A stretch of 64,000 nucleotides of DNA from a virus. Its lineage: Duplodnaviria > Heunggongvirae > Uroviricota > Caudoviricetes. A program made the position numbers and the translations under genes. Below the pieces are notes generated by a model. The model saw only the letters and a program-made list of their open reading frames with translations, was not told where the DNA came from and made no database searches. The stretch is taken from the IMG/VR virus record IMGVR_UViG_2513237368_000009. One strand, given 5' to 3'. How positions within the stretch are numbered: the first letter of the stretch is position 1; every line of letters starts with the position of its first letter. Positions 1 to 64,000 of the stretch are shown here, piece after piece.

Positions 1-25
1 TGGCGAAGAGGATAAACGAAGTAAA

Positions 26-214
26 ATGTTAGAGCAAGTAGTATATTTTTTGACAAAAGAGAAATATGATACAGAATCAATCAATCAATTTAGCTTAGGC
101 AAGATATTACAAGAACAGAGTGAGTTACCTTCTATTGCTACGTTATATCACCATAAAATTGCTCTAAAAGACATCAAAGAAATGATGAATGGTAATAATA
201 TAAGTTCACGTTAG
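26..214 (+). CDS. hypothetical protein (small ORF at window edge)
   Basis: ORF track; no recognisable motif. Confidence 0.3.
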   Translation: MLEQVVYFLTKEKYDTESINQFSLGKILQEQSELPSIATLYHHKIALKDIKEMMNGNNISSR

Positions 215-294
215 AACCTAAAACGTGAGTTCTTGAAAGAAACATATTGACATTTATGTGATAGAGGGTTAAATTAATCTCAGGAGGAATTGAA

Positions 295-1344
295 ATGATA
301 AAAACAATGGAAGAGTCCAAAATATCCAATGCTTTTGATAGCTTTATTGAAACTCGAAGGACGGCAAGCACGAAGAAAAAATATAAATTCTGTGTTGACA
401 AGTTCTTCATTGACTTATTCGGAGTAGATACAAAGCACATCAAAAAAGAACTTATTCTCACAATGAGCTATGGTATGGTGTTTAAAGACTTCATTAAAGC
501 AGAAAGAGAAAAAGGAGTCAAGGATTCGACTATTGCGACAAATCTTCATATTGTTTCATCATTCTTTGATCATTTAGGTAAAGAGAACGTTTATCCCGAT
601 GTCAACATTGTTAAGATTAAAAAAGACTATTTGAACACTAATGTATTAATAGACGACATTGAACATATTAATCCTATGAGCAAGAAAGACTTAGAGAATC
701 TTAAAAAGTGGTTGACTGATAGGCAGTACAAATCTGACAATAATAGAATTGGTGAGAAGTATGCTATGTTGGTAGATTTTATGTTTGTTACTGCAATTCG
801 TAGTACAGCCACATTTAAGATTAAGTGGGATCAGTTCCAAGTAATAGAATGGAATGGTTCTAAATTTGCAAAATTAATTGTGGTAGATAAGGGTGTTAAG
901 AAAAACGTTAAATTCTTGCCATATCAATACTATCAAAAGATGGTCAATGTTCTATATAAGGGCGATGATAATGAATATATTTTTGGAGATTTGAATAAAA
1001 ATAACTTAGTTCATTACATGGATCAGTTTAGTGTAGAGTTCGACAAGAAGATTACACCTCATTCATTGAAAGTAGGTGCTGGTACTTACGTTTATTCTAT
1101 TACAAAGGATATCGTGAAGACATCAAGATTTCTTGACCACGAGAGCGTTGAAACAACGATGAAGTATATTCGTGATAATGGGAATCCCAATGAATCAGGA
1201 AGTGTAATTGCAAGTCGTAACAATGATTATTCTAAACTGAAAGAATTATCAAATGAACAATTGCTTTCGATTATTAGCAGACGAGATGAATTAAAAAATA
1301 TTATTTATACAGAAGGTATACAGCTTGGTTATATTAAGGAGTAG
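295..1344 (+). CDS. tyrosine recombinase / phage integrase family protein
   Basis: RBS GGAGGAA before ATG; Arg-box-like MFVTAIRST and C-terminal HSLKVGAGTY...LDHESVETTMKYI (HxxR-like, catalytic Tyr in TTMKY). Confidence 0.55.
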   Translation: MIKTMEESKISNAFDSFIETRRTASTKKKYKFCVDKFFIDLFGVDTKHIKKELILTMSYGMVFKDFIKAEREKGVKDSTIATNLHIVSSFFDHLGKENVYPDVNIVKIKKDYLNTNVLIDDIEHINPMSKKDLENLKKWLTDRQYKSDNNRIGEKYAMLVDFMFVTAIRSTATFKIKWDQFQVIEWNGSKFAKLIVVDKGVKKNVKFLPYQYYQKMVNVLYKGDDNEYIFGDLNKNNLVHYMDQFSVEFDKKITPHSLKVGAGTYVYSITKDIVKTSRFLDHESVETTMKYIRDNGNPNESGSVIASRNNDYSKLKELSNEQLLSIISRRDELKNIIYTEGIQLGYIKE

Positions 1345-1429
1345 TTTTAAATATTAACATAAATATCAAAATGTTGATTTGCGGACATCAATTGTTTATA
1401 CTGTTTATATTAACTAGGAGGTAAGTTTT

Positions 1430-2668
1430 ATGTTAGACATAATTAGTGAACCTTTACCATATGAATTTCATGACTTAAAAGATACTTATAAGGATGAACT
1501 TCTACAAGCGAAACTCGATAATAAATTTATTGACAGATTATTCAATGCTAAAGAAATAAATTCTGCAAAAATGCCTTTCACAAAATTGAAGAAAGCAACG
1601 ATTATGTTGAACGCAAAAAGTAGTAATTTTAATAGTTTAGTAAAATATAGATTAAAAGATGGTAAAGGGGAGCTTTTTTCAAACAAACAATTTTTGTATG
1701 ATAATAACGTTAAGTATTTATATTTATCTAATTACTCGAAAGAATATTTAAGTTTAAGTTCTTTAAAGAATATCAATAAAATATTTACAAATATTGAAGA
1801 GATCGAAGTAGAAAATAATAAATCAATTATTAATTTCGATTTAGAGGACATGAATAAAGTTGTAGACTTTTTCAGACACAAATTTATTAATTTTATGACA
1901 TATAGAACGACATTGCTCGAACTTAGTAATTTTATAAAATTCATAGCTAAGGAATATAAGAGTGTTGGCATTGAATATGAAGTTAAGTGGAATTACAAAA
2001 AATTAATAAAAATTATCCCAGATAGTGAAAAACCATCTCCATTTTTAGATGGAAATGAGATTGCTCGACTGGCAGAACGTTCTGATGTGGCACAAAATGG
2101 AGTCGTGTTAATTCTGTTATTGAATGGTTTAAGACTGTCTAGAATTGACGAGAATGATGAAATTAGATTTCTTAAAGAGTCAGATGTTAAAGATGGGGTG
2201 ATTCATGTTCATGGTAAATTCCCTAGAGATATTAAATTAACACCCAGAGAATTTTCCATAGTACAGGATGCGATAGAAGAAGAGTATTATGATACAAAAC
2301 GAAATTGGCTTAGTACCATTCCAAGAACTGGCTATGTTCTAAGACCCTATGGAGAAAATAAAACAACAGCTAATTTAACTGAAGTGGGGATTCAAAAAAG
2401 AATAAGTAATATTGCAAGTAAATTTAGTGATTATATTGTTGAGCGCATATTCACTTATTCATCCATCAGGACTGCTGGAAGAAATAGGTTCATAGATGGA
2501 CTAGTGGATCTTGGATATACATTAGAGGAAGCAGCATACCTCAGTTTGGAAAGATTTGGTGATATCAAATCTGACGTGGATATACTTCAAAGAGAAAAGA
2601 CTGAGAGTGAATATTACATGGCCTACAAGATCAGAAAGACGTATAATAAAAGTAAAGACAACAGTTAA
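1430..2668 (+). CDS. recombinase-like protein (possible divergent tyrosine recombinase)
   Basis: RBS AGGAGG; NGLRLSRIDE (Arg box-like) and SSIRTAGRNRFIDGL C-terminal region; weaker match than upstream gene. Confidence 0.35.
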   Translation: MLDIISEPLPYEFHDLKDTYKDELLQAKLDNKFIDRLFNAKEINSAKMPFTKLKKATIMLNAKSSNFNSLVKYRLKDGKGELFSNKQFLYDNNVKYLYLSNYSKEYLSLSSLKNINKIFTNIEEIEVENNKSIINFDLEDMNKVVDFFRHKFINFMTYRTTLLELSNFIKFIAKEYKSVGIEYEVKWNYKKLIKIIPDSEKPSPFLDGNEIARLAERSDVAQNGVVLILLLNGLRLSRIDENDEIRFLKESDVKDGVIHVHGKFPRDIKLTPREFSIVQDAIEEEYYDTKRNWLSTIPRTGYVLRPYGENKTTANLTEVGIQKRISNIASKFSDYIVERIFTYSSIRTAGRNRFIDGLVDLGYTLEEAAYLSLERFGDIKSDVDILQREKTESEYYMAYKIRKTYNKSKDNS

Positions 2669-2688
2669 TTTTTGGGGGAGATTAGGGA

Positions 2689-3174
2689 ATGCAAAACAGA
2701 ATGGACGATTTATTAGAGAATTTGATAGAAGATGAATTTTCATTGGAAATATTGAATTATCTTAAAAATAATAATATTGCGGTAGATATTAGTGAAAATG
2801 ATATTCTAATGAATAGTGAAAGAGATATCATTACAATGTATTATATTCTAAATTGCTATAAAAAATGTGAACTAGAAGCAGTTGTAGAATGTATATCTAA
2901 ATGTGAATTATATGATATCGAAAACATGGTTGTAGAGAATATCCATGATTTTGAATGGTGCTTTGGAACTCAACAGTTTCCCAATCCATTTTTACAAATA
3001 ACTGCTAGTGAAATTAAAGAACTGACCTCTCTAATGTCCAATGAACATATCTCTAACTTCATTCATTCTGAACTTAAAAACTGTTATCGCTTTGGTGTAA
3101 TATCAACAAGTAGAATGCTGTTAAAATTTTTAAGTAGATTAAAGGCACACAAAAACACAAAAATTTTAATATGA
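2689..3174 (+). CDS. hypothetical protein
   Basis: ORF track; RBS GGGAG; terminator follows. Confidence 0.4.
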   Translation: MQNRMDDLLENLIEDEFSLEILNYLKNNNIAVDISENDILMNSERDIITMYYILNCYKKCELEAVVECISKCELYDIENMVVENIHDFEWCFGTQQFPNPFLQITASEIKELTSLMSNEHISNFIHSELKNCYRFGVISTSRMLLKFLSRLKAHKNTKILI

Positions 3175-3183
3175 TTGATAAGA

Positions 3184-3215
3184 ATAAGGTTATGAATAAT
3201 AGCCTTATTTTTTTG
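3184..3215 (+). terminator. rho-independent terminator (ATAAGG..13 nt..CCTTAT + T7)
   Basis: hairpin plus T-run seen directly. Confidence 0.5.
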
Positions 3216-3288
3216 ATTTAAACCGAGTATTTTGTTTACACGAGGTCGATAATTTGATATACTATGCTTTGTTCAGGAGGTGTGGAAG

Positions 3289-3921
3289 ATGAATGGAGCA
3301 ATTATCATGGCGAGTTTTGCTGGATCTGGAAAAGATACAGTAGCAGATATGCTAGTTAAAGATTACAATTCTATCTTTAAGCAAAAAGCCGATAAACTCT
3401 CTCTAGGAAAAGAAATTCATAACATTGCAAACAAATTTTTTTGTTTTAATAGTAGTAATATTACAATGAGAAAAGCAATGCAAGAAATTGGAGAGGGCAT
3501 GAGAAGAATCTTTGGTGAGAATATTTGGATAAATTATTTAAAAAAAGAATATTATTCAAGTGATCTTGGTTATGTCTTGATACCAGACGTTCGTAAGCTA
3601 ATTGAGTTTTCAACTTTCTTTGTTGAAGATGGGCTTAAGGCAATCTATATTAAGACAGACAAAGACAAAGCACTAGAAAGAATCAAAAATAGAGATGGGT
3701 ATGCGGATAAGAAATCAATTGAAGACACTAACATTGAAAAACAGATGTCTTTTATTGAGAAGCTGCCGACAAAAACTATTTCTAAAAGTGGCTTAAAGGT
3801 CACATGCAACTCAGGTGTATTCAGTGATATTTATGTAATTGACAATACTCGTGGGTTAGATAATTTAAAAAAACAGGTTGAAGAATGGGAGGTACGAAAT
3901 TGGCTGAACAAGGACAAATAG
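3289..3921 (+). CDS. P-loop kinase, dNMP kinase-like
   Basis: AGGAGG 8 nt before ATG at 3289 (track used GTG 3280); Walker A ASFAGSGKDT typical of phage deoxynucleotide monophosphate kinases. Confidence 0.45.
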   Translation: MNGAIIMASFAGSGKDTVADMLVKDYNSIFKQKADKLSLGKEIHNIANKFFCFNSSNITMRKAMQEIGEGMRRIFGENIWINYLKKEYYSSDLGYVLIPDVRKLIEFSTFFVEDGLKAIYIKTDKDKALERIKNRDGYADKKSIEDTNIEKQMSFIEKLPTKTISKSGLKVTCNSGVFSDIYVIDNTRGLDNLKKQVEEWEVRNWLNKDK

Positions 3922-4493
3922 TTGCTACACACGCAGTAAATTTCTCTTACATCATTAATATGGATAAGCTATTTTCAAAAGAAAATATTAGTGGGTTAAG
4001 AATGGTTTACGGTACTAATGACGAGAATGAAATTTTGAAAAGAATTATGCAAGAACAAGAAAGTAAGATACAACAAGTGTTAAACAGAAACATTTTTGTT
4101 CCAATTGGAGCTACTTGTGAACGTTACGATTCTTACGTTGAAAGACAGAAAAAGATAATGGAACAAATGAATATGGGGCAAGAACAAAGTGTCCAAGGTA
4201 ATCAAGAAACTGCTGATAGTAGTAATATTGACATTAAGGACGAAACAAGAGATAATAAAGAGGAACATTTCGTTCTTTCTGATCAAGAAAGCGAGTTGCT
4301 AAACAATATAGCACAAAGCATTTTTGAATTATCTTCAAAGGGGATCTTGATAGAAAAAATTATGGTGTCAGATAAACTCTCACACGAGGCAGTTCTTAAT
4401 TTATCTAATCAGTATCGGAAACCAATTGTAAAAGGTAAGTTAGCATTGAATGAGTTCAAAATTATTGAAAAAGAAAATACGGAGGCGGAATAA
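3885..4493 (+). CDS. hypothetical protein
   Basis: ORF track; start uncertain. Confidence 0.3.
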   Translation: MGGTKLAEQGQIVATHAVNFSYIINMDKLFSKENISGLRMVYGTNDENEILKRIMQEQESKIQQVLNRNIFVPIGATCERYDSYVERQKKIMEQMNMGQEQSVQGNQETADSSNIDIKDETRDNKEEHFVLSDQESELLNNIAQSIFELSSKGILIEKIMVSDKLSHEAVLNLSNQYRKPIVKGKLALNEFKIIEKENTEAE

Positions 4494-4494
4494 T

Positions 4495-5688
4495 ATGGCG
4501 ACAAAGACAAAAGCTAAATTGGAAACAGAATTAAAGCAAGGTTTTGCAATGTTTAGAGCTTGGGGCGAAGTCAGCATAAATGACGACACTTTCAATGGTG
4601 TTCAAACGTCAGAAAAGACTGGTTACAAGTATGTGAACGTTAATTTCCCACTTAAATTAGGTGATGGCAAGCAAGTATACCTTCAATTAATGGACGGATA
4701 TCAACCAGCTAAGCCGATTCTTAAACGATTCTCTAAGAAAGCTGACGAAGGCATGATGGATATTAAGTGGGAGTTCCGTAACAAGAAAGATATTTTGGAA
4801 AATGTTGCTCCACAAAGTTTCATTAATGTTCGTTTGGAGAAAGACGACAATGGTAAATTAATCCATAAGCAATTCTTGTCAGGTATTGATGCAGCGGAAT
4901 ACATGGAGAAATTCCTTGAAAATGGTCAAGAAGTATTTGTAAGTGGCCGAGTAGAATATTCACGTTACAATGACGAAGTTCAAAGACGATTCAACATTAA
5001 GAATATTTCATTGAACGAAGGCTATACACGTAAGGGCGAAGAAGTACCCGCACATGAACATGAATTTAATGTTGAACAAACATATTTGATTGAAAAAGAT
5101 TCAATTTCTTCCCGTTCAGCTAAGGAATTAAAAGAAGAAGGACGCACAGTTATTGATGCCTACGTGCCACAATATGTAAGTAAGGAAAATGGTCATGAAG
5201 TTAAAGATACACTTGCATTGCCACAACAGATTGTCTTTACTGCAAACGAAGATAATATTGACGTACGTTTGAAAATTTTGGATAAGCTATTCAAGATGAA
5301 AAGTCGTGACGTTGTGCGAGAACTCGTATTGAAGATTGCAGTAAATGAAGGCTACGATCAAGCTACTGGAGACATTGAATTAACACCAGAAGTGCAAGAG
5401 TTAATTGATTTAGGGTTCACTACCAAAGAAGACGTTAAGAAGGAACTTACGATTCGTGGGAATAAAATTAGTGAATTGATTTTTGATGGCATTAAGATTG
5501 TCAAAGATAAGGAAACAGATAAGGCTAAAATGGCTGTCAGAGATCGTTATGACATTAGTGTTTTGAGTGTTGCTGATGAAGACGAAGAAGAAGTAATCAA
5601 GGACACAGATGAAGACGAAGACAATCCATGGGACGATGGTTCAAAAGGTGTAATAAGTGACGATAAATTTGAGGCTATGTTCGATTAA
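4495..5688 (+). CDS. hypothetical protein with acidic C-terminal tail (possible ssDNA-binding-type protein)
   Basis: GGAGG 9 nt before ATG 4495 (MATKTKAK); C-terminal EDEEEV..DEDEDNPWDDG acidic tail. Confidence 0.4.
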   Translation: MATKTKAKLETELKQGFAMFRAWGEVSINDDTFNGVQTSEKTGYKYVNVNFPLKLGDGKQVYLQLMDGYQPAKPILKRFSKKADEGMMDIKWEFRNKKDILENVAPQSFINVRLEKDDNGKLIHKQFLSGIDAAEYMEKFLENGQEVFVSGRVEYSRYNDEVQRRFNIKNISLNEGYTRKGEEVPAHEHEFNVEQTYLIEKDSISSRSAKELKEEGRTVIDAYVPQYVSKENGHEVKDTLALPQQIVFTANEDNIDVRLKILDKLFKMKSRDVVRELVLKIAVNEGYDQATGDIELTPEVQELIDLGFTTKEDVKKELTIRGNKISELIFDGIKIVKDKETDKAKMAVRDRYDISVLSVADEDEEEVIKDTDEDEDNPWDDGSKGVISDDKFEAMFD

Positions 5689-5706
5689 TAGTAGTAATAT
5701 TGACAT
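5686..5706 (+). promoter_or_regulatory. conserved 21-bp phage motif TAATAGTAGTAATATTGACAT (copy 1), abuts SD of next gene
   Basis: exact consensus; followed by TTTAAGGAGAG and ATG 5725. Confidence 0.6.
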
Positions 5707-5724
5707 TTTAAGGAGAGTGGAAGA

Positions 5725-6702
5725 ATGCAAGGAAGAAAACCCAATAGTCGTAAAAAAGGTATTAAAATTTTAGTTTATGGTGATACTGGAACAGGGAAAA
5801 CCCTGTTTGGTTTATCATTCCCAAAGATTAAGGCAATTGATTCAGAAGATGGTTATAGCTGGTACGAAGACGATCCAGTGGACGGCAGAAACTTATTAGA
5901 GATTTACGATACTCAAAGTTTCTACGATTTGAAAGATGTTCTTGAAGATCTTATGGAAGATGAAGAGGTTGGTACATTTATCATTGATTCTGAAACAAAG
6001 ATTCATGAAGACATCCAACAAGCATTACTCGATATTGATGAGAAACGTGCAAGACAAAAGGGTAAGAATACTCTTGACGCAAACTTATCAATCAGATCTT
6101 ATGGGAAGATTAAGCAACTTGAAACACGTTTACAAAATGCAAAAATTGCCTTGGCATCTCGTGGTATCAATGTTATTTCTGTAGCACAAATGAAAGATGT
6201 TATGGAAGACGTTTCTGAAACAAAACGTATCAAGGTTGGTGAAGTACCAGATATGAAGAAGAAAGCAACCTATGATTATGACGTAGTTATCAAGTTGTTT
6301 AAAGACGATGAAGATAAATACTTTGGAAAGATTGAAAAAGATCGTACAAAGACAACAACTCTTGGTCAGGTCATCGAGAACCCTAGCTATGAAATTTGGC
6401 AAGAAAGACTCGAAGGCAAGAAAAATCAGGGAGACGTTGTTAAGAAAGATTTCGTTGGTAACAATGATGAGTCTAAACGTAAGTATGAGAACGAACTTGA
6501 AAGTGAAGAGGAAGCAGCCTTACCACCAGCCGATCAGATTAAGAAGTTTGTTATTTCAATTAAGGATAAAGAAGATTTAAAGAAAGAATTTGTCACGGAA
6601 GTAGCGAAGATATCTAAGAAGACATTGAGCAAAATGAGTGACGAAGAACTGGCTGAAGTCTTGAAATTAATCAAAAATTTTAAGGAAGATAAGGGGTTGT
6701 AA
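5725..6702 (+). CDS. P-loop ATPase (RecA/AAA-like, possible recombination/replication ATPase)
   Basis: Walker A VYGDTGTGKT near N-terminus; acidic repeats. Confidence 0.45.
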   Translation: MQGRKPNSRKKGIKILVYGDTGTGKTLFGLSFPKIKAIDSEDGYSWYEDDPVDGRNLLEIYDTQSFYDLKDVLEDLMEDEEVGTFIIDSETKIHEDIQQALLDIDEKRARQKGKNTLDANLSIRSYGKIKQLETRLQNAKIALASRGINVISVAQMKDVMEDVSETKRIKVGEVPDMKKKATYDYDVVIKLFKDDEDKYFGKIEKDRTKTTTLGQVIENPSYEIWQERLEGKKNQGDVVKKDFVGNNDESKRKYENELESEEEAALPPADQIKKFVISIKDKEDLKKEFVTEVAKISKKTLSKMSDEELAEVLKLIKNFKEDKGL

Positions 6703-6715
6703 TACCCCTTTTTTC
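6692..6715 (+). terminator. rho-independent terminator AGGGGT-tgtaat-ACCCCT + T6
   Basis: seen directly. Confidence 0.6.
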
Positions 6716-6765
6716 GATATCATCAATATAACACAGGTGTTGCGCAATTCTAAGGGAGCGAAGAA

Positions 6766-8007
6766 ATGCGTAGTTATATAAACAGAAAAGGTAATAAAGT
6801 TGTAGTAAGTGATAAGCATCTTGATGTTGCTATCAGAATAAAAGAGGAACTTCAAAAGACATCTCCGACAAGACGTACATCTTGGGCTGCACATAAACGT
6901 ATGATGCGGAAAGAGGGTTTCTATGACAGTGATACAAACGAAGGATATCGCTGTCTGATTAAAGCTGTACAGAGAAAACGTGGGACTCTACCCACCGCAG
7001 TAAAGCACGTAGATTTAGTTGCGGATAATAAGTTAAAGAGTATCAAGGAAGAAGTCGGAGAGTTGTACTCTTCAAAACTACAACTACAAGCACAAGGAAG
7101 AAATATCAGAAAACTTGTCAGAGCGGTCAATAAGGACGTTCTGTTCTTAGAGGAAATTAAGGAAGCGATTAAAGAGAAAGACTTTGTTAAGCCTAGCTCT
7201 TTCAATAAGTATCGTGCCAATTCCAAAGAAGAAAAAAGGGAAATGATTGTTTGTTTATCAGATTTTCATTATGGCGCTTTAGTAGATATCCCAGAGAACA
7301 AGTACAACACTGAAATTGCCAGAGAGTTATTAAATGAATATGCTCAAAAAGTTATAAAGAATATCAAAAAGGAAAATGTTAAATCTGTCTATGTTATGAA
7401 CTTAGGTGACTTGATTGAAAACGTATATATGAGAAACCAAAATCTATACAATGCAGAGGAAACATTATCAGAACAGATAGTTAATGCTACTGAGTTAGTC
7501 ATAGAATTTCTTGAAACAATTTCTTCTTATGTTCCAGTTAAATATTCAGCTATTGCGGGTAACCATGATAGATTGCAAGGGAATAAGAAGTCAAATCTGA
7601 GTGCAGATCATGCTATCAGAGTAAGTAATAAGATTGTCCAGACGTATGCTAAATATTCAAACAGTAGAGTTCAGTATATAGAAGCTAAGAGAGATTACGT
7701 GCATTGGATCAAGGTTGGCAAATACGTTTTCTGCTTTATTCATGGAGACTTGAATAATCTACAAAAGAAGACGTTGTTAGCCGAGTTAAGCTCAATGTAT
7801 GGAGAACATTTCGTGGCTGTTATTGGTGGTCATATCCACCACTTTACCATGCTAGAAGTTGGCATGAATGAGTATCAAGTTACTTTCGGGAGTATTAAGG
7901 GAATCGATGAGTATTCAGTAGACACTATTGGTTCAAAATCGTCACGTTCTCAGGGTGTAGTTATCGTGGGGAAGGACGAGTATGAGATCAAAAAAATAGG
8001 ATTATAG
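6766..8007 (+). CDS. SbcD/Mre11-family metallophosphoesterase nuclease
   Basis: calcineurin-like motifs LSDFHYG (DxH), GDLIEN (GD), GNHD, GGHIHH. Confidence 0.6.
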   Translation: MRSYINRKGNKVVVSDKHLDVAIRIKEELQKTSPTRRTSWAAHKRMMRKEGFYDSDTNEGYRCLIKAVQRKRGTLPTAVKHVDLVADNKLKSIKEEVGELYSSKLQLQAQGRNIRKLVRAVNKDVLFLEEIKEAIKEKDFVKPSSFNKYRANSKEEKREMIVCLSDFHYGALVDIPENKYNTEIARELLNEYAQKVIKNIKKENVKSVYVMNLGDLIENVYMRNQNLYNAEETLSEQIVNATELVIEFLETISSYVPVKYSAIAGNHDRLQGNKKSNLSADHAIRVSNKIVQTYAKYSNSRVQYIEAKRDYVHWIKVGKYVFCFIHGDLNNLQKKTLLAELSSMYGEHFVAVIGGHIHHFTMLEVGMNEYQVTFGSIKGIDEYSVDTIGSKSSRSQGVVIVGKDEYEIKKIGL

Positions 8008-8018
8008 AAGGTGTCTAA

Positions 8019-8636
8019 ATGGGGGCAGAAATTAGCAAATTAAAAAAATGCTATTACTGTAATAAAGATTTAGAAGAGAAAGATTTGGTTACGAAACCAG
8101 TCCCCTTAGTATGTAAGAATGGGAAAGTTCGGAACTATAATCGTTCTTTTCACGTTGATTGTGTTAAGCAGTTCGTCAATGAACATGAGGATATGTACAA
8201 ACGAAAGCAAGAGAACAACGTATGGATGCAAGTAGGAGAATATTTTAAAACGGATATTCTTGGCTTAGACGATTCTGATACGTTACCAAAGTTTGCAGTA
8301 CAAAGGCTGCTAGGTTTGCGTACTGGTAATTTCACGGCAAATGGAACTAATACAAGAACGATTAAGAAAGGTTATTCGTTCGATACGATATTAGCAACCA
8401 TGAAAGTTGCGAACATTGAAATACAGCAAGCATTAAAGAAACAGAATTTTAATGATGATCAACACCTAATAAACTTTGCGATATTTATTATTAATAAACA
8501 TATTGCAAGTATGGATAAGCGATTGCGCAAGATTAACAAAATGAACGAAAAGACCGAGGAAATTAAGGTAGAAAAGGTACAAGTAGCTGATTATGTTAAA
8601 AAGGGAACAGTCAAACGCAAATTTGACTTTGTCTAG
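8019..8636 (+). CDS. hypothetical protein (Cys-rich N-terminus)
   Basis: ORF track; CYYC...C...C...HVDC pattern. Confidence 0.4.
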   Translation: MGAEISKLKKCYYCNKDLEEKDLVTKPVPLVCKNGKVRNYNRSFHVDCVKQFVNEHEDMYKRKQENNVWMQVGEYFKTDILGLDDSDTLPKFAVQRLLGLRTGNFTANGTNTRTIKKGYSFDTILATMKVANIEIQQALKKQNFNDDQHLINFAIFIINKHIASMDKRLRKINKMNEKTEEIKVEKVQVADYVKKGTVKRKFDFV

Positions 8637-8981
8637 GTGGTATGTATGGACGATAAGATTTTACAATTTTACAATGACACAATTGAACAGAATGAAGTTA
8701 TATTGTTGAGTTCTTTTGGCAAAGATTCTGTTACAAAGTCTAAGGTAAAGACAGAGCTGATACAAGAGGTTATTAATGCAGTTGGTGGCGAACATGTATC
8801 AAGAATACTGGATGACTTTTATAACTTATTGAAAAGGAAATATATTCAAGATAAATTCTTTTTAAAGTTTGACAGATACAGTATAGACAAATTTATTCGT
8901 GATGAAAAATTTACGATGGAAAGATTGTGGTATAGAAATAGGAGGGTTCTTTTTGAGCGAGAAGAAAAACGAGAAAAATAG
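8637..8981 (+). CDS. hypothetical protein
   Basis: ORF track. Confidence 0.35.
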   Translation: MVCMDDKILQFYNDTIEQNEVILLSSFGKDSVTKSKVKTELIQEVINAVGGEHVSRILDDFYNLLKRKYIQDKFFLKFDRYSIDKFIRDEKFTMERLWYRNRRVLFEREEKREK

Positions 8982-10437
8982 TATGATAAAATCCGAGTTT
9001 TATAAAGAGCTTTTGAAGCATAAAGAGATAGCAGAAAGTCAATTTGTACTTTCTTTGTACAAAAACCCAGATCTCTTTTTCGAGTATGACCTAAAAAGTC
9101 CAGATATCTCGAACGCTTCATGGAGACTTTATTATGGAATCTTAAACGACCTATTAACAAGAAAGAGATTAAAGGTCGTAGATATGATTGCTGTTGAAGA
9201 ATATATTCAATCTAAGTCTGATAAACTTCAAGAGTATTATTCAGCAAACGGTGGTTATGATACGATATCTCGTGGTTCACAAATGATTGAAGATGAAAAC
9301 GTTGATGTTTTCTATTCTGAAATTCAACGATACAAAATCTTAATGAAATTGGTTGAAAAAGGATATCCTATCAAGAACGATTGGAATAAATATTCCAAAA
9401 TGAGGTTGGAAGATTTGTCCGATTATCTTGAAGGACAATTAAGTTCAATATTCTTAGATGCAGATTTTGGAGACGAGAAAGTAGAAAATATCGTAAGTGG
9501 TATTGATGAAATGATTGAAAGAGCCGATTCAGGAGTTGATAGAGGATTGCCTTTAGCATCTCCATTAATGAACAGTGTTCAGAACGGTATGGCATTAGGA
9601 AACATTACAATGTTAGCAGCCAACTCTGGTGTTGGTAAGACCTTCTTAACATTGAACCAATTATTGCCGACACATATCGACTTAGAAGAACCACTTATGA
9701 TCATTGCCAACGAGGAAGACAAGGCAAAATGGCAAAGAGATTTATTGACTTGGCAGATCAACAATCTTCAAGAAGGCGTTACTTTTGATAAGACACGTTT
9801 TAGTCAAGGAAAGTTTGACAAGGAAGAGAAAGCAGCACTAGCTAAAGCGTCAGAATGGTTGAAAAATAAAATGGATAGCGGACTTATTCAATTTGTGAAC
9901 TTGAATAACTTCTCAATGAACAAATCTATTAAATTAGTTAAAAAGTATGCTACTGGTTTAGGTATCAAATATTTTATTATTGATACATTGAAACTGGATA
10001 ACGATGCGAACGCAAATATGTCTGATAATTCATGGTTGTTATTACAACAGAACATGGTTAAGTTGTATAACGTAGTCAAACCAACAAATAAGAATTGCCA
10101 TGTGTGGGTAACCTATCAGATGTCAAAGAACCCTAAAGGTAAATACCTTAGTCAAAATGATTTAGGTATGTCAAAGAATGTTGCCGATGTTGTTTCTTCT
10201 TTAATTCTAGTTCGTTTAATTTCAGAATCAGAAAAAGGAGAAGGAAAAGGCGCATTAAAGGTTAAAGGAATGTCTGGGAAAAGAATGACTTTAAATGAAG
10301 ATCTTGATTACTTTGTTGTATTTTGGGATAAGAATAGACAAGGTTCAACAAGTGAACAGGTTGTATTGCGAGTTAATCGTGGTAGAAATACTGTTAAAGA
10401 CATTGGAAAAGTAAGAATATCACCAGAATATAACTAA
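8953..10437 (+). CDS. DnaB-like replicative DNA helicase
   Basis: Walker A LAANSGVGKTFLTLNQ resembling DnaB AARPSMGKTAF; probable TTG start 8953 after GGAGGG (track start 8899 lies inside upstream gene). Confidence 0.55.
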   Translation: MSEKKNEKNSMIKSEFYKELLKHKEIAESQFVLSLYKNPDLFFEYDLKSPDISNASWRLYYGILNDLLTRKRLKVVDMIAVEEYIQSKSDKLQEYYSANGGYDTISRGSQMIEDENVDVFYSEIQRYKILMKLVEKGYPIKNDWNKYSKMRLEDLSDYLEGQLSSIFLDADFGDEKVENIVSGIDEMIERADSGVDRGLPLASPLMNSVQNGMALGNITMLAANSGVGKTFLTLNQLLPTHIDLEEPLMIIANEEDKAKWQRDLLTWQINNLQEGVTFDKTRFSQGKFDKEEKAALAKASEWLKNKMDSGLIQFVNLNNFSMNKSIKLVKKYATGLGIKYFIIDTLKLDNDANANMSDNSWLLLQQNMVKLYNVVKPTNKNCHVWVTYQMSKNPKGKYLSQNDLGMSKNVADVVSSLILVRLISESEKGEGKGALKVKGMSGKRMTLNEDLDYFVVFWDKNRQGSTSEQVVLRVNRGRNTVKDIGKVRISPEYN

Positions 10438-10447
10438 ACTTCAGAAA

Positions 10448-10472
10448 GGATTGCATTTAGCAGTCCTTTTTG
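10448..10472 (+). terminator. rho-independent terminator AGGATTGC..GCAGTCCT + T5
   Basis: seen directly after helicase gene. Confidence 0.5.
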
Positions 10473-10504
10473 TGTTGACTAATTGCTCTCAATGTATTAA
10501 AATT

Positions 10505-10525
10505 TAATAGTAGTAAATTCGACAT
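10505..10525 (+). promoter_or_regulatory. conserved phage motif copy (TAATAGTAGTAAATTCGACAT), abuts SD
   Basis: 19/21 to consensus; followed directly by TAGGAGG and ATG 10538. Confidence 0.55.
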
Positions 10526-10537
10526 TAGGAGGAATAT

Positions 10538-11050
10538 ATGAATTTAAGGTATGGAATTATTTTAGATAATTTTAAGAAAGAAACAGGTATTCAAGATGCA
10601 CGTTGGGTATTAGGTTGGGAAGGGTTTTATATTATTACACTTGATGGACAAGTTTTCAAAAAGAACAAGTACAACGCTTTGTTCAAGAGGTTAGCCATTA
10701 GTGATAAGAATGACGAAAATGCAGTAGTTTCATTCAAACATCCTTTTAAGAAGAGTGGACAAACAACAAAGAAAGATCAAGTTATCTATGAGGCATTTAT
10801 TGAGAAACTAGATAAGGGTTGGAAAGTTGTTCGTGATAGTAGTAATTTTGACATAAATAGACTTAATCTTGTACATTCAAATAACTCAAAGACAATTGGT
10901 TATTACGTGGATAATGTTTGCAAGAAAACATGGAGTTCAATTAACAAGGCAGCGTTTGATTTAGGTATAGAAGAGAACATCATTAAGAATATGATAACAA
11001 AAAATGATTTCTACAAGAACTCACCGTTTGAATTAAGGATGGTGGTATAG
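10538..11050 (+). CDS. hypothetical protein
   Basis: ORF track with strong RBS. Confidence 0.45.
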   Translation: MNLRYGIILDNFKKETGIQDARWVLGWEGFYIITLDGQVFKKNKYNALFKRLAISDKNDENAVVSFKHPFKKSGQTTKKDQVIYEAFIEKLDKGWKVVRDSSNFDINRLNLVHSNNSKTIGYYVDNVCKKTWSSINKAAFDLGIEENIIKNMITKNDFYKNSPFELRMVV

Positions 11051-11051
11051 T

Positions 11052-11531
11052 TTGAAATATTTTGGCGATGACTTCTATGATGTATTGCGAGACCTTGATA
11101 GGACTGAAATGTGGGCTAATAGACTTCCTGATACAGATCCTCGAATTATATTCATTCAAGAATATGCCAAGAGACGTGAGGAAGAGGTTAGAGAATATCG
11201 TGAGAATAATTCAGATGCAAGGAAAATTATGGAATTACACTATCTCAAAGGTTGGACTATTAAAGAGCTTGCGAAAGAATATTGCAAGACAGAGTGGGCT
11301 ATTACAAACATAATTTCAAAAGCTAGAAGATTCTTTGCCTTAGATGTTAAGACTGGACAGCTCAATAGATTCAAGACTTTTGGTGAACTTGCCGATTTTC
11401 TAGATATAAGCATAAGGAATACTCGATATTATTCAAAAAATTGCGTTTTAATTAATGAACGCTGGAGAGTATTTAACCAAAGACAATGGTTGGTAGAGGG
11501 GGAAGAAATGTATGAGCATCTTAGGAAATGA
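11052..11531 (+). CDS. sigma-70 region-4-like HTH protein (candidate phage sigma/transcription factor)
   Basis: LHYLKGWTIKELAKEYCKTEWAITNIISKARRFF resembles sigma region 4 / ECF sigma HTH. Confidence 0.4.
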   Translation: MKYFGDDFYDVLRDLDRTEMWANRLPDTDPRIIFIQEYAKRREEEVREYRENNSDARKIMELHYLKGWTIKELAKEYCKTEWAITNIISKARRFFALDVKTGQLNRFKTFGELADFLDISIRNTRYYSKNCVLINERWRVFNQRQWLVEGEEMYEHLRK

Positions 11532-11802
11532 AGATTTAACTTTTAGAATTAAAAGAGATTTTGGAATGACGAAATTTCTCATTAAATGTCGTCCAAATTA
11601 TATGTTCAAGACCACACATGTTGGTGGAGATTCTTTTGAACAAATTAACACTAATAGTAATGTAGTTGTGAAAGAACAAGAGATTAACAAATTAATTGAA
11701 AACGGCAAGACGGTTGTTGTCTTATATGAAGCAGAGCTTAAAATGGACTGCTACAATTTTGAAGATGGAGTTGCGCTATTGAACATGGTGGTGTCTTGTT
11801 AA
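11512..11802 (+). CDS. hypothetical protein
   Basis: ORF track. Confidence 0.3.
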   Translation: MSILGNEDLTFRIKRDFGMTKFLIKCRPNYMFKTTHVGGDSFEQINTNSNVVVKEQEINKLIENGKTVVVLYEAELKMDCYNFEDGVALLNMVVSC

Positions 11803-14078
11803 TGGCAGATACAGAAAGTGTTAAAATCACAGGAAGGTTGAACAGAATTAAATTTGAGTCACAAGATAATGACTTCAAAATAATGGATATTGCGTGTGAA
11901 GACGGCCAGTTAAGGACTCTTAAAGGTGATGCGGATATACTGTTTAATACCGATTATGAGTTTACTTGTTCAATTGAGAATCACCCACGGTTCGGGAAGC
12001 AATATACTATCCAGTATATGAAACGTAAGAAACCGATTGACTCTCTTAGTCAAGAAGATTTTAAAGAGTTCCTAAACATTGCAGTAGGTGGAATTAAAAC
12101 AAAGGCTATTTATGAAACGTTGGAAGATCCTATCGCAGTTTTCAAGAATGGAGATATTGAAGCGTTAAAGACAATCAAAGGTATTGGCGATAGTTATGCT
12201 AATAAGTTGTTGGAGACATACGAATCCCAAAAAGATTACAGCGAAGGATATATTGAGTTTAGTAAGTGGGGTTTCACTCCTAAGTTCACAAGAAAGGTTA
12301 TTAAGAAAAAGGGTTCAGTTGAGTTAGCAATCAAAGCACTCAAAGAAAATCCATATAGCCTCATGGAATTATCGGGAGTTGGTTTTAAAACGATAGATAA
12401 CAAAGCCTTAGAGCATGGTATCAAACCTAACGATAAAAGACGTGTTAGAGCGTTCATTGAGAATTTCTTTAGTAATCTTGCTATGGACGGGAACTCATAT
12501 ATCAATTTGAATAAGTTTTTGCTTTATTTGAAGAATGAGATCTTTGAGTGTGACTTGAAATATATAACAAAATATTTAGCTGAAAGTGATAAATATGTTG
12601 TATATACTCATGAAAACGAACGAAGAATAAGTACCAAAATGACTTTTAATACATTACAAGGTATATCAAGAGAATTGTTGAGAATATTGCTATGCAAGAA
12701 ACACTTAAAAATTGAGGGTCAGGATAAGATTGTTAAAAAGACCGAGGAAGAACAAGGTTGGGAATATTCTGATGAACAGCGAAATGTTATTGATCAGATG
12801 ACGAAATATAACGTCTTTCTTCTACAAGGTTTAGCTGGTACTGGTAAAAGTTCTGTCGTTAATGGTTTCCTACAAATATTACAGCAGAATAATTATGAGT
12901 ATAAACAATGTGCATTGTCTGGTAAGGCTGCTCAAAATTTAGCTGGGATCACAGGTAAAATGGGAAGTACCATTCATTCATTGCTTGGATATACACAAGA
13001 AGGTTTCTTTTACAATGAAAACACGAAACTACCTACTCATGCCGTAATTTTAGATGAAATATCCATGGTTGATATAGATATCTTTTACGCATTGTTAAAG
13101 GCTATTCCTAGTGGAGCTAAGTTAGTTATGATTGGTGATAGCGGACAGTTGGATTCAATTGGTGTGGGTGTCATGGAAGAGATAATTAAGTCTAAGGCAA
13201 TTCCGACATTCACTTTGAAGAAGATTCATAGACAGGCGCAAGATTCCGCTATGATTACTCATTCAATAGCCTTTCGTAAAGGTAAATATCCATCAGAGTT
13301 ATCTACGAAACACAAGTATAAAGTTTATGGTTTTAAGAAAGATTTAGGATATACTTTTGTTCCTTCAAATGAGTCAAATATTCCGATTGAAACAATGAGG
13401 ATATATAAGACTTTGGTCAAGAAATTTGGTGTAGATGATACACAGATTATCACTCCGACAATCTCTTCTGGAACTACAAACTGTAACATGTTAAATGATA
13501 CGTGTCAGAAATTAGTCAACCCACCTAACCCCAATTTATTAGAGGTTGAATTAAATAGAGGTGGTGGAGAGAAGTTCATTATCAGAGAAAACGATCGGGT
13601 AATCAATACACGTAATAATCCTAGGACACAAGATGTTGACGGAAAGAGTTTGCCAATTTTCAATGGTAATACTGGAAGAGTTGAAGAGATTGTACTTAAT
13701 GCTGAGGGTCATTTAGATAAGATGACAGTTAATTTTGACGGTATTGGCAGAGTTATTATCGGGAGCAAGGATATAAAATACATTAATTTGTCTTATGCTA
13801 TGACAGTTCATAAGTCACAAGGTAGCACAATTAAATGTGTAATCGTATCTTTACCATTCCAATATATGTTAGATACACGAGAGCTGTTATATACAGCAAT
13901 CACTAGAGCATCTAATTTAGCCTATATCGTCACGTCACCTAAGACATTGAAGAGTACAGTTGGAAAATCAAGTAAGAAGTTACATGATAATGAACTAGGG
14001 GCATTAATTCGTTTACAAGCTATGAAAATTATAGAAAAGAACAAAAAGAAAGGAAGTAATAAGAATGAGGGTATTTAA
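11796..14078 (+). CDS. RecD-like SF1 ATP-dependent DNA helicase
   Basis: Walker A LQGLAGTGKSS, Walker B ILDEISM, C-terminal YAMTVHKSQGS motif typical of RecD/TraA-like helicases; N-terminal HhH-like region. Confidence 0.65.
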   Translation: MLMADTESVKITGRLNRIKFESQDNDFKIMDIACEDGQLRTLKGDADILFNTDYEFTCSIENHPRFGKQYTIQYMKRKKPIDSLSQEDFKEFLNIAVGGIKTKAIYETLEDPIAVFKNGDIEALKTIKGIGDSYANKLLETYESQKDYSEGYIEFSKWGFTPKFTRKVIKKKGSVELAIKALKENPYSLMELSGVGFKTIDNKALEHGIKPNDKRRVRAFIENFFSNLAMDGNSYINLNKFLLYLKNEIFECDLKYITKYLAESDKYVVYTHENERRISTKMTFNTLQGISRELLRILLCKKHLKIEGQDKIVKKTEEEQGWEYSDEQRNVIDQMTKYNVFLLQGLAGTGKSSVVNGFLQILQQNNYEYKQCALSGKAAQNLAGITGKMGSTIHSLLGYTQEGFFYNENTKLPTHAVILDEISMVDIDIFYALLKAIPSGAKLVMIGDSGQLDSIGVGVMEEIIKSKAIPTFTLKKIHRQAQDSAMITHSIAFRKGKYPSELSTKHKYKVYGFKKDLGYTFVPSNESNIPIETMRIYKTLVKKFGVDDTQIITPTISSGTTNCNMLNDTCQKLVNPPNPNLLEVELNRGGGEKFIIRENDRVINTRNNPRTQDVDGKSLPIFNGNTGRVEEIVLNAEGHLDKMTVNFDGIGRVIIGSKDIKYINLSYAMTVHKSQGSTIKCVIVSLPFQYMLDTRELLYTAITRASNLAYIVTSPKTLKSTVGKSSKKLHDNELGALIRLQAMKIIEKNKKKGSNKNEGI

Positions 14079-14490
14079 GATTAAGGGAGAAAAGGCACAT
14101 TTGGTCAGAGTTTATAAGGTAGGAGGAGTTAATTATGCCGATTTTGTAAAACTGTCAAATGGAGAACAGATCAGAGGTGTTAAGGTTGTTCGTGAGAAGA
14201 CTAAGAACGAAAAACCAGTAGAAAAAGAGCAAGCCAAGGTTGAAGAAGTAGTTCAAGAAGCCGTGGAAGAAGTTAAACCTAAAGAAGATGGATATGCTGA
14301 AGAAGAAGTTAAAGAGCCTAGTCAACAAATAGTAGTAACTAGCAAAGACTCACAAGCCACATTCAATTATCCGAGTGCAGAGTTCGATAAATTTGTAGAA
14401 GAGAATAAATTGAACCCTGTCATGGTTGATAATTGTATCGAGGGTAAGCAGAAGACACACAAGGGTTATGAATTTAAACTCAAAGATTAA
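14065..14490 (+). CDS. hypothetical protein (Lys/Glu-rich)
   Basis: ORF track. Confidence 0.4.
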   Translation: MRVFKIKGEKAHLVRVYKVGGVNYADFVKLSNGEQIRGVKVVREKTKNEKPVEKEQAKVEEVVQEAVEEVKPKEDGYAEEEVKEPSQQIVVTSKDSQATFNYPSAEFDKFVEENKLNPVMVDNCIEGKQKTHKGYEFKLKD

Positions 14491-14508
14491 TAATACACAT
14501 ATTGACAT
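14491..14508 (+). promoter_or_regulatory. degenerate copy of conserved motif (TAATACACATATTGACAT) with TTGACA-17-TATACT
   Basis: sigma70-like -35/-10 spacing seen. Confidence 0.5.
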
Positions 14509-14726
14509 TTTGGTCTAGTATTGATATACTATCATTGAGGAATTGGTTCGGGGAAATATCAATTTCGGAGAAGATAATATGGATATTAGGAAGTTAAAGA
14601 CTTGGGAGTTAATCGAGGCGTTAAACTATCTAATTAAGGTTGGTGTGCGTAAAGGTGCAACATATGAATACTACCTGAATGAATTAAATAGAAGATCAAG
14701 ATTACTCACAATTCTATATTGAAATA

Positions 14727-14752
14727 AAACCACATTTTAAATGTGGTTTTTG
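14727..14752 (+). terminator. rho-independent terminator AAACCACATTT..AAATGTGGTTT + T-run
   Basis: seen directly. Confidence 0.55.
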
Positions 14753-14773
14753 TATTAAGAAGGGAAGTTACAC

Positions 14774-15751
14774 ATGACAAAAGAAGGAATATATATCAAA
14801 ATGTTTTCACATAATGACTTAGACGGAGTAGCGTCTCCAGTTATTTTAAGACAATTGCTAACTATGAAAAGGGGTGACCTTACTTTCTACCCTCCGACAT
14901 TTTCATCTACTGGAAAAGAGGGAACGATTGATGACGACATTATAGTTTTCTTAAATAGTGACAAGGCAAAATTGACTGATGAAGTTTACATTATGGATTT
15001 GACACCGTCAGAAGAAGTGCTTAATTTGTTGGATCGAAAATCAGAGGAGTATGGATTCAAGTGGCAAGTATTTGACCATCATGCTACAGCAGTATGGAGT
15101 ATGGGAAAATATCCTAGCAATGTTCACAATTATCAAAACATGGGAGACCATGAGCATTCAGCAACCTCAATAACAACAGTATTTGTAGAGTATGCTACAC
15201 CGATTGAATTAATGAAGATTGAAAAATTCAGAAAAATTGGACAATTAGCAGAGGTTGTTAGACTGTATGATACTTGGGAATGGTTCAATAGTGCTAGTGA
15301 ATTAGCAATACAAGCTAAGAAATTGAATGACTTATTCTATCTTTACCCGCCTTCACAACGTTTCAATTTATTATCAATCGTAGCATCTGCTGGTGTTGAC
15401 GAGATATTGAATAAAAATAGGAATTTCATTTATGCAGTGGAAGAAAGAGAAGCAGAGTATATTGAAAGCAAAATCAAGAATAGTAATATTATAAGATTTG
15501 CTGAATACGACATCGCAGTAGTTTATGCTGAACAATATATCTCTAATCTTGGTAACGCAATGTGCAGAGAGTTAGATGTAGATTTCTCAATAGTGTTACA
15601 TGGAAGTAATGGCAGACAATTATCACTTAGAAGTGTCTTGAATATAGACGTATCAAAAGTTGCTAAAGAATACTTTAATGGTGGTGGACACGAACACGCT
15701 GCTGGAGGGAAAGCAACAGATGAGTTTATTAGGGCGGTGTATAGTTTATGA
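14774..15751 (+). CDS. DHH-family phosphoesterase (RecJ/NrnA-like)
   Basis: motifs FSHNDLDG, FDHH, C-terminal GGGHEHAAGG (DHHA1-like). Confidence 0.55.
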   Translation: MTKEGIYIKMFSHNDLDGVASPVILRQLLTMKRGDLTFYPPTFSSTGKEGTIDDDIIVFLNSDKAKLTDEVYIMDLTPSEEVLNLLDRKSEEYGFKWQVFDHHATAVWSMGKYPSNVHNYQNMGDHEHSATSITTVFVEYATPIELMKIEKFRKIGQLAEVVRLYDTWEWFNSASELAIQAKKLNDLFYLYPPSQRFNLLSIVASAGVDEILNKNRNFIYAVEEREAEYIESKIKNSNIIRFAEYDIAVVYAEQYISNLGNAMCRELDVDFSIVLHGSNGRQLSLRSVLNIDVSKVAKEYFNGGGHEHAAGGKATDEFIRAVYSL

Positions 15752-16164
15752 AAAATGAACTAAGAATAGAGGCGGAATATTTACCTATATCAGTGAATAA
15801 GTATTTAGCGCCTAGAATACAAACAGTCGGGAGAAAGAAGTTCCCTGTTATGTATGAAACAAAACTGTCAAAGGATTGGAAGACAATGTTCAGACTTGAC
15901 GCATTGAGAGCAATCAGAAAGCAAAAGTTTGATATGGAAGAGACAAAAGACGGATATTGGTATCTAGATTGTGGTTTCGTTCTGAAGAGAAAAAATCAAG
16001 ACTGCAATAATTTCTTTAAGATTATGATTGATGCGTTAATCGGCGTAGCGATCAAAGACGATAAGAACATAATGCCGAGAGTTCAATGGTTGAACAAAGA
16101 TACAAAACATCCAAAAACAGTTGTAAGGTTGCACAAGGCTGGAGAGTTTGATTACAAATTATAG
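15748..16164 (+). CDS. RusA-like Holliday junction resolvase (tentative)
   Basis: DCNNFFKIMIDALIGVAIKDDKNI resembles RusA D-x-D/N...K...DAL...DD core; size 138 aa. Confidence 0.35.
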   Translation: MKNELRIEAEYLPISVNKYLAPRIQTVGRKKFPVMYETKLSKDWKTMFRLDALRAIRKQKFDMEETKDGYWYLDCGFVLKRKNQDCNNFFKIMIDALIGVAIKDDKNIMPRVQWLNKDTKHPKTVVRLHKAGEFDYKL

Positions 16165-16306
16165 GAGGGCATTCATGCTAATATATATTTATTATGATAG
16201 ACGTGATGGTACAATTTTAGGGGCTTTTAAAGAGCCACAATCTCTTCTGGATATGGATAATGAAACGATGCTACATCAAGAGTATTTAAGATAAGGAGAG
16301 ATATTC

Positions 16307-16519
16307 ATGAATAAAGATATATATGAAATTGGTTACGGCCATGGAGAAGAAGACTATGGCAGAAGTATTGACGATTGTGACAAAGCTATTGCTCGACACA
16401 ATACTCTAAATGGCAGTCCTCTATCAGAAGATGAAGAAGATATTTTTTATGACGGATATTCTGATGCGCAAGACACTTGTAGAGCTGATGAAGATTATAT
16501 TAGAGGGAGTGGATTTTAA
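16307..16519 (+). CDS. hypothetical protein
   Basis: ORF track. Confidence 0.4.
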   Translation: MNKDIYEIGYGHGEEDYGRSIDDCDKAIARHNTLNGSPLSEDEEDIFYDGYSDAQDTCRADEDYIRGSGF

Positions 16520-16887
16520 TGACTAAAAGTGTTTTACATTATCCAGTATATGTAAATATGTATTTTGGTGGAGAATTAGATGTAGTAGATGATAAGTTAC
16601 CCACCTTTACTCAACGTACTAAAAGATATGGTAGCTTTAAAAATAGAGATGAATTATCAAAAAAGATATTATTCATAGTATGTGGAAGTAATCCTAAAGA
16701 TATTGATGAAGATGTTATGGTAGGACTTCAACAAGAATTAAATACTGATTTTGATTTGAATCAATGTGGGGATATTAGAATAACTCTTAAAAATATTAGA
16801 GACTTTAATAAGTATATAAGGAAATGCAATAAAAAAGGACTTACTGATTCTGAGATAGAAGGAGTAACAACTTACTTTCCTTATTGA
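16519..16887 (+). CDS. hypothetical protein
   Basis: ORF track. Confidence 0.4.
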   Translation: MTKSVLHYPVYVNMYFGGELDVVDDKLPTFTQRTKRYGSFKNRDELSKKILFIVCGSNPKDIDEDVMVGLQQELNTDFDLNQCGDIRITLKNIRDFNKYIRKCNKKGLTDSEIEGVTTYFPY

Positions 16888-16902
16888 GAGGAGGAAAAGA
16901 AT

Positions 16903-17082
16903 ATGAGTCAGAAGAGAGCTAGAAAATGGTACGATCAGTTAAAGGACACAAAGGTTCGTATGCGCAATGATGGTCATGAGATGTGGATTGAAAATAACAC
17001 TCTTGTCACTAGGAATATAGATAATGGCATTATTAGCAAGTATGATAAGTATGGATTTGTAATTGCAACAGAAATAATTTAA
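16903..17082 (+). CDS. small hypothetical protein (59 aa, not in ORF track)
   Basis: GAGGAGGAAAAG RBS then ATG 16903; stop TAA 17080. Confidence 0.4.
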   Translation: MSQKRARKWYDQLKDTKVRMRNDGHEMWIENNTLVTRNIDNGIISKYDKYGFVIATEII

Positions 17083-17100
17083 TAGTAGTAATATTGACAT
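17080..17100 (+). promoter_or_regulatory. conserved 21-bp motif, exact copy
   Basis: TAATAGTAGTAATATTGACAT then TTAGGAGG ATG. Confidence 0.6.
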
Positions 17101-17118
17101 TTAGGAGGTATAATAACA

Positions 17119-17268
17119 ATGTATTCATTTTTAATAATCTTAGGTATTTTGATATTTGCTTTAGTGGTCGAGTATTTAATCAAACCTATAATTTCTAAAC
17201 GTATGGGAGTTGATATGAAATGCAAGAACCAGATTGGTCGGCACTGGAGAGGTATAGAGAAAACTTAG
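17119..17268 (+). CDS. small membrane protein (49 aa, not in ORF track)
   Basis: AGGAGG RBS; hydrophobic MYSFLIILGILIFALVVEYLI. Confidence 0.35.
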   Translation: MYSFLIILGILIFALVVEYLIKPIISKRMGVDMKCKNQIGRHWRGIEKT

Positions 17269-17277
17269 AGATAGAAG

Positions 17278-17484
17278 ATGTTTTTGACACAAGAGAACCT
17301 TGGGAAATTGAGGAGGAGGAGGAAAATGAGGCGTACAAGAACAGTTTACGTTGTTTATGAGTCAGAATCTTTTGAGGGAATATCTAAAATTTTTGGAGTT
17401 TGCCAAGATATAGAATCTGCTGAACATTTATGTCATTGTGGTCATGGTTTTAGAGAATATGAAGAGGTAGCATACTTTGAATAA
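17278..17484 (+). CDS. hypothetical protein
   Basis: ORF track. Confidence 0.35.
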   Translation: MFLTQENLGKLRRRRKMRRTRTVYVVYESESFEGISKIFGVCQDIESAEHLCHCGHGFREYEEVAYFE

Positions 17485-17737
17485 GTTAAGAGGTTCTGAA
17501 ATGACTATTAAAGAAATTATCATGAAACTTGTGGGTCACATTAATTTTGTTGGTGAAACAGATTATGACAGCGCCAGTTGTGAAAATATTAAGACTCTGC
17601 TGAAAGTTATTGATGATTTAATGTCTGAGGTAAATAATGTCGAAGACACAGTCAAGGGACGTTGTGAATATTCAGCAAGACAAATCAATAATGAGATCAA
17701 GGACTTGAAAGAATTGTTAGGAGACTATATAGATTAG
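17477..17737 (+). CDS. hypothetical protein
   Basis: ORF track. Confidence 0.4.
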   Translation: MNKLRGSEMTIKEIIMKLVGHINFVGETDYDSASCENIKTLLKVIDDLMSEVNNVEDTVKGRCEYSARQINNEIKDLKELLGDYID

Positions 17738-17747
17738 GAGGATATAG

Positions 17748-18362
17748 TTGATGAAACACTATGAAATAGGCGATAAGGTAGTTGTCGAGATTAAAGGCAT
17801 GAGAGATATTGATTCAATCAGTAATGTAGCAAGTTATGCAATATTAAAAGATTACAATATGTTTGGCGATGATCTTGTTATTAGTGACGAGGCTATCTTA
17901 GGTAAAGTTGAAGATTTCACACCAAAACCAGAAAAAATCAGAATGACAGTCGAAGAAAAGAAAGAGTTTGATGATCTATGTAGTATCAAATCTCGCCTTG
18001 ATATTGGAGAAATAATGTCAACGATTATACCACGAAAATACGACACCTTAAATAAAAGGTTGTATTATCAAGAGCTTCAAAACGGCAATATTAAAAAACA
18101 AATTGAGTTTGTTAAAGCACTTGAGCACCCAGAATTGATTGAGGTAGAACATGAATTTAAAATTGGAAATTCAGTGATCGTAGACACGGACGATTTTAAA
18201 GCACTAGGAATTATCGTTGGTACGGGTGTATGTAAATGTTTTAAGGTATTATTCAAATCAGGACTTGTTTCGTCAGTATTTTATAAGAAGATGAAACTTG
18301 TAAAAGAGAATGCGATAGATTGGGAGGATCAGAATGGGGAACGTCAAAAAGAAGAAGCCTAG
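17748..18362 (+). CDS. hypothetical protein
   Basis: ORF track; RBS AGGAGG. Confidence 0.45.
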   Translation: MMKHYEIGDKVVVEIKGMRDIDSISNVASYAILKDYNMFGDDLVISDEAILGKVEDFTPKPEKIRMTVEEKKEFDDLCSIKSRLDIGEIMSTIIPRKYDTLNKRLYYQELQNGNIKKQIEFVKALEHPELIEVEHEFKIGNSVIVDTDDFKALGIIVGTGVCKCFKVLFKSGLVSSVFYKKMKLVKENAIDWEDQNGERQKEEA

Positions 18363-18738
18363 AGACTATAAGGTCGGGGACAAGTTGTATGTAGTCATAG
18401 AAGATATTGATTTCTTTGGGAAAGAAGATACAACGTACAGAGAAGAGGAAATATCTGTAACGAGAATAAACACCAGCTCAATATACGTAAAATTTGTTGG
18501 TCAATCACGTGAAGAGAAGTTTAAACTGCGTGGTTCATTCCCAATTTCAGATGGTGGTTCAATGCTTGGACTTACGGAATACCTCACTGACAATCCAGAT
18601 CTAGCCGATGAATGGAGCGAACAATACCAACATAACAAAGAAGTTAATTGGAAATTAGATGAACTATTTAAAAAAGTTAAAGAGTTATCAATTGAAGAAA
18701 AAGAAGACTTCTTAGCTAAGAATAAATTGGAGGATTAA
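18334..18738 (+). CDS. hypothetical protein
   Basis: ORF track. Confidence 0.4.
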   Translation: MGNVKKKKPRDYKVGDKLYVVIEDIDFFGKEDTTYREEEISVTRINTSSIYVKFVGQSREEKFKLRGSFPISDGGSMLGLTEYLTDNPDLADEWSEQYQHNKEVNWKLDELFKKVKELSIEEKEDFLAKNKLED

Positions 18739-18739
18739 A

Positions 18740-18958
18740 ATGGGAAAGACAAATTTATACATTTCATTGCTTAAATTGTCAATGGTTGTTTCAACTACTT
18801 TAGGAGTAGGAATATTGACATTTGTTGCGTTGACAATCTTGGGAATTACTTCAACGTATTTCCTTTTCTGGGCGTTTGTCGTAGTTGTTATTATGCTCAT
18901 TCTCGATATGTTGGCTACTGAAATAGTAATATATCTGTTTAATAAAGGAGATTCTTGA
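18740..18958 (+). CDS. small membrane protein (2 TM)
   Basis: hydrophobic segments. Confidence 0.4.
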   Translation: MGKTNLYISLLKLSMVVSTTLGVGILTFVALTILGITSTYFLFWAFVVVVIMLILDMLATEIVIYLFNKGDS

Positions 18959-19173
18959 ACGGGTGGTGAAGGTATGTGGCTATTATACAGAAAAGAATAT
19001 GAAGATTTTTACTTACTTGGTCTGTATGCAGATATGGGAAAAGCTATGAAAGAAAGAGATAGTTTGGCAGCAGAAGATCAATGCAACGATTATGTTGTCC
19101 AATTTGTCGAGTGTTGTGGGTAATAAAAGACGTGTTTTATTAATAAAAACAATCAAAAAATGGAGGAATTGGA

Positions 19174-19641
19174 ATGAGTAAAGTCGTAGATTTGAATGGA
19201 ACAAAGTTTGAGGTAGAAGACACAAAGATCAAAAAGGTAACAGAATATCGCATTGGAGATACAGTTAAGATTCTAGATAATCGTTACAGCAATCCAGAAA
19301 TATCAGACGGCATTATTGTAGATTTCCTCAACTTTAAGTCTCTTCCTACTGTTAGAATTGCACAGATTAGTAATAGTAATTTTTCAAGTAGCATTGACGT
19401 TTCCTTTATTTCAATTAATTCTAAAACAAAAGAGATCGAGATTATGCCAATTAGTCCAGATGAAATGAAGATTGACGTTACTCTAATGAATGAATTGTTT
19501 GATAGTAAGATTGCTACCAAGTTAAGAGAGTTGGACGAGTTGAAACATAAGAAGAACTTCTTTAATAAGTTCTTTGGACAGTCGGAAGAGGCGATTGATA
19601 AGATTGTCGAAGACGCATTTGAAACAGAGGAGGATAGGTAG
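19174..19641 (+). CDS. hypothetical protein
   Basis: ORF track; RBS GGAGGAA. Confidence 0.45.
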   Translation: MSKVVDLNGTKFEVEDTKIKKVTEYRIGDTVKILDNRYSNPEISDGIIVDFLNFKSLPTVRIAQISNSNFSSSIDVSFISINSKTKEIEIMPISPDEMKIDVTLMNELFDSKIATKLRELDELKHKKNFFNKFFGQSEEAIDKIVEDAFETEEDR

Positions 19642-19643
19642 TA

Positions 19644-20030
19644 ATGGACAACAAAATCAATACTAGAAATATGAATATCAACATTAACAGTGTGAGATAT
19701 AAGGTTTCTAGGACTAAAAAATTATGGGACGGAGGAGAACCTTGTTGGGGCGTGACGCTCTTTAAGGAAAACAAGATCAAGATAGACAATAGTTTATCTG
19801 CTCAAAAAATGGAACAAGTATTAGTTCACGAACTAGTTCATGCAACATTACATGAAGCTGGTCTTGAAAACTATTCTTGTGATGAAGAATTGGTTAATCC
19901 GCTTGGTAATGCACTTTACAGTTTAATCATGGAAAATCAACCGCTTTTCCGTACTATGATGGATAATTACAGGCGATATAGTGATAAGAGTTTAACAACA
20001 GTATCACAGATTGGTAAATATTTTAAATAG
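19644..20030 (+). CDS. small HExxH zinc-metallopeptidase-like protein
   Basis: VLVHELVHATLHEAGL contains HExxH...H. Confidence 0.35.
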   Translation: MDNKINTRNMNININSVRYKVSRTKKLWDGGEPCWGVTLFKENKIKIDNSLSAQKMEQVLVHELVHATLHEAGLENYSCDEELVNPLGNALYSLIMENQPLFRTMMDNYRRYSDKSLTTVSQIGKYFK

Positions 20031-20043
20031 AAAGAGGTAAAAA

Positions 20044-20463
20044 ATGGTAATTATATCATTGATCTTATTGGGAATACTAATTTATACCAACATTACTGGT
20101 ATATGTGGGTTATTCAGAAGTGAAGAAAAAATTAAGGGTAGATTGAAAGATTTGAATGATGACAACTACAAGTCCATGGACTGTATGGCTGGTTGTTTTG
20201 GAATGCTCATGTATATTCCAGCGTTATTAATTGCAATATTTTGTGTTGGAGACAACGTGAGCATTCTCTTATTGATAATCATTGTTGTAGGTGAGTTTAT
20301 TGAGGGCAATATTAGAATTAGTATCGTGAATCGAGTTGACAACAAGGACGGATATCTAAAATATTTGTTTAAAGAAAGATATAAGCTGCAATATATATTG
20401 TTTGAAATATATGAATTAATCGTATTTGTTTATGTATTCGTTGAGTTGTTCTTTAAATTATAG
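20044..20463 (+). CDS. membrane protein
   Basis: multiple hydrophobic helices. Confidence 0.4.
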   Translation: MVIISLILLGILIYTNITGICGLFRSEEKIKGRLKDLNDDNYKSMDCMAGCFGMLMYIPALLIAIFCVGDNVSILLLIIIVVGEFIEGNIRISIVNRVDNKDGYLKYLFKERYKLQYILFEIYELIVFVYVFVELFFKL

Positions 20464-20475
20464 GAGGGTCTTTAG

Positions 20476-20781
20476 ATGATTTGGGATAAGAAAACACCGC
20501 AAGTAAACTCGAACAATATTATCAATATTGACATATGGGTGATGTGTCAGTGGTGTCTTATTGCAGCGGAATCTCACCTATCATACAAGGGAACTAACAT
20601 TAAGAGAGTTGGTCTTGCAGATGTTCTTAATGCGGGAGCGCAAGCAGATATAGGTGAGCCTAACACGGATTACGATAGTCGTATATTGATCTCCGTTAAT
20701 AATCTAAGAGGTAGTTCAAAAATGCGTGATTATGTTGATAAGGAATTGGCGAAAAGTAACATTGAGTTTGAATGGTGGTGA
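20476..20781 (+). CDS. hypothetical protein
   Basis: ORF track. Confidence 0.4.
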   Translation: MIWDKKTPQVNSNNIINIDIWVMCQWCLIAAESHLSYKGTNIKRVGLADVLNAGAQADIGEPNTDYDSRILISVNNLRGSSKMRDYVDKELAKSNIEFEWW

Positions 20782-20789
20782 GATATTAA

Positions 20790-21017
20790 GTGGTTGTGGC
20801 AACTGGAACAAAAGATCATAAACGTGTTTATGTATTAATGAGTAAATTCCATGATTGTCTTGGAATTTATCCAACTTTTGAAAAAGCACGAGAAGCACAG
20901 GGTTCTACCTTCACATTTATAGAGCAAGCTATCGAATATTATGTGAATGGACGCAGAATTGTTGAGGTGGGGAACACGGCAACAGATTGGATAAAGAATG
21001 AGAAAATTGATAATTAA
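20790..21017 (+). CDS. hypothetical protein
   Basis: ORF track. Confidence 0.35.
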   Translation: MVVATGTKDHKRVYVLMSKFHDCLGIYPTFEKAREAQGSTFTFIEQAIEYYVNGRRIVEVGNTATDWIKNEKIDN

Positions 21018-21083
21018 AAATACTATTAATTTAATAGTATACATATTTTAATAATATGAAACACTTAATTGGAGGAATAAATA

Positions 21084-21509
21084 ATGGAAAACAAGTTCAG
21101 AGGTTTAACAAGTAAAGGCAAGATGATTTACGGAGCATTACTATTCAATAGTTTTGGAACTATGTTTATTAGTGAGTTCGGTTCATCTAAGGCAGTGTCA
21201 TATCCTTGGGCTAAACTCAATCCTGTAAAAGTCAAAGCAGCAGATGAGTACACCAAAGTTGATGATAGAGTTGGTATACAAGTCTTTGCTAATGATATTT
21301 TTGGTGTCAAAATTACTGATGAGAATGGTGCTAAAAGAGAATATGGCGTTGTTGAATTAATCAATGGACAATATGGAGTCAAATATAGTAGTGGACTGTT
21401 CTTTTCTGTATGGGATATTGTTCATGGATTAGCCGATTCAGATATGTTGAGCTTTGACCATATGGTAAAGGGTAATATTTATAATAATAGTTATTTATTA
21501 AATAAATAA
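21084..21509 (+). CDS. hypothetical protein
   Basis: ORF track; RBS GGAGGAA. Confidence 0.45.
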   Translation: MENKFRGLTSKGKMIYGALLFNSFGTMFISEFGSSKAVSYPWAKLNPVKVKAADEYTKVDDRVGIQVFANDIFGVKITDENGAKREYGVVELINGQYGVKYSSGLFFSVWDIVHGLADSDMLSFDHMVKGNIYNNSYLLNK

Positions 21510-21523
21510 AAGGGGTATGAACT

Positions 21524-21739
21524 ATGAAACGTAAATACAATATTGGTGATTTAGTGAGAATTACTACAACTGCCAAAGATCCGATGAATTATTTAAGTGG
21601 AACTATTGTTGATATTAGAAGGATAAAGGCTAGTGACGATAATTATATTCAGTATAAAGTCAAGATTCCTACATCATTCGGTTTTCATTTAGGGATATAC
21701 GGTGAAGAAAATTTAATATTTGTAAAGAGAGATGACTGA
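21524..21739 (+). CDS. hypothetical protein
   Basis: ORF track. Confidence 0.4.
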   Translation: MKRKYNIGDLVRITTTAKDPMNYLSGTIVDIRRIKASDDNYIQYKVKIPTSFGFHLGIYGEENLIFVKRDD

Positions 21740-21741
21740 TT

Positions 21742-22038
21742 ATGGTAAAACATGGTGGTACAATTACCTTTGACAAAAGAGAACGGATGATTTTATCTGT
21801 CTCAATGTCGAATAATGAGTTAGCAGAGCTGATTAGATTATCTGCCAGACTGATTATTGAAAATAATGATTCACGGTTTACTGTTATGCAAATTCTTAGT
21901 GGACTTGCTTCAAATTTAGATTTGCAACAAATTAGTTCATATTGTGAACATTGTAAGAATGGCTACCCTACTATGGACTATCAAGGGTTCAAATTCTGTC
22001 CACATTGCGGAAGTAGGCTCTATAAGAAAAATTTGTAA
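21742..22038 (+). CDS. hypothetical protein with C-terminal zinc ribbon
   Basis: CEHCKNG...CPHCGSRL. Confidence 0.4.
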   Translation: MVKHGGTITFDKRERMILSVSMSNNELAELIRLSARLIIENNDSRFTVMQILSGLASNLDLQQISSYCEHCKNGYPTMDYQGFKFCPHCGSRLYKKNL

Positions 22039-22052
22039 TATGAAAAGATTTT

Positions 22053-22072
22053 GATAGTACACATATTGACAT
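22053..22072 (+). promoter_or_regulatory. degenerate motif copy with TTGACA-17-TATACT
   Basis: GATAGTACACATATTGACAT. Confidence 0.5.
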
Positions 22073-22139
22073 ATTATTTGTGTTCCAGTATACTATTATT
22101 CATAGCGATAACGAATCAAAAATATATGGGGGAAAGAAG

Positions 22140-22421
22140 ATGCGTCAATTGCAGAGTGGTAATGCCAATTTTTTAGTTAAAACCGAAAGAGAGTGGGAGT
22201 TGTTAATGAAATTTCTTGAAGAACAAATCGTTGATCGAGTTATTTCTTGGGGGAACAAGTACCGTCCAACAGAAATCAATAATTGGAGCGACTTTGAGGA
22301 AAGAACCGTTGTTACACTTGAACAAGGAAAATTGACTTATGGTCGAATTGAGAATTTGGCTTATCCAACTTTTAGATACAATGGAGATCCATCATTAAAG
22401 ATTTTTGAACTAATTTCATAA
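22140..22421 (+). CDS. hypothetical protein
   Basis: ATG 22140 after GGGGGAAAG; track start 22080 lies in promoter. Confidence 0.4.
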   Translation: MRQLQSGNANFLVKTEREWELLMKFLEEQIVDRVISWGNKYRPTEINNWSDFEERTVVTLEQGKLTYGRIENLAYPTFRYNGDPSLKIFELIS

Positions 22422-22440
22422 TAATCAAGGAGGAACAGAT

Positions 22441-22836
22441 ATGAAAAGTGGTTATGTAACATTTAAAAATGGAGAATATATTCTTGCTACAAAACGAGGG
22501 CAATATGCAATAGAAACAAGTGATGATGGTTATTATCTCACCGATGAGGGTTCTGCTCTATCACGTAATAAAGTATTGTTATTGGATGTAGAAAAGGCAG
22601 CAGAGATTAGTAGGAAAACTGGTGGTAGATTAATTCCTCTTAATACGTCTAAGTTAGTCATGACTTATGGAATTAAATATGGTGAATCTGGTAACTATCC
22701 TACTTCTCCTTTAATAAGAGCTTTGAGAGCTTTCGATGAACTTGAAGAAGAAGAGATTTTAAGATTTTGGGGACATGAAGCTAATAAGATTGCAATAATT
22801 CTTAGAAAAGATTGGAGTAAACATACGGATGAATGA
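22441..22836 (+). CDS. hypothetical protein
   Basis: ORF track; RBS AGGAGG. Confidence 0.45.
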   Translation: MKSGYVTFKNGEYILATKRGQYAIETSDDGYYLTDEGSALSRNKVLLLDVEKAAEISRKTGGRLIPLNTSKLVMTYGIKYGESGNYPTSPLIRALRAFDELEEEEILRFWGHEANKIAIILRKDWSKHTDE

Positions 22837-23176
22837 AAGCAAAGATGAATTATTTTGTGGACATACTCTTAGGGAATCATATTTTGAAGGCTTGATTAGA
22901 GCCAAGGAAGAGTTCGAGAAAAAATATCATAAAGAATTAAAGACTATCATGGAAGATCTGGACTTTAATCTTAAAAAAGGCAAAAAAAGTGTTACGTATT
23001 ATAAAAATAAGGAAGACGAGGAAATTTGTGATTTTCTTTTTGGGAACAAAGGTCTTTTCAACCTGTTTTATGGCAATGTTGCTGAGGTTACCCCTATACC
23101 TGAAATAAATAGAGTTTATATCAGGTATGTTCCAAGAAAAAGTGTAGAGGCAGAGGTTAGAAATAACCTTAATTAA
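22829..23176 (+). CDS. hypothetical protein
   Basis: ORF track. Confidence 0.4.
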   Translation: MNESKDELFCGHTLRESYFEGLIRAKEEFEKKYHKELKTIMEDLDFNLKKGKKSVTYYKNKEDEEICDFLFGNKGLFNLFYGNVAEVTPIPEINRVYIRYVPRKSVEAEVRNNLN

Positions 23177-23194
23177 AAGTAGTAATATTACAAT
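23177..23194 (+). promoter_or_regulatory. degenerate motif copy (AAGTAGTAATATTACAAT)
   Basis: partial consensus. Confidence 0.35.
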
Positions 23195-23351
23195 TTTGTG
23201 GAGGTGAATGGTCATAGTAAAGAATCAGAACGCCCCACCTAATCAATGACTTTTCAAATATGGATCAAGAAAGTCATGTCATCAGAAAATTGGGTGTGAC
23301 TGGATAAGCAAATTAAAATAGCTAATAAAAATTAAGGGAGATATTTATTTA

Positions 23352-24176
23352 ATGGAAAATTTAACAGGACGTTTTGAAGGAAATTATTTCGGATGGATTA
23401 AGGAACAATTGGTATCTGTACCAAAATCAATGTGGACAATGTGGGGATTTGGAGCTGGAATGGAAACCATCCTTTTTCTAACTGGACAAATTCAATTTAT
23501 AACATTTATGGCATTATTAGGGACATTATTCGGTATGGCATGTGTATGTAGTATGGCTTCTGGACACCCAATTAACGGAATGCTGGGTGCTGTGAGTGTA
23601 ATAGCATATATTACTGTAAATTTACCAGCACATCATTACTTTAGCGTTTTAGACCAGTTGTTCTTCCTATTCTTAATTGATATTCCCCTAATGCTGAAAT
23701 GGCGCACATGGGGTCGTGGAGATAATTCAGAAATTAAAAATCTAATTGATGTTGATAGTCTTAAAAACACATTTTCAACAGGAGAATCAAAATTTGGTAA
23801 AAAGATTCTATCTATTATCAAAAATATTTTTAAGGCATTCTGGAAATATTTACTAGTTATTATTGCAGTATTAGCGTTGTGGTTTGCATTATATCACATT
23901 GGACATTTACGAATTATGAATGATTACAATGTATATTGGGATTCTTTGGCACTCGCAATTGGAGCAGTTGCTTCTGTATTATGCTTTACACGTTATACTC
24001 AAACATATACTTTATGGTTAGTGTCTGACGCTGTTAATATAGCTCTTTGGTTTTACGCTTTGAAAGACGGTTACTCACAAGCAGCATTGCCAATGTTGGC
24101 TATGACATTATTCTATACAGCTTCAGCGGTATATGGTAGATTCTTTGCAATATGGAATGGTAAAAAGCAAAAATAA
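23352..24176 (+). CDS. polytopic membrane protein, PnuC-like nicotinamide riboside transporter (tentative)
   Basis: about 7 TM helices, W-rich loops (LMLKWRTWGRG), size 274 aa. Confidence 0.35.
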   Translation: MENLTGRFEGNYFGWIKEQLVSVPKSMWTMWGFGAGMETILFLTGQIQFITFMALLGTLFGMACVCSMASGHPINGMLGAVSVIAYITVNLPAHHYFSVLDQLFFLFLIDIPLMLKWRTWGRGDNSEIKNLIDVDSLKNTFSTGESKFGKKILSIIKNIFKAFWKYLLVIIAVLALWFALYHIGHLRIMNDYNVYWDSLALAIGAVASVLCFTRYTQTYTLWLVSDAVNIALWFYALKDGYSQAALPMLAMTLFYTASAVYGRFFAIWNGKKQK

Positions 24177-24242
24177 TCTTGTAGTAAAATTTGAATCATG
24201 TTATCCTAAATACATTCAAATAAAATCTATTTGAACACTGCT

Positions 24243-24273
24243 ACCATTGGTCTGAACAGCCAATGGTTTTTTT
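24243..24273 (+). terminator. rho-independent terminator CCATTGG..CCAATGG + T7
   Basis: seen directly. Confidence 0.6.
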
Positions 24274-24285
24274 ATTGTCAAATTT

Positions 24286-24306
24286 TAATAGTAGTAAATT
24301 TGACAT
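24286..24306 (+). promoter_or_regulatory. conserved motif copy with TTGACA-17-TATACT
   Basis: TAATAGTAGTAAATTTGACAT. Confidence 0.55.
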
Positions 24307-24357
24307 TTAAAAGATGACGAGTTATACTTTGAAAGTAGTAAAATAAAGGAGGGAAAC

Positions 24358-24900
24358 ATGAAAAGGTTTATTGTATTCATTACAATAACATTGTTAATCG
24401 GTGTTTCATTTATTGGAATAAAGCAGCACATCATTAGTGATAGTAGTAATATTACAATTGTCAAGAAAAAGTACAGAAATATCACGAAAGTGTCTAGCAA
24501 CAATAAAGCGAGATACGAAGAGATCGAAAGAGAAGAGAGTATTAAAAATGCTCATGATGAGTCAATTTTAAGATATGCTCATGAAGTCGAAAATTTAGAC
24601 ATGAATACTCTAAACCGAAGATTTCATTCCTCTTGGAGCAATGACGATATGGGACTGGTTGGTTACATGATGAATCGAATAGGATATAGAAACTTCAACT
24701 TGTCTTCATTCATCAAAGGTGGTCAACTAATCTTTTACAGCCAATCAGACGTTGGTGATATTTATGTTTATGGAAGCCAAGAGAATCCACAATATTTAGC
24801 AATGAAAATGGATGGAGACAATGTACTAATGTTAGTCTCTGGAAAAATTAAGATAGTGGACAGTAATGTAGTTCCGAACGAAGTAATCAAATTAAATTAA
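24358..24900 (+). CDS. hypothetical protein with N-terminal TM/signal anchor
   Basis: ORF track; AGGAGGG RBS. Confidence 0.45.
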   Translation: MKRFIVFITITLLIGVSFIGIKQHIISDSSNITIVKKKYRNITKVSSNNKARYEEIEREESIKNAHDESILRYAHEVENLDMNTLNRRFHSSWSNDDMGLVGYMMNRIGYRNFNLSSFIKGGQLIFYSQSDVGDIYVYGSQENPQYLAMKMDGDNVLMLVSGKIKIVDSNVVPNEVIKLN

Positions 24901-24914
24901 AGGAAGGTATAGAT

Positions 24915-25502
24915 ATGAATATCAAAAATGTATTAGGTAAAGCACAGGCAATTACAGGAAAGCGTGGTACAGGCAAGACTACAAAATTGATTGAATTAGT
25001 CAATAAACACGTAAAGCAAGAAGGATTAAATTACATCATTCTTACTTCTGACAGACCTATGGCGGATTCATTAGAGAGAAGAATAAACTCCTCTAATGAT
25101 GAATGGCACGAATATAAGATTTTAACTCTAAATGATTTTGTTGGAACTGTTGTACCGTCTGGGATAGAAAACATTGATATTTATATTGATGAAATTAATC
25201 TCATGGAAGTCGAGCTTTTATACAGACTTTTCAAAAAGTTGCCACCACTTTCTAGAATTATGGCATACACATATGATGACCCAGAGCCAATCGTGACAAA
25301 TAGGAAAGAAGACAATGAGATCACATTCCTTCTTAAAGTTCCACACGTCAACGACATGTATTACGCATTGCAACCAGATGGAGAAGTAATTGCGACAGAG
25401 TTAAATAGTTTCAGAAATTGCCTATATGAGTTTACGCAAAATGAGATTCACAATCATGGACTTGACAATGATTATGTCAAACAGATAGCAATTATCAAAT
25501 GA
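24915..25502 (+). CDS. P-loop NTPase, hypothetical
   Basis: Walker A AITGKRGTGKTTKL. Confidence 0.45.
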   Translation: MNIKNVLGKAQAITGKRGTGKTTKLIELVNKHVKQEGLNYIILTSDRPMADSLERRINSSNDEWHEYKILTLNDFVGTVVPSGIENIDIYIDEINLMEVELLYRLFKKLPPLSRIMAYTYDDPEPIVTNRKEDNEITFLLKVPHVNDMYYALQPDGEVIATELNSFRNCLYEFTQNEIHNHGLDNDYVKQIAIIK

Positions 25503-25590
25503 TAAAACTCATATTTTATCTAGAATGAAGAAAACCGCTGCTGGATTAAGTGCGTGCATAGTATAATAGCATTACAAAGGGGTTGACGAA

Positions 25591-25833
25591 ATGGACGAAT
25601 TAGACAAGTTGATTGAACAATTTAATAATTTACGTGGTAATGATGCTGACAACGGTTATTATCTAACCGCTAATAGACGTGGGAATACTGTACAAATTAG
25701 GGACTCATTAACATTGCTAATGACTGTATCTTATGGTGGTTTGGAAATATATGGTTTAGTTGAATTTCTTGATAGAGATGAAACTGTACTAATTGGGAAA
25801 ATGGTTGAGGAATGTATAGAAATGAATAATTAA
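25591..25833 (+). CDS. hypothetical protein
   Basis: ORF track. Confidence 0.4.
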   Translation: MDELDKLIEQFNNLRGNDADNGYYLTANRRGNTVQIRDSLTLLMTVSYGGLEIYGLVEFLDRDETVLIGKMVEECIEMNN

Positions 25834-25847
25834 AAAAGGGGTAAGGT

Positions 25848-26891
25848 ATGGTAGAAAAATTAGAATTAAAGAAAGTGAAGAAACATGTTAAGAGTGTATC
25901 TCTTGCATATGATTTATTATCTTCAAGAGAATGGACACCTTCAAAAATGTTCAATTTCTTGTATATGAAAGATAAGAACGAGTACACAGAGCAAGAGAAA
26001 GAACAGATTAAGAATTTACTTAGTCCAAACTTTACTCCAACTCTAAGTGATTATTACAATATCGGAAGATACGTTAAGCAATTATTTGAGCAAGATGGTT
26101 ATCCACCACTCCAACAAGCTTATGTTGCGTCTACCGATATTGTTATTAGTAGAGAATACATTGCCAGAGAACATAGTTTCAAGTTACAAGTTGAGATAGA
26201 TTCAATCAAATATGAAATGAGAATAGGTATAAAAATTGTCACGGATTCAGATTATTTTGATGAATATGGATATTTTGTTATCAAACCTTCAGTTAAAACG
26301 AAGGATAGGAACAAAGATCTGCATTACAGAATAACCATATTTAATGTGGTCAATTTATCTGAGTGGGACAAGGACAATAAAGAAAAAACAAAGCGAGAGA
26401 TATTTGATAAATATGACGAACTAAGACATAGCTATTCATATTTCAATCTTCTTAGTAAATGGAGATGGAGTAATAAAATGCTGCAAGGTTCAAAGGGATA
26501 TTCTAAAGAGTTTTACTCAATAGCTAAACAAGTCAAAATACCTTTTTATAGTAAATTTCTTGCAATATTTAGATTCAATATTTTCGCATTTCTGTTCCCT
26601 AGCAGCAATCTTTCAAAATTGTACAAAAGGGGACAGGATATCTTAGCTGAACACAAAGAAGATTACACTGATTGTAGATATTATTGCAATGATATTTCAT
26701 TAAGTCCTTATGTACAGAAGATATCTGATTTACCTAAATCGTTTAAGAAGATTGTCACTAGTGATGCAAAGTATGAGAAAATAGTTGATAGTTATTTAAA
26801 TAAGTTTGAAGATATATTTGAAAAATTATTGGATAACCAAAACGTTTATTTGATACTAGATTCTATTGAATTGAAAGGAGAGAAAGCGTAA
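25848..26891 (+). CDS. hypothetical protein
   Basis: ORF track. Confidence 0.45.
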   Translation: MVEKLELKKVKKHVKSVSLAYDLLSSREWTPSKMFNFLYMKDKNEYTEQEKEQIKNLLSPNFTPTLSDYYNIGRYVKQLFEQDGYPPLQQAYVASTDIVISREYIAREHSFKLQVEIDSIKYEMRIGIKIVTDSDYFDEYGYFVIKPSVKTKDRNKDLHYRITIFNVVNLSEWDKDNKEKTKREIFDKYDELRHSYSYFNLLSKWRWSNKMLQGSKGYSKEFYSIAKQVKIPFYSKFLAIFRFNIFAFLFPSSNLSKLYKRGQDILAEHKEDYTDCRYYCNDISLSPYVQKISDLPKSFKKIVTSDAKYEKIVDSYLNKFEDIFEKLLDNQNVYLILDSIELKGEKA

Positions 26892-27190
26892 TGAGTATTT
26901 TTAATTTTAAGAAAAAGAAGGAAGAAGTGAAACCTAAAGTTAAAACTGGTTTAATTCCAGCAGACAAAGCAAAAGAAATTCTTAATAAAGCCAATAGTTT
27001 AGAAAAATTAACAAAAAAAGACATTGAACTTATTAACGACAGAATAAAGAATCATGCAAAAACTGGTTCAAATAAATTTAGTCTTTTCTATGATACAACT
27101 GAATGTCCTCTTGAAGTGGCTATTTTTGAATTGGAGAAAGCTGGCTATAAAGCTACATTTTGTGAGAGGTATACAGACTTTACTTTTTAG
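26891..27190 (+). CDS. hypothetical protein
   Basis: ORF track. Confidence 0.4.
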   Translation: MSIFNFKKKKEEVKPKVKTGLIPADKAKEILNKANSLEKLTKKDIELINDRIKNHAKTGSNKFSLFYDTTECPLEVAIFELEKAGYKATFCERYTDFTF

Positions 27191-27214
27191 GAGGAATGAG
27201 GAATGGAATTTATT

Positions 27215-28680
27215 TATTTATAGGGTCGGTAACTAAGAAAACTTATGCTTTTAATCGTAAGATGAATTAGTGCCTTGACCGACCAGAATTGTATTCTGTT
27301 ACTTGGTTCTCAATATGCTGAAATTTTGGAGAAAAGCTTGACATCAAAGGAGGTGAACCTGAATGTATCAAGGCCTTAAACTACGGATATATCCTAATTT
27401 AGAACAACAAAAACAAATAGTTGAGAACTTTGGGGCAACTAGATTTGTTTGGAATCAGATGTTGGATATGCAAAGCAAGCGTTATAAAAATAATAAAGAT
27501 TCTAAGTTCTTAAATGGTTTTGCAATGAACTTCTTATTAAGGCAATTAAAAACAGAATATCCATGGTTAAAACAAGCTGAGAGCACCTCACTACAAGACA
27601 CTTGTGAAACTCTAGCTGTAGCTTTCCAAAGATTTTTTAAGAAGCTTGGGGGATATCCTAAATTTAAGTCGCGAAAATTTCCAAAGCAAAGTTTTAAATC
27701 TAAATGTATAAATAACAATGTTAGATTGATTGATAATCATTATTTGAAGCTGCCTAAATTAGGCATTATGAAGTACAGAGGGAAATTCACTGATGACAAA
27801 ATCAAGTCAACGACTATCCAGTTAAGTCCAACAGGCAAGTTCTATTGCGTTTTACTAATTGAGTGTGAAAATCAAACACAATTTAGTAAGACAAATAAAA
27901 CTGTCGGTTTGGATATGGGGATAGCTGATTTAATAATTACATCAGATGCTGTTAAATATCCGACAATTAGGTTTGATCAGATTCTTGCTAAGAAGAAACA
28001 CTATTGGGAAAAACGACTAGCTAGAAGAAGGCTATTAGCACAAAAAGAAATAGCTTGGGATAAACACAACAAAGTCGTTGAACCTAGAGAACTAGCCAAC
28101 TTTAAGAACTATACCAAGGCTAAACAGATGGTCGCTAAATATAGTGAAAAGATAGCTAACCAGAGGAAAGATTATCTTCATAAGATTACAATTGGGTTAG
28201 TTAAAGACTATGACAAAATAGTGATTGAAGATTTGAAAACTAATAATATGATTAAGAATCACAAATTAGCCAGAGCAATCGCTAACCAATCTTGGAGAAT
28301 GCTTAGACTAATGTTGGAATATAAGTGCAAATGGTATGGCAAAGTCCTTAGTGTGGTTAATCCATACAAGACTAGTCAACTCTGCTTTAATTGTGGATAT
28401 GATGATGGTAAACACGAACTAGATATTCGTGCTTGGACTTGTCCTCAATGCCATACACAGCTAGATAGAGATGTAAACGCAAGTAAAAATATATTAAAAC
28501 TTGGTTTGGGCTAAACCTTAGTAAATAGAGTAAACCGCTGTCGAATACTGAAATGTATGAGATAAGTTATGCTTGTTCCTAGAAGCTCGGTACTTTAGTG
28601 CCGACGTAAGTCACACAACAATGAGTACAAGGTTTTCGATACAGCGGGTACAAAATTACCAGAGGGTGACGAGTTTATCA
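27215..28680 (+). mobile_element. IS200/IS605-family element carrying tnpB only (IS1341-like); ends approximate
   Basis: left subterminal hairpin GGTCGGT...ACCGACC (27223-27284); similar TAGTGCC..CCGAC at right end; omegaRNA-like structured 3' region 28515-28680. Confidence 0.5.
27363..28514 (+). CDS. tnpB: TnpB (OrfB) RuvC-like RNA-guided nuclease of IS200/IS605 family
   Basis: N-terminal LKLRIYPNLEQQKQIVENFGATRFVWNQ; C-terminal zinc finger CFNCGY...CPQCHTQLDRDVNASKNIL. Confidence 0.7.
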   Translation: MYQGLKLRIYPNLEQQKQIVENFGATRFVWNQMLDMQSKRYKNNKDSKFLNGFAMNFLLRQLKTEYPWLKQAESTSLQDTCETLAVAFQRFFKKLGGYPKFKSRKFPKQSFKSKCINNNVRLIDNHYLKLPKLGIMKYRGKFTDDKIKSTTIQLSPTGKFYCVLLIECENQTQFSKTNKTVGLDMGIADLIITSDAVKYPTIRFDQILAKKKHYWEKRLARRRLLAQKEIAWDKHNKVVEPRELANFKNYTKAKQMVAKYSEKIANQRKDYLHKITIGLVKDYDKIVIEDLKTNNMIKNHKLARAIANQSWRMLRLMLEYKCKWYGKVLSVVNPYKTSQLCFNCGYDDGKHELDIRAWTCPQCHTQLDRDVNASKNILKLGLG

Positions 28681-28682
28681 CC

Positions 28683-29141
28683 ATGCGCAATCAAATATTA
28701 GATTGGTATTTTTCTGACGATAAGAGTATATTATCCTACATTCATTCAGATAATGCAGATGAAGAGGTTGTTAATGAACTGTATATGAGCTTTGAAAGAA
28801 GATATCGTTTGTCTGATATTATTAATGAATTGCCACAGGATATCATATCTAAGGAAGACACTTATCCTCAATGGGTAGTAAGTGCTGTTAATGACAATGT
28901 AATGGAAAAGATTTGGTATCAAGATGATTACAACGAGATCATTGAGGAAACTAAGGAAAGCAAGGATTACAAAAAGGGTTATGACTCCTTAGTAAATCTA
29001 TTCAAGGAGGAACTCAACGAGAACGAATACAGTGCTGAAAACATTGGTTATCCTAAGAAGATAAACAGTATACAAGAATATGAAAAAGAACATCCATATT
29101 GTTTTATGACTATTGTTGCTCCCCAGAAACGTTCTAGATAA
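28683..29141 (+). CDS. hypothetical protein
   Basis: ORF track. Confidence 0.4.
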   Translation: MRNQILDWYFSDDKSILSYIHSDNADEEVVNELYMSFERRYRLSDIINELPQDIISKEDTYPQWVVSAVNDNVMEKIWYQDDYNEIIEETKESKDYKKGYDSLVNLFKEELNENEYSAENIGYPKKINSIQEYEKEHPYCFMTIVAPQKRSR

Positions 29142-29149
29142 ATATGAAC

Positions 29150-29169
29150 AATAGTAGTAATATTGACAT
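29150..29169 (+). promoter_or_regulatory. conserved motif copy with TTGACA-17-TATTGT
   Basis: AATAGTAGTAATATTGACAT. Confidence 0.55.
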
Positions 29170-29187
29170 ATTAGTTAAATTATAGTA

Positions 29188-29505
29188 TTGTTATTTATGA
29201 TAAAAATAAAGGGGCGTGATAACAGAGTGGATAGTCAAAAATTTATTAAGGCATGTAAGAGGTTGGTGGTAAGTTATACTAATGAACATTTAGACATTAC
29301 AAATCAGACCTTAGTTGGCGAATCAGATGTGTACGTTGTTTGGTCATCTAAAACATTGCAAAATAGCAAGGCGTGTTTAAGTACGAGATTACTTGATGAA
29401 ATGTACTATGAAATAACCTACAACGGAGATAGGAAGGAATTATATTTTGATGCCTATAAGAAATTTGAAAATAGAAAGATTGATGTTGATTTTGAGGAGG
29501 ACTAA
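29188..29505 (+). CDS. hypothetical protein
   Basis: ORF track. Confidence 0.4.
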   Translation: MLFMIKIKGRDNRVDSQKFIKACKRLVVSYTNEHLDITNQTLVGESDVYVVWSSKTLQNSKACLSTRLLDEMYYEITYNGDRKELYFDAYKKFENRKIDVDFEED

Positions 29506-29508
29506 CAA

Positions 29509-29754
29509 GTGAAAGCTAAAGAAACAGTAAACATTATTGCGGGCATTCTTGGACTAAAAGATGTCTCTGATGATGCAAAAATTGAAACAATCAAGAACGT
29601 AGTTGGGGACAATCGTGTCCCTATCATGACTCATGACGGGTATGTTAAAGATATCCGAGAAAAATTCCCTAATAAAGTATGGAGTGACAAGGACTTTGAA
29701 GTTACCAATAGAGGAATCATTAACCAAGAGAAAGCAATGCTAGGAGGAAAATAA
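29509..29754 (+). CDS. hypothetical protein
   Basis: ORF track (GTG start). Confidence 0.35.
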   Translation: MKAKETVNIIAGILGLKDVSDDAKIETIKNVVGDNRVPIMTHDGYVKDIREKFPNKVWSDKDFEVTNRGIINQEKAMLGGK

Positions 29755-29755
29755 G

Positions 29756-30145
29756 ATGATACGAAAGACTTTGATACCACGAGAAGAGTTCATAGCAAGA
29801 ATCCTCAACGATGAAGACACATATAGTTTCAATGAAGCTATTGGTCTTCTAGCTGAATTAAAGCCAGATCCAGAAAAGCTATTCTTTGAAGGTGAGAAAA
29901 CTACACAATTAATGTGGAGTGATTATCATAAATGTGTAACAGTTGATAGTATGCCACTTGATTATGATACTTTGAAGACCGCAATGCCGTTATCTGATAT
30001 TGAGAACCCTTGGACAGCTCAACGTATTGGTACACAAGAAGAGATTGAGGAACTAATGAAAGATCCAGCTTGGATTAGAGAACAGGCTGCATCATTTGGC
30101 GCTTGCATGGGTGAAGTCATGGAACAGAATAGTAATCAAGATTAA
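29756..30145 (+). CDS. hypothetical protein
   Basis: ORF track. Confidence 0.4.
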   Translation: MIRKTLIPREEFIARILNDEDTYSFNEAIGLLAELKPDPEKLFFEGEKTTQLMWSDYHKCVTVDSMPLDYDTLKTAMPLSDIENPWTAQRIGTQEEIEELMKDPAWIREQAASFGACMGEVMEQNSNQD

Positions 30146-30166
30146 TTATGAAAGAAGGCTGAACTC

Positions 30167-30421
30167 ATGGAGAAGAAGATTCTTACAGCAACAGTTATAC
30201 AGATTGATGACAATAAAGATGAAACTTTTAAGATAAAGTTTGATAAAGACGCAAACCAACATGAATGTGAAGTAGTCGTAATAAGAGCTTTGCAACTATT
30301 GCTCAACAAATTTGTTGACGATTCAGGATTGGATTTTGAAGAAGCTCTAAAGATATATTCTAATTCAATTGTAGCTCATTTGGGCGCATTGCATGATATG
30401 GACGAAAGCAGAAAGGGGTGA
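30167..30421 (+). CDS. hypothetical protein
   Basis: ORF track. Confidence 0.4.
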   Translation: MEKKILTATVIQIDDNKDETFKIKFDKDANQHECEVVVIRALQLLLNKFVDDSGLDFEEALKIYSNSIVAHLGALHDMDESRKG

Positions 30422-30623
30422 TTATTTACAATTCTTGAACGGAGTAGGTACTGGCATAATTTCAGTATTTTTTGTCTTTGTCATTATGACTTATAGTAAA
30501 GGGACACACCTCTCAATTGGAAATTACGATCTCGTAGACCACCCATATATTAGGTTAGCTATTACAATATTGCTATTGGTGATAATTCTGTTAAACGTAT
30601 TTACAAATTTATTTCAGAAATAA
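30393..30623 (+). CDS. small membrane protein
   Basis: two hydrophobic helices. Confidence 0.35.
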   Translation: MIWTKAERGDYLQFLNGVGTGIISVFFVFVIMTYSKGTHLSIGNYDLVDHPYIRLAITILLLVIILLNVFTNLFQK

Positions 30624-30641
30624 TAGTAGTAATATTGACAT
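30621..30641 (+). promoter_or_regulatory. conserved motif, exact copy, with TTGACA-17-TATAAT reading into noncoding region/tRNAs
   Basis: perfect sigma70-like geometry seen. Confidence 0.6.
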
Positions 30642-31315
30642 TTATACAAATGAGTTATATAATAATAACATGGTTGAGGTTGATAACAATATCCCCTTGG
30701 TTTGAATCCATAAAAATAGGCTTTTGATTAGTTCGATAGTCTAGCTTGTTGCATTAACAAATCTGAGTCGTAAAAAGCGTCAAAGAGGTCTAGTAACTAG
30801 AGAATGAGTACAATATTTGTCTACTCATAATATGATACTGACCAAGACGAATATTGTACAAAAAACCTTTGGCTGGCATCGGGCTAGGCTAGTAGAAGAT
30901 GTCCACTGTACAAGATGATAACTTGTACACTCCCTACTCATCAATAGGGTTATTCTGAATTACGACTCAGATACATAAAGGATTGGGAGATAGGGCGATA
31001 GTATTTGTCGCTGTCAACTATCTAAATAAAATGAGGAATTTAGTATTCTTCAAAGTCGCTTGGTTTTGTTAAGCATCCGTACCTTTTCCAAGGGACTGGC
31101 AGTGAATGTCATAGAATTGATTTGTTTCTAGAGCATATCAGTGGGAGCATCACCCACCATTCACATTAACACCTATTCTTTAGTGAGTACGAGTGTTGAG
31201 CGTTCATCAAATTGCCTTGCATGGCGAGAAAAATATGTTATCGGAGTGAGGCGGCAATACCAAAATTCAATGATGATAATATTGACAGAATTTTACTCTT
31301 TTGTCTGTCAAACAT
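30642..31315 (+). other. 0.67-kb ORF-free structured region downstream of promoter and upstream of tRNAs (candidate ncRNA/leader)
   Basis: no ORF over 60 aa on + strand; multiple hairpins, e.g. GAGTACAATATT..AATATTGTAC and GATAGT..ACTATC. Confidence 0.35.
31274..31288 (+). promoter_or_regulatory. partial motif copy (TGATAATATTGACAG) immediately upstream of tRNA-Arg
   Basis: 3' half of consensus. Confidence 0.35.
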
Positions 31316-31389
31316 AGTTGTGTAGCTCAATTGGATAGAGCAACTGACTTCTAATCAGTAGGTTATCGGTTCGAGTCCGATCATAACTA
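31316..31389 (+). tRNA. tRNA-Arg (anticodon TCT)
   Basis: manual fold: acceptor AGTTGTG/CATAACT, D-arm GCTC-AATTGGATA-GAGC, anticodon arm ACTGA-CTTCTAA-TCAGT, T-arm ATCGG-TTCGAGT-CCGAT. Confidence 0.75.
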
Positions 31390-31471
31390 TTACCAAAAAT
31401 AAAAATCATGGAGTTTTTGGTAATAATGCACGTTTTTACCCCAACAAGTATGAGTTCCAACAGCTCATAGT

Positions 31472-31542
31472 GCCTGATTAGTTCAATGGTAGAACATTGG
31501 TCTAGTAATCCAACGACAACAGTTCGATTCTGTTATTAGGCA
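31472..31542 (+). tRNA. tRNA (anticodon uncertain: AGT-Thr if loop CTAGTAA, or TAG-Leu)
   Basis: acceptor GCCTGAT/ATTAGGC, D-arm GTTC-AATGGTA-GAAC, T-arm AACAG-TTCGATT-CTGTT; anticodon stem has a T-T mismatch. Confidence 0.55.
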
Positions 31543-31547
31543 TTCGT

Positions 31548-31568
31548 TAATAGTATGAATATTGACAT
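31548..31568 (+). promoter_or_regulatory. conserved motif copy (TAATAGTATGAATATTGACAT)
   Basis: 19/21 to consensus; upstream of SPFH gene. Confidence 0.5.
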
Positions 31569-31601
31569 TAATGAAAAACAATATATTAGGGGGAATAGTT
31601 T

Positions 31602-32405
31602 TTGAAAAAAGCAATAATTGGTTTGGTTTCAGGTCTTGTGATCTTAGTGGCATTAATTATCGGATTATTCAGGTTCACTGAAAGAATTGATAATGGGAAT
31701 GTTGGTATTCGTTATTCTATGAATGGTGGAGTAAAGGACAAGGCACTTGGACAAGGTGTTCATTTTGTGGGATTTGATTATGTCACACAATATCCAATCA
31801 GAACACAAACTGTTCATCAAGAAGTCGGTTTAGCAACCAAAGATGGTAAGAAGACTGTTGTAAATATTTCATATGCTTATCATGTAGATGCCACTAAGGC
31901 AGTTAATGTCTACAAGAAATTTGGATCAGCAGATATTTTAAGTATAGAAAAAGGTTGGTTATCCCAAAAATTACAAAAGGCTGGCCGAGATACAATGTCT
32001 GAATATACATTGCTAGATGTGATGGGTTCTTCTTCAGCCAAGGTTCAAGGCGGTATTCTAACCGCATTCCAGCAATCAGTTGAGAAACAAGGCTTTATCA
32101 TTGAGGATTTATCGTTTGGTGTCCCTAGTGTGGATGCACAAACACAAAAATCAATTGATGATTTAATCAAAGCTGGACAAGATAATAAAAGAGCTGAACT
32201 TGAAGCAAAATCTAAGCAAATTAAAGCAGAGGCCGCAGCCAAAGCTAAATTGACAAGAGCAGATGCTACTGCTCAGGCCAATGAAAAGATCAACAATTCT
32301 GTTACTGATAAGACTATTCAGTACATGGAAGCACAAGCTCGATTGAAACATGGTTGGGTTACTACACAAGGTAACGGTTCTGTTATCACTGATCAAACAA
32401 AGTAG
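31602..32405 (+). CDS. SPFH/band-7 (prohibitin/stomatin-like) membrane protein
   Basis: N-terminal TM anchor then NVGIRYSMNGG...GVHFV core; coiled-coil A/K/E-rich C-terminus. Confidence 0.5.
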   Translation: MKKAIIGLVSGLVILVALIIGLFRFTERIDNGNVGIRYSMNGGVKDKALGQGVHFVGFDYVTQYPIRTQTVHQEVGLATKDGKKTVVNISYAYHVDATKAVNVYKKFGSADILSIEKGWLSQKLQKAGRDTMSEYTLLDVMGSSSAKVQGGILTAFQQSVEKQGFIIEDLSFGVPSVDAQTQKSIDDLIKAGQDNKRAELEAKSKQIKAEAAAKAKLTRADATAQANEKINNSVTDKTIQYMEAQARLKHGWVTTQGNGSVITDQTK

Positions 32406-32414
32406 GTGTGAGTC

Positions 32415-32618
32415 ATGGTATTTTTCGTAACTAAAATACTCATATTACTAATCATCATTATTTTATTGGCTATTGCTTATATCTTAGTTAAACAATATTT
32501 TAGCCATACCAATAAGAACAAGAGCAAAACACGCATTAATGTTACTGATCGTAATGGAAATATTACACAAGTTAATGTCAATGGTGAGACTGTAAATATT
32601 GAATCAAAAAAAGATTAG
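32415..32618 (+). CDS. small membrane protein
   Basis: single TM, follows SPFH gene. Confidence 0.4.
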   Translation: MVFFVTKILILLIIIILLAIAYILVKQYFSHTNKNKSKTRINVTDRNGNITQVNVNGETVNIESKKD

Positions 32619-32858
32619 GATGAAAATGGACAAGCCATTAATGGGAAATGCAAATTTTCCCTCATTCTTATTCCATAGCTTACTATGGAAAATAAAAATA
32701 TGCTTTGTCTCGTATTTTTATTTGTTACACTTCAACTTCAACGAAAAATAAGAACCGAACAGAGGTGATAGTATATGATGATCTTTACATAGTATCAGCA
32801 TTTAAAGTTGCTGGTACTATGTTTTTTTTTGACACAATAATAAAAAAGGGGCGTGTAT

Positions 32859-33500
32859 ATGGCTGTGATTGTATTAAGTGGAACTATTGGAGCGGGAAAA
32901 TCAAGTCTAACAGGAATGTTAGCAGAAAAATTAGGGACTACAGCATTCTATGAAAGTGTTGATGATAATGAAGTGTTACCTCTATTCTATTCAGATCCAA
33001 AGAAGTATGCTTTTTTATTGCAAATCTATTTTTTAAATAAACGTTTTGCATCAATTAAAGCTGCATTAAAGGACGATAATAACATTCTGGACAGGTCTAT
33101 CTATGAGGATAGCCTATTATTCCACCTCAATGCCGATTTAGGTCGTGCAAATCAGAAAGAAGTAGACGTTTATGACGAGCTGCTAGACAATATGTTGGAG
33201 CGTATCAGTAAATCAGATATTAATACTGCTCCAGACTTATTGGTTCATATTAGAGTATCATTCGATACCATGATGAAACGTATTGTTAAACGTGGACGTG
33301 AGTACGAACAGATTGAGAATGATCCAGACTTGTATGAATATTACAATGAACTGAATCGGAGATATGATAGATGGTACAATGATTTTGATATTTGTCCAAA
33401 AATTCAAATTGACGGAGACAAGTATGATTTCGTTGAAAACCCAGACGATGCTGAGAAAGTTTTAAAAGACATTGAAACGAAGTTAGCTGAAATCAGATAG
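32859..33500 (+). CDS. deoxynucleoside kinase (dAK/dGK/dCK family)
   Basis: Walker A LSGTIGAGKSS, FYESVDDNEVLPLFY, LDRSIYED (ERS-like) motifs; ATG 32859 after AAAAGGGG. Confidence 0.6.
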   Translation: MAVIVLSGTIGAGKSSLTGMLAEKLGTTAFYESVDDNEVLPLFYSDPKKYAFLLQIYFLNKRFASIKAALKDDNNILDRSIYEDSLLFHLNADLGRANQKEVDVYDELLDNMLERISKSDINTAPDLLVHIRVSFDTMMKRIVKRGREYEQIENDPDLYEYYNELNRRYDRWYNDFDICPKIQIDGDKYDFVENPDDAEKVLKDIETKLAEIR

Positions 33501-33515
33501 TATTAATATTGAAAT
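33497..33515 (+). promoter_or_regulatory. degenerate motif copy (ATAGTATTAATATTGAAAT)
   Basis: partial consensus. Confidence 0.3.
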
Positions 33516-33537
33516 ATGACAGTAGTCATATTTTTTT
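33514..33537 (+). terminator. rho-independent terminator ATATGAC..GTCATAT + T7
   Basis: seen directly. Confidence 0.55.
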
Positions 33538-33606
33538 ATTACCTCTAATTTTTTGGTTGTTTTTTCACACCATTCATAATATAATTAATCATATAAAAAG
33601 ATAAAA

Positions 33607-34188
33607 TTGAAAATGATAAGTGGGGATATTATTATGGCAATGACAATGGAACGTAAATTACAATATCTAAGAACATTAGCAGCAGAAAGCACGTACCTAA
33701 AACTCGGTACACGTTATCACTTAATTATATCTGATCACGAAGCACCTGTGTTGTTTAAAAATGCTGTAAAGAAAACGGGCTTTTGGGGTAGTGTTACAGG
33801 CGGAACAACTGGTTGGGCTTATATTGCATGTAAATCAATGGTTGTTAGGTTAGACGAAAGATATGAAGACAAGAACGTTGGTGGCGGAAGTTTTGGTAAG
33901 TCTTTAGCTGGAGAGTTGTTATTTGGTACTGCTGGAGCTATTGTAGGTGGCGCTGGTAGAGGTGTTCAAAAATCAAGATTAACAAAACTTAATATCAATA
34001 TTTATGACAAAGACAATATGACGATGATACCTTTTCTGCAACTTAGATTGTTAGCAGCACCATGCGATTCACGTTCAATTACTTATCAACAAAAAATTGA
34101 TTGGGTACAAAAATTCATACAACTAACTACAAAATATGGAGCAAGTTTTCAAGGCGAAGAACGCAAACCTGATATCGCTGCTGATTAA
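33607..34188 (+). CDS. hypothetical Gly-rich protein
   Basis: ORF track; GGGSFGKSLAGELLFGTAGAIVGGAGRG. Confidence 0.4.
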   Translation: MKMISGDIIMAMTMERKLQYLRTLAAESTYLKLGTRYHLIISDHEAPVLFKNAVKKTGFWGSVTGGTTGWAYIACKSMVVRLDERYEDKNVGGGSFGKSLAGELLFGTAGAIVGGAGRGVQKSRLTKLNINIYDKDNMTMIPFLQLRLLAAPCDSRSITYQQKIDWVQKFIQLTTKYGASFQGEERKPDIAAD

Positions 34189-34275
34189 TTATAGTTGTAT
34201 GATTATGTAAGTAATACCTTGAACATTGTCTTAGAATGCGCCTGTCAGCATACATTAAAAAAAGAGTAAAAGAAA

Positions 34276-34304
34276 AAGACTAACCAATTTGGCTAGTCTT
34301 TTTA
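34276..34304. terminator. bidirectional terminator between convergent genes (AAAGACTAACC..GGCTAGTCTTTTT)
   Basis: hairpin with A-run upstream and T-run downstream. Confidence 0.5.
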
Positions 34305-34314
34305 AATAGAAATA

Positions 34315-35229
34315 TTAAGATAGGACAGACAGTAAAAATGTTTCATTAAGAACATCTAGTATCTCATCTTCATTAAATTTATATGTCAATCTAATCATTT
34401 TGATATTGTTGTCTTTACAATATTTATCTTTTTGTCTATCGTGGATGTTGAGCTTCATTTTATATTCTTTCCCACCAAAGAAATCAACCGCTTTATAATG
34501 TTGTTTTCCATCATACTCAATCATGATATTATAGTCTGGTAGATAAAAGTCAAAGCGTAGGTCTTTCTTATCCTTTAATCCTTCTACTTTATATTGTGGT
34601 ATATCTTTAATATTATTATCTACAAACCATTGATGTATAAATCTTTCGTGCTTTGATATAGCATGGCATGTTGGACAACCATTGTTATGTGTGCTAAGTA
34701 TATCATTAGGTGTAGTTTTAAAAACCCAGTTACAATTAGCATGTTTAATTCTTATAGGTTCTCTTGCTCCAAGATACTCACTCACAACAATATATTCTTT
34801 ATCATATTTATCACATAATTCTTTTGCAAATTCTTCTGTCGTTTTCTTATGTCCCGAACCACATTTTGTGCATTTTGATCCAGCAAAGAATCTGTTGGGA
34901 GTTGTGATAAATATTTTACCACATTTATTATGTTTACATTTTATTTCTGTGAGAGATGTGGTATAAGGCTCTATGAAACTATACTCATTACCTGTTGTAT
35001 TCCTTACTTTATATTTAAATGTATCGTTATCACATACAAATCCTTTGCAATAAGGACATGTTGATTTATTTTTAAATAATGATGCTGGAGTAATCTTCCA
35101 TACATTATTACAGATTGAATGTAACAACTCCACTATTTCTGTACTTTTAGTGTAGCTAGAAATTAAAGAATATGCACCGCCAGAATAGGTGAGTAGTTTC
35201 TTTTTAAATTGTTCTTCATATTTCGACAT
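34315..35229 (-). CDS. Zn-ribbon repeats + C-terminal PD-(D/E)xK (DUF559/Vsr-like) endonuclease; possible homing endonuclease
   Basis: several CxxC pairs (CPYCKG, KCTKCG, CPTCH); C-terminal RFDFYLPDYNIMIEYDGKQHY. Confidence 0.4.
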   Translation of the reverse strand: MSKYEEQFKKKLLTYSGGAYSLISSYTKSTEIVELLHSICNNVWKITPASLFKNKSTCPYCKGFVCDNDTFKYKVRNTTGNEYSFIEPYTTSLTEIKCKHNKCGKIFITTPNRFFAGSKCTKCGSGHKKTTEEFAKELCDKYDKEYIVVSEYLGAREPIRIKHANCNWVFKTTPNDILSTHNNGCPTCHAISKHERFIHQWFVDNNIKDIPQYKVEGLKDKKDLRFDFYLPDYNIMIEYDGKQHYKAVDFFGGKEYKMKLNIHDRQKDKYCKDNNIKMIRLTYKFNEDEILDVLNETFLLSVLS

Positions 35230-35380
35230 TTAATATCTCCTTTTTTACATAAAATAAGCTACTTTACATAATGTATTTTATCGAAAGTAGTGATAAAGAC
35301 CTACATAATAGAGTTTTACAACTACTTTACCTATAATTAATTATGTTTATGCTTAATTTAATGTTATTTTATTATTGTAT

Positions 35381-35400
35381 ATGTTAATATTACTACTTTC
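35381..35400 (-). promoter_or_regulatory. conserved motif copy on minus strand (GAAAGTAGTAATATTAACAT)
   Basis: reverse complement read. Confidence 0.45.
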
Positions 35401-36496
35401 ATTGCAATTTGATATTAAGCTGTTGTAATCTTTTCGGATTAATCAATTCCGTTAATGCTGACGATTCCATCTTAGCCATGTCGATTAAATAGAAATCATT
35501 TCCAGATTTCATAACGTCTAATGACCAACATCCTTTCAATGAAAGTACGTCTATGATAGATTGAACGTTGTTATTAATCCTACCAACGTTATCATTGAAA
35601 TCTTGATTCAGAACAGGTTCAAACGCTTTGTACGTTTCATACCACTCATAAATCCTATCATCAACTAAGCCTTGTGATTGCAGTACGTTCTTCATGACAA
35701 GTGGATTCCAATATGGAACAGTCTGAATTAAGTCTTTGGTATCACAATCAATGAAACATCTAAATTCAGTTCTTAACGGCATACCATCATATATGGTTGG
35801 TCTATTTTCGGGTTCATCAATGTATTCTCTCACAACTATATCGTTTGTACGACCAGCACCAACAGACATGGCATGATTATTGATTACTTGAAAGTATTCT
35901 CCGACTTGTTTTTGTTCTGAAGGAATCAAGTGACAATTCCTAAATTGAAATTTTGCACTGAATTCACCATTTTTCAAAAAATAGTGCTTGTTTTTATCCA
36001 AATCTAAATTTTTAAGAAGTATTTTATTGAAAGCATTCTTTGATACATCATTTGTGTCTTGATATTCAATTCTCATGAACTGTGATAATTCCATTGGCAA
36101 AGTAAAACATTTTGTTTCTGGAATTTTAAAAAATGTATTGCCGTTTTGTTCTGCCAATTTGTGTGCTTGTGCTAACTGTGGAAACCAATTTGAGAAAGTG
36201 TTAGGGTTCTGATTGAATCTAGCGTATAAGTTTTCTGTTAAATCAGATACACTCTCCATACGTTGCAATAGAGCATCTAAATTTTTCTTCTCATTAGGAT
36301 CTGTTTGTTTGCTAATCACATCTTCTAAATCAGCAATGGACCGATCAACTGGTAGACCATCAGTTCTCATGTATTTATCTGGCGCAAACATTACGCCATC
36401 AAACTTTCTAACTGGTAATAATGATTGACTTGCGGTTTTTAATTCATTTTTTATTTCATCTAAACTATCCCAATATGCTCCCATGATTACCTCCAT
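35399..36496 (-). CDS. hypothetical protein
   Basis: ORF track. Confidence 0.45.
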   Translation of the reverse strand: MEVIMGAYWDSLDEIKNELKTASQSLLPVRKFDGVMFAPDKYMRTDGLPVDRSIADLEDVISKQTDPNEKKNLDALLQRMESVSDLTENLYARFNQNPNTFSNWFPQLAQAHKLAEQNGNTFFKIPETKCFTLPMELSQFMRIEYQDTNDVSKNAFNKILLKNLDLDKNKHYFLKNGEFSAKFQFRNCHLIPSEQKQVGEYFQVINNHAMSVGAGRTNDIVVREYIDEPENRPTIYDGMPLRTEFRCFIDCDTKDLIQTVPYWNPLVMKNVLQSQGLVDDRIYEWYETYKAFEPVLNQDFNDNVGRINNNVQSIIDVLSLKGCWSLDVMKSGNDFYLIDMAKMESSALTELINPKRLQQLNIKLQ

Positions 36497-36632
36497 ATAA
36501 TTGTGATTTATTTTTAACGAACAATAAACATATACCTACATAAGTCGTTCGTCATTAATGTTGAATATGGAATAAGTATATGTTTATTGTTCGTGTATTA
36601 TACTTGTTTTTAGTGATAAAATCGTCATTTTA

Positions 36633-37160
36633 TTAACCAACATTTATCGTGGCAATCTTTAATGGACGGCCATGACCCAATCGACCAACTAGGCCAGATG
36701 CTAATGCAGTAAATAAATCATCACTAAATGTATTAATCTTGTCACCATCATTATCAAGTTGTTTAGCATATCCAATCTTCATCTTGTCACCATAACCATA
36801 ATTTGTTACACCTAGTGAACCATACAAATTAGCCAAGCCGATTGCCAACAACTCATCAATACCAAACTGGCCTAAATCATTTGCGATAATAGTCTGCATT
36901 GGTTCTGGCAATTTCTTCTCTGTTGCTAGGTTATCCAGCATTAATCCAGTTGCTACGATATTCAATACTTCACGTTTCTTAAACAGTTGATAGAAGCCGC
37001 ACCCGAAATCTTTGACGGTCTTTTCTGGAAAGTATTCATGTTCCATTTCGTACACAGCTTCACCAATTGTTAATGGTGTGATATTTTTCTTTTTCAATTC
37101 AATCATCACATAATCAAAAAGTTCTTGATCTGGATATTCCATATTCTTGTTTGCTACCAA
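36633..37160 (-). CDS. hypothetical protein
   Basis: ORF track. Confidence 0.45.
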   Translation of the reverse strand: MVANKNMEYPDQELFDYVMIELKKKNITPLTIGEAVYEMEHEYFPEKTVKDFGCGFYQLFKKREVLNIVATGLMLDNLATEKKLPEPMQTIIANDLGQFGIDELLAIGLANLYGSLGVTNYGYGDKMKIGYAKQLDNDGDKINTFSDDLFTALASGLVGRLGHGRPLKIATINVG

Positions 37161-37173
37161 TTTCTTTCACTCC

Positions 37174-37611
37174 TTAGATGTATCTTTCTTCACCATATTT
37201 TTCTATAAACTCCGTTCTGGACAACCTATAAATATCATACAATTCGTGTTTATTAAGATTATGCAGCCTAATCCTGTAAACCAACCTCCACCGCTTATCC
37301 ATTCCACTTTTTGAAATGAAAAAGTTGTCTGGAAATTCTTCTTTGTTAGGATAGTATTTTTTCTTATAAACATTTTCATCGTAATATTGTATCTGTGCAT
37401 CATCAAACATGTCTTCATTGAACCATTCATATTTGTTTTTCTTTTTGCTCATTCTATTTTTACGAGGACATATGGGTTGACCACTATGTTTATGATATTG
37501 ATAAGTGAACCATTTGTGCCGTGGATATTCCATTTTTAAACTTACTCTTCTTAAACTAAGACTCATATGCCACCTCTTCTTAAATGTATTTCTTTGCACC
37601 ATGTTTCTCAA
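37174..37611 (-). CDS. hypothetical protein, paralog A of tandem pair
   Basis: shares KYEWFNEDMF / RWRLVYRIRLHNLNKHELYDIY..IEKYGEERYI with next gene. Confidence 0.4.
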   Translation of the reverse strand: MRNMVQRNTFKKRWHMSLSLRRVSLKMEYPRHKWFTYQYHKHSGQPICPRKNRMSKKKNKYEWFNEDMFDDAQIQYYDENVYKKKYYPNKEEFPDNFFISKSGMDKRWRLVYRIRLHNLNKHELYDIYRLSRTEFIEKYGEERYI

Positions 37612-37915
37612 TGTAGTCTGCTTTGTTCATATAGTAAATGTCATGCAATTCTTCGGCATTTAGACATTTACGTCTAATACGATAAACCCTTCGCCATCTC
37701 GGTTTGGTCTTGTGACTACCAAATAAATAATAAGTTGCATTGTAGTTTGTAATATCTAATTGAAAATACAGGTCTTCATTGAACCACTCGAACTTTTCCC
37801 TCTTCTTGCACTCCCTTTTAGAATGTCCTCTCTCACCAATTTCATACCATTTACCGAACCATTTATGACGCATATATTCCTGATTGTACCCCACAGGTCT
37901 TAAACTAAGACTCAT
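37580..37915 (-). CDS. hypothetical protein, paralog B of tandem pair
   Basis: KFEWFNEDLY / RWRRVYRIRRKCLNAEELHDIY..IEKHGAKKYI. Confidence 0.4.
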   Translation of the reverse strand: MSLSLRPVGYNQEYMRHKWFGKWYEIGERGHSKRECKKREKFEWFNEDLYFQLDITNYNATYYLFGSHKTKPRWRRVYRIRRKCLNAEELHDIYYMNKADYIEKHGAKKYI

Positions 37916-37926
37916 AACATTTCTCC

Positions 37927-38139
37927 TTATTTAGTTTCTACTTTAATTAAGCCTTCTTTATAGGCTTGTCCGACACATGCAGAACACAAGTTGTCTTCAT
38001 CATAATCAATGTTGTATTCTTTAATTCTTCCAGCATCAGCAGTAGCATTGCGACAACAACTCTTTATACCAAATTTGGATAAGGGTAGAGACGATACAAT
38101 ATGAGTAACTTGTTTTGATTTATTTTGGAAAATCTTCAT
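37927..38139 (-). CDS. hypothetical protein
   Basis: ORF track. Confidence 0.35.
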   Translation of the reverse strand: MKIFQNKSKQVTHIVSSLPLSKFGIKSCCRNATADAGRIKEYNIDYDEDNLCSACVGQAYKEGLIKVETK

Positions 38140-38151
38140 AACGTTTCCTCC

Positions 38152-38391
38152 TTAATACATAGCACCTATAATTTCATTAACTCCCGAACTAAGTTGTTTC
38201 TGCGCACTACTCCATTCCCAATATAATTTATTCTTCTGTGCCATAAGTCTGGATATTTTTCTACTTAATCGTTTTTCATCTGATTCTGAAACTGTTTCAT
38301 ATTCTTCACACAAATCTTCGATATGCTGATCTAAGAGTTTCATTTTATCTTCAAGTGCAACAATGTTATTATGAGTAATCTCGATATTCAT
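38152..38391 (-). CDS. hypothetical coiled-coil protein
   Basis: ATG at 38391 after GGAGGAAT; track start 38457 overlaps upstream gene. Confidence 0.4.
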   Translation of the reverse strand: MNIEITHNNIVALEDKMKLLDQHIEDLCEEYETVSESDEKRLSRKISRLMAQKNKLYWEWSSAQKQLSSGVNEIIGAMY

Positions 38392-38404
38392 GATTTTATT
38401 CCTC

Positions 38405-38959
38405 CTAGTTCCGTGACTGGTAAACTGGTAGATCAAATGGAAGCTCTGCAATATCAATAGGATTCATGGGTATTTTAATTAGTGTATCGACAAAATCTTG
38501 ATTGAAATGTTGGATATTTTCTTCATTAAAGAGAGCAGCGTCTTCTAAATTGAATGCCGAATATTCCATTCTCTCGTTAAGATATCCGTAACTTGGTCTT
38601 AGAAGTAAAAAATTCTTAGAATTTATTTCTTCTTTGAGGTTATTCAATGACTCGTGTTTAGATACCCAAGCAATTAAATCTCTGACATCTTTTACCCAAT
38701 CTTCAAACTCTGTTTTAAATGCAGCAGATGAATCCATAAAATCACCACCACTTTCAATGAGGTACTTTCTGAATTTAGAGTAAACATCTTTCTCATGACT
38801 ATATATACCATTTTGGACAAAATCTGACGGTAATTTTTCTTTTAGTTTTTCTGCCCTATCAAACAAATCACTAATAACTGCGTTTAATTTAACCACGTTT
38901 ATTTGTTCTTTTCCCACGTCTTTACCCTCTTTAATAAAATTAGTTTTCATTTTTGTCAT
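38405..38959 (-). CDS. hypothetical protein
   Basis: ORF track. Confidence 0.45.
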   Translation of the reverse strand: MTKMKTNFIKEGKDVGKEQINVVKLNAVISDLFDRAEKLKEKLPSDFVQNGIYSHEKDVYSKFRKYLIESGGDFMDSSAAFKTEFEDWVKDVRDLIAWVSKHESLNNLKEEINSKNFLLLRPSYGYLNERMEYSAFNLEDAALFNEENIQHFNQDFVDTLIKIPMNPIDIAELPFDLPVYQSRN

Positions 38960-39236
38960 CCTTTCTGTTTTTGAGCTTGAATTTCACCAACATGATAAGC
39001 CATAAAATAAATGTAAATATAATACACCCAACTACACCAATGCCAACGTAACATCTAACCAACAAGAAATCTGATGAGACATGGAAATGGTTGACAAATA
39101 TAAAGTAATAAATCAAATATAAAATACAGCCAATCATTGTTATCAAGCTACCCAAAAATATAATCACTTCTACCATTTCAAGAACAGCATTAGCAACCTC
39201 TGAAAAGGTGGGAGGCTTTTTACCTTTTAAAAACAT
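38940..39236 (-). CDS. small membrane protein
   Basis: two TM helices. Confidence 0.4.
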   Translation of the reverse strand: MFLKGKKPPTFSEVANAVLEMVEVIIFLGSLITMIGCILYLIYYFIFVNHFHVSSDFLLVRCYVGIGVVGCIIFTFILWLIMLVKFKLKNRKDDKNEN

Positions 39237-39246
39237 ATAATCTCTC

Positions 39247-39975
39247 CTATCTATCTATTAATTCAGCTTGACGTTCAACCCAATTGTAGAACTGCCTATC
39301 ATGCTCTTTGATTGATGACATTATATGATTATTATTGTTTACTTGTATAATCAAATCGTAATAATCTTCATCGTCAATGCGGATTACGTCTGGCATAAAA
39401 TTAGCATTTTTCTTTTTCCTGTTGTACACGACCCAAACCATAGCAAGAGATTTGGTATAATCAAAAATATCATCGTGAAAATAGGGCTTATCGGACAATT
39501 TGTCATAATCCTTGATTTGTTTAATTGCCTTCAGCATTTCGTTTCTAGAAAACGTTTCTTCATTTGTGGGTAGATTAAAACGACTACCGAAATAGTCATC
39601 AAATTGATAATCGGGTACATCTTCCCAAGTCATAAAACGCTTGTGGTATATGATATTAACGATTTGAGACACTAATTCTAATATAAGCAAGGTAAAAACA
39701 ATTATACCCATGATGTGATACTCTATAAATACACTCCCCACAATACATAAACAGAATAAAAAAAGTAATGTAATCATTAATTTGAAAAATATTACACAAG
39801 TTCTATCCCAGATATAATTTGGTAGGCTTAATGATTTATAAATATTATTTAGTGTAATATCATTTTCTAGGCTGATTGAATTTCTACGCCTTAGAACCGC
39901 TAATAATGTATTGATTTGAATTTGTTTTTCAGAACTCTCGATAATATATTCTGTTACTTCTACCTTCTTTTCCAT
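39247..39975 (-). CDS. membrane protein
   Basis: central TM helices. Confidence 0.45.
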   Translation of the reverse strand: MEKKVEVTEYIIESSEKQIQINTLLAVLRRRNSISLENDITLNNIYKSLSLPNYIWDRTCVIFFKLMITLLFLFCLCIVGSVFIEYHIMGIIVFTLLILELVSQIVNIIYHKRFMTWEDVPDYQFDDYFGSRFNLPTNEETFSRNEMLKAIKQIKDYDKLSDKPYFHDDIFDYTKSLAMVWVVYNRKKKNANFMPDVIRIDDEDYYDLIIQVNNNNHIMSSIKEHDRQFYNWVERQAELIDR

Positions 39976-40004
39976 ATTTCTCTCCTGTTATAATGTCAAG
40001 ATTA

Positions 40005-40355
40005 CTACTTGCAGAAACCACCATTAAGCAATTGTTGTAACATACTAAAGTTAGGAGTAAACAACCCCTTAGTTGTTATGACAATTGCTATCAAGAATAC
40101 AAGGTCAAAAATCACCAATACAATCAATACTAAAATTCTAGCTATCGGATCATCTTCCCACCTTGTCTTGTTTTCATAGCATTCTTTAATGTTTCTAAAC
40201 AAAAAGTACCCAGCTATCGTGAAACCAATAAAACCTAGTACAGACAATGCAATCGTTATAAATGACTGCATCATGTATTCATGAACCAATTCATGATACC
40301 CTTGTGGTGTCTTTTTCATTAGTTCCATAGCTAATACATTTAATTTATTGTCCAA
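40005..40355 (-). CDS. membrane protein
   Basis: two TM helices. Confidence 0.4.
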   Translation of the reverse strand: MDNKLNVLAMELMKKTPQGYHELVHEYMMQSFITIALSVLGFIGFTIAGYFLFRNIKECYENKTRWEDDPIARILVLIVLVIFDLVFLIAIVITTKGLFTPNFSMLQQLLNGGFCK

Positions 40356-40358
40356 TTG

Positions 40359-40538
40359 TTACACCTCCACTAACTTTTCCACCTCATCTACTGATAAACT
40401 TACAAATGTACCAGCCGATACTTTGACAGTGACCGCCATTACCTTATTGTCACCTGTGATTTTGTCACTAATGATTCCTTGATCACCATTAAATACACCT
40501 TCTAAAATTAATACTTTGTCGCCTACTTCTAAATTCAT
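40359..40538 (-). CDS. small hypothetical protein (59 aa, not in track)
   Basis: GGAGGATAAA RBS then ATG 40538; MNLEVGDKVLILEG. Confidence 0.35.
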   Translation of the reverse strand: MNLEVGDKVLILEGVFNGDQGIISDKITGDNKVMAVTVKVSAGTFVSLSVDEVEKLVEV

Positions 40539-40568
40539 AATTTATCCTCCTTTAAATGTTGTTTAATT

Positions 40569-40877
40569 CTATAATCTGATAGTTCCTCTTATCATGAAGT
40601 CTTCCTCAATCAATTTAGCTGCAAGGATATCTTCTGAAGTCAAAGTATGAATACCCTCACTTAATCGTTCAAATCGCTCAACTGAATATGTGAAACCTAG
40701 ATTGTATTTGATCATATCAGTCCAAACGGTTTCTAATTCAATTTTGCCACTTTCTAAATCTTCTCGATATTTGTCAAAGTTGAATTTCTTTCCCTTTACT
40801 ACATTGTCCAAAAGATCATATTCATGCTTAATGTTAAGCACGTAGTTTTCAGACTTTTTATTGTAACTCAACCACAT
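40569..40877 (-). CDS. hypothetical protein
   Basis: ORF track. Confidence 0.4.
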   Translation of the reverse strand: MWLSYNKKSENYVLNIKHEYDLLDNVVKGKKFNFDKYREDLESGKIELETVWTDMIKYNLGFTYSVERFERLSEGIHTLTSEDILAAKLIEEDFMIRGTIRL

Positions 40878-40910
40878 ATTCTATAACACTTCCTTATTGT
40901 AAGATGTATA

Positions 40911-41678
40911 CTACCTAGGTTCGATAAATAATGGTGTATTGTAGATAAGTTTGTCCATTAACTCGAAATCAGTCTTGGTCTCCATACTCTCGTACTTTTC
41001 TTTTAGAGCTTTATACAGTCCCTCTGGGTCTATAAAATGTAACAAATCTTTATCATAGCTATCAGTGTTTTTAACATACATATATCTAGCTATGCCAGAG
41101 ATTTCGACTTCTAAGAATGTATTCTCACAAACGTAAACCTCGTTTTCTAAGAAGGTATTGTTATAAACAGAAATTCCATATCTATACGCTTTAATTAGAT
41201 TAAATAATTCTTTACCAAAAGAACCGCTGCCATGGTACACCTTATCTGGTGACATCCTAGACAGGTTAGATTTAATCATTCCGACACATGACCCAACAAA
41301 ATGTTTTGAATCCATAGAAGATAGTAGTTCTCTATATTGATAGAGCATTTCAGCCAATGTACTGAAATATGTGCCAATAAATACTGGACGATTGAAAAAT
41401 ATCTCAATAAAATTAGGGTTAGTCTTCTTCAATAAAGAAAATAAATGAGTGATATCGAAACACTTAATTTCATAATTTTCACCTCTATATGTCTTACCCT
41501 TATTCCTATCACTCAGCACAAAGTCTTTCTTATTAGAAATAGTGAAAGCATAAAAATCATAATCTGAATTAAGATTGTTAGTTCCAGTTAATCTTGACCC
41601 CGTCAAATATAATAAAGCTAAATTAGGTATCTTCTCTCTAATGTCGTTCACAATCTTTTGCGGTACTGATACTTTCAT
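40911..41678 (-). CDS. minimal nucleotidyltransferase-fold protein (Pol-beta superfamily, GS...DxD)
   Basis: LTGSRLTGTNNLNSDYDFYAF near N-terminus; ATG 41678 after AGGAGGGG, 11 nt after tdk stop (track start 41798 overlaps tdk). Confidence 0.45.
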   Translation of the reverse strand: MKVSVPQKIVNDIREKIPNLALLYLTGSRLTGTNNLNSDYDFYAFTISNKKDFVLSDRNKGKTYRGENYEIKCFDITHLFSLLKKTNPNFIEIFFNRPVFIGTYFSTLAEMLYQYRELLSSMDSKHFVGSCVGMIKSNLSRMSPDKVYHGSGSFGKELFNLIKAYRYGISVYNNTFLENEVYVCENTFLEVEISGIARYMYVKNTDSYDKDLLHFIDPEGLYKALKEKYESMETKTDFELMDKLIYNTPLFIEPR

Positions 41679-41688
41679 GTTACCCCTC

Positions 41689-42279
41689 CTATTTATGTGC
41701 CCCAGCATTAGTGGGACAATGCCAATGTCTACGACAAACAGAGATATACTCTTCATCTCCGATTTGTACTTGTTCACCTTCATAAACTGGCTTACCATTA
41801 ACCATTCGTAAATTCATTGTTGCTTTCTTATTACAATATCTGCATACAGTTTTGATTTCTTCGAGCTTATCAGCAAGTGTCAAGAGTGCTTTGCTACCCT
41901 CAAATAGATTATTACTAAAGTCATTTTTCAGACCATAACAGATAACTGGTATACCAAACAAATCCACAATGCTGGCTAGTTCCTCAACCTGTTTACTTGT
42001 CAAGAATTGAGATTCGTCAATCAAGATACATGATGGATCAATTTTCAGCATATCTTCATCTATGATATCTCCCATAATGCTTGTTTCATTGCTTACGGGT
42101 ATTGCCTCATGAGAGATACCAATGCGGCTGCTAATGCAACCTACACCCGACCTAGTATCTAATGAACTCGTCAATAGAATAACTTTCTTACCACTCTCAC
42201 GATAATTATGAGCAACCTTCAGCAACTCTACACTCTTACCACTGTTCATAGTTCCATATCTAAAAAACAATTGTGCCAT
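41689..42279 (-). CDS. tdk: thymidine kinase
   Basis: [20 protein letters not shown]-loop, C-terminal Cys cluster CRYC..C..H. Confidence 0.8.
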
Positions 42280-42473
42280 CTATTTTCCTCCTTCACGTTT
42301 GCCTTGGGGACTATAATCTTTATATCCCTTGTAACCGTGATAATTATTTTCTGGACAGTTAAGATACCATTTATTGCCCGTAATATTAAACCTTGATTTT
42401 AATATCTTCTTGTCTTGTATTAATAAAGCATGATTCCTAGCTCTCTTGCGCATTTATACTTCCTCTTTTCTTA

Positions 42474-42746
42474 TTAAACTGACAAAATTTCTAATTCTCT
42501 ACCAAAGTGATAACCATTAACAGAAAAGTTATCTTTGCCAACCTCTCTTGCAATCCATTTTCCGTACACATAATTATCATTTTTGACAAGAAAACTCTCT
42601 TCCACTTTCACATCTGGAACATTGACAAAGTTATTTATTCTATACGGTTGTACACGATCGCCTTCGTAAATTTTCTTCCCATTTTTGTCTTTGATTCCAG
42701 TGTATCTTCCAAAAGCCCCATGAGTTTTATTCATTTTTTCCTCCAA
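42474..42746 (-). CDS. YopX-family protein (paralog 1)
   Basis: KDKNGKKIYEGDRV motif. Confidence 0.45.
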   Translation of the reverse strand: MEEKMNKTHGAFGRYTGIKDKNGKKIYEGDRVQPYRINNFVNVPDVKVEESFLVKNDNYVYGKWIAREVGKDNFSVNGYHFGRELEILSV

Positions 42747-43115
42747 TTATTCGACAATCTTTAAATCATAACATCCATATTCACTAAGAGGTAAATTCCC
42801 AAGCATAAGAGACGTTTTTGTTGACCAAATTTTACCGATTCTATGATCCATTAGTTTAGGAGTTAAGTTAGACCAAAATTCAACATTATCTCCTTCATAA
42901 ATCTTTTTGCCACTTTCAATATCTTTTCGTCCTGAATATTGTTCAAGAATTACATCATCATTTTTTACATTCCAAGTTTCATTTTTGCCTTTAACAATCA
43001 CGTAGACCGAACTAGGAGTTCCATCTGTGTCCCTATTTTGGATTGCTGTCACATAGTCCGATCTAACATTCAACCTTTTATTAAATGCTCTAAAAATCAT
43101 TCTTTCGTTCATCAT
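42747..43115 (-). CDS. YopX-family protein (paralog 2)
   Basis: SGKKIYEGDNVEF motif. Confidence 0.45.
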   Translation of the reverse strand: MMNERMIFRAFNKRLNVRSDYVTAIQNRDTDGTPSSVYVIVKGKNETWNVKNDDVILEQYSGRKDIESGKKIYEGDNVEFWSNLTPKLMDHRIGKIWSTKTSLMLGNLPLSEYGCYDLKIVE

Positions 43116-43465
43116 GATACCTCCAAGAGTTCTGGGTTCTGGTGGATGTTTCCCACTACTTCTCCCTTACGAACTGCATAATCAACACGTACCCAGCCTG
43201 TTACGAAACTAGCATCTTCTTGCGACCATTTGACAACTAGATATTCAACATCACCTGTACTATTAACATATTTGATAATGTCGCCTTCATAGATTTCTTT
43301 GTCATTCTTATCTCTGTGACCTATATATTGTTCCCAAGTAGCGGTATCATTTCCGACTAAATCATCAACTAGTCCTCTAAAACTACCAAAGTTAAAACTT
43401 TCAATAGACATGTATTTATATTCCCCTAAATCTTCATGCCATGCTCTGAAGTTAATTTGTCTCAT
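43112..43465 (-). CDS. YopX-family protein (paralog 3)
   Basis: DKNDKEIYEGDIIKY motif. Confidence 0.45.
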   Translation of the reverse strand: MRQINFRAWHEDLGEYKYMSIESFNFGSFRGLVDDLVGNDTATWEQYIGHRDKNDKEIYEGDIIKYVNSTGDVEYLVVKWSQEDASFVTGWVRVDYAVRKGEVVGNIHQNPELLEVS

Positions 43466-43697
43466 TTTCTAACCCCCATTTTGCAAACTCTGCCAATACT
43501 TCAAGCTCTTGCTTCGATGTTAATTTTTTAAAAGAGTTTTCAACAACCACATTTAAATTACCTACAACATGTCTCCTATGAAGTGTTCCTATAACACCTA
43601 TTGGACTTAGCTCTAAGGATTTGTCTCGGTCTACGTAATTTTTGTACCCTTTAAGCCATTTCAATACAATATTTTGAACCTTATTCATCTTCTTCAC
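43452..43697 (-). CDS. hypothetical protein
   Basis: ORF track. Confidence 0.4.
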   Translation of the reverse strand: MKKMNKVQNIVLKWLKGYKNYVDRDKSLELSPIGVIGTLHRRHVVGNLNVVVENSFKKLTSKQELEVLAEFAKWGLENETN

Positions 43698-44142
43698 TCC
43701 CTACAAGATTAATGTGTAATGATCTAACAGTTTTACCCATGATTATATTTTTTGCTCCCAACACATTGAGTCTTATCAAACTTGCACGATACCCATTATG
43801 TTTTAATGCTTTTACTATCGTATTAAGTGACTTATCATTCAACTTATTAAGATGTGGATTCTCTTCAGCAATTATTCCTAAAGCAATACTATTACTCTCT
43901 TTAGCTGAGGATATTAAACGAGACACTTCTTCCAATGATTCTTTTGTAACACTAGTTTGTGTTGGTAAGAAATCACAAATTTCATCAAATGTCATACACT
44001 TATTTTCTTCTATCATTTCATCATCCTTCTTTATAAAAGTAAAACCTAAGCGCTTAAAGGTCTCTTCAATTTCTTGATCTGTTGCTTTTACTCCATAATT
44101 ATCAAATAAATTTTTTAAATTAATCTTAGGCATTATTACCAC
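43681..44142 (-). CDS. hypothetical protein
   Basis: ORF track. Confidence 0.4.
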   Translation of the reverse strand: MVIMPKINLKNLFDNYGVKATDQEIEETFKRLGFTFIKKDDEMIEENKCMTFDEICDFLPTQTSVTKESLEEVSRLISSAKESNSIALGIIAEENPHLNKLNDKSLNTIVKALKHNGYRASLIRLNVLGAKNIIMGKTVRSLHINLVGSEEDE

Positions 44143-44896
44143 TCCAATTCAATCGTGTACGCAATGTTCTGCGACCATAATTAATAATCTCTCCGCATCG
44201 CAATCGTTCAAGTGTTGTTTTCTTATCTTCTCTAAATCCCCATCCAAGAAAGACGCTAACGTTGTATTTCTCTTTTAGTTTTCTACCATATTCTGTTTCA
44301 AAGAAATCATCATTAATATCTTTAATCGTGAATGACAGTCCATTTTCAAAAAATGTGCTATTTGTAACTTCGTCTACATGAATCGTATTTAACAATTGCA
44401 CGTCATCTTGAATCTCATTATTCTTCAACCAATTTTCTAAATCTTCAAGTTGTGTCTTTGTTAAACTTAAATCATTAATTAAGTCATAATAATTGTTTTT
44501 GATACGTGCTATTCTTATCAATTGTGACTCTGGCAGATTCAATGGAATAAAGTATTTATTTTCAGTTACAAACGACAGATCATAATGATCATGTTTAAAT
44601 TTTATGAGCTGTGCGTATATTCCATCAAACTTTGTTAAGTAAATACCTCTTTTAAACCACATATTACGATTTGCATCAATAATGTTGTCAATGTTTATAC
44701 AAGCTATAATTAACCAGCCAACAAAACTAACGAATAATATCAACAAAATAAAGACCAACAATATATCAATGGTTATTGCTATAATATATTGATACAGTTT
44801 TCCATTTACGCCACATTCTTTACGAGTGCCATTCTTACTATTCCACAGTATCTTGGCGTACTCATTCATTACTGTAGAACGTTCGCTGCTATCCAT
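44126..44896 (-). CDS. membrane-anchored hypothetical protein
   Basis: N-terminal TM region. Confidence 0.4.
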   Translation of the reverse strand: MDSSERSTVMNEYAKILWNSKNGTRKECGVNGKLYQYIIAITIDILLVFILLILFVSFVGWLIIACINIDNIIDANRNMWFKRGIYLTKFDGIYAQLIKFKHDHYDLSFVTENKYFIPLNLPESQLIRIARIKNNYYDLINDLSLTKTQLEDLENWLKNNEIQDDVQLLNTIHVDEVTNSTFFENGLSFTIKDINDDFFETEYGRKLKEKYNVSVFLGWGFREDKKTTLERLRCGEIINYGRRTLRTRLNWSGNNA

Positions 44897-45512
44897 TTAA
44901 GAAATCTCCCTCTTCCCACATAGACATGATTTCAGTTTTTCTGCTCTCCAATTTACTAGTTTTTGAATCAATATCCGTCAACATCTGCTTGTACAATTTT
45001 TCTCTATCAGTATCTTCAAGAACCTTGATTATTGGGTACTTTTCTTTTTCGACAACGTCAGTGTATAACTGTTCAAGTGTTTCAAATTTGACTTCTCTAG
45101 TGCTGCTGTTGTAATATCCGAAATGTTCAGATAGGTAATTTATTATTACCTTGTCTGATTTCTTTTTATATCTGAAGGGGCTGCCTTGCTCTACGTCATA
45201 TACTTCTACGTCTGCATCCATATTGACGTAATGACGATAGGTACAATTGATTACATTCTTGCTTAGATCAATTTGTTCACCATAATCAAAGAATAACTTA
45301 TATACATGCGGAGTCAGATATTTATTGCTATCAAGTAGTTCGAGATTTATCTTAATTTTGTCTCCGAAATAAAAGACGGCCATATCACCAGCTTTGTTAC
45401 GTCCATGACCATGTATTTCATGTGTCTTGACTTTGATTAAGTCTCTCCACCTATGTCTTAATACCAGCTCTTTAATAAGGTACTTCTTCATATTTACATA
45501 ACATTCAGCCAT
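44889..45512 (-). CDS. hypothetical protein
   Basis: ORF track. Confidence 0.45.
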   Translation of the reverse strand: MAECYVNMKKYLIKELVLRHRWRDLIKVKTHEIHGHGRNKAGDMAVFYFGDKIKINLELLDSNKYLTPHVYKLFFDYGEQIDLSKNVINCTYRHYVNMDADVEVYDVEQGSPFRYKKKSDKVIINYLSEHFGYYNSSTREVKFETLEQLYTDVVEKEKYPIIKVLEDTDREKLYKQMLTDIDSKTSKLESRKTEIMSMWEEGDFLNG

Positions 45513-45535
45513 AATTTCTCCTTATCTCTTTAAAT

Positions 45536-45560
45536 ATTGTAATATTACTACTATCAACAT
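45536..45560 (-). promoter_or_regulatory. conserved motif copy (minus: ATGTTGATAGTAGTAATATTACAAT)
   Basis: reverse complement read. Confidence 0.5.
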
Positions 45561-45600
45561 ATATAAATATAACCGTTAAACATCAAAATGTCAACGGTTA

Positions 45601-45624
45601 TTGTAATATTACTACTATTAAATT
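45601..45624 (-). promoter_or_regulatory. conserved motif copy (minus: AATTTAATAGTAGTAATATTACAA)
   Basis: reverse complement read; second copy 40 bp from previous. Confidence 0.5.
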
Positions 45625-45889
45625 ATTCTTTAGCTTTTCTATTCCACTCTGTAATCTTGTCTGGTCTTAAATTACTCCATTCATCTACGATTTCATCTTT
45701 TTTAAGATCATAGACTTGCACAAAAGGCATAGTTCTTACTTCTTTTTCATTTTTAAGCCAATCAATGATATCACTGCTAAGTTTGACTGGCTTAAATGGT
45801 AGTTTTAAACGTTCCATGGTAATTTTGCACTTTATGCAATTGTCTTTCCATATAACTGTTGCCTGATACCTATTTTCTTGTTCTGTCAT
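45623..45889 (-). CDS. NrdH/glutaredoxin-like small redoxin
   Basis: VIWKDNCIKCKIT CxxC motif, 88 aa. Confidence 0.45.
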   Translation of the reverse strand: MTEQENRYQATVIWKDNCIKCKITMERLKLPFKPVKLSSDIIDWLKNEKEVRTMPFVQVYDLKKDEIVDEWSNLRPDKITEWNRKAKE

Positions 45890-45898
45890 ACAGCACCT

Positions 45899-46231
45899 CT
45901 ACTTTTTCCTATACATTAATTGTAATTTTCTTCTACGATCTGTTATTAATTCCCCCACCAATTCTAACGCTATCTGAGAATCAGCAACATTTTTATGCCA
46001 TACAAAAGTATGTGTCTCAATAATTTTCTTATTTTTAGTATCATATAAATACCAATGTACAATTCTCTTATCTGTATCACCAATCATTAATGAATAATCA
46101 GTATATGATACTCTATAAACCTCACGCAAACTACTATATATATCTTTTAATTCATTTTTTGCTTGTTTTTTGTGCTGTACAATATCATATAGCAATAATA
46201 ATGCAAGCAAAATAATCACAGCTTCAGTCAT
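45899..46231 (-). CDS. hypothetical protein (N-terminal TM)
   Basis: ORF track. Confidence 0.4.
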   Translation of the reverse strand: MTEAVIILLALLLLYDIVQHKKQAKNELKDIYSSLREVYRVSYTDYSLMIGDTDKRIVHWYLYDTKNKKIIETHTFVWHKNVADSQIALELVGELITDRRRKLQLMYRKK

Positions 46232-46260
46232 TCAGTCACCTCTTTTTAAAAAATCATTAT

Positions 46261-46449
46261 CTATTCTCTTACTATTTTGACATCATCACTAAAAACATAT
46301 GATTTACCACCCAACGTGATTTGCGTGCCGGCCTTAATGTGTATGGCACTATTCTCTGCTATAAACAGTTTGGGTGTCTCAACAATGAAATCTATATTAT
46401 TAGTTTCAATATTAGTGGCACTAATATTGTCTTTTATCTCCATACTCAT
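46261..46449 (-). CDS. hypothetical protein
   Basis: ORF track. Confidence 0.35.
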   Translation of the reverse strand: MSMEIKDNISATNIETNNIDFIVETPKLFIAENSAIHIKAGTQITLGGKSYVFSDDVKIVRE

Positions 46450-46892
46450 TCTCCTTTATATATAATTAACGCTGATGGAAAAGGTGCAGCATCTTTTTGT
46501 TCTCCATCAATTGCAAATTTTAACCTACCACGTATAAACTTGATCTCTGCTTTGCCAAAAATATAGTCGTGCCAATAACTAGTATCTGTCCTTGATGGAA
46601 TTAACAATACTAAATATTGATTATGCTTTAGTTTTGTCTCTGCCGCCTTTTTAACCCATAATTTAAGCTCTCTGCCGTATGGAGGATTGAGGAATAAATT
46701 TCCAGAAAGACCCCCCCAATCAATTGATAAAGAGTCATCTTTCTCTGTTAAATGATTGGTACACAGGGCATTATCATCTGTTGATGCTAAGTCCCAATTA
46801 AAGTGAAACACCTTATTAATCTTGTTAAAGAAGTCCCTAGGCGTTTCCCAATATTGCTTATCTGATGTAAACATGCTTTTATTTAATACCAT
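46446..46892 (-). CDS. small phage-type DNA N6-adenine methyltransferase (Dam-like)
   Basis: FLNPPYG motif; about 150 aa. Confidence 0.55.
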   Translation of the reverse strand: MVLNKSMFTSDKQYWETPRDFFNKINKVFHFNWDLASTDDNALCTNHLTEKDDSLSIDWGGLSGNLFLNPPYGRELKLWVKKAAETKLKHNQYLVLLIPSRTDTSYWHDYIFGKAEIKFIRGRLKFAIDGEQKDAAPFPSALIIYKGE

Positions 46893-46909
46893 AAGTCACC
46901 TCTTCAATT

Positions 46910-47494
46910 TTAATAAATAGCGCCATTGTAGAAGTTAAACTCTGGTTTATTAAAATCGAAATTAGCTAGTTCGCTCATTTTCAAAACTAAGTCTGCTCCA
47001 CCAAATGACATTAAATTAATCGGTTCTCCATATTCTTCATCTGGAATTACTAAGACAACATATTTACCAAGCGCCTTAGCATATCCAATTTCCATTCCAC
47101 ATCCAATATCTTCTTCTGTTGGTAGGTAACAGAACATAGCTATATCTGATGTTTTAATTCCCACAAGATCTCCGTTGAATGTTGCCATCGCCCATTCTTT
47201 ATCATGAAGATATTCAGGATGTTCATCTACACGAATACCTTTGTACTGGTGTTTCAAAGGAACATATGAATTTTCTGAATCCAAAGTTGCATTATCTTCT
47301 AATGCTTTAGAAAATTCATCATATGCCTTTTCTTGCTTAAGAGTGAACCAGCCAGCTCCATGGTAATAAGTCTTTTGAGGTACAGGCACTACAAATTCAC
47401 GAACACCCACTTTTATTCCCTTTGAATCAATTTCCTCAAAAGGTTCTTTCACAATCTCTTTGACACGAGTATATTTTGTGCTTACCTTTACCAT
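46910..47494 (-). CDS. nucleoside 2-deoxyribosyltransferase-like protein
   Basis: YHGAGWFT (YLAGPFF-like) and GMEIGYAKALGKYVVLV with candidate catalytic Glu. Confidence 0.45.
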   Translation of the reverse strand: MVKVSTKYTRVKEIVKEPFEEIDSKGIKVGVREFVVPVPQKTYYHGAGWFTLKQEKAYDEFSKALEDNATLDSENSYVPLKHQYKGIRVDEHPEYLHDKEWAMATFNGDLVGIKTSDIAMFCYLPTEEDIGCGMEIGYAKALGKYVVLVIPDEEYGEPINLMSFGGADLVLKMSELANFDFNKPEFNFYNGAIY

Positions 47495-48073
47495 TTATAC
47501 TTCTCCTTCTTTCTCTACAATTTGATTTAACATTTCAATGCTTTCGTCCAATAGTCCTTTGACATTTTCAATGACATAATCACACTTGTCTTTATTTTTC
47601 ATGTCAGAATAATAAAGACCTAAACGTTTATTGATATTCCAACTTGAATCGCCACGATTAATTAACATGTCTTTATTGTCGTTATATGGGGAATAGATAA
47701 ATACCGAAACTGTATCAGGATATAATTCTTTGATTTGTTCATACCCATGATAAGTTACAACCGCATAGGCGTTATTGTCCTTTGTTTTTTCTTCAATTTC
47801 ACTTAATTCTAACCCATAGTAATGATCTCCATAACGATCTTCTTCAGCAAATTTCTCTGCTCTTGCCATATTAAGAAATACCAGTTTTGAAACAAAATGA
47901 TAATCAACGCCATCTTTTTCATGCGTTCTTTTGTCTCTTGTAGTTGTGCTAACCAATTCCTTTTCTTTCCCGAAAACACTACTACCAATAGTTGTCTTAC
48001 CAGATCCAGAAGTCCCAATTAAACAAAATAATTTACCTTTACTCATTTTTATTACTCTCCAATCTCGATTCAA
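47495..48073 (-). CDS. gmk: guanylate kinase
   Basis: GTSGSGKTT P-loop and STTTRDKRTHEKDGVDYHFVS signature. Confidence 0.65.
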   Translation of the reverse strand: MNRDWRVIKMSKGKLFCLIGTSGSGKTTIGSSVFGKEKELVSTTTRDKRTHEKDGVDYHFVSKLVFLNMARAEKFAEEDRYGDHYYGLELSEIEEKTKDNNAYAVVTYHGYEQIKELYPDTVSVFIYSPYNDNKDMLINRGDSSWNINKRLGLYYSDMKNKDKCDYVIENVKGLLDESIEMLNQIVEKEGEV

Positions 48074-48314
48074 CTCTTGCTAACATCTCTTCAATAATTG
48101 CTCTAGATTCATCACTCATGTCACGTTTTTCCAATTGTTTCTTGAAACCGTCACGAGCGCTTTCCAAATATTCATCACCTATTTCGATTAAGCTGTTAGC
48201 AAACTTTAATTCTGCTGGCTTATTGAATAAAAGTAAGATACCCATATCGTTTAATGTCTTTGGTTCAAGTTCATGAACCAATATTGAGATTGCTTGTTCT
48301 GTACTTTGTTTCAT
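48039..48314 (-). CDS. hypothetical protein
   Basis: ORF track. Confidence 0.35.
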   Translation of the reverse strand: MKQSTEQAISILVHELEPKTLNDMGILLLFNKPAELKFANSLIEIGDEYLESARDGFKKQLEKRDMSDESRAIIEEMLARVESRLESNKNE

Positions 48315-48477
48315 TTATTTCCCTCCTAATTTTCAAGTGTTACATCTTTGTATACGTCAACATGGACTTGATTAACTTTTAAATAGACATCGTCACCAGA
48401 ATCAAAATAGGTAACGTTTTCGTCTCCGAGTCCATCTTTAACTAGTTCACTTAGCTTGTCCCTCAATTCCTTAACTG

Positions 48478-49050
48478 TCATATTCGTTCCACCTCGAAAA
48501 CTGGCGCTGGAATAAATTGTTTGAAAACACTTGGTACATTTTCTAATTCTTTAGCAGTAAAAGATTGTTTCAACCTTGTGTTTTCGGGACGATATGAACA
48601 AGCAAAAAATTTGTTGTCCACACCCAATGTCAAATATTGTTGTCCATTGTCACTAACCAAACCTAATAGTGGAATCATAATTCTAGGCTCATTATTCTCA
48701 CCTGTGATTCTTTCAATAATTTCATTTGAAGGAACAAAATCTAATTCTGCTGGATTGATATTCTTATCATCAATGAGAATGTCATATGATAATTTACGAG
48801 AATCTACACCTTTATAAAACTTCAATACTCTAGTTAGATTTTCATTAACTTTATCGAACTTTAGTCCTTGTTGTTTACACCACTTAACGGCATCTTTCAG
48901 TAAAGAACCATTGCGACAAGTCCACAATATTAATTCATTACCCTTATTCTTTAATTTGATAAGTGCCTTAATCAAAGGCTTGTTAGCAACACCTATTTCT
49001 GGGTATGCTTCTTCACACAATGTTCCATCAAAATCTACTGCAATAATCAT
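48478..49050 (-). CDS. HAD-superfamily phosphatase (nucleotidase/PNK-phosphatase-like)
   Basis: IIAVDFDGTL motif I; ATG 49050 after GGAGGAAAGAC. Confidence 0.5.
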   Translation of the reverse strand: MIIAVDFDGTLCEEAYPEIGVANKPLIKALIKLKNKGNELILWTCRNGSLLKDAVKWCKQQGLKFDKVNENLTRVLKFYKGVDSRKLSYDILIDDKNINPAELDFVPSNEIIERITGENNEPRIMIPLLGLVSDNGQQYLTLGVDNKFFACSYRPENTRLKQSFTAKELENVPSVFKQFIPAPVFEVERI

Positions 49051-49064
49051 GTCTTTCCTCCTAA

Positions 49065-49089
49065 ATGTCAATATTACTACTATTAAATT
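49065..49089 (-). promoter_or_regulatory. conserved motif, exact copy on minus strand, abuts SD of HAD gene
   Basis: minus: AATTTAATAGTAGTAATATTGACAT then TTAGGAGG. Confidence 0.6.
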
Positions 49090-49256
49090 GGTTCGATTGT
49101 CTTGCTATTGAGATCAGCAAAATACAAAGCGTCCCTACTATCCATAAAAGTAAATTCCTTATCTTCACCATCTGGCAGTATGTCGTGAATGTGTTTAATG
49201 TTGTTCTTCGCTGCAAGTTTCTTGACAGCTTTCAGTTCTGAATGTTTGACTTCCAT
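49083..49256 (-). CDS. small hypothetical protein (57 aa, not in track)
   Basis: RBS TTAGGGG then ATG 49256; motif copy upstream. Confidence 0.35.
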   Translation of the reverse strand: MEVKHSELKAVKKLAAKNNIKHIHDILPDGEDKEFTFMDSRDALYFADLNSKTIEPI

Positions 49257-49290
49257 TTCTAAACCCCTAACTTTATTTTATATACTATAT

Positions 49291-49315
49291 TATAATATTA
49301 CTACTATTAAAAATC
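49291..49315 (-). promoter_or_regulatory. conserved motif copy (minus: GATTTTTAATAGTAGTAATATTATA)
   Basis: reverse complement read. Confidence 0.5.
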
Positions 49316-50660
49316 AAGACTCATAGCTAATATCGTCAATATTTTTATCCGAACGTACACTCTTGAACGTTGGGAATCTCAGTGACTTACCACCATTTTG
49401 ATTTTCACTCTCTTCAAAATACTGAACATCAATGATTTTACCGATAATATCTTCAGGGTTATTCCAGTATTTAACTCTATCATCTTCAGTAAAACCAGAT
49501 CCAACTTGAACCTCAAAATCTTTGAATTGAATAATAACTCCACCTAGCTTATTCTTATTTGCTCCCGTTCCCTCATAAACGTCTTTTACGAGTACGTCTG
49601 CATTAAAGAATTGCTTAATCTTCAATAGGTCTGGTGTACGTTTTGTCTTATAAAAGCTGTCATTAAAGTTGAGCATGAGTCCTTCCCAACCTAACTTCTT
49701 AACTTTCTCATCTTGCAGTTTTGCAATAATGCTAGTATCATTTCCAGAATACAATGTAGGAACGATTTTTAATTTGAAATCTGTGGCAACCATATCATAA
49801 CTTGATGTGAATGTTACATATGATTCAGCCAACTTAGATTTTCTGTCAAGATAAGCTAGTTTAGATTCGCCCTCAAAAAATTCATCAAGTGGTAACCAGT
49901 CAAATACATTAAATAAAATACCAGTTTTATCAGCTTTGTCATTTTTCAATACTTTTGCTGTTGCTCTGAATAGGTCTTTAGTTTCGAGATTATCCTTATT
50001 ATCCAGAACTAGTTCACCATCTAATACTACTGGCTTACCTTGATTGATAATATTTGCCAATACCTCAACTTGTTTTCCCAATAGGTCAAGTCCAACATAT
50101 CTAATTCCTTGTCGTGTGAAGAATGCGACCTCGACACCATCACAGATAGCAACACAACGGTGTCCATCTAGTTTTTGTGTGATACTAAAATCTCTTCCAC
50201 TTTCAACTCTGTCTGGATATTTGTTCATAGGATAAGCCAACTGGCAACTGAACTCCTTGATAAAGCCTTTACACAATGCTTTGTTAATCGACTTAGCTGT
50301 GATCCCAACTTTGATATTCTTAGCAAAAATGTTAAGGATAAATTGTTCAACGCTTTCTGAATACTTCTTAGCGAAATTTTTAATGTTCGATACTACTTGT
50401 AATTTACCAGTATTGTTTTCTTCAACATATTCCATTAATTCAAGAATGTTGTTAAAATCTTGATCTGGTTCAACCAAATCAGTTACCGACATTTTCTTTG
50501 TACTGATACCTGTACGGATAAAATCGTCAAACACAAATTTCAAGACTTCTTTGAATAATATGTTATCCTCATTTTCTTTAATGATAGATACCTTTTCATT
50601 TTTTGAAGATGTTTCAGAGATACGCTGGAAGATAGTTGCTATTTCGATAATGTTTTGCAT
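49314..50660 (-). CDS. ATP-dependent DNA ligase
   Basis: motif I KLDGHR (KxDG), EGLMLNF motif IV, K-rich motif V. Confidence 0.6.
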   Translation of the reverse strand: MQNIIEIATIFQRISETSSKNEKVSIIKENEDNILFKEVLKFVFDDFIRTGISTKKMSVTDLVEPDQDFNNILELMEYVEENNTGKLQVVSNIKNFAKKYSESVEQFILNIFAKNIKVGITAKSINKALCKGFIKEFSCQLAYPMNKYPDRVESGRDFSITQKLDGHRCVAICDGVEVAFFTRQGIRYVGLDLLGKQVEVLANIINQGKPVVLDGELVLDNKDNLETKDLFRATAKVLKNDKADKTGILFNVFDWLPLDEFFEGESKLAYLDRKSKLAESYVTFTSSYDMVATDFKLKIVPTLYSGNDTSIIAKLQDEKVKKLGWEGLMLNFNDSFYKTKRTPDLLKIKQFFNADVLVKDVYEGTGANKNKLGGVIIQFKDFEVQVGSGFTEDDRVKYWNNPEDIIGKIIDVQYFEESENQNGGKSLRFPTFKSVRSDKNIDDISYES

Positions 50661-51361
50661 TGTGATTTCTCCTTTTTTATGTCAAATTTATTTTCAATTC
50701 TTGTCTTAGCTACGTCAAAATACTCTTCGTTTAGCTCTATGCCAATAAATCTACGTTTTAGGTTTAAGGCTGCTATGCCTGTTGACCCACTACCCATGAA
50801 ACAGTCCAATACTATGTCATTCTCATTACTGTGTCGTAATATCAATTCTTCCATTAGTTCTACAGGCTTTTGTGTTGGATGAAACTTATTCTTACCAGAT
50901 ACAATAGGATATCTTAATTCAGAACGGTCATACTTATCTGATTGTCTATTGAAAGTCCATTTGCCCTTCTTAATAGCTACTATTGCAAATTCATAATCAA
51001 CAATATATCTTCTATCTCTATTTCTTGGCATTGGATTGGTCTTTTCCCATCTAATAAGGTCTTTTACTATCAATCCTGATTTTTCTAATTCTTTTGCGAT
51101 ATCCCCTAAATTTTTCCAATCATTAAACACGATCAACGTACCACCACGTTTAAGGGTACGAGCAGCATCACTTATCCATGTGAGAATGTCTGCATCATGA
51201 TCCCATGTACCAAAATCAATGCTACTTCTACCCATAGTGTCAAAGTTGTTATCTTTGGCAATATTATATGGAGGGTCTGTTAGAACTAAGTCAATGCTTT
51301 CATTGGGTATCTTTTTCATTGCCACAAGACAATCGCCATTTTGCAAGGCATATTTACTCAT
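50639..51361 (-). CDS. DNA methyltransferase (N6-adenine/N4-cytosine, DPPY class)
   Basis: LVLTDPPYNI and FMGSGSTGIAA (AdoMet motif I). Confidence 0.65.
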   Translation of the reverse strand: MSKYALQNGDCLVAMKKIPNESIDLVLTDPPYNIAKDNNFDTMGRSSIDFGTWDHDADILTWISDAARTLKRGGTLIVFNDWKNLGDIAKELEKSGLIVKDLIRWEKTNPMPRNRDRRYIVDYEFAIVAIKKGKWTFNRQSDKYDRSELRYPIVSGKNKFHPTQKPVELMEELILRHSNENDIVLDCFMGSGSTGIAALNLKRRFIGIELNEEYFDVAKTRIENKFDIKKEKSQCKTLSK

Positions 51362-52151
51362 GAACCAACTCCCCCTTCGCCTTTATGTCAATATTACTAC
51401 TATTGATACGCTCTTTAGCAATGTAAAAATAATCATCTTCCTTTTCAATACCCAAAAATCTACGACTAGTATTTAAACAGGCGACACCAGTTGAACCTGA
51501 ACCCATACAGTTATCTAACACTAGGTCATTTTCATTTGTATAAGTTTTTATGAGATATTCAAGTAATTCAACGGGCTTTTGGGTCGGATGCAGCCTATCC
51601 TTGTTTACAATGTTAGATACAGTAACTATACTTGTGGGATATTTCATATTGCTATCCTGAGCTTTTGTATAATTCTTGTGATCATAACTTCCGTACACTT
51701 TGCTATTGTCCATACTATTGCCTTTGTTTTCCCATTTCTTACCTCGTGAATGACTTGGCTCTCCACCTTCTGTCATTTGAGGATTATAGATTGGCAATTT
51801 TTTGTAGAACACAAGAATATCCTCATGTTTGCGCAAAGGCATTCGATTTGCATTAAGAAAACCTGTTGTCCTAACTTTGTCCCAAACCAACGTGTATCTA
51901 TACATTCTCTCATTTGATAAGATTAACTTAGCAGAGAAAGCGTTCTGACCAAACAGTACGATAGCACCATTTTCCTTAATGACTCTTTTATACTCTTTCC
52001 ATAATTCATCAAAAGGAATAATGCTATCCCATTTATTATGAGTAACCTTACCATACGGTAGATCACATAGAATCATGTCAATACTTCCATTAGGTATCTT
52101 CTGCATTACTTCAAGACAATCACCCTTTTGTAAGGCATATTTATTACTCAT
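51354..52151 (-). CDS. DNA methyltransferase (second, DPPY-like class)
   Basis: ILCDLPYGKV and CMGSGSTGVAC motifs. Confidence 0.6.
   Translation of the reverse strand: MSNKYALQKGDCLEVMQKIPNGSIDMILCDLPYGKVTHNKWDSIIPFDELWKEYKRVIKENGAIVLFGQNAFSAKLILSNERMYRYTLVWDKVRTTGFLNANRMPLRKHEDILVFYKKLPIYNPQMTEGGEPSHSRGKKWENKGNSMDNSKVYGSYDHKNYTKAQDSNMKYPTSIVTVSNIVNKDRLHPTQKPVELLEYLIKTYTNENDLVLDNCMGSGSTGVACLNTSRRFLGIEKEDDYFYIAKERINSSNIDIKAKGELVHE
51385..51408 (-). promoter_or_regulatory. conserved motif, exact copy, inside 3' end of upstream MTase gene and just upstream of downstream MTase SD
   Basis: minus: TATCAATAGTAGTAATATTGACAT then AAAGGCGAAGGGGGAG ATG. Confidence 0.55.
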
Positions 52152-52527
52152 CTTTGGCTTTCCTCTTGCTTTCTACATAATCATTAATTGTTTGCGCATA
52201 AACAATTTGTTTCTGCAATTCACCGTACATTAGTTCTAGAGGTTCGCCATCAAAGTTATAGTCCAGAACAAAGAAGAGGACTGCGTCTTTTCTTGCTTGT
52301 TTGCCTAGTCCGAAAAGAACCATTTTATTGGTTTTGCAGATTTCTTGTGCGACACTCTCAAAGTTACTGTAAGTCTGCTTGTAAGAGCTGTACGCAATCT
52401 GTTTCTTGCATAAAAGTAAACGTGTTGTCTTAATACCTTTCATGACTTCAACCAGTTTCTCGTTTGTGCTTTTCTTAAAATCCAAATATTTAATTGGCTT
52501 CAATGTCAAATCATCTAAAACTGTCAT
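52144..52527 (-). CDS. hypothetical protein
   Basis: ORF track. Confidence 0.4.
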   Translation of the reverse strand: MTVLDDLTLKPIKYLDFKKSTNEKLVEVMKGIKTTRLLLCKKQIAYSSYKQTYSNFESVAQEICKTNKMVLFGLGKQARKDAVLFFVLDYNFDGEPLELMYGELQKQIVYAQTINDYVESKRKAKDE

Positions 52528-55500
52528 TTAACCTCACCTTTTCTAATAAATTTAATCTTTTGCAACCATATATCCTTGTCTGTTGGGTGTTTAGTCCACA
52601 CTCCGTCAATCAACACTGATTTAGGTTTCTCTTCATACTGTTGTATCTCGATAAGATCTCCAGCCTTAAACGGTACTTCCTTATAAGCTCTGCTACCTAT
52701 TAACACTTGTACTTCGCTACCAGTCTTAATAGAATAGAATATTGCTCTAGTTCTAGTCCTTCTCACATCTGCATCAACAACAAACGCATACTTAGCTGGT
52801 AGACTTGCGTTTACTAAATTACATTTACCTGTATAGAACAATTCATATTCCAACTTGGTAATAAATGGATAATCGCTATCTTCTAAGTTGTCTTCGTATT
52901 CAACACACATGAGGTACTTCTTAGCCTTGCCAGACAATGTCTTATTCTTTGGCTTATAGTTCTTCATGAAATAGTCGTATATCTTTTGTAGCTTTTCAGA
53001 CTTCCCAAAATCAACGAAATAATCTAATCTGATAAGACTTTCTATCTTGGTACGATTAATTGCATACTTGCTCTGATGTAACGATATCTCCTCGGCTTTT
53101 AATTGCTTGTCCATTGCCTTTAATTCTTCTTCTGACTTCGTTCTGTAAATTGTCTCAATATCAACGTTGTCACCATTTTCTAAGGTAATATATGAGTTAT
53201 CATTAATCTTCAACAACAATTCAACAAAGCTACTGTAGTCTTGTAATTGAGATATCTCATATAAATCGTCTCCAACCTGAGCATTGTTCCCCTTAATCGG
53301 CTCAGTTCCACTATATATAGAATTGTCGTCCCTATTCATGAAATACAAACCTTTAGATTTACCAAACTTAGTTTGTTTTAAATCAATACCATGTGCATCC
53401 GCATATCTTGTAACCTTATTGATCTTGTCTTGATTGCCACCCCATATTTCAAAAGCGGCGGTACAAAATTCAAGGGGATAATAATATCTTAACCACGTTG
53501 CGATATATCCAATGTATGAATATGCCATTGAATGATTAACTGAAAAACCATAATTAACAGCATCCATAAACACCTGTATAAATCTATCCGCAACTTCATT
53601 TGCATGTTCTTCAGTATCGCCGTATTCTTTAATCATTGTTTTGACAAAAGAAGGCTTAATCTTTGGTACTTCCTCGTCCATAATCGACTGGAGTTTCTTA
53701 CCGATCCCACGTCTAATCAAATCTGCTTGTCCATAATTCCAACCACAAAACTTAACCAGAAATTCAATTAATTGTTCTTGATATACTAAGTTACCTAGGG
53801 TTGGAGCTAAGAAATCATTTAATGCTTTATGACCATTATCTGTAAATCGACCTTCTGTTACAGATTCGAGGTAACTTGCCCCACTAGGTCTTTGCGCTGC
53901 ATTAGCAAGACTCAACAGATCAATGAATTTGATATCGGGTACTTTTTCTTTAATTCTGTCAATCGTTTCATCAGAGAACAAATGTCTTAATATGCTACCC
54001 GCACGCTCTCCTTCAAATTGAAAGATACCAATGTTCGATTCTGTCATTGACTTCCAAACTTTTTCATCTTGAAAATCAATAACTTCTGAACTATCAGGCG
54101 TTAAGAATGGTAAACCAGCCAATTCACAAGTTTTTGTAATCAGACCTAAGTTATCCAAACCTAAAACATCAAATTTCGTAAAGTTACAATAATCAATTTC
54201 TTTCATGTACACCTGTGTTACTGGATAGTCCCAACCACTAACGGTTTGAGTTCCCATTACATCATCAATAGGTTCTGTGCTAACGACAATTCCACAAGCA
54301 TGTCTACCAAATGAATCAATGACACCAACTATCTCCTTGGCTGTATCAAACAATTCTTTATGAGCTTGATATATTGAATCTGGATAGTTGTCTTTAATAT
54401 CTATCTGATTACATATCCCCTGAATTTCAAATGGAGATTTATCTTTGTAACCGTCCATTCCTTTTGCAATAACCTTGATTGCTCCTTTTAGACCATAAGT
54501 GTTAGCCGTCATGATAGAGGCACAATACAAGTTAGGGTTAGTTAATAGCCACTTTTGTACTTCGACTTTGTCTTTTCCTGACCAATCATGATCAATATCT
54601 GCGAGACTGATTCGCTCAGGGTTCATGAATCTCTCAAAGTTGAGTCCATGTTTAATTGAATCCATTTCTGTTGAATGCAGTAGATAAGCTATAAGACTGC
54701 CACTTACCGAACCACGGCTATACCCGACATTTCTTCCTTGTTTCTTAGCCTCTTGAATCATTAACCAATCTGCAAGCATATAACTGATTGCTCCGTTATG
54801 CTTATATACCTTGTATTCATGGTTTACACGTTTCATGTATTTCTCTAGTTTTTCTTTAGGGAACTTCAAGATTCCCCTATCTTTCATACCTTTAATAATT
54901 AACTCTTTGAACTTTCCCTCTTCGTCTTTGAAAAGATGTGGATATTTATGACTTCTATCCAACTCGAAATCTTCAACTTGACTCTCAATTTCCATTGTTG
55001 CGTCCAATGCTTGCTCAACAATATCTTCGTCAACAATTCCTTGCTGTCTGAAAGATTCCTTCATTTCGTCATAGTCTTTACACCACAACTCAAACTTGTC
55101 ATCGCCCTCGTATGAAGACCCTTTACCATTCTTAATCATTAACCTAATGTCATTATGTCTTGGGTTAAGTGCATGAATATCATTAGATGCTATGAGCTTT
55201 AAGTCATATTTTTCGGCAAGTTTCAATAACAACTTGTTGTATTCTTTCTGATCTTCGTCAAGGTGAGGTTGTATTTCAAGATATACACGTTCCTTATTAT
55301 TTATGATAAAGTCCATCCATTGATTGAAATACTCTTTGTTACCCTCGACCTTCTTGTCGCTTTGGTGGTTATAATGAGGACTGTTTTGCCACAATGCCCC
55401 AGCCAGACAAGCTGTTGTAACAAAGATATTGTCACTAGTCTTGACTAAATCACTGAACAGAACTCGTGGTTTATAATAGAAATGCCCGTCTTTTCTGTTG

Positions 55501-55823
55501 AAAGATGCAGAAGACAATTTGTTTATTTCCTTTACACCTTCATAATTCTTAGCAATCAAGATTGTATGATAACCACGATTTTTTTCTTCTAAATCCATGG
55601 TCACGTATGCTTCAATTCCGTGAATATACTTCATACCACTATCATTTATAGCCATTTTGTGTTTCATCCAACGTGCAACATTACCGTGATTTGTAATACA
55701 TACCGCTGGTAGTTCATGTTCCTTGGCATATTTAACGTAATCTGCATATTGAGTGACCACTTCAAAATATCCACCAGCATTAGATTCATCGGTATGTTGA
55801 TGTAAACTTACCCATTTCTTCAT
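52524..55823 (-). CDS. dnaE: DNA polymerase III alpha subunit-like (DnaE-type, PHP domain) replicative polymerase
   Basis: N-terminal PHP motif VSLHQHTDESNAGG; 1099 aa. Confidence 0.6.
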   Translation of the reverse strand: MKKWVSLHQHTDESNAGGYFEVVTQYADYVKYAKEHELPAVCITNHGNVARWMKHKMAINDSGMKYIHGIEAYVTMDLEEKNRGYHTILIAKNYEGVKEINKLSSASFNRKDGHFYYKPRVLFSDLVKTSDNIFVTTACLAGALWQNSPHYNHQSDKKVEGNKEYFNQWMDFIINNKERVYLEIQPHLDEDQKEYNKLLLKLAEKYDLKLIASNDIHALNPRHNDIRLMIKNGKGSSYEGDDKFELWCKDYDEMKESFRQQGIVDEDIVEQALDATMEIESQVEDFELDRSHKYPHLFKDEEGKFKELIIKGMKDRGILKFPKEKLEKYMKRVNHEYKVYKHNGAISYMLADWLMIQEAKKQGRNVGYSRGSVSGSLIAYLLHSTEMDSIKHGLNFERFMNPERISLADIDHDWSGKDKVEVQKWLLTNPNLYCASIMTANTYGLKGAIKVIAKGMDGYKDKSPFEIQGICNQIDIKDNYPDSIYQAHKELFDTAKEIVGVIDSFGRHACGIVVSTEPIDDVMGTQTVSGWDYPVTQVYMKEIDYCNFTKFDVLGLDNLGLITKTCELAGLPFLTPDSSEVIDFQDEKVWKSMTESNIGIFQFEGERAGSILRHLFSDETIDRIKEKVPDIKFIDLLSLANAAQRPSGASYLESVTEGRFTDNGHKALNDFLAPTLGNLVYQEQLIEFLVKFCGWNYGQADLIRRGIGKKLQSIMDEEVPKIKPSFVKTMIKEYGDTEEHANEVADRFIQVFMDAVNYGFSVNHSMAYSYIGYIATWLRYYYPLEFCTAAFEIWGGNQDKINKVTRYADAHGIDLKQTKFGKSKGLYFMNRDDNSIYSGTEPIKGNNAQVGDDLYEISQLQDYSSFVELLLKINDNSYITLENGDNVDIETIYRTKSEEELKAMDKQLKAEEISLHQSKYAINRTKIESLIRLDYFVDFGKSEKLQKIYDYFMKNYKPKNKTLSGKAKKYLMCVEYEDNLEDSDYPFITKLEYELFYTGKCNLVNASLPAKYAFVVDADVRRTRTRAIFYSIKTGSEVQVLIGSRAYKEVPFKAGDLIEIQQYEEKPKSVLIDGVWTKHPTDKDIWLQKIKFIRKGEVK

Positions 55824-55832
55824 AACACCCTC

Positions 55833-56051
55833 CTAATCTAGTATCTCTAATACATTCTTAAACTTTTTACTGGCATGTTTGACACTAGCCAACCCAATAA
55901 TCTTGACTGTCTTAGCACCACGTACCGTTGCTACGCTTGCTAATTTACCAATCTTCGCATTGCTCCGACCAACGCCTTTTGGAATATACCACATGTAAAT
56001 TTTGTCATTAGCTAAATGCTTAGCTAGAATTGTATTAACAGAAACCTTCAT
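55833..56051 (-). CDS. hypothetical protein
   Basis: ORF track; AGGAGGAG RBS. Confidence 0.4.
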   Translation of the reverse strand: MKVSVNTILAKHLANDKIYMWYIPKGVGRSNAKIGKLASVATVRGAKTVKIIGLASVKHASKKFKNVLEILD

Positions 56052-56068
56052 AACTTACTCCTCCTAAA

Positions 56069-56090
56069 ATGTTAATATTACTACTAGTTC
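56069..56090 (-). promoter_or_regulatory. conserved motif copy (minus: GAACTAGTAGTAATATTAACAT), abuts SD
   Basis: then TTTAGGAGGAG ATG. Confidence 0.5.
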
Positions 56091-57244
56091 AACAATAAAT
56101 TTAAAAGATCATCATCATTTGTGCTGCTTTCATCTTCGCCACCAAAGATATCATTAACTTCCAAACTTTCCGTTACTTCTGGCTCAATCATGCCATTTTC
56201 TTCCTTAAATTCTCTGCTTGAATGATATGCACACAACTTTTTGCAATAGAAATTATCGGGATCGTAAGGATAATTTATCTCCAAATAAGTCTTGATATCT
56301 TCCTTGCTTTCTAAGTCATAGATATCGTTGCAGTAGCCAGTAATCTTCTTTTCCAATTTATCACAAGTCTCTTCACTGATTTTTACTTCAATGTAGTAGT
56401 TTGTGATAAAGAACTGCTTTTGAATTGACTCTGGCAGATTATCCATGTTGTTGAAATCACTGGCCGTCTTAATCATTTCTTCTGCGGTGATTGGATCAAT
56501 GTCAACCTTTGGCAACTTCGTTTTGAGTTTGTTAGCCATCTTAGTTACCCACTGTGAACGCTCTTGTGCTGATGTCTTCCATTTACCACTTTCCAATTGA
56601 TAATGAACGGTACAATACTTTTGCATATCGAACTTACACTTAATCTTGTCGTAAGGTATGCCCGTTCTCTGATGTTCTGCTATTGCATAAAGTAATAGCT
56701 GCATTGATTTCTTTGGTAAATTTTTAGGTGTAAATGTTGTCTTACTTGATGTCTTAAAATCAATCAAATGCAAGTTTCCATCTTCGTCAGTGTATTCACT
56801 ATCGACATAACCCACAAACACAAGGAGTTTACCGTCTTTGTCATGCAATTTTGCAATGACTGGCTTTTCATTTCTTACTGGATAATTCAAACCTTCAGTA
56901 TGTTTAAAATAATGAGTAAGATTATCTAAATAACCACTTTCAATCTTCTTTGTATCAAACTGAAACGAGGTTGGGTCGTCTTCCCATCTTTCGACAAAAC
57001 TAGCCCATGATTTACTCATTTCGGCACGATCAATCTTCTTTGCAAGATAATCTTGAATGATTTCATGACATTCTGAACCAAAAATCGTATATACATTATC
57101 CGTATTAATCCTTCTCTTCTCAATGTATAGCATGTTATACGCCCATGGACATTCTAGGAACGTACTAATACGAGAAAAAGACCAGATACGATCTACTTTG
57201 AACTTTTCTTTTAAAGCGTTTAAATCTTCATGTTTTAATCTCAT
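56084..57244 (-). CDS. PD-(D/E)xK (RecB/Cas4-like) exonuclease
   Basis: FSRISTFLECPWAY N-terminal, HLIDFKTSSK (DxK-like), C-terminal Cys cluster. Confidence 0.45.
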   Translation of the reverse strand: MRLKHEDLNALKEKFKVDRIWSFSRISTFLECPWAYNMLYIEKRRINTDNVYTIFGSECHEIIQDYLAKKIDRAEMSKSWASFVERWEDDPTSFQFDTKKIESGYLDNLTHYFKHTEGLNYPVRNEKPVIAKLHDKDGKLLVFVGYVDSEYTDEDGNLHLIDFKTSSKTTFTPKNLPKKSMQLLLYAIAEHQRTGIPYDKIKCKFDMQKYCTVHYQLESGKWKTSAQERSQWVTKMANKLKTKLPKVDIDPITAEEMIKTASDFNNMDNLPESIQKQFFITNYYIEVKISEETCDKLEKKITGYCNDIYDLESKEDIKTYLEINYPYDPDNFYCKKLCAYHSSREFKEENGMIEPEVTESLEVNDIFGGEDESSTNDDDLLNLLLN

Positions 57245-57296
57245 TTACACTCACCTTTCTTAATACGTTAATAACAGCATACCACTTTTGAAAAAT

Positions 57297-57321
57297 ATTG
57301 CAATATTACTACTATTGAAAC
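57297..57321 (-). promoter_or_regulatory. conserved motif copy (minus: GTTTCAATAGTAGTAATATTGCAAT) with TTGCAA-16-TATGCT
   Basis: reverse complement read. Confidence 0.5.
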
Positions 57322-58367
57322 TTTCTCCATTTGAATAAATAATCCCATTTAACTTTGCCTTCATCAATAGGAGATGAATTGTCTTCCAACAGGTCATGAC
57401 TATCGTATATATAGCTAACCTTTCGCATTCCTATAAACTTTTTGCATTCTGAAATCAGATATTTTTCTCCTAGATCTTCGTCCCCAGAATTAGACATAAC
57501 GTCCTTATCATAAGCAATAATAATCTCGCAATCTATACCAGTATTTTTTAGTATAAAGCTGACCTGTTCGTCACTCAATACGTGACCACCCAATGCGACT
57601 GAATATCCTTTATGATTTTCATATGTGAACTGTTTTAATACAGATTTTTCTCCCTCGAACAATATCATTTTGTTTTGCCTATTGATATTGTCTTTTGCCA
57701 TATTGTACCCGTATAAGTTGTTCATTTTTGAATAACCCTTAATATAATTCCAATATTTTGGAACGTCCAATTCTTTTGCAAGTTCTGAATCAAGTGTAGT
57801 TCTTCCCTTAACACCAACTATTTTGTCTGTTTCGTTCCAGTCATAATGAGGGAATATGATCCTACTCTTCTCTGCGTCAAAGCGGATATCAAACTCTCTT
57901 GCAACACTAGGTAGTATACCTTCTTCAATGACAGATTTATGAATACCGTTTGCAAATCTATCAAGATATGACTTGTTATATTTTTTATTTTCTATTTTAT
58001 GAATCCTGTTACCCTTTTTTGTGTATTCCTTAATGATACTCAATGGATCGATGAGTTTCTTGCCTTTGAACTTATTTGATAGCCCCAAACAGGCATGTAT
58101 TAAACCCATTGCGTCCTTAAACGAACTATTGGTAACCTTTTGTACAGCACCAATCAAATCACCAGAAAAATCAGAAGAATATATGGTTGTGTATAGATTC
58201 TCGTTGAGTTTGACCACAACACTTGTCTTATTATCACCATCTGGCAATGCACAACGGAGTTCATCATTTCCATTTATCCAGATGTCATGGAATCCAGCAG
58301 TCTCCAAAACTTTCGTTATTCTATCTGTTTCCTCTAGCAAATATCTTTTTAGTTCCCTAACTTCCAC
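57312..58367 (-). CDS. DNA primase (toprim/DnaG-like)
   Basis: LFEGEKS toprim Glu and IIAYDKDVMSNSGDED DxD motif. Confidence 0.5.
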   Translation of the reverse strand: MEVRELKRYLLEETDRITKVLETAGFHDIWINGNDELRCALPDGDNKTSVVVKLNENLYTTIYSSDFSGDLIGAVQKVTNSSFKDAMGLIHACLGLSNKFKGKKLIDPLSIIKEYTKKGNRIHKIENKKYNKSYLDRFANGIHKSVIEEGILPSVAREFDIRFDAEKSRIIFPHYDWNETDKIVGVKGRTTLDSELAKELDVPKYWNYIKGYSKMNNLYGYNMAKDNINRQNKMILFEGEKSVLKQFTYENHKGYSVALGGHVLSDEQVSFILKNTGIDCEIIIAYDKDVMSNSGDEDLGEKYLISECKKFIGMRKVSYIYDSHDLLEDNSSPIDEGKVKWDYLFKWRKFQ

Positions 58368-58381
58368 AACATCACCTCAAT

Positions 58382-58405
58382 TAATAGTAGACATATTACA
58401 ATATT
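58382..58405 (+). promoter_or_regulatory. degenerate motif copy (TAATAGTAGACATATTACAATATT) upstream of XRE gene
   Basis: partial consensus. Confidence 0.3.
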
Positions 58406-58564
58406 ATTGTATCATAAAGAGCATATATTTACTACTTAATACTAGAATTAATATACATTTACTAGAAAATAGACCGAACTAATGCTTTAATAATAATATT
58501 AAGACAAAAAGGAATGAAGACAAGCAAGACATACATATACTCGGTAAGTTGGTTTATGCAGTAA

Positions 58565-59215
58565 GTGGAAATTACATTGAATAATGGAGGCAACAAAATG
58601 ACATTTAAGGATTCAGACAAAATCTCTAAATCCAGAATTATTAATTTAAGAGAAAAGAACAATCTTACACAAAATGAACTAGCTGAAAAAGTAGGTATAA
58701 ATAGATCTGTTTTAAATCGCATAGAGAATGGCTCTCGTCATCTAAGAGATGATGAGGTAGTTAAATTAGCTAATTATTTTCATGTTTCGACTGACTATCT
58801 TCTTGGGAATGATAGAATGCGTTGCGAAAACCACATTGAAGCGATATCCAAAGATTCAGATGAAATACTTAAAACCAAAATCATTAATTTGAGAGAGAAA
58901 AATAAGCTCACACAAAATGGGCTTGCAGAAAAAGTTGGACTCGATGCTACTATAATTAGCAAGATTGAAAATGGAACAAGAAAAGTGTCTAGCTCTGAAT
59001 TAAACAGGTTTGCTAATATTTTCTCTGTGTCCGCTGATTATCTTCTTGGGAATACGTCCAATAGATATCAAGATGAAGTGGATCTAAAAGACTTTTTAGA
59101 TCAGAATTTCAATAAAGGTATGAGTTATGCAGATGAGGAACTTACTGACGAAGATAAACAAAGATTAAAAATTGCACTCACTCAGATTTTTTGGAAATAT
59201 CATAATAAAAAATGA
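58565..59215 (+). CDS. XRE-family transcriptional regulator with two tandem HTH domains
   Basis: duplicated IINLREKN(N/K)LTQNELAEKVG...IENGSR modules. Confidence 0.65.
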   Translation: MEITLNNGGNKMTFKDSDKISKSRIINLREKNNLTQNELAEKVGINRSVLNRIENGSRHLRDDEVVKLANYFHVSTDYLLGNDRMRCENHIEAISKDSDEILKTKIINLREKNKLTQNGLAEKVGLDATIISKIENGTRKVSSSELNRFANIFSVSADYLLGNTSNRYQDEVDLKDFLDQNFNKGMSYADEELTDEDKQRLKIALTQIFWKYHNKK

Positions 59216-59311
59216 ATGATAAAATCATAGTTTTATCATTCATTAAAAGTGCTATTCACATCCAGTTAAGGATTGCATGTACTCGAAAGTTTCCTTATTT
59301 TTTATTTTGAT

Positions 59312-59358
59312 AGATTCACGTTTTTCAGAAGTGAAAGACGTGAATCTATTTTCTTTAT
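59312..59358 (+). terminator. 10-bp perfect inverted repeat AGATTCACGT..16 nt..ACGTGAATCT followed by T-rich run (terminator or operator)
   Basis: seen directly 100 nt after XRE stop. Confidence 0.4.
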
Positions 59359-59467
59359 TAATAAGAAACTCTTTCTTTTTACGTTCTTTTGCATTGATAA
59401 GTTTTCTATTCATGAACATACCTCATTTATAGTGTACTTTAAAAGCCTGTTACTTTTGCAGAGTAAA

Positions 59468-59539
59468 CAGATCATGTTGGAATCGAACCAACGTCAAGAG
59501 TTTTGGAGACTCCTATTCTACCAATTGAACTAATGACCT
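59468..59539 (-). tRNA. tRNA-Trp (anticodon CCA)
   Basis: manual fold on minus strand: acceptor AGGTCAT/ATGATCT, D-arm GTTC-AATTGGTA-GAAT, anticodon arm GGAGT-CTCCAAA-ACTCT, T-arm GTTGG-TTCGATT-CCAAC. Confidence 0.65.
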
Positions 59540-59893
59540 ATATAGTTACAAGGCTGCTTTTGAGGTCTATTACCTTGTTCGCAGCATTCAACGGAACTTG
59601 CGTATTCTAATTCAAAAACATGTAGTATTTGAAATGTGACCCACATTACTGATCACCCTCGCACCCTGTAATTATAAAAGAATTAATTTATAGTCGTACT
59701 TTAATCGACTTTTATCCAGCCAATAAATGCAAGTTCTATGGATTCACTCCTAACTTGCAATGCTCAGGGAAGGATTTGCACCTACATAGCCACAATGACG
59801 ACAGATTTACAGTCTGCGGAGTTCTCTAATACTCAGCCCAAGCGTGTTATTCTTATTTATTTGTTTCCAATTTTGAATCTAAAATCTGAGTAC

Positions 59894-60184
59894 GTTTTCC
59901 TTATCTAAAGGTTTTAATCTGACTAAAACGCATGTATGCTAACCATTGCAGTTTTCCCTATCTAAGGATTCTAGTCAAACTAAAACAAGAGCTTTCAATA
60001 CACATTTCAGTCCAGTGTTTTCCTTATCTAAGGATTCTAGTCAAACTAAAACGCTTTTTCGGAATATCCTATCTTGTCTGTAGTTTTCCTTATCTAAGGA
60101 TTCTAGTCAAACTAAAACTACAGTTGGAAAATCAAGTAAGAAGTTACAGTTTTCCTTATCTAAGGATTCTAGTCAAACTAAAAC
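59894..60184 (-). CRISPR. CRISPR mini-array: 5 x 36-bp repeats (consensus on + strand GTTTTCCTTATCTAAGGATTCTAGTCAAACTAAAAC), spacers of 21, 30, 30, 30 nt
   Basis: repeats at 59894, 59951, 60017, 60083, 60149; leftmost repeat degenerate with truncated spacer, so leader inferred at right and transcription on minus strand (repeat then reads GTTTTAG..., type II-A-like). Confidence 0.85.
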
Positions 60185-60287
60185 CTCAAAATATCCTATC
60201 ATCACTTCAAGGCTTCCTAGGAACTCCGAACCATTGTCCAGATATTTACTAGGCTATTATGGATTGATGGAAACTTCCAATCCTAAT

Positions 60288-60368
60288 GGAACTGGATAGA
60301 TTTGAACTATCTGAGCTTTTAACACTTCCAGTTATTGAGTATTACTAGCATTACCCAATTCAGTTCCG
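60288..60368 (-). tRNA. tRNA-like element (81 nt) with aberrant core; possible unusual or pseudo-tRNA
   Basis: perfect 7-bp acceptor GGAACTG/CAGTTCC and canonical T-arm GATAG-TTCAAAT-CTATC; D/anticodon arms could not be folded canonically by hand. Confidence 0.35.
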
Positions 60369-60970
60369 TTTTCGGGAGAAACTCTCTTTATACTGGTTCT
60401 CCTCTTGTTCCAGTTATGCAAGTGGCATGGATTCAAACCATACAGTGACTAACTTTATAATACTGGCTTACCTCGTACATTAGGTGTAGTCAGGTGTTCT
60501 CACGGTTTTACTCACGCAACCAGTCAAACCTTAGCGTTACTCTCTGCGCCACACTTGCTAGTAATCTACCCGAAGGAAACCAACCATAAGAAGGTCTAAG
60601 TAGTAGAATGGGAACTCACATGCCCCACTTGAATGGACGATTGCCTATACCACATCGCTCACGTTCTTTCCTTTTTAGTGACCACACTAGCAGCTCGGTA
60701 TAGAACCTACTCGTTGGATTTAATCTCAAACCCGATGATTCAATGTCTATATTAGCATTGAATTATTTTTGACTAGTCATAATTCCAAAAAACCGCCTTT
60801 GTGGGTCGAACCGAATTATGTTGACGAAATGTCTAGAGTGTCAATTCTATTAACATTTCACCCTTTTTGACATATCTAGGAAAGATTTGACTGATCTTTC
60901 AGTTGTATGCTAGTGCCAATGGATTGGGTTTAATTTATTACTGCGTATTTAAAGATTACTTTAAATACTA

Positions 60971-61039
60971 TGTGACATATGAGAATCGAACTCATATCAC
61001 TTGTGAAGGTCAAGTGCGCTACCATTACGCCAATGTCAC
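60971..61039 (-). tRNA. tRNA-like (69 nt), anticodon loop ACCTTCA (CTT-Lys reading but C33/C37 non-canonical)
   Basis: perfect acceptor GTGACAT/ATGTCAC, D-arm GCGT-AATGGTA-GCGC, stem CACTTG/CAAGTG, T-arm ATGAG-TTCGATT-CTCAT. Confidence 0.45.
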
Positions 61040-61258
61040 TACGATGCGTTTAATATAATCGCCAAATTATATTAAACGACTTTTAGGAGGCGAACCGCCA
61101 ATAAAAAACGTAATATGACCAGTAGGAATCGAACCTACAAGCCTCGCCAGTGTAAGACCTATTATTTCAAGGTGAATATTACATACTGTCGTCTGCCAGA
61201 CGAGGGTAATACCGCAAATAGCCATAACTTAATTATAATATAACATATCATATTAAAT

Positions 61259-61283
61259 ATGTCAATATTACTACTATTAAATT
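61259..61283 (-). promoter_or_regulatory. conserved motif, exact copy (minus: AATTTAATAGTAGTAATATTGACAT) with TTGACA-17-TATATT, reading into tRNA/CRISPR cluster
   Basis: reverse complement read; downstream (lower coordinates) are tRNA-like genes and the array. Confidence 0.55.
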
Positions 61284-61321
61284 TGTTATATTACGCAAAA
61301 TAAAGCAATATAACAAATAAT

Positions 61322-61621
61322 TTATAATCTCTTCATTCTTTCCTCAGCGACAGGTTGAAGTATATAAGGGAATCGAGGATTATCTGATGTCATCATTGCA
61401 AATCTCCCAGCCTTGCTTATTAATCCAAATTGTTCCAATAAATGAACTTTTTGGTTGTGTATTGGAAGATTTGCAGAATTAGGATGATTTCTATAGAGTT
61501 CTTTTAAAATTGTCATCGCTTCTGGATCTTGGAATAATTTTTCTTGCTGTTCGGTATAATATTTGTTAAAAGCCAAATCTCTTCTCTTTTTTGCTATTTT
61601 TTTACTTATACGAACCACCAA
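61322..61621 (-). CDS. hypothetical protein with N-terminal TM
   Basis: ORF track. Confidence 0.4.
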   Translation of the reverse strand: MVVRISKKIAKKRRDLAFNKYYTEQQEKLFQDPEAMTILKELYRNHPNSANLPIHNQKVHLLEQFGLISKAGRFAMMTSDNPRFPYILQPVAEERMKRL

Positions 61622-61907
61622 TAGAAAAAAAGAACCAAATAGAAAAATTAAGACAATATAATCGTAATTATCTAAAAAGTTTTCTAAATGAAGTTTTTTA
61701 AATAATTAGATGGTAAAAAATTTGCGGCCGATAAAAGAATACTCGTTGAGAATGTAGCAATCAAAACTTCAAAGCTAATGGGTTTTCTTAGAAAATCAAT
61801 AACTTTATCGAACATTTTATTATACTCTCTTTTCTATAGTAGGAATTAGTATGCTGTTTAATATACTATAATATAAATACTTTTTCATTATATCATATTT
61901 AATTTTA

Positions 61908-61929
61908 ATGTCAATATTACTACTATAAG
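61908..61929 (-). promoter_or_regulatory. conserved motif copy (minus: CTTATAGTAGTAATATTGACAT) with TTGACA-16-TATAAT
   Basis: reverse complement read. Confidence 0.5.
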
Positions 61930-61939
61930 AAACAAAAAA

Positions 61940-62254
61940 TTATTTTATCTCTCTATCATTACTATGCCACCTTTGACCATTAAAACAGATAAACATGATT
62001 GTAAAATTAGTTTGCTTTTTTAATTCACGGTAAATAGCTTCAAGATATTCAATGTCGTATTCTTCATTTTGTAATGTTCTTAGAGGTAATGATCTAGTAA
62101 AATGGTTAGGTTTGCCCTTTAGGAAAAAGAAATTATATCTACTGTCGAATCTATCATTAACAATATTTATCTGATATCTTGCTCGAATATTAGGAATGAA
62201 ATATTTTTCTGCACGTTCATTTATTATGTCTGCTTGCTTTTTTGGACTAAGCAT
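61940..62254 (-). CDS. hypothetical protein
   Basis: ORF track. Confidence 0.4.
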   Translation of the reverse strand: MLSPKKQADIINERAEKYFIPNIRARYQINIVNDRFDSRYNFFFLKGKPNHFTRSLPLRTLQNEEYDIEYLEAIYRELKKQTNFTIMFICFNGQRWHSNDREIK

Positions 62255-62336
62255 ATAATCACCTCAGATAACATTATACGAACATATGTTTCATTTGTAA
62301 ATAAAAATAAGCCTAAATGGCTTATTTTTATTGTAT

Positions 62337-63656
62337 TTATTTAACCCTCAACGTCTGTCCAACATAAATGTAATTTACATTTTTCAATCCAGTCAATCGT
62401 TGAATTTGACTTACTGAAACACCATAGCGTTTAGCAATTGACCCAACAGTATCACCAGATTTAACCTTGTAGTAAACTTTTGAGCTTACCGTTGCAGTTG
62501 TCGTTGTGGTAACCGATTTAGTTGCACTAACTTTCAACTTCTGGTTAGGATATAGCATTGAATTGATTGTCTTACCATTCAACTGAGCTAGAGTATTCAT
62601 GTTCATACCCAGCTTATTGGCAATACCCCACCACGAGTCTCCCGACTTAACAGTGTAATAGTTATAGCTAACTGTTTGGGTTTGAGCCTGAGCTTGTACA
62701 GCTTTCTTAGCTGATGTAGTAACATTGTTTTTCAATGTACCTTTGATCAGCAATTTCTGATTAGGATGGATAACAGTGTTTACTGTCATACCGTTTAATT
62801 GAGCCAATTGGTTCATATCTAACCCTAGCTTGTTGGCAATTTTCCACCATGAATCTCCAGAAACAACAACATAATACTTGTTTGAGTTATCAACTGTTTC
62901 TTCCTTGACTACTGCCTTTGGAGCTGTCGGCGTAACAGGCGTGTTGTCCTTAACGTCACCACTATTCATGATTCCTGTTAAATCAACATTACCGTCAACA
63001 CCATACACGTTGCTCCCGAATTGCCACATTGCTACATAATCCAGTGAAGGGAAGTATCTAAAGTCTGGAGCAGTTTGGTAACTCATCGTTTTGTATGATG
63101 CTATCCACACCCTTGCTCCAAAAGTTGAGCCGACTTCACTCACGTTAATGTAGGTTTTCAGATAACTAGCTCCACTGTATAATACAGCTTTGTAATTAGC
63201 TTTCTGAACCGTCTCCATGAACGTGATAATAGCTTGTGTATTAGCTTCTTTGTTGCCAGTTGCACCAGCCTCATAATCTAAGGCAATTACTGAACCAGTT
63301 TTCAAACCAACTCTTTGTGCATCGCTGATAGCTAAGTTAGCCATATCTTTTGCAGAGTTTTGATCTGCCCCGAATTGACCCCAGAAATAGCTCCCTATAT
63401 CCATTCCAGCTAAACTAGCATTTGCTAATTGTGCTGATGCCTTCGGGTTTTTATAGTGAGTTCCCTCACCTCCGCCAGAACCACCTAACTTTACAAGGGT
63501 AAATGACATGCCACGGCTTTTCATAGTCTGAAAATATTGAACTGTGGAATCTTGCCAGTTTGAAACATCCATTCCAAGCGTATTTGCTGACGCTGAAATG
63601 ACAAATATCATGATAGTTAAAAAACTAACTAACATTAATGTTATTTTCTTTTTCAT
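62337..63656 (-). CDS. endolysin: GH25 muramidase with signal peptide and three C-terminal LysM domains
   Basis: N-terminal MKKKITLMLVSFLTIMIFVISASA; GMDVSNWQ GH25 start; three repeats of YYxVKSGDxxxxIAxxxGxxxxxLxxLNG. Confidence 0.8.
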   Translation of the reverse strand: MKKKITLMLVSFLTIMIFVISASANTLGMDVSNWQDSTVQYFQTMKSRGMSFTLVKLGGSGGGEGTHYKNPKASAQLANASLAGMDIGSYFWGQFGADQNSAKDMANLAISDAQRVGLKTGSVIALDYEAGATGNKEANTQAIITFMETVQKANYKAVLYSGASYLKTYINVSEVGSTFGARVWIASYKTMSYQTAPDFRYFPSLDYVAMWQFGSNVYGVDGNVDLTGIMNSGDVKDNTPVTPTAPKAVVKEETVDNSNKYYVVVSGDSWWKIANKLGLDMNQLAQLNGMTVNTVIHPNQKLLIKGTLKNNVTTSAKKAVQAQAQTQTVSYNYYTVKSGDSWWGIANKLGMNMNTLAQLNGKTINSMLYPNQKLKVSATKSVTTTTTATVSSKVYYKVKSGDTVGSIAKRYGVSVSQIQRLTGLKNVNYIYVGQTLRVK

Positions 63657-63696
63657 ATTTTCTCCTTCCCGAAATATATTCTTTATTTACTTAAAA

Positions 63697-64000
63697 TTAC
63701 TGTGCTGCAACTGTTGAATTAATAGCATCAACTTGACCAGATAAGTTACTAATCTTTGTATGTGCCAAGTCTACTGATGCCTGTGCAGTGTTTGCTACTG
63801 CTTTTGCTGTATTAGCTGCTGCCTTGGCTGCTGAAATTTCTGCATTTGAAGAAACGATTTGTTGCTCCAATGAAGCAGTATCAACGCTTACGGTAGCTGG
63901 TTCACTAAATACACCAATTAAACCTAGGAATGCTAACACTGTGTTAATGCAAGCAACAATTGCTCCAATGTCGCCAGTAAACTTAATGCCAAAACTTGCT
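63697..64000 (-). CDS. hypothetical protein, 5' end beyond window (Ala-rich, amphipathic)
   Basis: ORF runs off right edge on minus strand. Confidence 0.3.
   Translation of the reverse strand, partial: ASFGIKFTGDIGAIVACINTVLAFLGLIGVFSEPATVSVDTASLEQQIVSSNAEISAAKAAANTAKAVANTAQASVDLAHTKISNLSGQVDAINSTVAAQ

Follow-up and report, generated by a model that had tools for sequence, protein, structure and literature searches.

The stretch of phage DNA analysed here (64,000 nucleotides, the window) carries at 59894-60184 a genuine type II-A-style CRISPR array, the leader-proximal spacer of which matches the phage's own helicase gene; this self-match is a new finding, absent from the initial annotation of the array. 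We tentatively interpret the array, with a probability of roughly 0.4, as a trans-dependent, acquisition-competent and currently orphan type II-A array on a phage of Liquorilactobacillus mali, a bacterium of cider.

The carrier element

The window is part of a phage or phage-plasmid of ~127 kb resident in L. mali DSM 20444 (= KCTC 3596; contig AYYH01000006.1). Its phage-like genes encode DnaE, a primase, a RecD2 helicase, a ligase, a lysin and proteins of a tail region. The element is found in both of two independent type-strain assemblies, and among its genes are two of the tyrosine-recombinase-like kind and one for a HigB-type toxin, with an HTH protein encoded beside it, all of which makes its earlier description as a typical lytic phage doubtful. 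IMG/VR apparently lists another L. mali contig, AKKT01000168.1, as viral; that contig ends in a partial copy of the first repeat of the array (R5 below). No close phage relatives were found in IMG/VR, and near and distant DNA searches with the array region returned nothing from GenBank phages or PLSDB plasmids. Two distant relatives are present in metagenomes, with DnaE proteins 49-50% identical, and the contigs examined from these two contain neither tRNAs nor tandem arrays.

Anatomy and orientation of the array

Five 36-bp repeats enclose four spacers of 21, 30, 30 and 30 nt, with a period of 66 bp and with spacers that all differ from one another. Repeat copies with at most one mismatch number four in the window, against 0 expected (100 shuffles). 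The type II-A geometry of 36-bp repeats and 30-nt spacers claimed initially holds. The + strand repeat reads GTTTTCCTTATCTAAGGATTCTAGTCAAACTAAAAC; on the minus strand, the repeat is the one that had been given for the transcript, and its five copies begin with GTTT and end with AAAC. From leader to trailer, the components are:

60185-60196, minus strand: 3' end of the leader, GGATATTTTGAG, adjoining R5
60149-60184, minus strand: repeat R5, leader-proximal (first), GTTTTAGTTTGACTAGAATCCTTAGATAAGGAAAAC, identical to R3 and R4
60119-60148, minus strand: spacer S4, leader-proximal and newest, 30 nt, exact copy of 13955-13984
60083-60118, minus strand: repeat R4, identical to R3 and R5
60053-60082, minus strand: spacer S3, 30 nt, no match found
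60017-60052, minus strand: repeat R3, identical to R4 and R5
59987-60016, minus strand: spacer S2, 30 nt, no match found
59951-59986, minus strand: repeat R2, 1 mismatch
59930-59950, minus strand: spacer S1, truncated to 21 nt, no match found
59894-59929, minus strand: repeat R1, terminal (trailer-end), 30 of 36 positions identical, with six mid-repeat substitutions and both ends intact

Group-1 type II-A loci are characterized by a leader ending in ATTTGAG, a GAG/GTTT junction and repeats that begin with GTTT and end with AAAC (Van Orden 2017, PMC5382924). The minus-strand flank of the array, TTTTGAG/GTTTTAG, agrees with six of the seven positions of the leader motif and has a perfect GAG/GTTT junction; the per-position frequency of TTTGAG is 0.00033, and TTTGAGGTTT occurs once in the 64-kb window. 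The minus strand is supported as the functional strand: this junction lies on it, decay affects the repeat farthest from the junction, and the neighbouring promoters and tRNAs are on the same strand. The degenerate leftmost repeat and its 21-nt spacer were thus rightly placed at the trailer end, opposite the leader junction. R1 has accumulated its substitutions whereas R3 to R5 are identical, which indicates that the array has been retained for long and hints at selection for function. Two independent assemblies of the strain and the Logan assembly of run SRR1151218 agree on the edges of the array, and the assemblies break inside the repeats, the way assemblers do at arrays.

Other readings of the repeat were considered. 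A structured or sgRNA-like repeat is ruled out by a fold that is not significant (z -1.04), and derivation from a tRNA fragment by the lack of any tRNA covariance-model match in the array. The + strand repeat ends in ACTAAAAC and thereby resembles a type VI-A (Cas13a) repeat; this resemblance was set aside on grounds of Cas13a repeat architecture, given that the stem sits 11 nt from the ACTAAAAC tail and that + strand spacers would be sense to the helicase mRNA.

Position within a tRNA operon

The surroundings of the array contain the following features:

61322-61618, minus strand: SieB-like (superinfection exclusion) ORF, immediately upstream of the operon promoter and outside the array
61237-61265, minus strand: copy of the phage-wide promoter, TTGACA-17-TATATT with extended TG, pointing to tRNA-Lys and the array
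60971-61039, minus strand: tRNA-Lys(CTT), upstream of the array in the same direction of transcription
60815-60844, minus strand: second sigma-70-like site, TTGACA-18-CATAAT, 630 nt upstream of the array
59761-59843, minus strand: weak tRNA, Tyr-like (GTA), 32.5 bits against an Rfam threshold of 29, 50 nt downstream of R1
59467-59540, minus strand: tRNA-Trp(CCA), downstream of the array

The flanking minus-strand tRNA-Trp and tRNA-like genes noted earlier are real, comprising Trp, Lys and the weaker Tyr-like gene, as is the promoter motif at 61259-61283, which belongs to a phage-wide family. The tRNAs and promoters share the strand of the array, so its proposed position in a minus-strand tRNA operon downstream of a phage promoter motif holds. 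No promoter-like site is present in the 630 nt of leader closest to the array, the closest being that at 60815-60844; on the + strand, the best promoter match for the array reaches only 9/12. Location on the minus strand within the operon makes it probable that the array is transcribed from the phage promoters at ~61265 and ~60844. RNase P and RNase Z cuts at the flanking tRNAs may trim the array precursor, and this putative route of pre-crRNA release is plausible.

The newest spacer matches the phage helicase gene

The protospacer of S4 lies elsewhere in the window:

13955-13984, + strand: S4 self-protospacer, amino acids 720-729 in the C-terminal tail of the RecD2-like helicase ORF 11796-14078

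Spacer and protospacer are identical at 30 of 30 positions, with zero extra identical bases beyond either border. On the + strand the protospacer is followed by TGATAA, which fits NNATAA, a PAM known for L. mali from bioinformatic prediction only. This side of the protospacer fits a + strand reading, opposite to the minus-strand orientation defined by the leader, and so requires either a rare flipped integration or chance (~0.02); the minus-strand 3' flank is CTCTTCA. Spacers S1 to S3 have no matches in the phage database or IMG/VR, and the only identifiable target of the array is its own carrier.

Absence of cas genes, tracrRNA and related arrays

Neither Cas9, Cas1, Cas2 nor Csn2 is among the 25 families with the most matching ORFs of the 78 scanned in the window (PADLOC and Pfam), no tblastn match of L. 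mali Cas proteins to the window had an E value under 1.5, and the gene tables for 15 kb of flanks contain no cas-family Pfam matches. Remnants of csn2 or other cas genes are likewise absent, as is leader homology beyond the junction. The initial statement that no Cas-like ORF exists in the 64 kb stands for these four proteins and requires amendment for a TnpB with a Cas12f1-like TNB domain (27363-28514), which nothing ties to the array: as an array effector it is ruled out by its distance of 31 kb and by the absence of repeat-like sequence nearby. No tracrRNA anti-repeat was found in the window and 15 kb of flanks, a search that covered neither the chromosome of the host nor ~24 kb of the phage; the best anti-repeat duplex there (-24.8 kcal/mol) falls within coding DNA, whereas a perfect match reaches -57 kcal/mol and real pairs -36 to -47 kcal/mol. 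Since the array comes with neither cas genes nor a tracrRNA, everything else that it needs must be supplied in trans by a host type II-A system.

Searches for the repeat in sequence collections, which the initial annotation had proposed as a check, yielded no other array that uses it. Two tandem patterns retrieved no repeat-bearing arrays from 185,579 GTDB species representatives, the 5' 21-mer of the repeat had no matches in JGI metagenomes, and neither the exact 36-mer nor the 5' 18-mer had matches in IMG/VR. The 3' 20-mer has three matches in IMG/VR. One of these is apparently the IMG version of this very L. mali contig, and the remaining two are single 20-mers within ORFs that encode DSSQTKT and not arrays. 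Two reading frames run through the repeat without a stop and the frame is preserved by the 66-nt unit, for which reason ORF peptides derived from the array were also compared with 5.8 billion protein clusters, with no matches. These collection scans used exact 14-21-mers, which repeats differing by a few bases would escape.

Comparison with the type II-A system of L. mali

A single type II-A system was found in L. mali; its cas9-cas1-cas2-csn2 loci have 36-nt repeats (GTTTTTGCACTCTCAACATTTTCCTATCAATAAAAC), 30-nt spacers and a leader that ends in ...AATTTGAG, followed by GTTTTTGCAC. The junction TTTGAG/GTTTT and the sequence TTTGAGGTTT are the same in the phage array and the L. mali locus, the 11-mer TTTGAGGTTTT is common to both, eight of the last ten leader nucleotides match those of the host, and both repeats have GTTTT...AAAAC ends; over its whole length, the phage repeat is identical to that of L. 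mali at 18-21 of 36 positions. The leader motif is generic for Group-1 type II-A arrays and therefore does not single out the machinery of L. mali. Cas9 relatives in Liquorilactobacillus at 73-75% identity keep 35 of the 36 positions of the L. mali repeat, and thus the local family does not have the phage repeat among its near variants.

Pairing of the L. mali tracrRNA with its own repeat is predicted at -42.2 kcal/mol, against -10.5 kcal/mol with the phage repeat, a value no better than that of shuffles, and four other lactobacillus tracrRNAs (five tested in all) also fail to pair. The minus-strand repeat is weakly similar to the tracrRNA core (a score equalled by 84 of 2000 shuffles), and the + strand repeat would pair with the L. 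mali tracrRNA at -21.3 kcal/mol, a value reached by 6 of 1000 shuffles. L. mali Cas9 is present in strain ATCC 27304 and in others; its full length was retrieved by a padded chimeric query of 1070 aa, a query of 399 aa giving short fragments only. It was not found in the two assemblies of the phage-bearing strain DSM 20444, as judged by protein-cluster look-ups and not a whole-genome scan, nor in the contigs of SRR1151218. The suggestion that the array uses a host Cas9 and tracrRNA is thus unsupported for the known L. mali system, and the host anti-repeat that was to be looked for is lacking in all of the tracrRNAs compared. The newest spacer of ATCC 27304 (spacer 1) matches the phage contig at 27 of 30 positions and is the one match among ~67 host-array spacers, duplicates from two identical arrays included; it indicates that the phage lineage meets the L. 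mali type II-A system.

An array that may be loaded but not read

The specificity of the Streptococcus thermophilus Cas1-Cas2 integrase resides in the 10 bp with which the leader ends, the junction, a leader-proximal block of the repeat and a block at the repeat-spacer border, the middle of the repeat being dispensable, and off-target integrations in vitro go to mimics of the junction (Kim 2019, PMC6895254). The junction and repeat ends of the phage array provide the elements that an integrase of the S. thermophilus CRISPR1 type needs, and L. mali strains carry machinery of this type, which shares the junction and the 36/30 ruler with the array. Given that the newest spacer reproduces 30 nt of the phage helicase gene exactly, the simplest account is acquisition in cis, by which spacers would have been added while the array sat on the phage. 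The array is most likely an orphan in the hosts known for it, loadable and unreadable, because its repeat body is unlike that of L. mali, the tracrRNA cannot pair with it and no Cas9 was found in the carrier strain; a spacer that matches its carrier perfectly may be tolerated because no compatible Cas9 and tracrRNA are present to make it harmful. Several observations run against this orphan reading: a cognate Cas9 and tracrRNA could exist in an unsampled strain; retention of the array hints at functional selection and not inert carriage; the operon, presumably strongly expressed, lies beside a SieB-like gene and would fit a role in conflict between phages; the predicted PAM is on the flipped side; and ~24 kb of the phage lay outside the analysis.

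Alternatively, the array could be a weapon of the kind known from virus-borne mini-arrays, which would borrow the Cas9, tracrRNA and RNase III of a host whose as yet unsequenced system has exactly this repeat, against competing phages or plasmids. S4 would then aim at the helicase gene as close relatives carry it, and the copy in the carrier itself would be spared because the minus-strand 3' flank of that copy lacks the PAM of that Cas9. Every hallmark of the array is canonical type II-A, the tRNA operon is promoter-driven and adjoins the superinfection-exclusion ORF, the array was retained until its terminal repeat decayed while its new repeats are still perfect, and known viral mini-arrays mostly target relatives of their carriers (PMC11656645; PMC6858448). 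However, the repeats of the known cases are identical to those of their hosts (PMC11656645), whereas the phage repeat is in no array of the collections scanned and is no close variant of the local Liquorilactobacillus repeat family; the self-match is perfect and not diverged; no phage relatives were found as possible targets; and S1 to S3 match nothing. We consider a weapon unlikely on this evidence. Another reading, a decoy that subverts host CRISPR, would account for the retention of the integrase determinants (the junction and both repeat ends) without the body that pairs with tracrRNA, for a newest spacer that derives from the phage and has a predicted host PAM beside its protospacer, and for an orphan repeat sequence, as expected if the array was born by duplication of a phage site. 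In one form, a junction mimic on a multi-copy phage genome would soak up Cas1-Cas2 integrations as an anti-adaptation spacer sink and would in effect be a neo-CRISPR locus: L. mali Cas1-Cas2-Csn2-Cas9 would be drawn to deposit spacers, including those derived from the phage, in the phage itself, and since repeats there cannot pair with the host tracrRNA, host immune memory would be written into a wrong and unreadable locus. In the other form, + strand repeat RNA would act as a sponge by pairing with nt 18-44 of the tracrRNA; the duplex noted above, as good in few shuffles (6 of 1000), favours this, and RNA-based anti-CRISPRs and viral sgRNAs are precedents (PMC10651486; bioRxiv 10.64898/2026.06.01.729453), but the pairing is marginal after four tests and needs transcription of the + strand, for which the promoter match is poor. 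Neither form is helped by the absence of a relative that displays the un-expanded ancestral site, by the flipped side of the PAM, by the rarity with which integration events would be fixed in a phage lineage or by the decay of R1, which implies age and not recent accidents. A decoy in general is accordingly improbable in our estimation, and so is the spacer sink in particular.

Two explanations dispense with Cas proteins altogether. A minus-strand transcript of S4 would be complementary to the + strand helicase mRNA and the operon is promoter-driven, so that S4 could act as antisense RNA at a set time in infection, pairing with the 3' end of the RecD2-like helicase mRNA and causing RNase III cleavage or a block of translation, the CRISPR-like frame being incidental. 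This is very improbable: the target lies within the last 40 codons, a poor site of control, and the other spacers, the repeat architecture and the leader motif are left unexplained. Regular spacing of repeats in a non-coding stretch near replication genes would also be seen with replication iterons or protein-binding repeats, or with an assembly artefact or chimera, but such a structure that is not CRISPR at all is scarcely credible for a locus with a border-to-border exact copy of a distant coding segment, a leader-repeat junction of type II-A, a 66-bp period with non-repeated spacers and three assemblies concordant at its edges.

Relation to known systems

In its architecture, the phage array corresponds to Group-1 loci of the S. 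thermophilus CRISPR1/St1Cas9 type and to that of L. mali, which have the same GTTT...AAAC 36-nt repeat, 30-nt spacers, (A)TTTGAG leader and degenerate terminal repeat; it differs from Group-1 type II-A loci in lacking an adjacent cas9-cas1-cas2-csn2 cluster and tracrRNA, and in a repeat body with the low identity to that of L. mali given above (18-21/36). Like the mini-CRISPR arrays borne by Sulfolobales portogloboviruses and many prophages, it is short, without cas genes and dependent on host Cas proteins, and the SieB-like neighbour makes a similar tie to superinfection conflict plausible (Medvedeva 2019, PMC6858448; PMC11656645). Those arrays have host-identical repeats, targets in related viruses and one or two spacers, whereas the phage array has no host match, four spacers and a self target. 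RNA anti-CRISPRs, namely solitary repeat units or Racrs (PMC10651486), viral sgRNAs with rAcrIIA1 (bioRxiv 10.64898/2026.06.01.729453, 10.64898/2026.06.03.729762) and viral crRNA-like RNAs (bioRxiv 10.1101/2024.10.29.618823), are also phage-encoded, CRISPR-derived RNAs without cas genes, and like them the array RNA could compete for or mislead host components; however, what they imitate is the repeat of the host or the entire sgRNA scaffold, whereas the phage repeat mimics neither and belongs to a true array of several spacers.

The array also shares with neo-CRISPR loci a non-canonical repeat of canonical length, a motif like the leader junction, spacers of canonical length and the absence of nearby cas genes; in particular, the junction mimic and the repeat-end determinants are combined with a non-canonical repeat body of canonical length. 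Off-target integration of spacers by Cas1-Cas2 that gives rise to such neo-CRISPR loci was reportedly observed by Nivala and colleagues in 2018 for type I-E. Neo-CRISPR integration is not known to have been described for type II-A in nature or within a phage genome, and the decayed R1 suggests that the array is old. If real, the spacer sink would be the first neo-CRISPR of type II-A to come from nature, and also the first decoy directed against adaptation.

Engineered polycistronic tRNA-gRNA arrays, in which guides flanked by tRNAs are released by RNase P and RNase Z, are said to have been introduced by Xie and colleagues in 2015. The tRNA-operon setting would be a natural counterpart of these tRNA-guide arrays, with the difference that the tRNAs flank the whole phage array and not each guide, processing being putative.

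Phage-borne arrays are known and have been understood as copies of host arrays that borrow the host effector. The L. mali phage array departs from this understanding in three respects: its repeat is without a known partner, only the DNA elements that the integrase needs are kept, and its newest spacer is a piece of its carrier's own gene. If spacers are added on the phage, the adaptation machinery of the host acts on phage DNA as a target locus, and the question becomes whether phages turn such addition to their own use, as with a decoy, or simply undergo it. A cognate Cas9, should there be one, belongs to an unsampled type II-A family of food-fermentation lactobacilli, the repeat and tracrRNA of which are both new. 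The strains, the phage and the host system are culturable (DSM 20444, ATCC 27304).

Structure and orientation of the array

The array at 59894-60184 consists of five direct repeats of 36 bp (R1 to R5) separated by four spacers (S1 to S4) of 21, 30, 30 and 30 nt, giving a period of 66 bp and a first unit of 57 bp; R3, R4 and R5 are identical, R2 differs by one mismatch and R1 by six, all of them mid-repeat. Re-analysis of repeats and spacers confirmed the coordinates, repeat sequence and 21-nt spacer of the initial annotation, and shuffled sequence gave no matches comparable to the array repeats. Type II-A repeats are 36 nt long and start with GTTT, those of Groups 1 and 2 ending in AAAC, and type II-A leaders end in ATTTGAG, with a GAG/GTTT junction, at 87 of 167 loci (Van Orden et al., PMC5382924). 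Repeat, spacers and leader of the phage array are those of a type II-A locus; cas genes and a tracrRNA are missing.

The minus strand is indicated as the functional strand by four independent features: the leader junction, the decayed repeat and short spacer at the end opposite the leader, the promoters and the tRNAs. The minus-strand flank adjoining R5 reads ...GGATATTTTGAG|GTTTTAGTTTG, and TTTGAGGTTT, the leader-repeat junction of the array, occurs only once in the window, where TTTGAG has a frequency of 0.00033 per position. On the plus strand, the promoter match for the array reaches only 9/12. Minus-strand features around the array are as follows.

61322-61618, minus: SieB-like ORF of 98 aa (Pfam SieB, superinfection exclusion protein B; 30.5 bits, cutoff 26)
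61265-61237, minus, reading leftwards: phage-wide promoter motif TTGACA-17-TATATT (motif search)
60971-61039, minus: tRNA-Lys (tRNA scan)
60844-60815, minus, reading leftwards: second sigma-70-like site (promoter scan)
59761-59843, minus: weak Tyr-like tRNA (32.5 bits)
59467-59540, minus: tRNA-Trp (tRNA scan)

Because these four features agree, the earlier assignment of the minus strand, of the trailer end and of a tRNA-operon setting stands. Co-transcription of the array with the tRNAs and trimming by RNase P/Z are predicted. The 785 nt between the array and tRNA-Lys (60185-60970) contain no ORF and have no match in Rfam (E up to 10); T-loop-like motifs, a mild folding signal (z -1.8) and, at relaxed ARAGORN settings, degenerate tRNA-like elements are present. 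The SieB-like ORF lies directly upstream of the operon promoter. A divergently transcribed, duplicated XRE-type HTH regulator (58565-59215, plus strand; two HTH_3 domains; internal 45-nt DNA repeat at 58766/59009) adjoins the operon and ends in a strong terminator hairpin of 19 bp (59309-59350).

Origin of the spacers

S4 (60119-60148), the newest spacer because it is leader-proximal, is identical over 30/30 nt to window positions 13955-13984, in the C-terminal tail of a RecD2-like helicase ORF (760 aa, 11796-14078), with no additional identical bases beyond either border. An exact copy ending at the spacer borders bears the mark of integration by Cas1-Cas2 rather than of recombination. S1 to S3 have no match in the window, in its flanks (9.7 kb on the upstream and 8.3 kb on the downstream side), in GenBank phages or, as exact 20- or 21-mers, in IMG/VR; because IMG/VR appears to contain a copy of the phage contig AKKT01000168.1, the last search extends to about 29 kb of further phage sequence.

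The type II-A system of the host species

Liquorilactobacillus mali possesses a Cas9 of 1174 aa with the repeat GTTTTTGCACTCTCAACATTTTCCTATCAATAAAAC and a tracrRNA, and its PAM, NNATAA, is a prediction from spacer-protospacer matches that is not validated for L. mali (PNAS 2025 data set, PMC11929499). The locus, retrieved using a padded Cas9 query, is ordered cas9, tracrRNA, cas1, cas2, csn2, a 67-nt leader ending in AATTTGAG, and an array in which 17-22 repeats of 36 nt alternate with spacers that are mostly 30 nt long (range 30-32 nt); besides ATCC 27304, several further strains and samples carry the locus. The phage-bearing strain DSM 20444 probably lacks the system, since none of the three members of the 90% Cas9 cluster belongs to the two DSM 20444 assemblies or the SRR1151218 contigs. 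Lactobacillus sp. UCMA15818 and L. hordei have Cas9 proteins 73-75% identical to that of L. mali and keep 35/36 of its repeat and the leader end.

The newest spacer of ATCC 27304, TGATTTGAGAATAATCTTGCTTGACAAGAT, matches the phage at 27/30 positions, some 5.7 kb before the window begins (positions 3988-4017 of L002, the phage contig that includes this upstream sequence; 3' flank CAAAAA). This match makes the phage lineage a natural target of the L. mali type II-A system and shows that a Cas9-positive L. mali strain has met it. The plus-strand flank of the self-protospacer of S4, TGATAA, is compatible with NNATAA and lies on the correct side for a plus-strand reading only, the minus-strand 3' flank being CTCTTCA. 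With NNATAA at 0.0098 per position in the window, the chance of finding it over both sides is about 0.02, which is no more than suggestive of L. mali-type machinery having integrated the spacer in a flipped orientation, a rare event; coincidence is the other explanation.

Integration junction and tracrRNA pairing

The type II-A integrase of Streptococcus thermophilus owes its specificity to four elements: the final 10 bp of leader sequence, the leader-repeat junction, the repeat block closest to the leader and the one at the repeat-spacer border; the middle of the repeat is irrelevant, and off-target integrations occur at junction mimics (Kim et al., PMC6895254). The phage repeat keeps these elements. 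The phage and L. mali loci have in common the 11-mer TTTGAG|GTTTT, the bases at 8 of the 10 leader positions nearest the repeat, the 36/30 ruler and a repeat that ends in AAAAC; their repeat bodies are identical at 18-21/36 positions, which is not significant.

The proposal that the array uses a host Cas9 and tracrRNA was not supported for the known L. mali system: the L. mali tracrRNA forms a duplex of -42.2 kcal/mol with its own repeat versus -10.5 kcal/mol with the minus-strand phage repeat, no better than shuffles, and four other lactobacillus tracrRNAs likewise show no pairing beyond shuffles. No anti-repeat to the phage repeat is present in the window or 15 kb of flanks. The initial annotation reported no Cas-like ORF in the 64 kb; this holds for cas genes and their remnants, none of which was found, and must be amended for a TnpB (27363-28514, plus strand, 383 aa) with HTH_OrfB_IS605, OrfB_IS605 and Cas12f1-like TNB domains, the sole relative of RNA-guided nucleases in the window. 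Lying 31 kb from the array with no repeat-like sequence nearby, TnpB was rejected as its partner.

Distribution of the repeat

A search for the repeat elsewhere, as initially proposed, returned no matching array in 185,579 GTDB species representatives (two tandem patterns), JGI metagenomes or IMG/VR, and no ORFs translated from such an array among 5.8 billion protein clusters. Because the scans rely on exact matches over 14-21 nt, they could have missed a diverged member of the repeat family. The plus-strand repeat has the 20-mer GATTCTAGTCAAACTAAAAC as its 3' half, and one copy of this 20-mer is present in each of two other IMG/VR contigs (L023, 261-280; L025, 3158-3177), which were rejected as arrays: each copy is single and in frame within an ORF, encoding DSSQTKT.

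Possible roles of the array

The explanation that we rank highest, with a probability of roughly 0.4, is that of a trans-dependent orphan type II-A array. It would have been extended on the phage by Group-1 type II-A adaptation machinery, for which that of L. mali is the obvious candidate, and known host Cas9-tracrRNA pairs would be unable to read it; the self-spacer would be harmless because of this unreadability. Among known systems, virus-borne mini-arrays come closest (PMC6858448; PMC11656645), a class defined by a repeat identical to that of the host, whereas the phage repeat has no known counterpart of this kind. Spacers of such mini-arrays target related viruses; here the one target identified, that of S4, lies in the carrier itself. 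That the array is nevertheless a classical mini-array weapon, its cognate type II-A system being that of a host as yet unsequenced, is our second choice and a doubtful one; its long retention, the presumably strong expression of its operon and the SieB-like neighbour speak for it.

A decoy, acting as a spacer sink at a junction mimic or as a tracrRNA sponge, is unlikely and ranks third; the sponge draws on pairing of the plus-strand repeat with tracrRNA nt 18-44 at -21.3 kcal/mol, a value reached by 6/1000 shuffles. Cas-independent antisense regulation of the helicase mRNA, for which S4 would supply the complementarity, ranks fourth and is very improbable, and least credible of all is that the array is an artefact or something other than CRISPR. 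New here is a phage-borne type II-A-type array that lies in a tRNA operon and combines an orphan repeat with an integration junction of the host type and a spacer perfectly matching the carrier, a combination surprising to the specialist. The system is experimentally tractable, because the carrier strain and a Cas9-positive strain are both culture-collection strains.

The carrier element

Genes of the window are identical to those of contig AYYH01000006.1 (assembly GCA_001436535.1), which belongs to Liquorilactobacillus (Lactobacillus) mali KCTC 3596 = DSM 20444 (accession given in two papers). A second assembly of this strain has the same sequence (AKKT01000168.1, 1 mismatch in 12.1 kb), as does the Logan assembly of run SRR1151218 (100% identity). 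The AKKT01000168.1 and SRR1151218 contigs end inside R5 and R3, the usual behaviour of assemblers at arrays, and an IMG/VR viral contig equal in length to the AKKT contig (32,643 bp) ends with the partial R5. From the contig coordinates, the whole element would measure about 126.6 kb. Its phage-like genes in the window encode a DnaE-type polymerase (at most 39% identical to that of any GenBank phage), primase, RecD2-type helicase, ligase, methyltransferases, nucleotide kinases and a GH25-LysM lysin; large tail-region genes lie beyond the window. Domain searches also detected the following.

295-1344 and 1430-2668, plus: two tyrosine-recombinase-like ORFs
L002 5785-6380, just upstream of the window: HigB-type toxin and adjacent HTH protein

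These genes suggest a temperate or plasmid-like rather than strictly lytic lifestyle, and because of them "resident phage or phage-plasmid" is preferred to the earlier description as a typical lytic phage.

The phage-wide promoter motif TTAATAGTAGTAATATTGACAT has at least 10 plus-strand copies in the left arm (4214-31571) and at least 6 minus-strand copies in the right arm (35368-61941), the strand switch near 34 kb being the site of the GC-skew flip. An inverted pair of the motif (17079-17108 and 49058-49087) coincides with both ends of AYYH01000006.1; the 31,952 bp at 17107-49058 form a separate piece in that assembly, which could reflect either an invertible segment or no more than a join made during assembly. 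Two N6/N4 DNA methyltransferase genes, paralogous and arranged in tandem (50639-51361 and 51354-52151, minus strand), have a 91-nt repeat in common at 77% identity, and a Dam-family methylase is encoded elsewhere in the window. A second small tRNA cluster, on the opposite (plus) strand of the left arm, comprises Arg-TCT (31315-31390) and Thr-AGT (31471-31543).
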